Source: a virus (lineage: Duplodnaviria > Heunggongvirae > Uroviricota > Caudoviricetes). Taken from it: 14,242 bases of DNA. The translations under genes and the position numbers were made by a program. The number at the start of each line of letters is the position of its first letter. Positions within the stretch are counted from its first letter, which is position 1. Shown one piece after another: positions 1 to 14,242 of this stretch. The stretch covers positions 1 through 14,242 of the IMG/VR virus record IMGVR_UViG_3300029567_000055; one strand, 5' to 3'. A model generated the notes under the pieces. The model saw only the letters and a list, made by a program, of their open reading frames with translations. It was not told the origin of the DNA and made no database searches.

Positions 1-258
1 GAAGGGCTGCGCACGAAAGAACGCCAGAAACAGCTGGTCGCGGAAGGGAAAAGCCAGACCATGAACAGCCGCCACCTGACCGGTGATGCGGTGGATGTTG
101 TGGCCTACATTGGCAGCCAGGTGTCATGGGACTGGCCTCTGTACGAGAAAATCGTGCAGGCATTTAAGCAGGCTGCCGCAGAGCTGGGAACTGCCATCGA
201 ATGGGGCGGGGACTGGAAAACGCTGAAAGACGGGCCTCACTTTCAGTTGAAACGCTGA
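1..258 (+). CDS. Endolysin, peptidase M15/LAS family (likely L-alanyl-D-glutamate or D-Ala-D-Ala peptidase type); 5'-partial, C-terminal ~85 aa only
   Basis: Frame 1 is open from base 1 to the TGA at 256-258. The translation EGLRTKERQKQLVAEGKSQTMNSRHLTGDAVDV...DGPHFQL carries the SxHxxGxAxD and D...H zinc-ligand pattern typical of LAS/M15 phage peptidases. Its position immediately upstream of the packaging genes matches the end of a lysis cassette. Confidence 0.65.
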   Translation, partial: EGLRTKERQKQLVAEGKSQTMNSRHLTGDAVDVVAYIGSQVSWDWPLYEKIVQAFKQAAAELGTAIEWGGDWKTLKDGPHFQLKR

Positions 259-272
259 TAACCAGGTGTGTT

Positions 273-455
273 ATGAGCAGAAAACACTGGACACACAGAA
301 TGCCGCGAACGGCGGCGAAATGGGCACTGGTAGCGATACTGGTGCCTTTTTTATTGGTGGGATGCGTCAGCCTGGATAAGGCGCGCCAGCTTTTCGATAC
401 GGCTTCTCAGGTCTGCGAAATTGTTGACGGTGTTCGGCAGTGTCTGCAGAACTGA
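273..455 (+). CDS. Small lipoprotein (~60 aa precursor, ~30 aa mature), function unknown; lysis-cassette associated
   Basis: ATG at 273 follows AGGTG (264-268). The N-terminus MSRKHWTHRMPRTAAKW is basic, followed by a hydrophobic core ALVAILVPFLL and a lipobox L-V-G-C. The mature part has two more Cys. An alternative start is the ATG at 300 (MPRTAAKW). Confidence 0.5.
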   Translation: MSRKHWTHRMPRTAAKWALVAILVPFLLVGCVSLDKARQLFDTASQVCEIVDGVRQCLQN

Positions 456-626
456 TCGCCCGTAAGAGCAGAATATTTTGCTGAAAAATGAAGGATGCGT
501 CAGCGCCCGGAAAGCATGAAATTCTGTGTTTGCGGTCATTCAATAAAATAAATTCTTTCTTTCGCCGCGAATACTCAAATGTTGATCAGCGCCAGGTGCG
601 GCGACGGGCTTCGATATCAGGAGACG

Positions 627-905
627 ATGATGGGAAAAACAGAAAACAAACCGATTTTAGTTGGTGTCGCGTCTATTCCGTTTAAGTTTGAACTGTCACA
701 ACTGGTGGAAGTATGCATCAGTGATGAATGGGGTGAGGTTAAAGCTCGCGCTCAGTATGCAGATGGCGAAAACCAGTACTTGCTCCACTACAAAGCTGCT
801 GATGGTCGTGCCACGACGGAGTGGTTTGGTGAATCAATGCTGGAAGCAACAGAAGATGCTCGTCATCCGGGCTGTCCGGTATTTGCCTTCATGAAATTAC
901 CGTAA
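627..905 (+). CDS. Hypothetical small acidic cytoplasmic protein (~92 aa), moron-like
   Basis: AGGAG at 619-623 is followed by tandem ATGs at 627 and 630; 630 has the better spacing. The ORF is open to the TAA at 903-905. There is no TM segment or signal peptide and no motif I recognise. It is preceded by about 170 bp of AT-rich non-coding DNA. Confidence 0.5.
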   Translation: MMGKTENKPILVGVASIPFKFELSQLVEVCISDEWGEVKARAQYADGENQYLLHYKAADGRATTEWFGESMLEATEDARHPGCPVFAFMKLP

Positions 906-987
906 GGTGCGGTAGTTACTGAGTAACAGGCATTACAGCAGCCCTTCAGTGAGGGGCTGCGATAATGCCGGTATTAAGGAGATTCCA

Positions 988-1338
988 ATGCCATCACGAA
1001 TCCCCCGCGCATGCCGTAAGCGAGGTTGCGCAGGCACGACAACAGACAGCTCTGGCTACTGCGATAAACATCGGGGTGAAGGCTGGGTGCAGCACCAGCG
1101 CGGACTGAGCCGCCACCAGCGTGGCTATGGCTCAAAATGGACGGTGATTCGAGCCCGTATTCTGAAGCGCGATAAAGGTCTGTGTCAGTTGTGTCTGCGT
1201 GTCGGTGTGGTGCGCGAGGCGAAAACTGTCGACCACATCATCCCGAAAGCACATGGCGGAACAGATGCAGACAGCAACCTGCAGAGTCTGTGCTGGCCCT
1301 GCCACAAAGCGAAAACAGCGCGCGAACGAATCAGGTGA
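988..1338 (+). CDS. HNH endonuclease (terminase-associated)
   Basis: ATG at 988 follows AAGGA (976-980). The translation has Cys pairs (CRKRGCAG...CDKH; CQLCL...CWPCH) and the HNH core ...TVDHIIPKAHGG...N...CHKAK. It sits directly upstream of the terminase small subunit, as in HK97-like cos phages. Confidence 0.8.
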   Translation: MPSRIPRACRKRGCAGTTTDSSGYCDKHRGEGWVQHQRGLSRHQRGYGSKWTVIRARILKRDKGLCQLCLRVGVVREAKTVDHIIPKAHGGTDADSNLQSLCWPCHKAKTARERIR

Positions 1339-1485
1339 TAATTATTCTCACTTGTGGGGAGGGGCGGGTAAAATCCCTGCAGCCCTGGCTGCTCAGTACC
1401 GCCGCCTGACCTTTCCTCGCATCGCCGCAGGTTCGAAAACTTTTTTTTGGGAATGCGATCAAACGATTGATAGGTAAAACCGATT
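1339..1485 (+). other. Putative cos/packaging-initiation region (intergenic HNH-terS)
   Basis: A 147-bp non-coding gap between the HNH and terS genes, with a G-rich tract gtggggaggggcggg (about 1354-1368) and a T8 run (1441-1448). The assignment rests on position only. Confidence 0.3.
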
Positions 1486-1968
1486 ATGTCAGGACCCCCG
1501 AAAACCCCGCCACGCCTGCATTTGATACGAGGCAACCCATCAAAGCGCCCCGTTAAAGACCCCAAAAAAACCGCTAAAAAGGACGAAAAAGGTCTCCCTA
1601 AAATTCCGCAACATTTAGGGGCGCAGGGGAAGTACTGGTTCAGGCGAATGGCGGAAGAACTGAATGCGGAAGGGATCATTTCTCAGCTTGATGCGCGTGC
1701 ACTCGAGTTGCTGGTGGAAGCCTACACCGAATACCGGCATCACTGCGAAATACTCGATGTTGAGGGTTATACCTACCGCACGGAAACGCAGAACGGTGAT
1801 GTGCTGATTAAGGCACACCCGGCTGCTGCGATGAAAGCGGATGCCTGGAAGCGGATCCGGGCGATGCTTGCAGAGTTTGGTATGTCACCGGCAAGCCGGG
1901 CGAAAGTAAATACCGCCGGACCGGATGATGTTGATCCGCTGGCGGAACTTTTAAAAGCGAGAGACTGA
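1486..1968 (+). CDS. terS: Terminase small subunit, P27 family
   Basis: The 160-aa product has a basic Lys/Pro-rich N-terminus (KRPVKDPKKTAKKDEKGLPKIP) followed by ...YWFRRMAEEL...LDARALELLVEAY..., typical of P27-family TerS. Its stop overlaps the terL start as ATGA at 1966-1970. Confidence 0.8.
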   Translation: MSGPPKTPPRLHLIRGNPSKRPVKDPKKTAKKDEKGLPKIPQHLGAQGKYWFRRMAEELNAEGIISQLDARALELLVEAYTEYRHHCEILDVEGYTYRTETQNGDVLIKAHPAAAMKADAWKRIRAMLAEFGMSPASRAKVNTAGPDDVDPLAELLKARD

Positions 1969-3725
1969 TGGCAAAAGTGGCTGACGGGATCCGCTACGCC
2001 GAACGTGTTGTTGCAGGAGAAATTGTCGCTGGCGAATTTGTCCGTCTGGCCTGCCAGCGTTTTCTTGATGATCTGAAGTACGGCGAAGAGCGGGGGATTT
2101 ATTTCAGTGAACCCCGTGCGCAGCACATCCTGAATTTCTACAAATTTGTGCCCCATGTAAAAGGGGCGCTGGCAGGCCAGCCCATTGAACTGATGGACTG
2201 GCATGTATTTATTCTCATTAATATTTTTGGTTTTGTCATTCCGCTGGTCAATGAAGAGACCAGGGAAGTTGTTATGCGCAGCGATGGCAGCGGACGTCCG
2301 GTGATGGTGCGCCGGTTCCGGACGGCGTACAACGAAGTCGCCCGTAAAAACGCAAAATCAACCCTGTCATCGGGTATCGGTCTGTATATGACGGGGGCAG
2401 ATGGTGAAGGCGGGGCTGAGGTGTATTCAGCCGCAACCACGCGTGACCAGGCCAGAATCGTGTTTGAAGACGCCAAAAATATGGTCAGAAAAGCCCGGTC
2501 GACACTCGGGCGATTGTTTGATTTCAACAAGCTGGCGATTTACCAGGAGCAGAGCGCATCAAAATTTGAACCGCTTTCTTCGGATGCAAACAACCTGGAT
2601 GGTCTGAACATCCACTGCGCCATTATTGATGAGCTGCATGCACATAAAACCCGCGACGTGTGGGACGTTCTGGAAACGGCAACTGGTGCCCGTCTGCAGT
2701 CCCTGTTATTTGGTATCACCACGGCTGGCTTTAACAAGGAAGGGATTTGTTACGAGCAACGCGATTACGCCATCAAGGTATTGCGTGGCTATAACAGTGA
2801 CGTGGAGGGCGCGGTAAAAGACGACTCTTACTTTGCGATCATTTACACGCTCGATGAGGGAGATGATCCGTTTGATGAAACGGTCTGGCAGAAAGCGAAT
2901 CCCGGCCTGGGCATCTGTAAACGCTGGGATGATTTGCGTCGTCTGGCGAAAAAAGCGAAGGAGCAGGTTTCTGCGCGGGTGAATTTTTTCACGAAACACA
3001 TGAATGTGTGGGTCACTGCCGAATCTGCCTGGATGGACATGATTAAGTGGGAGAAGTGCGAATACATTGCTCCACAGCATGAGCTGAAAACATATCCCAT
3101 GTGGGTCGGTGTAGACCTTGCTCATAAGATTGATATCTGTGCGGCGGCAAAACTCTGGCGAACCGATAACGGACATGTTCATGCTGATTTTAAATTCTGG
3201 CTCCCGGAAGGACGGCTGGAGCGGTGCTCGCGGCAGCAGGCAGAACTTTACCGGAAATGGGCGGAGATGGATAAGCTCATCCTGACGGATGGTGATGTTA
3301 TCGATCATGCTCAGATAAAAAGTGACTTACTGGAATGGATTGGTGGTGAAAACCTGAGGGAGCTGGGATTTGACCCGTGGAGTGCAATGCAGTTCAGTCT
3401 GGCTCTGGCTGAAGAAGGGATACCGCTGGTGGAAGTTCCGCAGACGGTCCGCAATCTGTCAGAGGCTATGAAGGAAACGGAATCACTGGTCTATGCCGGG
3501 CGTTTTCACCACAGCAATCACCCGGTCATGAACTGGATGATGTCTAACGTTACGGTAAAACCGGACAAAAACGACAATATCTTCCCGAACAAATCCACGC
3601 CTGAAGCCAAAATCGACGGTCCTGTTGCGATGTTTACAGCAATGAGCCGGATGCTGGTCAATGGCGGTGAACCGGAGCCGGATCTGTCTGAGCATCTGGT
3701 CAGCGTTGGTATTCGCTCGCTTTAA
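1968..3725 (+). CDS. terL: Terminase large subunit (HK97-like, Terminase_1 type ATPase-nuclease)
   Basis: The 585-aa ORF contains [18 protein letters not shown] (Walker-A-like), ...[13 protein letters not shown] (Walker B / DExH-like) and a C-terminal nuclease-like region. It is translationally coupled to terS. Confidence 0.9.
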
Positions 3726-3736
3726 CCGAGGGCATT

Positions 3737-3919
3737 ATGTTTCTGATAATTCTCACGCCACTGGTGGGCGTGCTGGGGGCGCTTTTGCTGGCGTATGGCG
3801 CCTGGCTGATTTATCCCCCGGCAGGTTTTGTTGTTGCCGGGGCGCTGTGTCTGTGCTGGTCGTGGCTGGTTGCGCGTTATCTCGATCGCGGTCACCGGGT
3901 CGCCTCTGGAGGTGAGTAA
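3737..3919 (+). CDS. Small membrane protein, 2 predicted TM helices (60 aa), unknown function
   Basis: ATG at 3737 follows GAGGG (3727-3731). The translation shows two hydrophobic helices ([23 protein letters not shown] and [17 protein letters not shown]) and a charged tail. Its TAA overlaps the portal ATG (TAATG at 3917-3921), indicating translational coupling. Confidence 0.5.
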
Positions 3920-5160
3920 TGTTTTTCCAGGGGCTTTTTCAACGCAAAAATAACACCCCCGTCACAACGCCCGGGATGCTTGCGGAAGAGCTGGGGTTGT
4001 CATACGACACCTATACCGGAAAGCGGATCAGCAGCCAGCGGGCCATGCGGCTGACGGCGGTCTATTCCTGCGTCAGGGTGCTGGCTGAGTCTGTTGGTAT
4101 GCTGCCCTGCAGTCTCTACAAAATCAGCGGCACCCTTAAAACACGGGCGGTGGATGAACGGCTGCATAAGCTGATTTCGGCAAAACCCAATGGCTACATG
4201 ACGCCGCAGGAATTCTGGGAACTGGTTATCGTCTGCCTGTGTCTGCGGGGTAATTTTTACGCCTACAAGGTAAAGGCACTGGGGGAAGTGGTGGAGCTTC
4301 TTCCGATAGATCCGGGCTGTGTGGAACCGAAGCTGAACAGCCAGTGGCAGCCGGTTTATCAGGTGACGTTTCCGGATGGTTCCGTGGATGTGCTGACCCA
4401 GAATGAAATCTGGCATGTGCGTACCCTGACGCTGGATGGACTTGTCGGTCTGAATCCCATTGCATATGCGCGCGAGGCCATTTCACTGGCAGCGGCAACC
4501 GAGGAGCATGGTGCCAGATTGTTTGGCAATGGCGCGGTAACATCCGGTGTGTTGCGTACGGATCAACAACTTTCTGACCAGGCTTATGCGCGTATCAAAA
4601 AGGATTTTGAGGAACGGCATGTCGGGCTGGGAAACTCTCATCGTCCGATGATTCTGGAAATGGGGCTGGACTGGAAAACGGTGGCACTGAATGCCGAGGA
4701 CAGCCAGTTCCTGGAAACCCGCAAGTTTCAGCTGGAAGAAATCTGTCGCCTGTTCCGCGTGCCGCTGCATATGGTGCAGAACACCGATCGCGCCACCTTC
4801 AACAATATTGAAGAGCTGGGGCTTGGTTTCATTAACTATTCCCTTGTGCCGTATCTGACCCGTATTGAGCAGCGGATCAATACAGGGCTGGTCAGGGAGA
4901 GCAAGCAGGGAAAATTTTACGCCAAGTTTAATGCCGGAGCATTGTTGCGTGGCGACATGAAATCCCGCTTTGAAGCGTATGCCACGGGGATCAACTGGGG
5001 GATTTATTCCCCTAATGACTGCCGTGATCTGGAAGATATGAATCCCCGACCGGGCGGTGATGTGTATCTGACACCGATGAACATGACCACCAGTCCCTCT
5101 GCTGGCGATGACAACGGTAAGAAAAAGGAGAGTGGAGATGCAGACAAAACAGCGTCTTGA
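3919..5160 (+). CDS. Portal protein, HK97 family
   Basis: A 413-aa ORF immediately after terL in the canonical position, with the size and sequence character of HK97-family portals. Its 3' end overlaps the protease gene. Confidence 0.85.
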   Translation: MFFQGLFQRKNNTPVTTPGMLAEELGLSYDTYTGKRISSQRAMRLTAVYSCVRVLAESVGMLPCSLYKISGTLKTRAVDERLHKLISAKPNGYMTPQEFWELVIVCLCLRGNFYAYKVKALGEVVELLPIDPGCVEPKLNSQWQPVYQVTFPDGSVDVLTQNEIWHVRTLTLDGLVGLNPIAYAREAISLAAATEEHGARLFGNGAVTSGVLRTDQQLSDQAYARIKKDFEERHVGLGNSHRPMILEMGLDWKTVALNAEDSQFLETRKFQLEEICRLFRVPLHMVQNTDRATFNNIEELGLGFINYSLVPYLTRIEQRINTGLVRESKQGKFYAKFNAGALLRGDMKSRFEAYATGINWGIYSPNDCRDLEDMNPRPGGDVYLTPMNMTTSPSAGDDNGKKKESGDADKTAS

Positions 5161-5788
5161 TATACCGCTGAACCTGAAATCCGTCAGTGATTCCGGGGAA
5201 TTTGAAGGTTACGGTTCTGTTTTTGGTGTTAAGGACAGCCACGATGATGTGGTGGTCCCCGGAGCCTTTACCACAACACTCCAGAAATGGAGCGAAAAAA
5301 AGGCGCTGCCTGCGTTGCTCTGGCAGCACCGCATGGATGAGCCCATCGGTGTGTACACCGAAATGAAAGAAGATGATGTCGGGCTTTATGTCAGGGGACG
5401 ATTACTCATTGATGATGATCCCCTGGCAAAACGTGCACATGCCCATATGAAGGCCGGTTCTTTAACCGGCCTTTCTATTGGCTACATCCTGAAAGACTGG
5501 GAGTACGACCGGGAAAAAGGGGTATTCCTGCTGAAAGAGATCGACCTGTGGGAGGTCAGTCTGGTGACGTTTCCTTCCAATGATGAAGCACGCATCAGCG
5601 ATGTGAAAAATGCGCTGGCGCGTGGGGAGATCCCTGATCAGAAAATTATTGAGCGGGTCCTGCGCGATGTTGGACTCTCGCGAACCCAGGCCAAAGCATT
5701 CATGGCCGGGGGATATGGCGCTTTATCCCTGCGTGATGCTGAGGATGTGGATGCCGCACTGAATGCACTGAAAAATCTTAAATTTTAA
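5138..5788 (+). CDS. Prohead maturation protease, HK97 family (S78/U35)
   Basis: ATG at 5138 follows AAGGAG (5126-5131). The product MQTKQRLDIPLNLKSVSDSGEFEGYGSVFGV.DSHDDVV.PGAF is the characteristic N-terminus of HK97-type prohead proteases. The gene lies between portal and capsid. Confidence 0.85.
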   Translation: MQTKQRLDIPLNLKSVSDSGEFEGYGSVFGVKDSHDDVVVPGAFTTTLQKWSEKKALPALLWQHRMDEPIGVYTEMKEDDVGLYVRGRLLIDDDPLAKRAHAHMKAGSLTGLSIGYILKDWEYDREKGVFLLKEIDLWEVSLVTFPSNDEARISDVKNALARGEIPDQKIIERVLRDVGLSRTQAKAFMAGGYGALSLRDAEDVDAALNALKNLKF

Positions 5789-5801
5789 TCAGGAGTAAAT
5801 A

Positions 5802-7028
5802 ATGGCTGTTGATATTAAAGACGTTGAACAGGTCGCGCAGGATTTGCAGCAGAAGTTTGACGATTTTAAGGCAAAAAACGACAAGCGCATTGACGCGATC
5901 GAACAGGAAAAAGGCAAGCTGGCCGAACAGGTGGAAAGCCTGAACGGGCAAATCAGCGAGCTGGAGAACCTGAAAAGCGACCTGGAAAAAGAGCTGGCAG
6001 ACATCAAGCGTCCGGCAGGCGGCACGCAAAATAAAGTTGCCGGTGAACACAAAGAAGCGTTTATCGGATTTATGCGCAAGGGGCGTGAAGACGGTCTGCG
6101 TGAACTTGAACGTAAGGCGCTTCAGGTAGGTAATGATGAAGATGGTGGTTATGCCATTCCGGAAGAACTGGATCGTACCATCCTGACGCTACTGAAAGAT
6201 GAGGTGGTGATGCGCCAGGAAGCCACTGTGATCACCCTCGGTGGCTCGGATTATAAAAAACTGGTGAATCTGGGCGGCACAACGTCCGGATGGGTGGGGG
6301 AAACGGATGCTCGTCCGGAAACCGCCACCTCAAAACTGGGTCTGATTGAACCCTTTATGGGGGAAATCTACGGCAACCCGCAGGCCACCCAGAAAATGCT
6401 CGATGATGCTTTCTTCAATGTGGAAGACTGGATCAACAGTGAGCTGGCGCTGGAATTTGCCGAGCAGGAAGAAATTGCCTTTACCAGTGGCGACGGCAGC
6501 AAAAAACCAAAAGGTTTTCTGGCTTACGAGTCCACCGATGAAGATGACAAGACCCGTGCGTTTGGCAAACTTCAGCACATTGCTTCCGGTGCGGCTTCCG
6601 GCGTGACTGCCGATGCGATCATTAAACTGATTTACACCCTGCGCAAGGCGCACCGCAGCGGCGCGAAGTTTATGATGAACAACAGCAGCCTGTTTGCCAT
6701 TCGTCTGCTGAAGGATAACGACGGAAATTATCTGTGGCGTCCGGGTATTGAGCTGGGTCAGCCTTCTTCTCTGGCAGGGTATGGCATCGTTGAGAATGAA
6801 CAGATGCCGGATATTGCTGCCGATGCAAAAGCCATTGCGTTTGGTAACTTCAAACGTGGCTATACCATCGTTGATCGCATCGGTACCCGTATCCTGCGCG
6901 ATCCGTACACCAATAAACCGTTTGTGGGTTTTTACACCACCAAGCGAACCGGCGGTATGCTGGTGGATTCTCAGGCGATTAAGCTGATGAAAATTGGGGC
7001 CGCAACCCGCCAGAAAGCCGCTGCGTAA
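5802..7028 (+). CDS. Major capsid protein, HK97 fold, with N-terminal coiled-coil delta (scaffold) domain
   Basis: ATG at 5802 follows AGGAG. The first ~100 aa are heptad-rich and charged (DLQQKFDDFKAKNDKRIDAIEQEKGKLAEQVESLNGQISELENLKSDLEKELADIK). The remainder has the size and composition of an HK97-type capsid protein. No separate scaffold gene is present. Confidence 0.9.
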   Translation: MAVDIKDVEQVAQDLQQKFDDFKAKNDKRIDAIEQEKGKLAEQVESLNGQISELENLKSDLEKELADIKRPAGGTQNKVAGEHKEAFIGFMRKGREDGLRELERKALQVGNDEDGGYAIPEELDRTILTLLKDEVVMRQEATVITLGGSDYKKLVNLGGTTSGWVGETDARPETATSKLGLIEPFMGEIYGNPQATQKMLDDAFFNVEDWINSELALEFAEQEEIAFTSGDGSKKPKGFLAYESTDEDDKTRAFGKLQHIASGAASGVTADAIIKLIYTLRKAHRSGAKFMMNNSSLFAIRLLKDNDGNYLWRPGIELGQPSSLAGYGIVENEQMPDIAADAKAIAFGNFKRGYTIVDRIGTRILRDPYTNKPFVGFYTTKRTGGMLVDSQAIKLMKIGAATRQKAAA

Positions 7029-7040
7029 TGCGGTTTTTTA

Positions 7041-7062
7041 TGCCCGCACAGTGTTGCGGGCA
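7041..7062 (+). promoter_or_regulatory. RNA stem-loop immediately upstream of the connector-gene RBS (8-bp stem tgcccgca/tgcgggca, 6-nt loop)
   Basis: A perfect 8-bp inverted repeat at 7041-7048 and 7055-7062. The 3' arm abuts GGAG (7063-7066) and the ATG at 7073. A weak ccgc/gcgg stem plus T6 (7018-7039) lies just upstream, spanning the capsid stop codon. Confidence 0.35.
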
Positions 7063-7072
7063 GGAGTTTCTG

Positions 7073-7390
7073 ATGGCAGCAATAGTGGAAAAACTCAGGG
7101 CGCAGTGCCGTATTGATACAGATGATGCAACTGATGATGAGTTACTGATGCTGTATTTCCGGGCTGCCTGCCGCAAGGCAGAAAATTTTATCAACCGTAA
7201 GCTTTATGAGGAGACGGTGCCGGAAGGTGATCCTGACGGGGTGCTTATAGCTGATGATGTTTTGCTGGCGCTCATGTTGCTGGTCGGACACTGGTACGAA
7301 AACCGGGAAAATTCCTCAGATGTCAGCAAGGCACCAGTTCCGTTTGGTTTTTCTTCTCTGCTGGAGCCTTATCGTTTTATTCCTTTGTAG
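7073..7390 (+). CDS. Head-tail connector protein (gp6-like / Phage_connect_1 type)
   Basis: ATG at 7073 follows GGAG. The product MAAIVEKLRAQCRIDTDDATDDELLMLYFRAACRKAENF matches the L..K.HLRID.DD.D..I...I.AA pattern of gp6-like connectors. It lies directly after the capsid gene. Confidence 0.65.
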   Translation: MAAIVEKLRAQCRIDTDDATDDELLMLYFRAACRKAENFINRKLYEETVPEGDPDGVLIADDVLLALMLLVGHWYENRENSSDVSKAPVPFGFSSLLEPYRFIPL

Positions 7391-7398
7391 GAGGAACC

Positions 7399-7737
7399 AT
7401 GCAGGCGGGCAGATTACGTGATCGCGTAACTATTCTGAATGTCACCACCGTCCGTTCTCCGTCAGGGCATCCGGTGGAGACAATGACGGAGGGGGCAACC
7501 GTATGGGCAGAAGTTAAGGGGATCAGCGGGAGGGAGAGAATATCAGGAGGTGCAGAAACCGCTCAGGCTACGGTCAGAGTCTGGATGCGATTTCGGCGCG
7601 ATGTGACAGCGACTTCACGTCTGAAAGTGCTGACCGGTGCATTTAAAGGGGTCACTCTTGGTATAGAAGGGCCACCAATACCGGATGCACGCGCCACCCG
7701 GCTTGAAATGCTCTGCAGTCTGAAGGGGAATGTGTGA
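7399..7737 (+). CDS. Head closure / head-tail joining protein (Phage_H_T_join type)
   Basis: ATG at 7399 follows GGAGG. The product MQAGRLRDRVTI...VWAEVKGISGRE...RVWMRFRRDV...RLEMLC fits the head-closure family profile. Its stop overlaps the next gene's start. Confidence 0.7.
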   Translation: MQAGRLRDRVTILNVTTVRSPSGHPVETMTEGATVWAEVKGISGRERISGGAETAQATVRVWMRFRRDVTATSRLKVLTGAFKGVTLGIEGPPIPDARATRLEMLCSLKGNV

Positions 7738-8183
7738 TGGATTTCAGTCTTGATTTTTCAGGTCTGGCGGATATTGCACGGGATCTGGAGACGCTCAGCA
7801 GGGCAGAAAACAATAAGGTTCTGCGCGATGCCACCCGTGCCGGTGCTGAAGTTATGCGGGATGCAGTTGTTGAACGTGCGCCGGAGCGAACCGGGAAACT
7901 GAAGAAAAATGTGGTTGTTCTCACGCAGCGTTCAAAGCGTCGGGGGGAAATTATCTCGGGTGTCCACATTCGCGGACGGAACCTGCGAACCGGAAACAGT
8001 GATAACAGCATGAAAGCCAGCGATCCCCGAAATGCGTTTTACTGGCGCTTTGTGGAGCTGGGAACGATAAACATGCCCGCGCATCCGTTCATTCGCCCGG
8101 CTTTCGATACGACAGAGGAACTGGCAGCACAGATTGCCATACAGCGAATGAATCAGGCTATTGATGAGGTCTTAAGTAAATGA
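7737..8183 (+). CDS. HK97 gp10-family protein (neck / tail-completion component)
   Basis: ATG at 7737 overlaps the upstream TGA (7735-7737); a GTG at 7734 is an alternative start. The motifs ...RAPERTGKLKKNVVV... and ...YWRFVELGTINMPAHPFIRPA are characteristic of the HK97 gp10 family. Confidence 0.75.
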   Translation: MDFSLDFSGLADIARDLETLSRAENNKVLRDATRAGAEVMRDAVVERAPERTGKLKKNVVVLTQRSKRRGEIISGVHIRGRNLRTGNSDNSMKASDPRNAFYWRFVELGTINMPAHPFIRPAFDTTEELAAQIAIQRMNQAIDEVLSK

Positions 8184-8524
8184 GGGAAGCCACACTGTAT
8201 TCCCTGCTGTCTCAACTGGCCGGAGGACAGGTTTATCCTTATGTGGTCCCGCTGACGGAGGGAAAGCCTGCGGTATCTCCGCCGTGGCTGGTGTTTTCTG
8301 TGGTGTCTGACACGGCGTCTGATGTGCTTGATGGTCAGGCTGAATCCAGAATTACCGTGCAGATCGATGTCTGGGCAACAGTACCTGATGACGCAGATGA
8401 TATCCGTGAGCAGGCGCTTGATGCGGTAAGGCAACTTGCACCCTCCGTTATTTCTAAAACTCAGGGTTATGATCCTGATTCCCGTCTGAGCAGAGCCACG
8501 CTTGAATTTCAGGTAATAGCCTGA
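8180..8524 (+). CDS. Tail terminator / tail-completion-like protein (DUF3168 or gpU-like, tentative)
   Basis: ATG at 8180 overlaps the upstream stop (ATGA). The 114-aa product lies between the neck genes and the major tail gene, the position occupied by U-like tail terminators. The family assignment is by position and size. Confidence 0.5.
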   Translation: MREATLYSLLSQLAGGQVYPYVVPLTEGKPAVSPPWLVFSVVSDTASDVLDGQAESRITVQIDVWATVPDDADDIREQALDAVRQLAPSVISKTQGYDPDSRLSRATLEFQVIA

Positions 8525-8544
8525 GGTCGTTAATGATTTTACCC

Positions 8545-8571
8545 ACCCGCCGCTGGCGGGTTTTTTATTTT
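8545..8571 (+). terminator. Intrinsic (rho-independent) terminator
   Basis: A GC stem cccgcc (8546-8551) / ggcggg (8555-8560) with loop gct, extended by a45:t61, followed by TTTTTTATTTT (8561-8571). It lies in the gap between the DUF3168-like gene and the major tail gene. Confidence 0.6.
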
Positions 8572-8583
8572 CAGGAGACGAGT

Positions 8584-9288
8584 ATGTCCTCTAATTTTGA
8601 GCGTTCGCAACTGACGAAAATTATGATTTCGTCTGCACCGGTAACAGCAGAAACCCTGGATTCTGCCAGCTATCTTGGCCTGAGCTGTACAATCAAAGAG
8701 GTGCAGTTTACCGCAGGACAAAAGCAGGATATTGATGTCACCACGCTGTGTTCTGTTGAGCAGGAAAATATTAACGGCCTTGGTGCCGCGTCAGAGATTT
8801 CCATGTCAGGCAACTTTTACCTCAATGCTGCCCAGAACGCGTTGCGCAGTGCCTATGACAATGACACCACGTATGGCTTTAAAGTTATTTTTCCGTCAGG
8901 CAACGGATTTACCTTTATGGCAGAGGTGCGTCAGCATACCTGGTCTGCAGGAACTAATGGTGTTGTGGCTGCAACGTTTTCCCTGCGCCTGAAAGGTAAA
9001 CCTGTGCTGACGACAGAGCCGCTGAAAGTGAAGGTCGATTTAAACAGCACGCTGCAGGTTTCTGCCGGAGCGAAACTCGAAATGGTGGTTGAGGCTGCCG
9101 GTGGTGTGCCGCCTTATTCTTATGTCTGGAAGAAAGGTAGTTCTCCTGTTTCCGGACAGACGGCGGCAACATTCAGTAAGGCATCAGCAGCATCAGGTGA
9201 TGCCGGTGCGTATACCTGCGAGATTTCTGATTCAGCAAGCCCTGTTAACAAGGTGACCTCCACTTCCTGCACTGTTACCGTCAGTTAA
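8584..9288 (+). CDS. Major tail (tube) protein with C-terminal Ig-like domain
   Basis: ATG at 8584 follows CAGGAG (8572-8577), downstream of the terminator. The N-terminal ~150 aa are tail-tube-like. The C-terminal ~90 aa (LQVSAGAKLEMVVEAAGGVPPYSYVWKK...GDAGAYTCEISD...CTVTVS) has the I-set/Big-like Ig signature (W...Y.C). Confidence 0.75.
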   Translation: MSSNFERSQLTKIMISSAPVTAETLDSASYLGLSCTIKEVQFTAGQKQDIDVTTLCSVEQENINGLGAASEISMSGNFYLNAAQNALRSAYDNDTTYGFKVIFPSGNGFTFMAEVRQHTWSAGTNGVVAATFSLRLKGKPVLTTEPLKVKVDLNSTLQVSAGAKLEMVVEAAGGVPPYSYVWKKGSSPVSGQTAATFSKASAASGDAGAYTCEISDSASPVNKVTSTSCTVTVS

Positions 9289-9302
9289 TGAGGATAGATG
9301 TG

Positions 9303-9674
9303 ATGACTAAAAATATCCGCAATCTGGCACTGGCAACGATGTCGGGGTTTCGCCATAAAACTGTTGATGTGCCTGAATGGGAAGGGGCAACGGTTGTATT
9401 ACGGGAACCTTCTGCAGAAGCCTGGTTGCGCTGGCAGGAGATCGTTAAAGCAAAAGATGATGAGACACCGTTATCCGTTGCGGAGCGCGCCCGCCGAAAT
9501 CTGGAGGCAGATGTTGAACTGTTCATTGATGTTCTGTGTGATACCGGACTGCAACCTGTATTTTCAGAGGATGATCGTGAACAGGTGATTGCCGTGTATG
9601 GCCCGGTGCATGCGCGGCTTCTTCGGCAGTCTCTGGAACTGATCAGTGATGCCGGCGAGGTTAAAAAAAAGTAG
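9303..9674 (+). CDS. Tail assembly chaperone (lambda G-like), frame-0 product
   Basis: ATG at 9303 follows AGGAT (9291-9295); an in-frame ATG at 9288 overlaps the upstream stop. The ORF ends ...EVKKK-TAG at 9672-9674, directly on an A8G slippery run. It lies immediately upstream of the tape measure gene. Confidence 0.75.
   Translation: MTKNIRNLALATMSGFRHKTVDVPEWEGATVVLREPSAEAWLRWQEIVKAKDDETPLSVAERARRNLEADVELFIDVLCDTGLQPVFSEDDREQVIAVYGPVHARLLRQSLELISDAGEVKKK
9665..9671 (+). promoter_or_regulatory. Programmed -1 ribosomal frameshift slippery heptamer A_AAA_AAG (G/GT-type)
   Basis: Frame-0 codons are AAA(9666-8) AAG(9669-71) TAG. The -1 frame is blocked by TAA at 9662-9664 but open from 9665 to 9976, so a slip on this heptamer fuses the chaperone to the downstream ORF. 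Confidence 0.65.
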
Positions 9675-9976
9675 AGCTTCCGGGGATGCGTTTTCTGATG
9701 ATGCTGGCGCTCAGGATGGGGCGCACATTGTCAGAGTTACGCCGGGAAATGTCCGCATCAGAAATCATGATGTGGGCAGAATTTGACAGGTACAGCCCGC
9801 TGGGTGACGAGCGGGCTGATATCCGGGCTGCCCAGATAGTTTCTGCGGTTTACGGTGCGCAGGGTGTCAAAGTCCCACTGAATGATGCGCTTCTTCAGTG
9901 GGAACAAGAGCAGACAGAAGGCGTCTCAGATCCATTTGCCGGACTGGAAAACGCGCTTTTAATAGTGTCTCAGTGA
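9665..9976 (+). CDS. Tail assembly chaperone frameshift extension (lambda T-like part of a G-T fusion)
   Basis: This is the -1 frame relative to the chaperone, open 9665..9976. It has no Shine-Dalgarno of its own before the first ATG at 9686. The predicted fusion junction is ...EVKKK-K-VELPGMRFLMM.... Confidence 0.6.
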   Translation, partial: KKVELPGMRFLMMLALRMGRTLSELRREMSASEIMMWAEFDRYSPLGDERADIRAAQIVSAVYGAQGVKVPLNDALLQWEQEQTEGVSDPFAGLENALLIVSQ

Positions 9977-9984
9977 GTCAACAT

Positions 9985-10006
9985 AACCGCTTCGGCGGTT
10001 TTTTTC
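9985..10006 (+). terminator. Intrinsic terminator with UUCG tetraloop
   Basis: Stem aaccgc (9985-9990) / gcggtt (9995-10000) with loop ttcg, followed by a T-run through 10005. It lies between the G-T extension stop (9976) and the tape measure start. Confidence 0.6.
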
Positions 10007-10015
10007 GTCCGGAGA

Positions 10016-13000
10016 ATGAGTGTGGCGACATTACGTGAACTGATTATTAAAATCTCGGCAAATTCCCGGTCATTCCAGTCAGAGATCTCCCGGGCTTCGC
10101 GTATGGGGCAGGATTACTACCGTACCATGCAGAACGGAGGCCGGCAGTCCGCTGCTGCATCCCGTGAAATGCGGCGTGCACTGGCAGAAGTGACGGATCA
10201 GATAAATACAGCTAAATCTTCGGCACTGAATATGGCGGGGGCATTTGCCGGAGCTTTTGCTACNNNNNNNNNNGTCATCTTATTTCTCTCGCCGATGAGT
10301 GGAATTCAGTAAATGCCCGTCTGAAGCAGGCTTCACAGTCCAGTGATGATTTTCAGGTATCACAACGTGAATTAATGGCAATCAGCCAGAGAACGGGAAC
10401 GGCGTTTTCTGATAACGCCAGCCTTTTTGCCCGCTCTGCAGCTTCCATGCGGGAGTATGGCTACAGTTCTGAGGAGGTACTGAAAGTCACCGAGGCGATC
10501 TCCACGGGCCTGAAATTATCCGGTGCCAGTACAGCAGAAGCCAGTTCGGTGATCACGCAGTTCAGTCAGGCACTGGCGCAGGGAGTGCTGCGCGGTGAAG
10601 AATTTAACTCTGTGAATGAGAACGGCGATCGTGTTATTCGTGCGCTGGCTGCGGGAATGGGTGTTGCCCGTAAGGATCTGAAGGCCATGGCGGATAACGG
10701 AAAACTGACCGCCGATAAGGTTGTTCCTGCACTGATTAGTCAGCTTGGGGCGTTGCGTGATGAATATGCAGCAATGCCTGATACTGTTTCATCCTCTGCA
10801 ACCAAAGTTGAAAACGCCTTTATGGCCTGGGTTGGTGGTGCGAACGAGGCAAGCGGAGTGACAAAGACACTCACCGGGGTGTTGAATGGTGTTGCAGACA
10901 ATATTGATACCGTGGCTGCTGCAGCTGGCGCACTGGTTGCCGTCGGGGTAGCCCGATATTTTGGCAATATGGCGTCGTCTGCTGGATCTGCAACTGCCGG
11001 ATTAATTACTGCAGCCAGAAACGAAGTGGCTCTTGCTGAAGCGCAACTTCGGGGGACACAGATAGCAACCGCCAGGGCGCGTGCGGCGGTTTATCGTGCG
11101 CAACAGGCGGTTGTTGCTGCTCGCGGTACCGAAAGGCAGGCCGCAGCAGAAGCGAAGCTGACAGCTGCCCAGGCGTCACTTACCCGTAATATTGCGGCCA
11201 GAACAGCGGCACAGACAACGCTGAATACTGTCACGTCAGTGGGGAGTCGTCTGTTAAGTGGTGCGCTGGGGTTGGTTGGTGGTGTGCCGGGACTCGTCAT
11301 GCTGGGGGCGACGGCCTGGTACACGATGTATCAGAATCAGGAGCAGGCCAGAGAATCTGCACGCCAGTATGCCGCAACAATCGACGAAATTCGCCAGAAA
11401 ACGTCGGCAATGTCGCTTCCTGAAGCGTCAGATAATGAGGAAAAGACGCGGCAGGCACTTGATGAGCAAAACAGGTTAATTGACGAGCAGAAAAGTAAGA
11501 TTAAATCCTTACAGGAAAAAATTGCTGGCTATCAGTATGTGCTGGCAAACCCGGGCTGGACAACCGATAACGGTTTTATGATTAACCACATGACGTCGGT
11601 AAAAACTGTCACAGAAGGGCTTGCAGAAGCAACAAATCAACTGGCAGTTGAACAGTCCCGTCTCACACAAATGCAGGGCAAAGCGCAATCCATTCAGGAT
11701 GTGCTTGCCGGGCTGGAGGAGCGACGGGTGGCGTTGATCCGTCAACAGGCCGCGGAACAAAACAAAGCGTATCAGTCCCTGTTGATCATGAATGGGCAGC
11801 ATACCGAGTTTAATCGCCTTCTCGGGCTCGGTAATGAATTACTTCAGCAGCGACAGGGGCTGGTGAATGTACCGTTACGGCTACCACAGGCAACCCTGGA
11901 TGATAAACAGCAGACCGCACTGAATAACAGCGAGCGCGAACTGGCTCTGTCCCGCCTGAAGGGGGAAGCCCGTGAGCGTGCCCGCCTGGGTTATGCTGCG
12001 GATGATCTCGGCTTTGTGGGAGAGGCGTATCAGACAGCCAGACAGAATTATATCAATAACTCACTGGATGCCTGGCGAAATAACCAGGCAAATAAACCCA
12101 AAGCGCATAAAAAGACCGAAGCGGAAAAAACAGAAGATATTTATAAACGGCTGATTAAACAGCAAAAAGAACAAATAGCACTGGCAGGGCAGAATACTGA
12201 ACTGGCTAAGATGAAATATCAGGTCAGTCAGGGCGAATTATCAACCCTGTCAGAAGCGCAGAAAAAAACGCTTTTGCAGAATGCAGCACTCATCGACCAG
12301 AAAAAGATTCGTGAGCAGCTTGCTGCGTATGAGAGCAGTCTGGCGGACAGTAATGCCAGTGCCCGGGCATCTGACGACGCGCAGTTGCTGGGATATGGTG
12401 AAGGCTCACGGATGCGTGAACGACTCCAGGAAATGTGGAGTATCCGGCAGACGTTTGAGCAGAAAAATAACGAACTGCTGAGACAGTATCAGGCCGGAGA
12501 AATTGAAGAAGCCCTGTGGAAACAGGAGAAAGAACTGAATAAAAAATATCTGGAAGAGCGTCTCAGCGATCAGCAGGATTATTATGCAAAGGCCGATGCT
12601 TTACGTAATAACTGGAATGCCGGACTCCAGGAAGGACTGACCAACTGGGCAGACAGTGCCACCGATTATGCTTCACAGGCGGCAGATGCTGTCGTTTCCA
12701 CGATGGACGGGCTGGTATCAAATATTTCCGATGCACTGGCCGGGAATGTTGTGGAGTGGAGGAACTGGGGGAGTTCAGTTCTCCGGGAAGTTTCAAAAAT
12801 TCTGATGAATGCAGCCATTGTTAACGGACTGAAATCACTCTCCGGTGCCGGAGGGTGGCTTGGTACGGTCGGCGGATGGATTTCGGGGGCGGTGGCAAAC
12901 GCAAAAGGTGGTGTTTACACATCGGCAAATCTGAGTGCTTACAGTAACACTATTGTGGATACACCGACGTATTTTGCTTTTGCGAAAGGTGCCGGGCTGA

Positions 13001-13257
13001 TGGGTGAGGCCGGGCCTGAAGCTATCATGCCACTGACACGGGCAGCGGACGGCTCTCTTGGGGTCAGAGCCATTGGCAATGTGAATGGTGGCGGTGGATT
13101 TGTTTATTCTCCCGTGTATCACATCAGCATTCAGAATCAAGGGAGCAATGGCGAGATAGATACGCGCTCAGCCAGGGGACTGGTGGATCTGATCGACAGC
13201 AGGGTTGTGTCAATTATGCAGTCATCGCGTCGGGATGGAGGATTATACAGTGCCTGA
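10016..13257 (+). CDS. Tail tape measure protein (lambda H-like), interrupted by a 10-N assembly gap
   Basis: ATG at 10016; a GTG at 10022 has better spacing from GGAG (10011-10014). The frame after the gap is open from the Ns through the listed 10375 start, reading ...HLISLADEWNSVNARLKQASQSSDDFQVSQRELMAISQ.... The product is long, Ala/Gln-rich and coiled-coil in the middle. The C-terminal part (...NWADSATDYASQAADAVVSTMDG...GGLYSA) resembles the lambda gpH C-terminus. The ORF track's 10016..10312 and 10375..13257 pieces are one gene. Confidence 0.8.
10264..10273. other. Assembly gap (run of 10 N)
   Basis: A literal nnnnnnnnnn in the sequence; the true length is unknown. The apparent frame change across it is therefore uninformative. 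Confidence 0.95.
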
Positions 13258-13591
13258 GCCTGAAGTTTTTAACTGGATCCCCCGTGAGGGGATGGAGACG
13301 ACACGAAAGCCATCAGTTATTACGGTAAAGTTTGGTGACGGATATGAACAGCGACGGGCTGGTGGTCTGAATGCGGATCTGAAAACGTTTAAACCGGTAT
13401 TTCGTGTCACAGATGAATACTCCCGTGCCGCGCTGGACAGTTTTTTATCCCGTCATGCCGGGATTCGTGCTTTTTTGTGGCGTCCGCCAAAACACAACAG
13501 GACTGTCCGGGTTGTCTGCAGGGAGTGGAGCATTTCGGATAATGCCATGTATACCGATTTTAACTGTACCTTTGAAGAGGTCACTCACTGA
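13250..13591 (+). CDS. M: Minor tail protein M (lambda gpM-like)
   Basis: GTG at 13250 follows GGAGG (13237-13241) and overlaps the tape measure stop. The product ...VKFGDGYEQRRAGGLNADLKTF...FLWRPP...VVCREWS... parallels lambda M (FGDGYSQRAPAGLNANLKTY...FLWTPP...VTCAKWS) as I recall it. Its stop overlaps the next ATG (ATGA at 13589-13593). Confidence 0.8.
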   Translation: MPEPEVFNWIPREGMETTRKPSVITVKFGDGYEQRRAGGLNADLKTFKPVFRVTDEYSRAALDSFLSRHAGIRAFLWRPPKHNRTVRVVCREWSISDNAMYTDFNCTFEEVTH

Positions 13592-14242
13592 TGCAGGATA
13601 TACAGCAGGAAACACTCAATGAGTGCACTAAAACGGAGCAATCCGCGCTGGTCGTGCTCTGGGAAATTGATCTGACAGAGGTCGGCGGAGATCGTTATTT
13701 CTTCTGTAATGAGCAGAACGAAAAAGGTGAAGCAGTCACCTGGCAGGGGCGGCAGTATCAGGCCTATCCCATTCAGGGAAGTGGATTTGAGATGAACGGT
13801 AAAGGAGCCAGTGCAAGGCCAACTCTGAAAGTCTCTAATCTGCACGGCATGGTCACAGGGATGGCGGAAGATCTGCAGAGTCTGGTCGGCGGAACGGTGG
13901 TCCGGCGTAAGGTTTACGCCCGTTTTCTGGATGCGGTGAACTTCGTCAACGGAAACAGCGAAGCCGATCCGGAGCAGGAGGTAATCAGCCGCTGGCGCAT
14001 CGAGCAGTGCAGCGAACTGAGCGCGGTGAGTGCCTCCTTTGTACTGTCCACGCCGACGGAAACGGATGGCGCTGTTTTTCCGGGGCGCATCATGCTGGCC
14101 AACACCTGCACCTGGACCTATCGTGGTGATGAGTGTGGTTATAGCGGTCCGGCGGTCGCGGATGAATATGACCAGCCGACCTCCGATATCACGAAGGATA
14201 AATGCAGCAAATGCCTGAGTGGCTGTAAGTTTCGCAATAACG
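13591..14242 (+). CDS. L: Minor tail protein L (lambda gpL-like), 3'-partial
   Basis: ATG at 13591; the frame is open to the window end. My translation MQDIQQETLNECTKTEQSALVVLWEIDLTEVGGDRYFFCNEQNEKGE...CTWTYRGDECGYSGPAVADEYDQPTSDITKDKCSKCLSGCKFRNN is near-collinear with lambda gpL as I recall it, including the C-terminal Cys cluster. Confidence 0.9.
   Translation, partial: MQDIQQETLNECTKTEQSALVVLWEIDLTEVGGDRYFFCNEQNEKGEAVTWQGRQYQAYPIQGSGFEMNGKGASARPTLKVSNLHGMVTGMAEDLQSLVGGTVVRRKVYARFLDAVNFVNGNSEADPEQEVISRWRIEQCSELSAVSASFVLSTPTETDGAVFPGRIMLANTCTWTYRGDECGYSGPAVADEYDQPTSDITKDKCSKCLSGCKFRNN

Follow-up and report, generated by a model that had tools for sequence, protein, structure and literature searches.

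A phage lysis cassette that ends in a lipoprotein gene but carries no gene for an inner-membrane spanin raises the question of how, or whether, that lipoprotein helps the phage through the outer membrane. The problem is not confined to a single genome. In their census of spanins, Kongari et al. 2018 (PMC6139136) listed 31 phage genomes with a lipoprotein but without a linked i-spanin, which they treated as an open problem, and in ∼13% of phages of Gram-negative hosts no spanin could be identified. The window studied here (the whole stretch of viral DNA analysed, 14,242 nucleotides) begins in such a cassette. The original prediction, made from its sequence, had offered three alternatives for a tiny lipoprotein encoded behind the endolysin: a divergent o-spanin with its partner upstream of the window, an entericidin-like membrane-active lipopeptide, or a superinfection-exclusion lipoprotein in the manner of Llp or Cor. 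We examined these alternatives by comparing the gene, its product and its surroundings across relatives.

The prolipoprotein gene and its family

The features on which the analysis turns are as follows.

1..258, + strand: 3' part of an M15-family endolysin gene (85 codons plus stop), cut by the window edge; PF13539, phrog_465
259..272, + strand: endolysin-lipoprotein spacer of 14 nt, following the endolysin stop (256-258), with a Shine-Dalgarno-like AGGTG at 264-268
273..455, + strand: prolipoprotein gene, 60 codons plus stop; PHROG 7528, and the same as the phiP27 'o-spanin' entry of Kongari et al. 2018
273..362, + strand: signal peptide, residues 1-30, with a basic n-region (1-17), the h-region ALVAILVPFLLV and the lipobox LVG before Cys31
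322..347, + strand: 11-bp RNA hairpin GGGCACUGGUA-GCGA-UACUGGUGCCU with a 4-nt loop, over codons 17-25 (W17-P25), found by a terminator scan
348..356, + strand: U-rich tract TTTTTATTG right after the hairpin, with the look of an intrinsic terminator
363..452, + strand: predicted mature lipopeptide, 30 aa including acylated Cys31 (Cys31 codon 363-365, Cys48 codon 414-416, Cys57 codon 441-443)

The open reading frame runs from the ATG at 273 to the TGA at 453-455 and encodes 60 aa, MSRKHWTHRMPRTAAKWALVAILVPFLLVGC followed by VSLDKARQLFDTASQVCEIVDGVRQCLQN, the predicted cleavage falling between the two, before Cys31. The lipoprotein signal that had been called at the outset is borne out on reading the sequence: the n-region (residues 1-17) has five Arg or Lys (R3, K4, R9, R12, K16) and two His, the h-region from A18 to V29 is hydrophobic, and the lipobox L28-V29-G30-C31 matches the consensus [LVI][ASTVI][GAS]C. 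Alignments of homologs show little or no variation in the h-region and lipobox. Residue +2 is Val (Val, Ala, Thr or Gly among family members), so that there is no inner-membrane retention signal and sorting to the outer membrane is expected by the E. coli rule. An 84-aa in-frame extension from the ATG at 201 was rejected because it is not conserved across contexts and hinges on the neighbouring gene. Since Thr, Ile or Val takes the place of Met10 in many homologs, a 51-aa form beginning there is not general, and Met1 is the conserved start.

The mature part has the size and composition first described for it, with 30 aa, two further Cys (48 and 57) and zero Pro. Its side-chain charge is −1 (−1 to +2 over the family), and its helical amphipathicity is moderate only, not clearly exceeding that of shuffled sequences. 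AlphaFold2, run with 24 sequences, returned one long helix at low confidence (pLDDT 67, pTM 0.28). Between Cys48 and Cys57 lies a turn-prone D-G or K-K; with their spacing of 8 or 9 residues, the two Cys could either form a C-terminal loop or join one subunit to another. The sole hydrophobic segment in the protein is the signal peptide, and the chain stops 29 residues past the lipid anchor. The lipoprotein gene sits directly behind the endolysin, as had been noted, with a gap of 14 nt to an M15 gene whose part in the window shares 92-100% identity with the 125-aa 'M15 family metallopeptidase' of locus L001. Across this short gap, a promoter scan matched no promoter-like site upstream of the lipoprotein gene.

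This is a real gene under protein-level purifying selection. Among 50 distinct coding sequences, pN/pS was 0.18 in the lipoprotein frame as compared to 1.0 and 2.0 in the other two, which rules out the overlapping ORF annotated L32 in phiP27. For the mature part, pN/pS was 0.155 in close relatives and 0.39 in divergent ones. At least 83 loci retain an intact ORF, and alignments of diverse members show no change at Cys31, Cys48 or Cys57, which are spaced C-x16-C-x8-C or, in a second subfamily, C-x16-C-x9-C.

A word-indexed search found 160 homologs, distributed among E. coli, Salmonella, Citrobacter, Cronobacter and Yersinia. When 1.8 billion cluster representatives were searched exhaustively with a profile, 24 were recovered, all of the same family, with no bridge to a known family; with just 24 representatives, the family is small and enterobacterial. 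Of 5426 complete E. coli genomes, 317 carry the gene, at 498 places in total, while a scan of species-representative genomes yielded 3 loci. Among its hosts and phages are E. coli lambdoid prophages, the Stx2e phage phiP27 and an Stx2k phage. PHROG 7528 (function unknown) was matched over its full length (E = 3.7e-38, residues 1-60 on profile positions 1-60 of 60). There were zero matches in Pfam (E≤0.1), NCBIfam (E≤1) or PADLOC, the Pfam result covering homology to Lysis_col (PF02402), Entericidin (PF08085) and Rz1 (PF06085) only, and canonical o-spanins (e.g., that of mEp390) may miss Pfam too.

Lysis-cassette contexts and the search for a partner

We compared 80 loci from IMG/VR, 3 from species-representative genomes, 9 for divergent homologs and several from annotated phages. 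The lipoprotein gene is strictly linked to lysis cassettes: it lies behind an endolysin in all 89 loci with enough upstream DNA (89/89) and in all divergent homologs. It directly abuts the endolysin in 46 of these 89 (38 M15, 8 GH108+PG_binding_3), the 14-nt spacing being the same in 38 loci. Lipoprotein start and endolysin stop overlap in divergent homologs (from Yersinia, Cronobacter, a Mu-like phage and other sources), and in GH108-type cassettes they do so as ATGA. One or two tiny membrane-protein genes (57-60 aa, phrog_1115/4493; 44 aa, phrog_4906) stand between endolysin and lipoprotein in 36/89 loci, and other inserts, such as KilA-N or an insertion particular to phiP27, in 7/89. Four types of cassette were found, namely PF16931 and PF05449 holins with an M15 or with a GH108 endolysin, and a PF05106 (lambda-S-type) holin with either of the same two. 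The packaging genes downstream vary (P27-type, Terminase_2, Terminase_6N and Mu-type), and so do the virion modules (lambda-like siphovirus, sheathed myovirus, Mu-like and Stx-podovirus). A constant lysis context combined with varying tail and packaging modules indicates that the lipoprotein gene is inherited with the lysis function.

This pattern bears first on the possibility that the gene is a moron at the end of the lysis cassette, encoding either a superinfection-exclusion or receptor-masking lipoprotein (Llp/Cor-like) or a host-fitness lipoprotein (Bor-like). Llp of T5 and Cor of phi80/N15 are, like the window's protein, small phage-encoded outer-membrane lipoproteins, and the presence of Cys adds to the likeness with Llp. 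The region between endolysin and terminase is moreover a known moron site, holding inserted toxin genes, KilA-N and a PerC-like gene in relatives, and since morons also gather at lysis-cassette ends, gene position is circumstantial evidence for a lysis role. Receptor blockers, however, should co-vary with tails, and proteins of the Llp/Cor kind would be expected to be co-inherited with tail modules and expressed in the lysogen or early in infection, whereas this gene is lysis-linked and tail-independent, travelling with lysis cassettes across unrelated virion and receptor modules. Expression in the lysogen is not expected of a gene that has no promoter-like site of its own and stands 14 nt from, or overlaps, the endolysin. 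Inserted morons occupy sites on either side of the lipoprotein gene, behind the endolysin or further downstream, and in no case take its place; the PADLOC null result also speaks against a moron. The Llp/Cor-type exclusion role first suggested is disfavoured by these observations, and we regard a moron of any of these kinds as decidedly unlikely.

To the Stx2e phage phiP27 the window shows 94% identity; a closer relative, at 98.5%, is a lambdoid prophage of E. coli CEA224S, integrated in the potABCD operon between potC and potB. This prophage has the order Q antiterminator ... tRNA ... holin, holin, M15 endolysin, lipoprotein, HNH, terminase, the holins belonging to PF16931 (130 aa, multi-pass) and then PF05449 (91 aa, three TMDs) and the endolysin having 125 aa. 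The proposal that a partner lies upstream of the window is refuted by this arrangement, as the near-identical prophage has holin, holin and endolysin there and no spanin anywhere; an Rz-like upstream gene, with which the lipoprotein would pair as a standard spanin, was looked for in it and not found. Neither Rz, Rz1 nor any spanin appears in the RefSeq annotation of the whole 42-kb CEA224S prophage. When three i-spanin families, one o-spanin and the small membrane proteins were used as tblastn queries, neither the window nor the whole CEA224S prophage gave a match, and in a scan for ORFs with a single N-terminal TMD, none near the cassette or in the window was credible as a type II membrane protein. 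PF03245 was absent from the flanks of related loci. Both the ORF scan and tblastn thus agree with the earlier statement that the window has no Rz-like i-spanin, and in the window and the near-identical prophage the lipoprotein is without a phage-encoded i-spanin.

Several candidates for that part were considered and rejected. The two holins are multi-pass and are missing from both PF05106 cassette types; the small membrane proteins (TM57/60 and TM44) are in neither the window nor the CEA224S prophage and have almost no periplasmic domain; and the product of ORF 630-905 is soluble, a member of phrog_1935.

A further candidate is in print. PhiP27 is listed by Kongari et al. 2018 (PMC6139136) as having a 'separated' two-component spanin, with an i-spanin at 20348-20542 (64 aa) and an o-spanin at 20706-20861 (51 aa, 30 periplasmic, 83% helix) in the supplement, and the pair has the shortest combined periplasmic length, 62 residues, among 528 systems. 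The o-spanin is the window's lipoprotein family read from Met10, the phiP27 copy being 95% identical. The 'i-spanin', by comparison, is a TTG-start ORF inside a ∼480-bp insertion between endolysin and lipoprotein, and it runs antisense to a 90-aa ORF of phrog_36812. It had no family match in PHROG or Pfam and was present only in phiP27 itself among 103 sequences searched; the insertion is missing from the window. An ORF that is restricted to phiP27, starts at TTG, belongs to no family and is antisense to a real gene was not accepted as an i-spanin, and the published pairing is most likely an artefact of seeking any TMD ORF near a lipoprotein. The original description of the gene as a candidate for an undescribed function is accordingly slightly off the mark: the protein has been catalogued twice, as PHROG 7528 and as the phiP27 o-spanin, but no valid i-spanin stands beside the catalogued entry. 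We see it as an orphan, a putative lysis lipoprotein of o-spanin-like kind.

Could the protein nonetheless be a conventional o-spanin, bridging the periplasm with an inner-membrane partner that has gone unrecognised, such as a host protein, a small tail-anchored protein or its own uncleaved precursor? Its lipoprotein signal, its slot after the endolysin and its periplasmic Cys, as in spanin families where disulfides matter, would all suit such a role, and it has been catalogued as an o-spanin (PMC6139136). The uncleaved precursor has the N-in/C-out topology of an i-spanin, small TM proteins abut the lipoprotein in the 36 loci mentioned above, and C-terminal-TMD proteins could in principle act as i-spanins (PMC6139136). 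The published partner, however, is the ORF dismissed above, the TM57/60 and TM44 genes are missing from 46 of the 89 loci as well as from the window and its near-identical prophage, and the four cassette types have no phage-encoded membrane protein in common. Two 30-aa helices would, in addition, reach at most ∼9 nm, short of the periplasm. We consider a bridging o-spanin unlikely on this evidence; the small membrane proteins of the 36 loci could be optional helpers.

Relatives in which the slot is otherwise filled are informative as to what the lipoprotein may do. In mEp390 and 118970_sal3, a first holin homologous to that of the window's prophage (∼50% identity) and an endolysin are followed by true spanins in the slot of the lipoprotein: in mEp390 a 91-aa i-spanin with an N-terminal TMD and an overlapping o-spanin (lipobox LIASC, 58-aa mature part), and in the Salmonella phage 118970_sal3 a 130-aa Rz-like spanin. 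Phage GER2 has S, R and a PF03245 Rz, and its lipoprotein homolog, ∼760 nt downstream of Rz, is a pseudogene with no start codon and three in-frame stops. Spanins in the slot of relatives, together with decay of the gene beside Rz in GER2, are circumstantial observations that would fit a protein doing the spanin's job. Rac-SA53 has a holin-holin-GH108 cassette without the lipoprotein gene, so that the lipoprotein may be dispensable, although the annotation of that prophage records a gene fusion by deletion.

The same comparison bears on whether the lipoprotein opens the outer membrane at all. It might instead be an accessory lysis factor that tunes lysis timing or envelope stress, in which case these phages would lack a dedicated outer-membrane step. 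Linkage to lysis cassettes is silent on which step is served, small extra lysis factors exist (e.g., Lcc6 of LambdaSo), Rac-SA53 goes without the gene, and the ∼13% of census phages without identifiable spanins (PMC6139136) offer a precedent for lacking that step. The predicted outer-membrane targeting, however, would put the lipoprotein away from the holins, its association with two unrelated endolysin and two holin families makes a specific regulator of either unlikely, and it is spanins that fill the same slot in relatives. An accessory factor of this kind thus seems quite unlikely to us.

An RNA hairpin over the signal-peptide codons

The codons for W17 to P25 also form the hairpin at 322-347. 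It has the form of an intrinsic terminator by sequence criterion, a GC-rich stem-loop being followed by UUUUUUAUU on the transcribed strand. On the + strand it has a fold energy of −16.1 kcal/mol (z = −3.8) as compared to −9.1 on the − strand, the antisense fold being weaker because three of the stem pairs are G-U; with the flanking A and U tracts included, the hairpin reaches −21.7 kcal/mol (z = −4.05). Within the stem, third codon positions are always paired with second positions. Across ten divergent coding sequences, the eight stem codons had a pS of 0.074 versus 0.545 elsewhere, a ∼7-fold reduction, and the stem value was the lowest among all 9-codon windows (median 0.55). The loop codon (0.47), the flanking signal-peptide codons (0.42-0.45) and the mature part (0.62) gave higher values. 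Rare changes in the stem keep or improve pairing (GCA to GCG, GTA to GTG, CCT to CCC), a nonsynonymous CTG to CCG converts a G-U pair into G-C, and ATA, a rare Ile codon, never changes. With so little variation in the stem, a covariation count gives no case, and the argument for the hairpin rests on synonymous-site suppression. The hairpin region had no match in Rfam.

The hairpin can also outlive the gene. In the GER2 pseudogene, hairpin and U tract are 94.9% identical to the window and the remaining gene 72.2%, and at another locus (L010) a partial copy of the gene starts exactly at the hairpin, ∼30 nt after an inserted 90-aa ORF, which we take, by eye, to be PerC-like. From these patterns we conclude that a sense-strand RNA element is superimposed on the signal-peptide codons. 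The simplest form of it would be an intrinsic terminator that translation masks or that Q-modified polymerase reads through. The coding sequence is under a double constraint, from the protein and from the RNA hairpin, and the constraint on the hairpin makes the signal peptide look more conserved than the mature peptide.

Carried to its extreme, this result could mean that the protein is incidental, with a terminator-like hairpin conserved and the ORF carried along. The ∼7-fold synonymous suppression in the stem codons and the survival of the hairpin in GER2 and in the partial copy are what such an explanation would predict. It does not account, however, for purifying selection in the n-region and mature part, which are free of the hairpin (pN/pS 0.15-0.39), or for three invariant Cys in an ORF that is intact in so many loci. 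The homolog P0125 keeps the protein while the hairpin is missing, and GER2 itself shows that the ORF decays when unselected. An incidental ORF is thus a very improbable explanation.

A candidate lysis lipoprotein without a partner

How, then, does the protein compare with known proteins that act at the outer membrane? With o-spanins of the lambda Rz1 type it shares an outer-membrane lipoprotein signal, the position of last gene in the lysis cassette and periplasmic Cys. The mature part of lambda Rz1, however, has 40 aa and is Pro-rich, whereas that of the window's lipoprotein has 30 aa, no Pro and a helical prediction of low confidence, in line with the early judgement that it does not look like an Rz1-type o-spanin. 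When set beside two-component spanins in general, it has the lipobox without +2 retention and the place in a lysis cassette, but no adjacent i-spanin, and its 30 aa without a partner do not give the bridging length, which amounts to just 62 aa even for the pair in the census. Unimolecular spanins (T1 gp11) are likewise encoded by a single gene, with an outer-membrane lipoprotein signal and in a cassette without Rz; proteins of the gp11 type, however, have a C-terminal TMD and a long beta-rich periplasmic domain, whereas the window's lipoprotein has no second hydrophobic segment.

Colicin lysis (or bacteriocin release) proteins and entericidin B are very small lipoproteins, with mature parts of ∼21-35 aa, and their genes close a lethal operon; they act on the envelope unaided by a spanning partner. 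Colicin lysis proteins moreover need outer-membrane phospholipase A, and a signal peptide that stays stable, in order to lyse the cell. By analogy of size and design, the window's lipoprotein appears closest to these proteins rather than to an Rz/Rz1 bridge. In sequence it resembles neither colicin lysis proteins (PF02402) nor entericidin (PF08085), with no Pfam match at E≤0.1, and the C-x16-C-x8/9-C pattern is absent from them; the proposed likeness to entericidin therefore stands for size and design and falls for sequence. A literature search for links of spanins with bacteriocin release proteins, OMPLA or PF16931 found nothing relevant.

Disruptin, gp28 of phage phiKT, is described as a cationic, antimicrobial-peptide-like protein (bioRxiv 10.1101/515445). 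It resembles the role proposed here in being a single-protein outer-membrane step in a spanin-less phage, and it differs in that gp28 is cationic whereas the window's lipoprotein has a lipobox and a charge of −1. Being only moderately amphipathic and not cationic, the mature peptide is unlike disruptin or a classical antimicrobial peptide.

Among the alternatives first put forward, a lysis role has the best support, and the form of it that we favour is a partnerless outer-membrane lysis lipoprotein that would take the spanin's place. Given evidence drawn from sequence and gene context, we hold this claim to be about evenly poised between right and wrong. Processing, outer-membrane location, a lytic role and action alone are what we infer, in the following course of events. 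The gene would be expressed late, from a Q-dependent operon, together with the holins and endolysin. Its product would be exported by Sec, lipidated at Cys31 and cleaved by signal peptidase II (Lgt/Lsp/Lnt maturation), and Lol would then carry it to the outer membrane's inner leaflet. At this site a 30-residue, largely helical, two-Cys lipopeptide would occupy the place that spanins have in related cassettes, and once holin and endolysin had removed the inner-membrane barrier and the wall, it would weaken or break the outer membrane, which would thus be opened without a phage-encoded inner-membrane partner.

Counting against it is the inability of a 30-aa mature domain to span the periplasm. 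A 30-residue helix measures ∼4.5 nm, too short for that distance, so the fusion model of Rz/Rz1 does not transfer. Within the partnerless reading, phospholipase activation, formation of an oligomeric pore and perturbation of Lpp can each be imagined, and any one of these chemistries taken singly is, at best, a doubtful guess. In one variant, a 'homo-spanin', the uncleaved inner-membrane precursor would pair with the mature outer-membrane form.

More broadly, the family may have to be added to two-component spanins, unimolecular spanins and disruptin as a further class of phage outer-membrane lysis protein. Its members would be lipid-anchored peptides of 30 residues that bear a disulfide and open the outer membrane from its inner leaflet without a phage-encoded inner-membrane partner, with their expression tied to an intrinsic-terminator-like hairpin in their own signal-peptide codons. 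We offer this tentatively, as a proposal somewhat more apt to fail than to hold. The i-spanin entry for phiP27 in the database is corrected by the present analysis in any case. How spanin-less phages breach the outer membrane is an acknowledged open question, for which this lipoprotein family provides a tractable case in E. coli. If the lipoprotein does act alone, it would be a minimal and genetically simple outer-membrane disruptor, and it would be relevant to the release of toxins from Stx and LT-II prophages, in which toxin genes flank the cassette.

An RNA hairpin within the lipoprotein reading frame

The signal-peptide region of the lipoprotein gene also encodes a strong RNA hairpin of terminator-like shape, U tract included, whose G-U pairs make it specific to the sense strand. 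Stem codons show a ∼7-fold suppression of synonymous change (pS 0.074 vs 0.545), and the hairpin is kept in two defective copies of the gene.

Window 322-356 (+): RNA hairpin and U tract (lipoprotein codons 17-28)
L100 (phage GER2, MG710528) 2989-3171: decayed lipoprotein gene copy
L010 (a related locus) 6792-6830: hairpin in a partial gene copy behind an inserted gene

The GER2 copy has no start codon and contains three stops, and the canonical S/R/Rz cassette of this phage is located ∼760 nt upstream of it. The hairpin may serve as a terminator or as an RNA stability element.

Two other reading frames have been placed over the same DNA: an in-frame extension, often chosen by gene callers, whose start falls within the endolysin gene, and an out-of-frame ORF, annotated in phiP27 as L32. 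Neither was supported by conservation or by pN/pS.

Window 201-455 (+): 84-aa in-frame extension
Window 266-379 (+): L32-type out-of-frame ORF

Proposed partners and possible accessory genes

The 2018 spanin census (Kongari et al.) lists an i-spanin for phiP27.

NC_003356 20348-20542 (L002, the phiP27 locus, 5413-5607) (+): census i-spanin ORF

This ORF begins with TTG, overlaps a 90-aa phrog_36812 gene in antisense orientation, occurs in phiP27 only, and gave no family match; it is probably not a gene, so phiP27 is best counted as lacking an i-spanin.

One or two tiny membrane-protein genes lie between endolysin and lipoprotein in 36 of 89 related cassettes, their products being either 57-60 aa (phrog_1115/4493) or 44 aa (phrog_4906), and the last such gene abuts the lipoprotein start. 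These proteins, whose genes are absent from the window, may be optional lysis accessories.

L054 5662-5844 and 5862-5996; L044 5826-5999; L003 3182-3355: examples in related cassettes

Neighbors of the lysis cassette

Downstream of the cassette in the window, a soluble 91-aa ORF, found in just part of the related loci and with a counterpart labeled by RefSeq as a C-terminally incomplete pseudogene, precedes an HNH endonuclease gene directly 5' of the terminase genes.

Window 630-905 (+): phrog_1935 ORF
Window 988-1338 (+): HNH endonuclease
Window 1486-1968 (+): P27-family small terminase
Window 1968-3725 (+): P27-family large terminase

The HNH-terminase arrangement, the usual order of HK97-like cos phages, looks ordinary; the annotated phiP27 cos site lies between HNH and small terminase genes.

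At L097, a related locus, a predicted alpha/beta-hydrolase gene comes next after a lambda-S-type holin, M15, and the lipoprotein, a putative esterase beside lysis genes that would resemble mycobacteriophage LysB.

L097 5450-6310: alpha/beta-hydrolase, 286 aa (Abhydrolase_1, Peptidase_S15)
L091 6988-8140; L092 2489-3217; L098 1276-2507 and 4298-5438: ADP-ribosylating toxin genes

Prophages of Yersinia, Cronobacter, and E. coli carry genes for such toxins (LT-II-type, pertussis-like) directly before or after the lysis cassette, which in phiP27 is likewise bordered by stx2e. The borders of the lysis cassette are a recurrent toxin-moron site.

Follow-up and report, generated by a model that had tools for sequence, protein, structure and literature searches.

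Between the lysis and packaging genes of the window (the whole stretch of 14,242 nucleotides that was analysed, IMG/VR record IMGVR_UViG_3300029567_000055), positions 456 to 987 combine a long spacer, a small gene and a hairpin, and the question raised by this arrangement is whether the block is a moron, a term defined by extra DNA with a deviating GC content, its own promoter and its own terminator (PMC3594210). The original prediction proposed a moron-like insertion. The analysis described here leads to a modified answer: nucleotides 464-928 are probably a single cassette occupying a hypervariable slot for accessory genes, which closes the lysis module of a phiP27-like prophage on its right side, with the hairpin as a separate element.

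Genomic setting and composition of the block

The window covers late genes of a lambdoid E. coli prophage that resembles phiP27. It opens with the C-terminus of an M15-family endolysin (1-258) and a 60-aa lipoprotein gene (273-455, plus strand; lipobox LLVGC, phrog_7528), with which the M15-endolysin lysis cassette ends, followed by (i) a gene-free gap of 171 nt (456-626); (ii) a small ORF (627-905, plus strand); (iii) the start of the packaging module (970-987, plus strand), including the ribosome-binding site of the HNH gene, AAGGAG, at 976-981; (iv) the HNH endonuclease gene (988-1338); (v) the cos gap of 147 nt (1339-1485); and (vi) the P27-family small terminase (1486-1968) and the large terminase (1968-3725). 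Positions 270-1403, covering the lipoprotein gene, the small ORF and the HNH gene, display 93% nucleotide identity to the Stx2e phage phiP27, the record of which lists the ORF as gene L33, a hypothetical protein, and annotates cos just 3' of the HNH gene. In a 99% identical prophage of E. coli CEA224S, the upstream order is Q antiterminator, cargo, two holins and M15 endolysin, and this lambdoid order with Q upstream places the block 456-987 within the late operon.

No other gene-free gap in the operon is as long as the spacer; the cos gap, of 147 nt, comes second, since an apparent gap of 193 nt (3726-3918) contains a 60-aa membrane-protein ORF. The description of the spacer as AT-rich is correct in direction but overstates a modest difference, the GC content being 46.8% in the spacer and 46.6% in the ORF, compared with 52.3% in the window and 53.6-58.4% in the flanking genes.

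A variable slot between lysis and packaging genes

The window was compared by megablast with 5426 complete E. coli genomes, and 93 loci were fetched for the comparison of gene order. A query comprising positions 200-1500 matched approximately 1100 of the genomes, mostly through the part encoding the HNH endonuclease and the P27-type small terminase, and the small gene itself is carried by 156 of the 5426, in up to five copies per genome. The megablast matches end sharply at window positions 967/968 and 988, and breakpoints fall at 526/614, 913/920 and 967/968. In approximately 850 E. coli genomes the HNH and P27-type terminase module is present (80-90% identity) but the lysis and ORF block upstream of it is not; in PMV-1, the one genome inspected of these approximately 850, the Rz spanin gene abuts the HNH gene. 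Other E. coli genomes carry the lysis cassette and the ORF ahead of different packaging genes. In the E. coli phages the order lipoprotein gene followed by ORF is constant across the 93 loci, and the module located 3' of the ORF varies among at least four types: Nu1/gpA (most loci), HNH with the P27-type small terminase, a sigma-70-like small terminase, and ParB with a terminase.

The limits of the inserted DNA are disclosed by an empty slot, found in locus L159, in which the TGA stop codon of the lipoprotein gene is followed by 6 nt (TCACCA) and then directly by the hairpin. The insert therefore extends from about 464 to about 928, narrower than the 456-987 originally proposed. The slot is occupied in other strains by different DNA: an unrelated 74-aa gene (phrog_2571) in strain WAT, an unrelated 69-aa gene (phrog_3909) in strain 503829, and a deletion remnant in GmM062. 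In addition, loci of the L016 type carry three genes in a row, those of 74 aa and 81 aa being positioned at window 526/614 ahead of the ORF, and locus L062 contains an AT-rich 169-aa gene with a canonical terminator between two copies of the hairpin. The proposal of swappable extra DNA at a lysis-packaging hotspot is thereby borne out, the presence or absence of the block varying among related prophages. We conclude that the cassette at 464-928 is dispensable and that the slot holding it is variable, which is ordinary for phages of this kind.

Outside E. coli the gene keeps other company. In Salmonella it comes after Rz and shares an ATGA overlap with the gene behind it, with a 112-aa unknown and an HNH gene before the P27-type terminase; in P2-like prophages of Yersinia and Ewingella it is located between gpM and gpL, overlapping gpM. 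More distant family members, from prophages of beta-, alpha- and delta-proteobacteria (loci retrieved with a narrower family alignment), lie near terminase or portal genes, and other distant members adjoin D5 primase, DUF2800 or AAA_23/PDDEXK genes. The changing neighbours in E. coli, Salmonella, Yersinia and the distant prophages indicate, at the level of gene order, a wandering accessory gene that is tied to no single lysis or packaging machine. The constant adjacency to the lipoprotein gene in E. coli could mean that the two genes are linked in function and do not merely share a slot.

The small gene and its family

The ORF at 627-905 encodes a protein of 92 aa from the ATG at 627, or of 91 aa from the ATG at 630, the better-spaced start and also the choice of PGAP. 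The ribosome-binding region (614-626, plus strand) contains AGGAG at 619-623, nearly invariant among relatives. The product is small and acidic, as predicted, with a pI of 4.9 and a net charge of about -5. It had been described as not placeable in any family, which is true of Pfam (E ≤ 1) and NCBIfam, neither of which gives a match, but not of PHROGs: the profile of phrog_1935 matches with E = 8.9e-51, aligning residues 2-92 with profile positions 1-91 of 116, and that of phrog_8618, which covers the core domain, with E = 4.2e-26. The 89 close homologues, from E. coli, Shigella, Salmonella and Yersinia, are all annotated as hypothetical. A profile search of 1.84 billion representatives retrieved 676 members at E ≤ 1e-3, sharing a core of approximately 58 residues (FKF.L.Q.V.I..SGE.G.V.GRAEY...N.Y..HYKAADGRA..W..E..L); many are stand-alone proteins of 60-65 aa, and the longer members reveal no informative fusion domains. 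The phrog_1935/8618 family is thus widespread and already catalogued, without a function.

Among 42 distinct E. coli-type sequences of the gene, pN/pS is 0.18, and the variable sites are concentrated at third codon positions (39, compared with 20 and 17 at the other two). This substitution pattern indicates that the ORF at 627/630-905 is a real gene under purifying selection; a spurious ORF is ruled out by pN/pS, by the family profile and by the structure model described below.

A truncated 3' end and the palindrome

The copy present in the window (plus strand) ends at a premature TAA (903-905), produced by a G-to-T change at 903 where relatives have GAA, encoding Glu. This nonsense change costs the product 6 C-terminal residues. 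The proteins of the relatives end in LPEGAVVTE followed by the stop codon, and the sequence downstream of the new stop, GGT GCG GTA GTT ACT GAG TAA (906-926, plus strand), preserves the last codons G-A-V-V-T-E-stop as a fossil, with the ancestral stop at 924-926. The 13-bp palindrome noted in the original prediction, GTTACTGAGTAAC, does lie at 915-927, where it reads GTT ACT GAG TAA C; because the downstream stretch is a fossil of the last codons of the gene, the palindrome is simply V-T-E-stop, and phiP27 carries the same palindrome as coding sequence. Palindromes with 6-bp arms and a 1-nt centre occur four times in the window, against 3.3 ± 1.9 in shuffled sequences. Its interpretation as a signal was rejected on account of this chance frequency and of its coding origin.

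The 92-aa allele is shared with CEA224S and with a few viral contigs, L015 among them, and PGAP flags the CEA224S copy (99% identical) as a pseudogene without its C-terminus. A census of distinct contexts comprises forms of 99 aa (n = 38), 131-132 aa (n = 11), 116 aa (n = 3) and 92 aa (n = 4), together with N-terminal frameshifts (n = 3). The 116-aa forms, found in three contexts, result from a premature stop within the C-terminal extension, and the 130-aa forms contain approximately 100 bp more than the window between its positions 913 and 920. Within the family the length of the tail varies, including 83-, 98- and 130-aa forms as well as the core-only members. The lineage of the window allele also displays two unusual replacements near the C-terminus, D78A and G88F. 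The window copy is therefore best described as a slightly truncated allele, the residues lost lying outside the confidently modelled core.

The spacer and its leader

The length of the spacer is constant, 171 bp in 62 of 75 loci, and its nucleotide diversity (π = 0.048) resembles that of the ORF (0.050) and lies below that of third codon positions (0.09-0.12); counts of variable sites contrast less, 36% versus 42%. The segment 456-526 (plus strand), containing a near-invariant stretch, GAATATTTTGCTGAAAAATGAAGG, is a conserved non-coding leader common to slot variants with other cargo (WAT, the L016 type and GmM062), and it may be the common leader of the slot. Its conservation, about equal to that of coding sequence, hints at a function. 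The adjoining junction segment (527-613, plus strand) is the position at which approximately ten related loci carry an insert of about 630 bp, adding the two small genes of 74 aa (phrog_2571) and 81 aa (phrog_4280).

The spacer shows neither 3-base periodicity nor a significant RNA fold (z = -0.55), and no Rfam covariance model matches the region 456-990 at E ≤ 1. An 11-codon mini-ORF at 513-548 was rejected, as it is split by the 526 breakpoint in other phages. Promoter prediction, proposed as a check of the moron reading, gave no outstanding signal: a consensus scan of 456-626 detected no sigma-70 promoter, and the best score with a position weight matrix, 7.1, falls at the 78th percentile of 200-bp windows, a background drawn from a mostly coding window and a type of scan that may miss weak, non-sigma-70 or activator-dependent promoters.

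A conserved hairpin at the right edge of the slot

The second hairpin of the original prediction, located at 938-960, is real and larger than described, with a full stem at 929-969 (41 nt, plus strand; GGCATTA-CAGCAGCCC-loop-GGGCTGCG-ATAATGCC); its 85-nt context folds at -34.8 kcal/mol (z = -4.6). The assignment to the insert does not stand: since the empty site contains the hairpin too, and since many other genes are followed by it, it does not belong to the insert. Copies of the element CATTACAGCAG-NNN-loop-NNN-CTGCGATAATG with 85-100% identity are found in a number of phages, including (i) phi80, 4 nt 3' of rha; (ii) Fels-1, between Rz and the terminase; (iii) Klebsiella phages, directly 3' of a DUF2560 gene; and (iv) Edwardsiella phage EPP-1, phage cdtI and others. 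The exact variant of the window is carried by 77 genomes of E. coli. At least 120 viral contigs matched the hairpin in a pattern scan, and in the retrieved loci genes from at least 17 unrelated protein clusters have it 0-11 nt behind their stop codons, counts that are inflated because many of the loci were retrieved through the gene family or the hairpin pattern itself. The preceding genes comprise phi80 rha, Rz-like spanins, DUF2560 genes and lipoproteins, including the 60-aa lipoprotein of the window.

Among 96 orientation-unambiguous copies from distinct contexts, a same-strand ORF (≥ 50 aa, ending within 15 nt) precedes the hairpin in 76; a convergent ORF is found in only 18 and a T-rich tail in only 14. 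The outer stem of this set is fixed by the search pattern, and the informative positions are the three apical pairs, which covary among 32 distinct variants (GC↔CG, 13:12; CG↔AU, 16:14): 88.9% of the cells are paired, against 32-51% when the partners are slid, and none of 500 shuffles reaches the observed covariation. In the window no U-tract follows the stem, the tail being CCGGTATTAAGG, and a terminator scan makes no call; since this tail is the ribosome-binding region of the HNH gene, the window copy does not qualify as a canonical intrinsic terminator. The mosaic breakpoint at 967/968 falls at the hairpin. Taken together, these comparative patterns mark the hairpin as an independent, structure-selected boundary element at the right edge of the slot.

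Predicted fold of the protein

An AlphaFold2 model built from a 134-sequence alignment, which replaced a poor earlier model from 35 sequences (pLDDT 58), predicts a small β-barrel with a pLDDT of 88, reaching 94-98 in the core and dropping to approximately 62 at the C-terminal end. The predicted model supports a solid assignment of the ORF product as an SH3-like β-barrel. Structure prediction, proposed as a check in the original prediction, returned a confident fold. In two independent searches the best structural match was HspQ (PDB code, 5ycq), the crystal structure of which displays the same fold as the predicted model.

HspQ, also called YccV, is a Lon specificity-enhancing factor and ClpS inhibitor of enterobacteria; it is an acidic trimer, both a substrate of Lon and an enhancer of its activity, which becomes a ClpS inhibitor when acetylated at K96. 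Interference of phages with Lon has a precedent in PinA of T4. The profile-profile comparison by hhalign of the 134-sequence profile with an HspQ alignment of low diversity gave a probability of 72% over 74 columns, including a shared H-P-x-x-P motif just after the barrel; the value was 42% when one HspQ sequence stood in for the alignment and 3% when the phage profile was the shallow one of 35 sequences. Pfam PF08755 (YccV/HspQ-like) matched neither the ORF product nor 41 family members at E ≤ 1, profile searches of PDB sequences did not retrieve HspQ, all their results being noise (YdhK at E = 0.017, followed by superoxide dismutases), and a structure search of viral proteins in BFVD retrieved only uncharacterised small phage proteins. 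Homology to HspQ is accordingly only a lead, and a weak one. The net charge of -5 makes direct nucleic-acid binding by the product seem unlikely. That the protein binds a host protein in the fashion of HspQ, acting on Lon or ClpS, is a speculative suggestion with the chances clearly against it.

Alternative explanations

A classic moron, in which a spacer promoter is active in the repressed prophage, the hairpin serves as terminator and the product is a lysogenic-conversion or anti-defence protein, is an unlikely description of the block, despite the traits that suggested it. The block is extra DNA, as illustrated by the empty site of L159, the direct junction of Rz and HNH genes in PMV-1 and the other cargo found elsewhere, and this presence/absence polymorphism is accompanied by a GC content that deviates, modestly, from that of the flanking genes; the fixed length of the spacer and a diversity about half that of third codon positions fit as well, and the lysis-packaging interval does hold true morons elsewhere, such as the 169-aa gene of L062. 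However, the spacer offers no sigma-70 consensus match and an unremarkable best score, and the hairpin is no terminator of the insert's own, being resident at the site, recurring after many other genes and not followed by a U-tract in the window. The overlaps with neighbouring late genes in the Salmonella and Yersinia copies indicate expression with the operon, and PADLOC gave no defence-related match for the ORF product. The original description as moron-like thus survives with respect to extra DNA and composition and fails with respect to an own terminator.

Decay offers a different reading of the same region, according to which the gene is a pseudogene in this prophage with no remaining function and the region is a relic. 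The premature stop at 903, the label given by PGAP to the CEA224S copy and the replacements D78A and G88F in this lineage agree with it, and the frameshifted and prematurely stopped alleles of other contexts (three of each) show that the gene is expendable. We nevertheless regard decay as somewhat unlikely, since the loss amounts to six residues beyond the confidently folded barrel, tail length is naturally variable in the family, and the same allele is found in CEA224S and the viral contig L015. It is very improbable, on the other hand, that the gene is no cargo at all but a conserved accessory of lysis, as a partner of the lipoprotein, or of packaging, as a partner of the small terminase or the HNH protein: its position directly 3' of the lipoprotein gene in all E. 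coli relatives, and next to small-terminase genes in different phage types (P27-type, Nu1 and, in P2-like phages, gpM, between M and L), invites such a reading, but the adjoining terminase families are mutually unrelated, most P27-type modules are devoid of the gene, the lipoprotein gene also occurs without the ORF, distant members reside in early regions (D5 primase, DUF2800, AAA_23/PDDEXK), and disrupted alleles are tolerated.

Proposed model and significance

The cassette reading, which we consider probable, suggests the following model. The cassette would comprise the conserved non-coding leader and the small acidic barrel gene, which has lost its last 6 residues here, and it appears that the interval from the lipoprotein gene to the hairpin is where such cassettes are swapped. 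The gene would be transcribed with the Q-antiterminated late operon and not from a promoter of its own: it is co-oriented with the operon, lies downstream of Q/pR', displays no promoter signal and overlaps late genes in other phages, so that it is probably expressed late, by antiterminated read-through. For transcripts made without antitermination, the hairpin would probably be a stem that forms the 3' end or stabilises the RNA, and, as a DNA patch of approximately 40 bp at mosaic joints, it may also serve the homologous exchange of cargo. The protein may work by binding a host protein, with mimicry of HspQ as the most specific lead.

Only two parts of this locus go beyond routine annotation, namely the HspQ-like fold and the boundary hairpin. 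That both extensions hold jointly, the covarying hairpin being a dedicated boundary element of cargo arrays and the barrel a viral mimic of HspQ, is quite improbable. If the hairpin half were true, the element would be a 3'-end or processing signal for late-operon RNA or a recombination patch of about 40 bp for cassette-wise gene swaps among lambdoid phages of E. coli, Salmonella, Klebsiella and Edwardsiella; absent from Rfam and conserved across several enterobacterial genera, it could explain the exchange of cargo or the punctuation of late transcripts. If the barrel half were true, an HspQ mimic without the Lon-degron tail would rewire host proteolysis by Lon or ClpS late in infection; for a family of 676 members with a confident fold, the top rank of HspQ among solved structures provides a cheap hypothesis, binding to Lon or ClpS.

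Comparison with known systems

The closest counterpart of the small gene is L33 of phiP27 (NP_543085), an orthologue with 86% amino-acid and 93% nucleotide identity that occupies the same position, with the lipoprotein gene on one side and the HNH gene on the other. L33 is full-length (98 aa from the good start), unlike the window copy, and phiP27 contains an extra block of approximately 490 bp upstream of the lipoprotein gene, absent from the window. Genes annotated as L33 in ESSI2 P2-like phages are also orthologous to the window ORF. Literature searches brought up no work on either L33 or the hairpin.

Compared to lambdoid morons, such as HK97 gp15 and lambda bor and lom, the block is alike in consisting of extra DNA with a deviating GC content, in carrying a small accessory gene and in its location at a hotspot; it differs in having no detectable promoter, in that the hairpin belongs to the site, and in the co-orientation of a gene probably expressed with the late operon. 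HspQ and the ORF product are both small acidic SH3-like barrels, whereas a loop of approximately 15 residues and the C-terminal tail of HspQ are missing from the phage protein, the alignment stopping at HspQ residue 89, ahead of the tail carrying K96 that governs degradation by Lon.

The hairpin, in turn, resembles intrinsic terminators as a GC-rich stem-loop located right after a stop codon, with a T-rich tail in 14 of the 96 contexts, but lacks the U-tract of such terminators in the window and in most contexts. Boundary, or linker, sequences have been proposed to target homologous recombination between phage modules (PMC3233612), and the hairpin agrees with that model in being short, conserved between unrelated modules, situated at mosaic breakpoints and flanking interchangeable genes. 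What it adds to the model are compensatory changes within its base pairs and a preferred strand with respect to the gene ahead of it, which point to selection on structure, and not only on homology.

Variation within the lysis cassette

The interval between the endolysin and lipoprotein genes is a second variable slot within the lysis cassette: an additional block of ~490 bp occurs there in phiP27 (3053-3541 of its locus, L001) and in several E. coli prophages, holding small ORFs together with a gene for a 93-aa product (phrog_33497), with window positions 251-270 as the equivalent. The M15 endolysin gene lies directly 5' of the lipoprotein gene (273-455), which encodes a 60-aa product carrying the lipobox LLVGC and two more cysteines (phrog_7528). 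No Rz-like partner of this lipoprotein was seen within the window; in the related loci L062 (3558-3731) and L159, the gene for a 57-aa protein whose C-terminus is hydrophobic ends exactly at the lipoprotein start codon, and the two proteins could be an unusual spanin arrangement. The terminator scan also returned a terminator-like stem and T-run at 322-347, inside the lipoprotein gene and overlapping its signal-peptide coding region, a call that is probably coincidental.

Spacer and adjoining cargo

The spacer (456-626) contains an 11-codon mini-ORF (MKFCVCGHSIK, 513-548) whose few variable sites are mostly third codon positions. In other phages the breakpoint at 526 interrupts it, so it is unlikely to be a gene. 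Further downstream, a change specific to the window at 604-606 (GCCAGG versus GCCCGG in all relatives) disrupts a small conserved stem (GCCCG...CGGGC) located just 5' of the ribosome-binding site of the accessory ORF, the orthologue of phiP27 L33.

In two IMG/VR contigs, L062 (4397-4975) and L075, an AT-rich gene encoding 169 aa has a copy of the boundary hairpin (the element marking the right edge of the cargo slot) on each side and carries a canonical intrinsic terminator, AAAACCCCGCTTTGCGGGGTTTTTATTG. The second hairpin copy is preceded by a remnant of the C-terminus of the 130-aa form, the longer version of the accessory protein. This 169-aa gene is a textbook moron adjoining the accessory gene.

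Database records and the cos joint

Two records, (i) PP818812.1 (Actinobacillus phage vB_Apl-pPE4) and (ii) OM284015.1 (Elizabethkingia phage EKP1), display region sequence of E. coli or Klebsiella type, and pPE4 matches window 273-526 at 94.5% identity and contains the hairpin as well. The hosts named in both records seem questionable; alternatively, these sequences could be contamination. The window itself includes a run of 10 N at 10264-10273, an assembly or scaffold gap, which falls within a predicted 98-aa ORF (10016-10312) followed by the ORF at 10375-13257.

Homology to phiP27 ends at window ~1403-1406, the equivalent of the annotated phiP27 cos site, and the small terminase 3' of this point belongs to another lineage, sharing ~84% identity with most E. 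coli prophages. The position is a mosaic joint at cos or adjoining it.

Follow-up and report, generated by a model that had tools for sequence, protein, structure and literature searches.

The window, by which we mean the whole stretch of 14,242 nucleotides that was analyzed, is the left arm of an Escherichia coli prophage with a structural module of the HK97/lambda type. Pfam assigned the genes on the 5' side to an HNH endonuclease (positions 949 to 1338), a P27-family small terminase (1486 to 1968), and the large terminase TerL (1968 to 3725, plus strand). The portal gene (PF04860, 3919 to 5160, plus strand, E value = 8e-107) is followed by genes for an S78 prohead protease, an HK97-fold capsid protein, a gp6-like connector, and a head completion protein, then by those for a gp10-like protein, a gp17 tail completion protein, and an Ig-domain tail tube protein, and at the tail end by those for the tail chaperones G and T and the tape measure protein. 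TerL and the portal are separated by a plus-strand gene of 60 codons plus a TAA stop (3737 to 3919), recognized as such by its open reading frame (ORF), homology, conservation, and dN/dS and called here the hairpin gene. The 901 bases around it were 100% identical in two complete E. coli chromosomes, and sequence related to the region was present in 1,377 of 5,426 complete E. coli genomes. The identical protein is RefSeq WP_000478597.1, a "hypothetical protein" found on 987 contigs.

The junction, which belongs to the late head operon, is tightly packed. The hairpin ORF starts with an ATG at 3737, separated by 11 nt from the TerL stop codon (3723 to 3725), and ends with the TAA at 3917 to 3919, which gives a 60-aa product. 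Its own Shine-Dalgarno (SD) sequence, GAGGG (3728 to 3732), is situated 4 nt 5' of the ATG, and a TAAC(C/T)GAGG..ATG motif, 9 to 13 nt past the TerL stop, was found in nearly all related loci. At the other end, the portal ATG at 3919 shares its A with the last base of the hairpin stop (TAATG, 3917 to 3921). A one-base stop/start overlap of this kind (TAATG, TAGTG, or TGATG) was found throughout the tabulated family junctions with three exceptions, loci in which a 52-aa variant is followed by a 3-nt gap. The portal's SD sequence, GGAGG (3908 to 3912), is embedded in the last codons of the hairpin ORF, and an SD-like tetramer 5' of the portal start was present in 103 of 103 loci. The codons GGAGGTGAG of the conserved C-terminal Gly-Gly-(Glu/Asp/Lys) are themselves the portal's SD, so the conservation of these residues is best explained at the level of the RNA. 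Both the minimum-free-energy and the centroid folds contained a stem-loop (3902 to 3934, plus strand) in which the portal SD is paired with portal codons 2 to 6 and the start codon lies in the loop. The stem-loop recurred in many ATG-type junctions and was absent from GTG-type junctions, with z-scores that were weak; its presence at ATG-type junctions fits translational coupling. Because the hairpin stop overlaps the portal start and the last hairpin codons carry the portal SD, synthesis of the hairpin protein is tied to synthesis of the portal.

We also examined the region for signals of independent expression and for coding or RNA features other than the hairpin gene. A promoter scan returned one promoter-like site where 1.4 were expected, its -10 element lying inside the ORF, and terminator-like sites were not enriched. 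The "terminator" annotated inside the homologue of phage SfII is a weak 5-bp stem. The GC content of the hairpin gene is 60%, against 51 to 54% in the flanks, which is accounted for by its Gly, Ala, Leu, and Trp codons; GC at third codon positions (GC3) is 63%, compared with 62% in the portal gene. An RNA element in place of a gene was rejected, as the hairpin region had no match in Rfam and the fold of positions 3715 to 3935 was no better than that of shuffled sequences (z = -0.32). Two overlapping ORFs in other frames, at 3661 to 3915 on the plus strand and at 3722 to 3895 on the minus strand, were likewise discarded, since they had no coding signature and were not open in every locus.

Of 103 related loci, 102 have an intact hairpin ORF, and 52 distinct protein sequences are encoded among them; the lone disrupted copy, in Shigella flexneri, is frameshifted. 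By the Nei-Gojobori method, dN/dS of the ORF was 0.30 over its full length and 0.21 over residues 1 to 48, compared with about 0.9 to 1.7 in the other five frames, save for the antisense frame that mirrors the wobble positions (0.45). On identical pairs of loci, dN/dS was 0.084 for the portal and 0.236 for the hairpin gene. The C-terminal tail of the protein (residues 48 to 60, encoded by 3878 to 3916) is variable and basic and evolves nearly neutrally (pN/pS = 0.83); its last Gly-Gly-Glu codons are those that form the portal's ribosome binding site. These results indicate that the ORF is a genuine, conserved gene under purifying selection.

The encoded protein is strongly hydrophobic (GRAVY = +1.18; 47 of 60 residues hydrophobic), with a Kyte-Doolittle profile that is high across residues 1 to 47 and dips at the sequence YPPAG. 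An AlphaFold2 model built from a 64-sequence alignment consists of two helices, residues 2 to 25 and 27 to 52 (mean pLDDT, 72). From hydropathy, the model, and the invariant alignment columns, we place transmembrane (TM) helix 1 at residues 2 to 25 (3740 to 3811) and TM helix 2 at residues 31 to 47 (3827 to 3877), the latter with a basic end; the two are joined by a tight turn, Y-P-P-A-G, at residues 26 to 30 (3812 to 3826), delimited by conservation and charge counts. Across the 64 aligned members, Lys plus Arg averaged 0.70 per sequence at the N terminus and 2.61 in the C-terminal tail, against 0.09 in the loop. Since basic residues are found at both ends and are scarce in the loop, both termini would face the cytoplasm and the turn would be periplasmic, and the protein is predicted to be an integral inner-membrane hairpin of two helices with an N-in/C-in topology. 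Within the close family, Y26, P27, P28, and G30 are invariant, A29 is nearly so, and W23, C38, W41, and S42 are kept as well. Across the superfamily, only G14 and G21 in helix 1 and G35 in helix 2 are invariant, in a core that is followed by a basic residue and is retained down to about 30% identity. Tandem double hairpins arose in three independent cases, two of them 5' of a portal gene, which suggests that the hairpin unit may work at least as a dimer. A Foldseek search of the PDB with the hairpin model returned only V-ATPase subunit e (E value = 3), and a sequence-profile search of the PDB returned no relative.

A preliminary description of the locus, made from the sequence alone, had proposed a two-TM mini-protein, foreign to the HK97 head pathway, that has its own SD sequence and whose stop codon overlaps the portal start as TAATG, and had named conservation in relatives as a check. 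All of this was borne out: the two helices by hydropathy, AlphaFold2, and the distribution of charges; the translation signals at 3728 to 3732 and 3917 to 3921; the conservation by a frame that is open rather than frameshifted in 102 of 103 loci; and the contrast with HK97 by a TerL gene that there overlaps the portal start directly, with no such gene in between. The description had not identified the gene as belonging to a known family, which we did by similarity. The search for homologues of the protein returned 165. It shares 80% identity with YmfR (b1150) of the e14 element of E. coli K-12 (E value = 2e-25), which is annotated as an "IPR020297 domain-containing protein" and whose gene is flanked by remnants of a terminase gene (aaaE) and of a portal gene (beeE), and it matched PHROG 502, "membrane protein," over profile positions 3 to 56 of 58 (E value = 6.1e-26). 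The homologues L37 of phage phiP27 and gp3 of SfII are annotated "putative integral membrane protein"; others were found in SfI, SfIV, ST64B (Sb3), phiKO2 (Gp3), and Marinobacter phage AS1, and the tblastn matches to PY54 and Azospirillum phage Cd were weaker. Like the window protein, YmfR, L37, SfII gp3, Sb3, and Gp3 are two-helix proteins of about 60 aa, and the YmfR relatives occupy the same slot between TerL and portal with the same stop/start overlap. By similarity, by two helices with a Pro/Gly turn within the 55 to 65 aa of the family, and by a tight, same-strand position between TerL and a PF04860 portal, the window protein falls within YmfR/IPR020297/PHROG 502; as judged by these comparisons, it is an ordinary member of a family already catalogued as YmfR, phiP27 L37, or PHROG 502. 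Pfam returned only subthreshold TM noise for it, and NCBIfam and PADLOC returned no match. Database labels for the family are inconsistent and include "hypothetical," "membrane protein," "moron," and "head-tail joining protein W." The last, carried by some GenBank records of homologues, refers to lambda gpW, a soluble head-tail joining protein with which the hairpin protein shares only the position of a small gene between large terminase and portal. We rejected an identity with gpW, as the gpW family gave no Pfam match at an E value of ≤1 and the protein is a hydrophobic membrane hairpin; the label is an annotation error that stems from the position of the gene. Our literature searches returned no functional study of YmfR, of L37, or of any small membrane protein encoded between a terminase and a portal gene, and in the literature searched, ymfR appeared only in lists of e14 deletions and in one overexpression screen.

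Next, we looked into how the hairpin gene is inherited relative to its two neighbors. The next gene in all close family loci (about 100) encodes a portal that shares 73% identity or more with that of the window and is thus the constant partner of the hairpin gene. The TerL gene is the exchangeable one: compared with the TerL of the window, the TerL next to the hairpin gene was either 72 to 100% or only 35 to 38% identical. The Mantel correlation of the hairpin was higher with the portal (0.83) than with TerL (0.66). We then surveyed portal clades that are mutually 28 to 40% identical. Among HK97-type portals, 0 of 80 had a hairpin ORF, and the TerL stop overlapped the portal start in 79. All 78 Evi-type portals were preceded by a 53-aa hairpin (phrog_7105, which cross-hits phrog_502 with an E value of 1e-6), and a family member lay upstream of the phiKO2-type portal in 79 of 79 cases. 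With the close family of the window, the hairpin gene is therefore carried by all sampled members of three portal clades. PF04860 portals matched 2,058 phage records, and among the diverse PF04860 phages inspected, no hairpin ORF was seen upstream of the portal in Pm34, Mcat22, fLi-Aba03, vB_E175, 16-3, or three phages of Gram-positive bacteria. One locus, L022, had no TerL match upstream and only fragmented ORFs there.

The left edge of the inherited unit could be placed by megablast. Phages phiP27, SfII, and SfIV match the window from about position 3707 onward, and phage Evi and its relatives match the window TerL only up to about 3668. The last 13 to 18 residues of TerL are common to both TerL classes found beside this portal clade, whereas the tail of the Evi TerL differs even though that protein is otherwise 99% identical; the C-terminal tail of TerL tracks the portal clade and not the body of TerL. 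Together, the break points and the tail pattern identify a unit of exchange made up of the TerL tail (residues 568 to 585, 3669 to 3722 on the plus strand, the left edge), the hairpin gene, and the portal gene. The hairpin also stays with its portal clade across tail types: the tail module of the window is of the lambda-like siphovirus type, and the same family is found in SfII, SfIV, and ST64B, which are myoviruses.

We searched for remote relatives with a profile against 1.84 billion cluster representatives and obtained 501 matches at an E value of ≤1e-3, nearly all of 45 to 90 aa. We inspected nine of these remote members, and seven had a recognizable PF04860 or PHROG portal directly downstream; of the other two, one was on a contig too short to tell and one (L359) had no recognizable portal. 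In the corresponding position, Vibrio phage K260, Pseudomonas phage D3 (orf3), and Ralstonia phage YO151_1 carry two-helix ORFs whose similarity to the family is weak or absent. This distribution argues that the hairpin gene is a fixed partner of certain portal lineages rather than cargo, which is new relative to the family as known, and from the sequence comparisons we argue that the family belongs to the head/packaging module.

What the protein does for the portal can be stated only tentatively. Our best guess, which we hold at less than even confidence, is that it is an inner-membrane accessory of the portal or of prohead initiation, an analogue in role of T4 gp40. In T4, assembly of the portal takes place on the inner membrane, where the phage head vertex assembly chaperone gp40 and the host protein YidC assist gp20 in forming the membrane-bound initiator of the prohead (PMC4493910, PMC9958956). 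Gp40 is thus, as the hairpin protein may be, a phage-encoded, membrane-associated protein tied to the portal. It differs from the window protein in being acidic, 114 aa long, and without a hydrophobic hairpin, and its gene lies between uvsX and gene 41 and not beside the T4 portal gene. BLASTP of the hairpin protein against gp40 gave no alignment at an E value of ≤100; predicted membrane association is shared and homology is not, and the likeness that we propose is therefore one of role only, in neither sequence nor architecture. Under this proposal, the hairpin protein would insert into the inner membrane, most likely posttranslationally via YidC, as is usual for short hairpins, and would self-associate through its glycine-lined helices. 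It could then mark a place where newly synthesized portal subunits accumulate and build the ring with which prohead assembly begins; alternatively, it could serve as a docking place for the portal/terminase vertex at the inner membrane. As the gene is absent from HK97 and from several other clades, the protein would be an accessory and not a core part.

In favor of an accessory of the portal, we count that the gene is real, linked to the portal, and coupled to it in translation. Other observations speak against it. The conserved residues are confined to the membrane and the periplasmic turn, and the nearly neutral cytoplasmic tail is the obvious contact for a soluble portal; no TM segment was found in the portal protein. 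The gene is missing, too, from many of the phages compared. We considered the hydrophobic N terminus with which hairpin-linked portals begin (MFFQGLF, MLLDALF, etc.) as a contact for the hairpin and rejected it, because several portals without a hairpin begin likewise (Mann-Whitney test, P value = 0.07, n = 16 versus 9). Moreover, the coinheritance of hairpin and portal could reflect hitchhiking: any gene situated between a coadapted TerL tail and portal would be carried along, so linkage to the portal may not show function. A tethering of the mRNA to the membrane by cotranslational insertion was also considered and rejected, since it would leave the conserved intramembrane residues unexplained. 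In addition, a protein as short as 60 residues leaves the ribosome before much of its first helix has emerged, which makes cotranslational tethering of its mRNA unlikely.

The confinement of all conserved residues to the membrane is what would be expected for helix-helix contacts with other membrane proteins, and it leads to a different explanation, in which the protein is a late membrane effector outside head assembly, either a modulator of holin triggering and lysis timing or a mild, holin-like permeabilizing peptide, and the position of its gene would only ensure low and late expression. Class II holins and pinholins, such as S21 of phage 21, are small proteins with two TM helices, an N-in/C-in topology, and a basic C terminus. 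The hairpin protein resembles them in size and predicted topology, and its short tail is basic, in line with the suggestion in the preliminary description that it might be a holin or pinholin. However, its gene lies outside the lysis cassette, between TerL and portal, and its tail is variable, is only about 12 residues long, and owes part of its sequence to the portal SD, with neither a dual-start motif nor a long charged C-terminal domain. The suggestion also found no support in the searches: no holin family in Pfam matched the hairpin at an E value of ≤1, no holin entry in the PHROGs did, and the PHROG that it matched best is labeled "membrane protein." A lysis cassette with an M15 endolysin and two holins is already present elsewhere in the identical E. 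coli prophage, upstream of the HNH and small terminase genes. The hairpin gene, furthermore, tracks the portal clade while the other modules compared (TerL body, tail genes) differ. An ASKA clone of ymfR did give a halo of D-alanine release at 0.1 mM IPTG, in the first screen only (PMC10299036); the halo is unspecific, having been seen with 65 of 392 membrane-protein clones, and the authors considered leakage or lysis possible (PMC10299036). Taking these points together, we regard a lysis-related or permeabilizing effector as rather unlikely.

The preliminary description had also raised superinfection exclusion or membrane-targeted cargo, and we judge it improbable, distinctly more so than a lysis effector, that the protein is a moron for superinfection exclusion or lysogenic conversion that, like gp15 of HK97, alters the inner membrane against incoming phage DNA. 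Small inner-membrane proteins often exclude other phages (HK97 gp15 is annotated as a "moron product" and T4 Imm is labeled "immunity to superinfection"), and YmfR has stayed intact in the defective e14 element while the terminase and portal genes on either side of it are remnants. PHROG 502 is placed in the category "moron, auxiliary metabolic gene and host takeover," although this appears to be based only on the label "membrane protein." Gp15 is similar to the hairpin protein in its length of about 60 aa, its hydrophobic N-terminal part, and its location inside an HK97-like structural operon. It differs in having a single hydrophobic segment with a long polar tail, no sequence similarity to the hairpin protein, and a gene that sits between the tail chaperone and tape-measure genes with its own terminator after it, neither of which holds for the hairpin gene. 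The 11-nt gap to TerL leaves no room for a promoter or terminator, and the gene has neither of its own; its GC3 is like that of the portal. It is fixed in whole portal clades (78 of 78, 79 of 79, and about 100 loci) and not sporadic, it occurs irrespective of tail type while exclusion is usually directed at a route of entry, and it has no PADLOC match, so that neither exclusion nor cargo is favored.

Equally doubtful to us is a factor for packaging or ejection, either a tether of TerL and portal to the membrane or a minor virion protein that helps DNA across the inner membrane of the next host. The gene does lie between the two components of the packaging motor, within the unit of TerL tail and portal, and T7-like phages encode small virion proteins just 5' of the portal gene (PMC13320782). 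Yet a protein with more than three-quarters of its residues hydrophobic is unlikely to be a soluble passenger of the capsid, the hairpin occurs with siphovirus and myovirus tails alike, and HK97 packages its DNA without it; virion proteomics data for the hairpin were not found. Least credible, to the point that we give it hardly any weight, is a functionless peptide, whose ORF would be no more than a spacer, translated so as to link portal synthesis to that of TerL and bearing the portal's ribosome binding site: the SD embedded in every locus, the stop/start overlap at all but three junctions, the SD-occluding stem at some junction types, the almost neutral tail, and the direct TerL/portal overlap by which HK97 achieves coupling would all fit it, but residues 1 to 48 are under purifying selection (dN/dS = 0.21), G14, G21, and G35 are invariant in a core kept to about 30% identity, length and two-helix architecture are conserved, double hairpins exist, and the RNA structure is unremarkable, with no Rfam match.

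Returning to an accessory of the portal, the proposal could be extended beyond the family. We consider it possible, though rather improbable, that the hairpins and the look-alike ORFs of D3 and of the Ralstonia and Vibrio phages form one widespread, unrecognized class of portal partners, which would make an oligomeric ring or patch in the inner membrane that nucleates or holds the portal dodecamer. Were the protein to act in lysis or exclusion instead, it would be one more small phage membrane protein. HK97-like phages have no separate scaffolding protein, and a membrane protein tied to the portal is a candidate for initiating assembly with one ring per prohead. If the wider proposal is true, many HK97-like phages of Proteobacteria would start their heads at the membrane, as T4 does, and the hairpin would open a way into the question of how each prohead comes to have exactly one portal.

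The junction at which the hairpin stop codon overlaps the portal start codon carries translation signals for the portal gene within the hairpin coding sequence. The Shine-Dalgarno sequence of the portal gene is formed by the last Gly-Gly-Glu codons of the hairpin gene, and in a stem-loop at 3902-3934 this Shine-Dalgarno sequence pairs with portal codons 2 to 6, so that the start codon is looped out. Among relatives, the stem recurred in ATG-type junctions and was absent from GTG-type ones.

We also found an association with the portal on the terminase side. The final 13 to 18 residues of TerL (window 3669-3722) are common to two TerL classes, elsewhere just 35 to 38% identical, whenever these adjoin this portal clade. 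Phage Evi, whose portal belongs to another clade, has a different TerL tail, yet its TerL residues 1 to 567 are 99% identical to those of the window. The tail thus tracks the portal, the pattern expected if it is the portal-binding element. Farther upstream, an HNH endonuclease gene lies directly 5′ of the P27-family small terminase gene (949-1968), an order typical of cos-packaging HK97-like phages. In the tail region, a run of 10 Ns (10265-10274) breaks the tape-measure gene into two apparent ORFs (10016-10312 and 10375-13257); in the identical-type prophage of NZ_CP087564.1, it is a single gene of 3,228 nt.

Some database labels of homologues were misleading. A hairpin homologue is named "head-tail joining protein W" in GenBank records ON470580.1, ON470584.1, ON470603.1, and PQ793804.1, apparently because of its lambda-like position; we rejected this identity, as the protein is without similarity to gpW and is a predicted integral membrane protein. 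Three records assigned outside the enterobacteria, namely, L020 (Martelella alba), L013 (a metagenome-assembled genome labeled "Bacillota bacterium"), and H64 (Enterococcus phage Efm 3-10, 1,764 bp), hold close portal and/or hairpin relatives (hairpin, 49 to 80% identical to that of the enterobacterial prophage; portal, about 74 to 86%). Their host assignments probably reflect contamination or misbinning.

Among 103 loci, the sole broken copy was that of Shigella flexneri CP182557.1 (4078-4182 of the compared locus), where the hairpin ORF is frameshifted and TerL and portal on either side still match. In the defective e14 element of E. coli K-12, ymfR is an intact 60-codon ORF (L004 9550-9732), and its neighbors, aaaE (terminase) and beeE (portal), are remnants. 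Its survival could be chance, the target being 183 nt long, or could point to a benefit at the level of the host.

Four-helix, tandem double-hairpin versions of the family occur naturally (P0155, P0171, and P0222; loci include L362 2434-2760 and L361 127-495), and two of them have a portal gene immediately downstream. The surroundings of P0171 are unusual (L359 96-3376): its gene follows those of two unknown proteins (161 and 320 aa) and precedes those of a third unknown protein (100 aa) and of an S78 prohead protease, and neither portal nor terminase was recognizable in this stretch. Small two-helix ORFs also occupy the TerL-portal slot in Pseudomonas phage D3 (orf3, L358 627-791), Ralstonia phage YO151_1 (L369 640-804), and Vibrio phage K260 (L353 741-944). 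The family HMM, scored against two of them, gave no match to D3 orf3 and a weak 21.7 bits to the K260 ORF. Their sequences and placement suggest either very old divergence or that a hairpin may have been recruited repeatedly at this position.

Follow-up and report, generated by a model that had tools for sequence, protein, structure and literature searches.

Why would a late operon that is expected to be read by an antiterminated polymerase keep terminator-like hairpins between its tail genes? The window (the whole stretch of 14,242 nucleotides analysed here) is a lambdoid E. coli prophage with a head and tail module of the HK97 type, and it raises this question before the major tail gene and again before the tape measure gene. 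Both the Q gene and the late promoter lie outside the window; a prophage 98% identical to it has an annotated Q antiterminator about 3.5-4 kb upstream of the window-equivalent start. Read-through, as expected in an earlier note on this DNA from the lambdoid paradigm, is therefore a reasonable assumption. In this HK97-like lambdoid prophage, which probably has one Q-dependent late operon, both elements lie in the operon's non-coding spacers, and we consider it likely that they are Rho-independent terminator signals kept there by selection.

Two hairpins in the spacers of the tail module

From the end of the capsid gene to the tape measure gene, we located the following features.

7017-7040, plus strand: hairpin across the capsid gene stop codon, followed by T6; -12.8 kcal/mol, the third such element
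7042-7065, plus strand: second hairpin, TGCCCGCA-CAGTGT-TGCGGGCA, without a U-tract, abutting the Shine-Dalgarno of the head-tail connector gene
8180-8524, plus strand: tail completion/tail terminator gene (PF11367, E=5e-11; homologue of HK97 gp11, 51% identical by blastp)
8545-8561, plus strand: hairpin 1, ACCCGCC-GCT-GGCGGGT, a 7-bp stem with 6 G-C pairs and a GCU loop
8561-8571, plus strand: U-tract of hairpin 1, TTTTTTATTTT (T6AT4), ending 2 nt before the Shine-Dalgarno AGGAG
8584-9288, plus strand: gene for the major tail (tube) protein, which has an Ig-like domain at its C-terminus and is 71% identical to HK97 gp12
9303-9674, plus strand: tail assembly chaperone G (PF06222, E=2e-58)
9665-9671, plus strand: slippery heptamer A_AAA_AAG for a -1 frameshift into the T frame, from the sequence and its frames
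9671-9976, plus strand: T extension of the G-T fusion, in the -1 frame (PF06223, E=3e-19)
9985-10000, plus strand: hairpin 2, AACCGC-UUCG-GCGGUU, a 6-bp stem with 4 G-C and 2 A-U pairs and a C(UUCG)G tetraloop
9999-10005, plus strand: U-tract of hairpin 2, T7 (T8-T9 in many relatives)
10022-13257, plus strand: tape measure gene with GTG start at 10022 (Pfam PF20155, PF06120, PF09718)

The Pfam matches bear out the gene assignments (tail completion, tail tube, G, T and tape measure). In the 98% identical relative, PGAP labels the 8180-8524 gene 'tail completion protein gp17', and in the HK97 record the homologue of G-T has an annotated -1 frameshift. An apparent frameshift in the tape measure gene was rejected, as it reflects a run of 10 Ns at 10265-10274, the sole interruption of this gene in the window. 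Between the capsid and tape measure genes three gaps exceed 40 nt (7029-7072, 8525-8583 and 9977-10021), and each of them has a hairpin.

Hairpin 1 begins 20 nt past the tail completion TGA (8522-8524), which opens its intergenic gap, and folds with -12.6 kcal/mol, the MFE and centroid structures being the same. Twelve nucleotides separate the end of its U-tract from the major tail ATG (8584), with the Shine-Dalgarno AGGAG at 8574-8578. The sequence confirms the hairpin and U-tract that the earlier note had placed at 8545-8571 before the major tail gene, and the folding-energy check that we ran makes its word 'strong' a fair one for this element. Hairpin 2 begins 8 nt past the T-frame TGA (9974-9976), ahead of the tape measure GTG at 10022 and of the corresponding Shine-Dalgarno GGAG (10011-10014). 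Its position after G-T and before the tape measure gene had been given correctly, as had the UUCG tetraloop, whose closing pair is C-G. For a centroid terminator fold of -7.8 kcal/mol with 4 G-C and 2 A-U pairs, however, the word 'strong' is generous. The weakness of hairpin 2 counts against a terminator reading, as does its competition in the window with a rival fold of -11.0 kcal/mol, in which its 3' arm pairs with the tape measure Shine-Dalgarno. Relatives are without this alternative fold, and 35 of 36 retain the terminator hairpin; therefore, we do not build any reading on it.

Both elements consist of a G+C-rich, short-loop hairpin with a 3' U-tract in a non-coding spot past a stop codon, and with stem, U-tract and position in place their description as canonical signals of the intrinsic-terminator type inside the late operon holds. 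The reverse strands of both hairpins have no U-tract after the stem, so both elements face one way only, with the operon. A promoter scan found no promoter-like site adjoining either hairpin, nor one downstream that might make read-through unnecessary; the window has 9 such sites against a shuffle mean of 10.9, i.e., fewer than expected. Rfam 15 gave no match at gathering score over the whole window.

Terminator-like patterns may also arise by chance, or hairpin 1 might encode part of an N-terminally extended tail-tube protein. The frame from an upstream ATG at 8533 is open in the window and would make hairpin 1 coding, and the record of phage Evi uses this start. On the other hand, the T-run of hairpin 1 varies from T6 to T8 among close relatives, 1-nt indels in it break the frame from 8533 in at least 31 of 81 near-identical relatives, and both PGAP and the HK97 annotation start the tail-tube gene at the downstream ATG 8584, which has the AGGAG Shine-Dalgarno. 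Judging from these sequences, the long Evi-type start at ATG 8533 is wrong.

As for chance, both focal hairpins appear in the consensus terminator scan, which in a lenient form returned 26 sites versus 14.5 +/- 3.6 in shuffles. A stricter score, combining hairpin energy with the U-tract and taking dinucleotide shuffles as background, gave four matches on the plus strand of the whole window and none on the minus strand, compared with 0.01 per shuffle; the focal sites scored 44 (the best of the window) and 14.7. The scanner's d-score, in the style of d'Aubenton-Carafa, was taken as a ranking statistic only, for which shuffles, the minus strand and the coding background provided the calibration. 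Two further stringent matches, at 323-346 (where the longest terminator-like hairpin of the window spans 322-347) and at 5452-5471, lie within coding sequence, which tells that false positives occur and that the pattern by itself is no proof. However, with the frame-breaking indels, the rarity in shuffles and the conservation of the element in distant relatives (described below), we consider chance or coding hairpins extremely unlikely, and as far as sequence goes this reading is refuted.

Conservation at the major tail junction and the HK97 precedent

We surveyed 78 diverse prophage and phage loci from many genera of Enterobacterales, with chaperone identities of 40-70%. Matches concentrate at discrete gene junctions, with 181 on the plus strand versus 15 on the minus strand, and 177 of the former are found outside coding cores (2.25/kb vs 0.0097/kb). 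A terminator-like hairpin precedes the major tail gene (site 1) in 71 of 78 loci and the tape measure gene (site 2) in 46 of 75, while 38 of 74 loci have one after the capsid gene. Directly after the major tail gene the count falls to 17 of 78, and in the window the 14-nt gap between the tail-tube and chaperone genes has no hairpin at all. The idea that the two elements bracket the most abundant tail component, advanced in the earlier note, is weakened by these figures. The Xenorhabdus lineages, with their compact junction, do not have site 1, and in Serratia phage OS31 it is split by an IS element.

The site-1 hairpins comprise 48 distinct sequences, with stems including CCCGCC, CCGCC, GCCGCC, GCTGC, CCACC and GACCGC, and UNCG loops in 35 of 71; the U-tract accompanies the hairpin nearly everywhere in the survey. 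RNAalifold on MAFFT alignments recovered no consensus pairs at site 1 and only 4 at site 2, as loop-length variation shifts the register, and it was therefore replaced by loop-anchored pair counts and a z-score folding test. In the pair counts, single site-1 stem positions show several Watson-Crick pair types. In the folding test, which provides a non-circular check on site 1, the 60 nt past the tail-terminator stop had a mean z of -1.56 relative to their own shuffles, compared with -0.30 for mid-gene controls (p=9.5e-11). Considering the strand bias, the changing stems, the rarity in shuffles and the non-coding position, we conclude from the sequence comparison that both elements are intrinsic-terminator-type signals under selection.

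The same data bear on whether the hairpins are recombination linkers, i.e., conserved sequences that offer short homologies for mosaic exchange and are not RNA signals. In relatives with a 100% identical chaperone, mosaic joints do coincide with hairpins: the same downstream genes are joined to any of three different sequences before site 2, and to either of two capsid alleles before the capsid-end site. However, one would see joints at gene boundaries in any case, since other recombinants do not survive, and the stems vary widely by lineage while pairing, U-tract and strand are kept, which indicates selection on RNA or terminator structure and not on DNA sequence. We therefore regard linkers as a very improbable explanation.

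Neither element is new. The HK97 record (NC_002167) lists, among its GenBank features, putative terminators at 5192-5213, 6692-6719, 7443-7462 and 8398-8422, and the HK446 and HK542 records have 'rho-independent terminator' features at equivalent junctions. In these three phages terminators are annotated behind the major head gene, on both sides of the major tail subunit gene (which follows the tail terminator gene) and ahead of the tape measure gene. HK97 has the gene order and junctions of the window, with flanking proteins 51-71% identical. Hairpin 1 of the window shares with HK97 the CCCGCC/GGCGGG stem and the flanks, including the downstream CAGGAGAC, whereas site 2 of the window is only positionally equivalent, the sequence of hairpin 2 being different. 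HK97 also differs in having a terminator after the major tail subunit gene and a gene-15-type moron before its site 2, which the window is without. An HK97 terminator is annotated at the position matching the 7017-7040 element; the HK97 capsid gene is a different allele from that of the window (26% identity), and in relatives the alternative capsid allele has its own hairpin followed by T7. Both elements of the window are probably positional homologues of the putative HK97 terminators, with site 1 apparently a sequence homologue as well. Since they are already annotated in the HK97 reference and common in relatives, the finding is genuine but ordinary. Our literature search found no RNA data or experimental terminator mapping for the HK97-like phage group; the EHEC Term-seq papers deal with tR' (StxS) and with HnrS, an sRNA of the late region, and have nothing on tail-gene junctions.

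Site 2 and moron insertion

Morons are inserted genes that bring their own promoter and terminator; the term was first defined for gene 15 of HK97, which lies between the chaperone and tape measure genes (PMC3594210). Hairpin 2 occupies this classical moron site, like the gene 15 locus of HK97; the window differs in that the moron is absent, with only 8 nt between the T stop and the hairpin. No ORF is found between the T stop (9976) and the start of hairpin 2 (9985), and hairpin 2 does not count as a moron terminator here. In sister prophages with an identical chaperone, by contrast, a moron lies directly upstream of the same hairpin 2. Two of them (L054 and L081) have the identical hairpin after the moron ORF, and in sister prophages this hairpin closes a 114-aa membrane/zinc-ribbon ORF, while an analogous one closes a lipoprotein ORF in others; altogether, a hairpin ending the inserted upstream gene was found in four sister loci (L054, L081, L074 and L063).

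Across the survey, a site-2 terminator is present in 27 of 30 loci with an inserted gene versus 19 of 45 without (Fisher p=3e-5). Its lack in 26 of 45 relatives without a moron shows that site 2 is dispensable, and its retention in the other 19 indicates that it is either ancestral to the morons or a remnant of moron loss. The moron link in relatives lends indirect support, at the level of sequence, to a role of hairpin 2 as a barrier in the lysogen.

Possible roles of the two elements

Actual termination, its efficiency, read-through under Q and the physiological role are what we infer from these patterns. We propose that a polymerase not loaded with Q at the late promoter would allow the G+C-rich hairpin to form in its exit channel, pause on the U-tract and let go of the transcript shortly ahead of the next gene's ribosome-binding site. 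Polymerases of this kind could be ones that started spuriously in the lysogen and, at site 2, those transcribing morons in sister prophages. During lytic growth, Q-modified polymerase would ignore both signals, so that the tail genes would still be made. Residual termination, together with hairpins that remain at the 3' ends of decayed RNAs, might have a secondary effect on relative mRNA levels. One finding counts against such a fail-safe: site 1 lies just upstream of the gene for the most abundant tail protein in more than 90% of relatives.

Similar signals are found in other phages. Lambdoid late operons (lambda Q/tR', phage L/P22) likewise have an intrinsic signal inside an operon with a single antiterminated promoter. 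In phage L/P22 a terminator lies at the end of the procapsid module inside the late operon, and of such elements it is stated that the 'roles are not known', with partial termination or the stopping of non-antiterminated transcription as candidates (PMC8022706); this phage differs in its podovirus structural module, the window having an HK97-like siphovirus tail. The two functions suggested in the earlier note, tuning of stoichiometry and a barrier to spurious transcription in the lysogen, are thus published speculation on lambdoid late-operon terminators (PMC8022706). In SPP1, stem-loops delimit late gene clusters (PMC6316719).

Tuning of expression during lytic growth is compatible with the terminator reading that we prefer. 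The elements would be partial terminators, 3' exonuclease barriers or processing boundaries, giving the capsid, tail-tube and chaperone mRNA segments different abundances or half-lives. In HK97 and relatives they do flank the two most abundant structural genes (capsid, 38/74; tail tube), stable UNCG tetraloop hairpins are frequent, and partial termination is named as a possible role in the phage L paper (PMC8022706). Moreover, inefficient terminators that balance expression are documented in T7 and seen in Pseudomonas phages (PMC9163698): T-phi of T7 and further leaky terminators that follow major capsid genes are also hairpins with a U-tract beside the genes of the most abundant structural proteins, and their substantial read-through is a way of balancing expression. 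However, T7 has its own polymerase and no processive antiterminator, unlike the phage of the window, in which strong suppression of termination is expected from Q-type antitermination. T7-type sites follow the abundant gene, whereas the best conserved site here precedes it, the downstream one being infrequent in the survey and absent from the window. Furthermore, the U-tract is kept with the hairpin, which fits the need of a terminator and is not required by a mere nuclease barrier. We therefore hold tuning as a main role to be possible but rather unlikely.

On the side of translation, the hairpin and the unstructured U-rich tract, a few bases ahead of the Shine-Dalgarno, might insulate the de novo tail-tube and tape measure starts, as a standby or S1-binding platform, their likeness to a terminator being secondary. 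U-rich leaders enhance translation in E. coli, and the tail-tube and tape measure genes are the only ones in the block that start after a true gap, the others overlapping or being coupled. The distance from the hairpin end to the Shine-Dalgarno is a near-constant 12-14 nt in correctly parsed loci, and the MFE fold of the read-through leader retains the terminator hairpin in 63 of 63 site-1 sequences; automatic start picks were often wrong, at an ATG inside TTTTTTATG, and for this test we used the hairpin-retained counts and the spacing mode. Yet genome compaction and common descent explain the constant spacing equally well, hairpins of the same architecture also stand after morons and after the capsid gene, with no highly expressed gene next, the tape measure is a low-copy protein, and Xenorhabdus relatives do without the element. 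Overall, a primary role in translation initiation seems quite improbable to us.

A related view concerns site 1 by itself: its hairpin and U-tract might not be primarily a terminator but a conserved leader element by which the output of the tail tube is set. Cleavage in the AU-rich stretch immediately before it might leave it as a 5' stabiliser, or it may offer ribosomes a standby or S1 platform. We consider this view doubtful. It builds on the occurrence of site 1 in about 90% of HK97-like prophages, in many Enterobacterales genera and independently of morons. If it were true, the balance of head to tail proteins would be set at the RNA level in the HK97-like family, in contrast to lambda, for which purely translational control has been described.

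Returning to the terminator reading, we attach little weight to the elements as a discovery: they have stood in the HK97 reference annotation from the time it was published, and the literature recognises terminators inside lambdoid late operons as a common feature. They are rather useful background on the HK97-like family, in which site 1 is near-universal and site 2 tracks moron insertion, and in practice they may help in annotating gene starts and in recognising moron insertion sites.

Gene order and hairpins of the late region

Sequence comparison identifies the 14.2-kb window as part of a lambdoid E. coli prophage, of which it represents the late region. A prophage adjoining potC in strain CEA224S shares 98.2% identity with the full length of the window, and induced coliphages, among them vB_EcoM-606R7, Evi and phi467, are 95.7-98.2% identical to it over 8100-10400. 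The CEA224S prophage is annotated with an integrase, a CI/Cro-type region, RusA and a "bacteriophage antitermination protein Q", the latter lying about 3.5-4 kb upstream of the equivalent of the window's start and followed by holins and an endolysin. The gene order of the window is as follows.

Genes of the window
First genes, + strand: end of the endolysin gene, then a small lipoprotein-like ORF, then an HNH endonuclease
After the HNH endonuclease, + strand: P27-type small terminase, large terminase, portal, HK97-family protease
5802-7028, + strand: major capsid protein
Up to 8524, + strand: four head-tail joining genes, the last being tail completion gp17 (8180-8524)
8584-9288, + strand: tail tube gene
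9303-9674, + strand: tail assembly chaperone G
To 9976, + strand: T, the -1 frameshift extension of G
From GTG 10022, + strand: tape measure gene

With their HK97 counterparts, the tail proteins share 51-71% identity. The G-T frameshift site (9665-9671), immediately 5' of the G stop codon, is the dnaX-type heptamer A_AAA_AAG instead of the G_GGA_AAG of lambda. A run of 10 N at 10265-10274 stands where relatives have the two bases CG, and makes the tape measure gene appear as two ORFs (10016-10312 and 10375-13257). We regard this run as an assembly gap or masking artefact and reject the possibility of a pseudogene.

The earlier note had placed two strong intrinsic terminators before the tail tube gene (site 1) and between G/T and the tape measure gene (site 2). 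Both positions were exact and were also recovered by a consensus scan. The expected stability was confirmed for hairpin 1 (ACCCGCC-GCU-GGCGGGU followed by U6AU4; 8545-8571), which is the sole dominant structure of its neighbourhood at -12.6 kcal/mol. Hairpin 2 (AACCGC-UUCG-GCGGUU followed by U7; 9985-10005), on the other hand, reached only -7.8 kcal/mol and faces a competing fold of -11.0 kcal/mol, in which its loop and 3' arm pair with the tape-measure Shine-Dalgarno (CUUCGG/CCGGAG; 9990-10014). This competing fold is confined to the window and its z-score is not significant; among the site-2 sequences of relatives, the terminator hairpin is kept in the minimum free energy fold of 35 of 36 distinct sequences. 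On the opposite strand, neither hairpin is followed by a U-tract.

A stricter score was built from the hairpin energy per nucleotide and a weighted U-tract and served as a ranking statistic only. It returned four + strand matches and no - strand match, against 0.01 in dinucleotide shuffles. The two sites scored 44, the best of the window, and 14.7. The remaining two matches (323-346 and 5452-5471) fall within coding sequence, a caution that the motif is no proof by itself. Between the capsid and tape measure genes, only three gaps exceed 40 nt (7029-7072, 8525-8583 and 9977-10021), and all three contain hairpin elements.

At the 3' side of the capsid gene (7017-7065) there are two neighbouring hairpins, the first spanning the TAA stop and followed by T6, the second (8-bp stem, no U-tract) abutting the Shine-Dalgarno of the connector gene. 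In relatives with another capsid allele, the same second hairpin is preceded by a hairpin of their own with T7. A 60-aa ORF (273-455) just 3' of the endolysin gene, which has a lipoprotein signal (…LLVGC…) and may encode a spanin component, contains the longest terminator-like hairpin of the window (322-352), with an 11-bp stem, -19 kcal/mol in context and a following T6. This hairpin would be either a false positive within coding sequence or a terminator that overlaps a lysis gene.

We also considered whether hairpin 1 is coding. An ATG at 8533 is in frame with the tail tube gene, the frame being open through the hairpin in the window, and the phage Evi record starts its major tail protein at this upstream ATG (Evi 9431), adding 17 residues that the terminator hairpin would encode. 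However, of 81 near-identical relatives, at least 31 have this frame broken by an extra T in the T-run or by the deletion of a nearby base, and both PGAP and the HK97 record place the start at the downstream ATG, preceded by an AGGAG Shine-Dalgarno. Therefore, hairpin 1 is non-coding, and the indels show that the upstream start in Evi is wrong.

Conservation in related phages and prophages

Such elements have been annotated before. The HK97 reference record lists four "terminator, putative" features within the late operon: after the major head gene, between gp11 (tail terminator) and gp12 (major tail subunit), after gp12, and between moron gene 15 and the tape measure gene. At these junctions, the HK446 and HK542 records likewise have "rho-independent terminator" features. 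At site 1, HK97 aligns with the window: the CCCGCC/GGCGGG stem and the CAGGAGAC that follows the U-tract are shared, and only the loop differs; at site 2, the position is equivalent but the sequence is different. Both elements are thus of a kind for which the type phage of the family already has annotations, and at site 1 the homology extends to the sequence.

We compared 73 prophage loci anchored on G (40-70% identity) from one-genome-per-species bacterial assemblies (Enterobacter, Klebsiella, Serratia, Pectobacterium, Xenorhabdus, Proteus, Morganella, Providencia, Yersinia, Pantoea and others), joined by six annotated phages. Terminator-like matches were strongly biased towards the + strand (181 versus 15) and, when placed relative to the start of G, fell into a few sharp clusters, with almost none elsewhere; 177 of the 181 lay outside coding cores, a 230-fold difference in density. 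Site 1, from the tail-terminator stop to the tail-tube start, had a match in 71 of 78 loci, and in one further locus (L151) the hairpin is present but was overlooked by the U-tract rule. Matches were also found between G/T and the tape measure gene (46/75), where the head-tail connector block begins after the capsid gene (38/74) and 3' of the tail-tube gene (17/78). The earlier note had suggested that the elements, placed around the abundant tail tube gene, tune stoichiometry. This idea may hold but fits the layout poorly, since the most conserved element is upstream of that gene, while the downstream one is infrequent and absent in the window.

Site-1 stems are widely divergent, with 48 distinct hairpins, single stem positions occupied by C-G, G-C or U-A, or by G-C, A-U, C-G or U-A, and UNCG tetraloops in 35 of 71. 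Because these hairpins had been picked by a hairpin finder, we ran a second test by synteny only, comparing the 60 nt 3' of the tail-terminator stop with their own shuffles and with mid-gene controls: the mean z was -1.56 versus -0.30 in the controls (Mann-Whitney p=9.5e-11). The U-tract accompanies the hairpin nearly everywhere, which is the signature of a terminator and not merely of a stable stem. At site 2, a few lineages have decayed U-tracts beside the hairpins and many others a compact junction without any element. This comparative evidence suggests that the terminator-like structures are under selection.

The distance of the hairpin and its U-tract from the Shine-Dalgarno is nearly constant (12-14 nt), and the element could also act in the tail-tube leader as a module for translation initiation or stability; however, compaction and common descent explain this spacing equally well.

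Two rearrangements were observed at site 1. In Serratia phage vB_SspS_OS31, reported as an isolate, an IS150-family element (1268-2708 of locus L087) sits within the UCCG loop of the hairpin, in opposite orientation and in the middle of the late operon (CCGCC-TCCG|IS|TCCG-GGCGG-T7), the 4-nt loop being duplicated as target-site repeat. In an IMG/VR relative (L006), the equivalent of 8525-8561 is in tandem duplicate, as two copies of GGTCGTTAATGATTTT(A/C)CCCACCCGCCGCTGGCGGG, the first lacking the U-tract.

Morons at the tape measure junction

In IMG/VR prophages with a G protein 100% identical to that of the window, the sequence 5' of hairpin 2 takes three forms. In the window, hairpin 2 directly follows the T stop. 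In prophages L054 and L081, this same hairpin is separated from T by an ORF (3729-4073) of 114 aa, whose product has two predicted membrane segments and a zinc-ribbon-like CxxC...CxxC motif. Prophages L074 and L063 (3703-4074) have a lipoprotein-like ORF of 113-123 aa between T and the tape measure gene, followed by another hairpin (CCGC-AGAA-GCGG with U7) and another tape-measure ribosome-binding site. Two unrelated morons thus show presence/absence polymorphism at the equivalent of 9977-9984, the position held in HK97 by gene 15, the first "moron". Superinfection exclusion, by analogy with HK97 gp15, would be the obvious guess for their function.

Morons are defined by their own promoter and terminator, and are hence expressed from a repressed prophage (PMC3594210). 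A terminator-like match just 5' of the tape measure gene was found in 27 of 30 loci with an insert longer than 150 nt versus 19 of 45 without insert (Fisher p=2.8e-5). Since inserts go with such matches, hairpin 2 would be either a resident terminator used by incoming morons or a remnant after moron loss.

Possible roles in the prophage

The two hairpin-plus-U-tract signals, three with the capsid-end element, lie on the sense strand of a one-promoter late operon; they are conserved in position with covarying stems, and the near-identical prophage has a Q gene. RNA polymerase not modified by Q would terminate at these signals, while Q-modified polymerase would read through them, following the established lambda paradigm (PMC7547250, PMC8022706). 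The phage L genome paper gives two options for such elements, partial termination or the stopping of transcription begun without antitermination (PMC8022706), and these are the two functional ideas of the earlier note. The observation of the earlier note is confirmed by our sequence analysis, and its interpretation is a reasonable proposal but not original. We consider it most likely that the primary role of the elements is to keep non-antiterminated transcription, for instance from spurious starts or morons, out of the tail genes of the prophage, with a possible secondary effect on mRNA levels during lytic growth.

Follow-up and report, generated by a model that had tools for sequence, protein, structure and literature searches.

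The 14,242-nt stretch of phage DNA analysed here (the window, meaning the stretch at its full length) most probably encodes the two tail assembly chaperones of a temperate, HK97-like E. coli siphophage, in which a G-T fusion protein is made via a -1 frameshift on the heptamer A_AAA_AAG. The observation behind this reading, which an earlier note had made from the letters of the DNA, is confirmed as real, and the interpretation that the note gave to it, a programmed frameshift of the G/GT type, is supported. We found that the window derives from an E. coli HK97-like prophage, matching phages phi467 and Evi at 99%.

All features described in the following lie on the plus strand. The tail assembly chaperone gene (G, HK97 gp13-like, 123 aa) spans 9303..9674, with GAGGA located 8 nt upstream of ATG 9303. 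This start is also the PGAP start in AR_0089, and the protein matches phrog_344 'tail assembly chaperone' in addition to the Pfam family described below. An alternative in-frame ATG is found at 9288, where it overlaps the stop of the major tail gene. The T segment is read in the -1 frame over 9671..9976 and comprises 101 codons (VELPGMRFLMM...IVSQ) and TGA. The predicted G-T fusion, join(9303..9671, 9671..9976), has 224 aa when counted from ATG 9303 and 229 aa from ATG 9288, which is close to the product of about 230 aa that had been expected. A length of 224 is shared with HK97 gp14 (a 674-nt join) and with phrog_14766. The predicted sequence at the G-T junction is ...GEVKKKVELPGMR, and the predicted junction peptide of the fusion is EVKKKVELPGMR.

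Upstream, the pair is flanked by the gene for the major tail (tube) protein and downstream by the tape measure gene. The former lies at 8584..9288 and encodes a C-terminal Ig-like domain (phrog_158 'major tail protein', 9.7e-110; Pfam Ig_2, Ig_3 and Phage_TTP_11; PGAP start). The tape measure protein gene lies at 10022..13257 (Pfam Phage_HK97_TLTM, 8.2e-94, as well as TMP_3 and Tape_meas_lam_C) and is a single CDS of 3228 nt in AR_0089. In the window, the tape measure gene appears split, and we considered whether this is a second frameshift or a pseudogene; the split is instead due to an assembly gap, with a 'CG' replaced by 10 N at 10264-10273. A terminator-like hairpin with a T-run (AACCGCTTCGGCGGTT TTTTTCG) follows T at 9985..10007, ahead of the tape measure gene, and is comparable to the terminators that are annotated just upstream of the tape measure genes of HK97 and mEp234. 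The AR_0089 neighbourhood is 98.5% identical over window positions 7388-14242. There, the genes are arranged in the order terminase, portal, HK97-family prohead protease, major capsid, connectors, tail completion and major tail, continuing with 'phage tail assembly chaperone', 'phage tail assembly protein T', tape measure and genes similar to lambda M/L/K/I/J.

The family membership of both proteins is established by profile searches. The upstream ORF matches Pfam PF06222 Phage_TAC_1, the HK97 gp13 family, over its full length (E=2.4e-58, 195.9 bits against a cut-off of 25). For 9686..9976, a profile search against families similar to lambda gpT had been suggested; this search places the translation in PF06223 Phage_tail_T, which contains lambda T and the C-terminus of HK97 gp14 (E=3e-19, 69.6 bits against a cut-off of 25.9). 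HK97 itself scores similarly, with 203.3 bits for gp13 on PF06222 and 73.4 bits for the C-terminus of gp14 on PF06223, and lambda T reaches 2.1e-14 on the latter. Furthermore, a single profile, phrog_14766 ('tail protein', 224 positions), matches G at positions 1-121 and T at positions 129-220. As this profile spans both ORFs, fusions of exactly this kind are already present in phage records. No NCBIfam model matched the G or the T protein. BLASTP revealed no similarity between the G protein of the window and lambda G (E=4.9) and none between the T protein and lambda T, whose kinship is visible only at the profile level. Since PF06222 and PF06223 are shared with HK97 gp13/gp14 whereas lambda G is found in PF06894, we conclude that the locus is a member of the HK97 gp13/gp14 family, which works like lambda G/GT but does not belong to the gpG family at the sequence level.

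The anatomy of the slip site is likewise established. Read again from the sequence and recomputed, the 3' end of the chaperone ORF is GTT AAA AAA AAG TAG, with GTT at 9660, in the wider 0-frame context GGC GAG GTT AAA AAA AAG TAG AGC TTC CGG GGA TGC. The earlier description of an A8G run at the end of the ORF, with A_AAA_AAG in phase at 9665-9671, is correct base for base. The run of 8 A occupies 9663..9670, is followed by G 9671 and is also a candidate site for slippage of RNA polymerase. The slippery heptamer at 9665..9671 is in X_XXY_YYZ phase, with the 0-frame codons AAA at 9666-9668 and AAG at 9669-9671, and the TAG stop of the chaperone (9672..9674) lies directly 3' of it. A TAA at 9662..9664 closes the -1 frame and marks the upstream limit of the productive slip window. 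From 9665, the -1 frame is open as far as the TGA at 9974-9976, and ATG 9686 is in the same frame. The 0 and -1 frames thus overlap by 10 nt, and the heptamer, located at the last two sense codons, occupies the one slot within this overlap that is in phase, in agreement with the claim that it is the sole productive slip point. Slippage at each of the three Lys codons yields one and the same product, ...GEVKKK/VELPGMRFLMM..., and the same fusion protein results if one A is inserted in the A8 run.

Heptamers of this type are not rare in the window. AAAAAAG occurs six times compared to an expected number of 3.06, and canonical heptamers are in phase at 13 of 3609 codon positions of the plus-strand genes, which corresponds to the random rate of 1/256. 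The heptamer alone is therefore not beyond chance, and the evidence must come from its position and from comparison, and it does: what is above chance is that the heptamer is located at the end of a tail chaperone gene, within the 0/-1 overlap, and that it is conserved in relatives. The prohead protease ORF contains a further A_AAA_AAG in phase, at 5296-5302. We consider it incidental, as the -1 frame stops there after 12 codons and the heptamer is absent in the AR_0089 homolog.

To describe the conservation of the layout, we used 11 phage loci and 33 loci from other bacterial species, gathered with four closer T sequences. In a tblastn search, the predicted fusion matched 226 phage records, and the listed matches that cover most of the query consist of two pieces, as a frame change would give. 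In the 33 loci surveyed from other species, G is disrupted in one (L026, from an insect symbiont), and in each of the 32 intact loci T is read in frame -1 when G is taken as frame 0, the core of the slip site being A_AAG or A_AAC. The same layout is found in phage relatives down to 37% identity. The arrangement is reportedly conserved among tail chaperones of long-tailed phages, for which Xu, Hendrix and Duda are said to have described the G/GT-type frameshift in 2004. The assignment of the window to this arrangement, made in the earlier note, is borne out by the layout of all 32 intact relatives and by the position of the pair between the major tail and tape measure genes.

The slip site itself is conserved to different degrees. 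A_AAA_AAG followed immediately by TAG or TAA is found at 12 loci of other species, including the genera Symbiopectobacterium, Serratia, Brenneria, Pectobacterium, Providencia, Morganella, Xenorhabdus and Zophobihabitans, among others. A_AAA_AAG is also present in JLK-2012 and the Stx phages, in Bordetella PHB09 and in Burkholderia phages (37% identity). In a comparison of 13 A_AAA_AAG loci, the columns AAAAAAGTA are invariant and the flanks vary; the last two Lys codons are AAA AAG in all 13, and in all 13 enterobacterial A_AAA_AAG loci examined the stop follows directly after the heptamer. The length of the A-run ranges from 6 to 8 among relatives that keep the heptamer, with 8 A in seven of the 12 A_AAA_AAG relatives from other species. 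The other loci of the survey include seven with the HK97-type G_GAA_AAG, two with GTG GAA AAG CCG TAA, nine with N_GCA_AAG or A_GAA_AAG followed by TAA, and two with G_GGA_AAC, and the slip site of phage mEp390 is the lambda-type G_GGA_AAG.

As several relatives, HK97 among them, have no canonical heptamer, a tandem slip is not the only way in which this family can shift. This offers a minor mechanistic lead, in that A_AAG with a stop behind it is all that some relatives retain. The sufficient signal of this enterobacterial clade might be a slip of a single tRNA-Lys on A_AAG with the stop in the A site, and the heptamer and the A8 run of the window might then act on top of this signal, such that the GT:G ratio would be set at two levels and be tunable by the length of the run. 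We put this forward as a speculative idea with a small chance of being right. It is suggested by the nine relatives that keep only N_GCA_AAG-TAA or A_GAA_AAG-TAA.

Frameshifting has been measured for homologous sequences. With a GST-MBP reporter in E. coli, Antonov et al. (2013, PMC3711429) examined two cassettes drawn from an HK97-related 'phage tail assembly chaperone' cluster of 41 members. The cassette ...AGA_AAA_AAG_TAG_CCC... resulted in 7% ± 0.79 frameshifting (PMC3711429, Suppl. Table S2) and the cassette with G_GGA_AAG CCG TAA in 6% (PMC3711429). We found that the 7% cassette is 100% identical to phage JLK-2012 (L004, 946-1020). It has the core AAAAAAGTAG in common with the window, and 50 of 75 bases are identical overall.

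No element that might stimulate the shift was found around the site. A hairpin predicted 16 nt after the heptamer is no better than the hairpins of shuffled sequences (z=-1.33), the consensus fold of 12 relatives has 4 invariant pairs and -2.16 kcal/mol and shows no covariation, and an Rfam scan of the whole window gave zero matches. We also rejected GAGG at 9657-9660 as a Shine-Dalgarno-like stimulator, since it is too close to the heptamer, ending 4 nt before it, and is not conserved in relatives. As no stimulator was found, the efficiency would rest on the heptamer and the adjacent stop, which is in keeping with a low efficiency, of a few percent, that is reached unaided. An efficiency in this range is probable at the exact site of the window.

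According to the mechanism that we propose, most ribosomes would translate 9303..9674 and terminate at the TAG, resulting in the 123-aa chaperone. A few percent of the ribosomes would slip back by one base on A_AAA_AAG (9665-9671), where the single tRNA-Lys of E. coli (anticodon UUU) could re-pair from AAA-AAG to AAA-AAA, presumably by simultaneous or P-site slippage. The shifted ribosome would bypass the TAG and read GTA GAG CTT CCG GGG ATG... up to 9976, which would yield the G-T fusion of 224 aa. As in lambda G/GT, the G part may bind the tape measure protein and the T part may recruit the major tail protein. The slip rate would then fix a low GT:G ratio, and neither protein would be expected in the virion if the pair behaves as in lambda. 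This role in assembly, and the need for a certain ratio, would apply to the pair in the window in so far as the analogy holds.

The same fusion protein could also be made from an altered transcript, if RNA polymerase added one A on the A8 run at 9663-9670 and the resulting A9 transcript was read normally. With eight A, the run falls among the homopolymers of eight or more that are typical sites of transcriptional realignment, and in reporters the frameshifting rises with the length of the poly-A run, from 10% with 7 A to 40% with 9 A and 63% with 11 A (PMC3711429). A run of 8 A is, moreover, shared by more than half of the A_AAA_AAG relatives from other species, as given above. Because of the A8 run, transcriptional slippage could therefore contribute, and the protein would be identical by both routes. 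As the main route, however, we regard it as unlikely. The heptamer is kept in phase while the length of the run varies between 6 and 8, and the cassette with 7% frameshifting carries merely 6 A. Family members that have no homopolymer are known, with G_GGA_AAG (6% in the reporter), GCA AAG TAA or G_GAA_AAG. Furthermore, slippage of the polymerase needs neither the 0-frame phase nor the final G, yet both are invariant. We thus favour ribosomal over transcriptional slippage as the probable main route to the fusion.

Another explanation is that G and T are independent genes, that the heptamer is incidental and that T (96 aa) starts at ATG 9686, or at 9698 or 9701, perhaps by re-initiation. PGAP and several phage records do annotate a separate CDS from ATG 9686, this ATG is located 12 nt after the TAG, and in-phase canonical heptamers occur in the window at the rate expected by chance. 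Eight of the 13 A_AAA_AAG loci have an ATG where the window has ATG 9686; it is missing in the remaining five, which have ATT, ACA, ACC, AAT or CTA instead. It is also replaced by GTA, ACN or CTN in HK97-, mEp390- and Burkholderia-type relatives, and in one locus (L043) the conserved T core is not preceded by any ATG. In the 20 nt preceding ATG 9686 (aaaaagtagagcttccgggg) there is no Shine-Dalgarno sequence, and the sole G-rich stretch lies directly against the ATG. Such a sequence does precede the neighbouring genes, namely gaggatagatgtgATG for G, caggagacgagtATG for the major tail gene and ccggagaatgagtGTG for the tape measure gene. The claim that the downstream ORF has no Shine-Dalgarno of its own therefore holds after these 20 nt were checked against the neighbouring genes.

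The most telling evidence comes from the short linker between the slip site and ATG 9686. In the -1 frame, the protein is conserved from the slip site onwards, already ahead of ATG 9686. A Pro codon located three codons past the slip, at 9680-9682, is kept in 11 of 13 A_AAA_AAG loci with synonymous variation (CCG in five, CCT in three, CCC in two and CCA in one), and the same Pro is invariant in a protein alignment of nine phages. Between the closing stop and this codon, there is no ATG, GTG or TTG in the -1 frame. Synonymous variation of the Pro codon with no start upstream of it establishes that the linker is translated in the -1 frame, and since it is translated, only a frameshift or an equivalent edit of the RNA can deliver ribosomes there. 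In addition, the heptamer and the stop are invariant across genera, a homologous cassette frameshifts at 7% and HK97 gp14 is annotated as a fusion. As the explanation of the locus, independent expression of T is thus very improbable; some re-initiation 12 nt past the TAG may occur besides the frameshift.

That the locus is a remnant of a decaying prophage, with an inherited arrangement that is neither expressed nor needed, is scarcely credible: the window is draft-like with a run of N inside the tape measure gene and G is disrupted in at least one relative (the insect symbiont locus L026), but the run of N is an assembly gap and not a mutation, the structural genes in the window are all intact ORFs, and the 689-nt G-T block is 96-99% identical in the isolated or induced E. 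coli phages phi467, Evi and the vB_Eco series.

The frameshift predicted for the HK97-like phage described here is mostly left out of annotations. The prophage block is present in 901 of 5426 complete E. coli genomes (about one in six), always on the chromosome. RefSeq/PGAP and most phage records describe the locus as two CDS, 'phage tail assembly chaperone' and 'phage tail assembly protein T' or 'DUF4035', the latter at 9686..9976, and a collection of about 15 billion proteins contains no entry with exactly the 224-aa fusion sequence. The earlier note was right that the annotation of two independent genes misses the fusion. The main value of our finding is thus one of annotation, as the biologically correct description would be a join(9303..9671, 9671..9976) feature. 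The element is of an already known kind, whose family has been annotated (HK97 gp14) and measured (the homologous cassette), and the finding does not advance an open question. In lambda, both the G:GT ratio and the yield of phage have been connected with the modification state of tRNA-Lys (PMC3296357). As both slipping codons are read by tRNA-Lys(UUU), the phage in the window may be at least as sensitive to tRNA modification in the host.

Lastly, we compared the locus to known systems. The closest described pair is HK97 gp13/gp14 (NP_037708 / NP_037707), which has the same combination of PF06222 and PF06223, the same position between major tail and tape measure genes, a fusion of 224 aa, the -1 direction and a K-V junction, at about 61-63% amino-acid identity within the clade. 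In RefSeq, HK97 gp14 is a two-piece join with the note "translated due to a -1 frameshift"; Bcep176 gp69' is a two-piece -1 frameshift join as well, and mEp234 bears an equivalent note. HK97 differs in that its two frames overlap by 52 nt compared to 10 nt in the window, and in that its only site containing A_AAG is G_GAA_AAG, which is non-canonical and precedes a Ser codon, whereas the window has A_AAA_AAG followed by TAG. Furthermore, the moron gp15 is located between gp14 and the tape measure gene of HK97, where the window has only the terminator-like hairpin. The 'Phage_TAC' cassette of E. coli O157/Stx phages (JLK-2012 gp56/gp55) is of the same family and shares the A_AAA_AAG TAG core and the continuation KKV..P..RFLM; it differs from the window in its protein sequence (63% identity), in the A-run (6 compared to 8) and in having ATT at the position of ATG 9686.

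Compared to lambda G/GT, the logic, the gene position, the T domain in PF06223 and the slip of tRNA-Lys from AAG to AAA are alike. The proteins at the upstream position differ, as gpG matches only PF06894 (Phage_TAC_2) whereas G of the window matches only PF06222, and the heptamer of lambda is G_GGA_AAG with a 0-frame stop that is not adjacent. Frameshifting in lambda amounts to about 4% and depends on tRNA-Lys (PMC3296357), and G:GT is produced at a ratio of about 30:1, with chaperone roles for both proteins (Atkins et al. 2016, PMC5009743). A further case is dnaX of E. coli, with a stimulated frameshift of the A_AAA_AAG type, where a shift of about 50% involves a Shine-Dalgarno-like element about 10 nt 5' of the heptamer and a downstream hairpin, neither of which is detectable or conserved in the window. 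The two also differ in outcome: the dnaX shift shortens the product, whereas the shift predicted for the window lengthens it.

The slip site predicted to join the tail assembly chaperone gene G (9303..9674, plus strand) to the -1-frame segment T is the heptamer A_AAA_AAG at 9665-9671. When comparing this junction to related loci, we find that many relatives carry no canonical heptamer (L012, which is HK97, at 1830-1860; L014, L016-L019, L021, L022, L006, L023, L029-L032, L034, L036, L038 and L039). The HK97-type slip region reads CGG GAA AAG TCN (G_GAA_AAG), and the loci from Klebsiella, Pantoea, Erwinia and Phytobacter have GCA AAG TAA or GAA AAG TAA. Common to these relatives without a canonical heptamer is the core A_AAG, often with a stop codon directly 3' of it. 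In the Klebsiella-type loci, an ATG follows shortly after the stop (TAAAAATG); because of this closely placed start codon, coupling or re-initiation is an alternative to frameshifting there.

Two individual relatives need separate mention. In Candidatus Symbiopectobacterium endolongispinus (L026), the slip site is absent at the expected place and the reading frame of G, upstream of the T homolog, is broken, with an ORF of 74 aa; the prophage of this insect symbiont thus seems to be decaying. The contig labelled Mycobacterium sp. MBM and that of Pseudomonas weihenstephanensis (L044/L045) have exactly identical G-T junction sequences, which suggests that the 2.3-kb Mycobacterium contig is contaminated or mislabelled.

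Public records are not uniform for the T ORF (9686-9976): it is named 'phage tail assembly protein T', 'DUF4035 domain-containing protein' or 'hypothetical protein', its annotated starts give forms of 96, 92 and shorter, and in the phage record ON470580 the region is split among three CDS, all called 'tail assembly chaperone'.

The window contains further in-phase heptamers. A second A_AAA_AAG lies at 5296-5302 within the prohead protease ORF (5108..5788), and the -1 frame entered from it closes after 12 codons. The matching stretch of the related E. coli prophage in strain AR_0089 (79% identity) does not contain this heptamer, which is thus probably incidental; slippage on it might still truncate a few percent of the protease. 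A lambda-type heptamer, G_GGA_AAG, occurs at 8260-8266 within the tail completion/terminator gene (8180..8524), and from there the -1 frame closes after 14 codons.

Judged by sequence identity, the window and the AR_0089 prophage (L003) are related as mosaics: identity is only 87% in the head/packaging half (988-6996) and 98.5% in the tail half (7388-14242). Positions 6997-7387 (ORF 7028..7390) have no match in the AR_0089 prophage, which carries two small genes at the corresponding place. Within the tape measure gene, a run of 10 N (10264-10273) stands where the AR_0089 homolog has the two bases 'CG', and the gene therefore appears as two ORFs (10016..10312 and 10375..13257). We reject a frameshift or pseudogene here; the run is an assembly or scaffolding gap.

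The major tail protein (8584-9288) has a C-terminal Ig-like domain (Pfam Ig_2/Ig_3) that also resembles Hoc-like decoration families. This domain belongs to the gene's own reading frame, and frameshifting is not its source. Terminator-like hairpins with T-runs lie on either side of the major tail, G and T unit, at 8545-8561 and 9985-10000. Since the former falls within the 5' extension of the longest major tail ORF (start 8533), we favour the PGAP start at 8584. HK97 has a moron (gp15) between gp14, its frameshift extension of the chaperone, and the tape measure gene, whereas the window has none there. Both HK97 and the related phage mEp234 have annotated terminators at places comparable to the two hairpins of the window.
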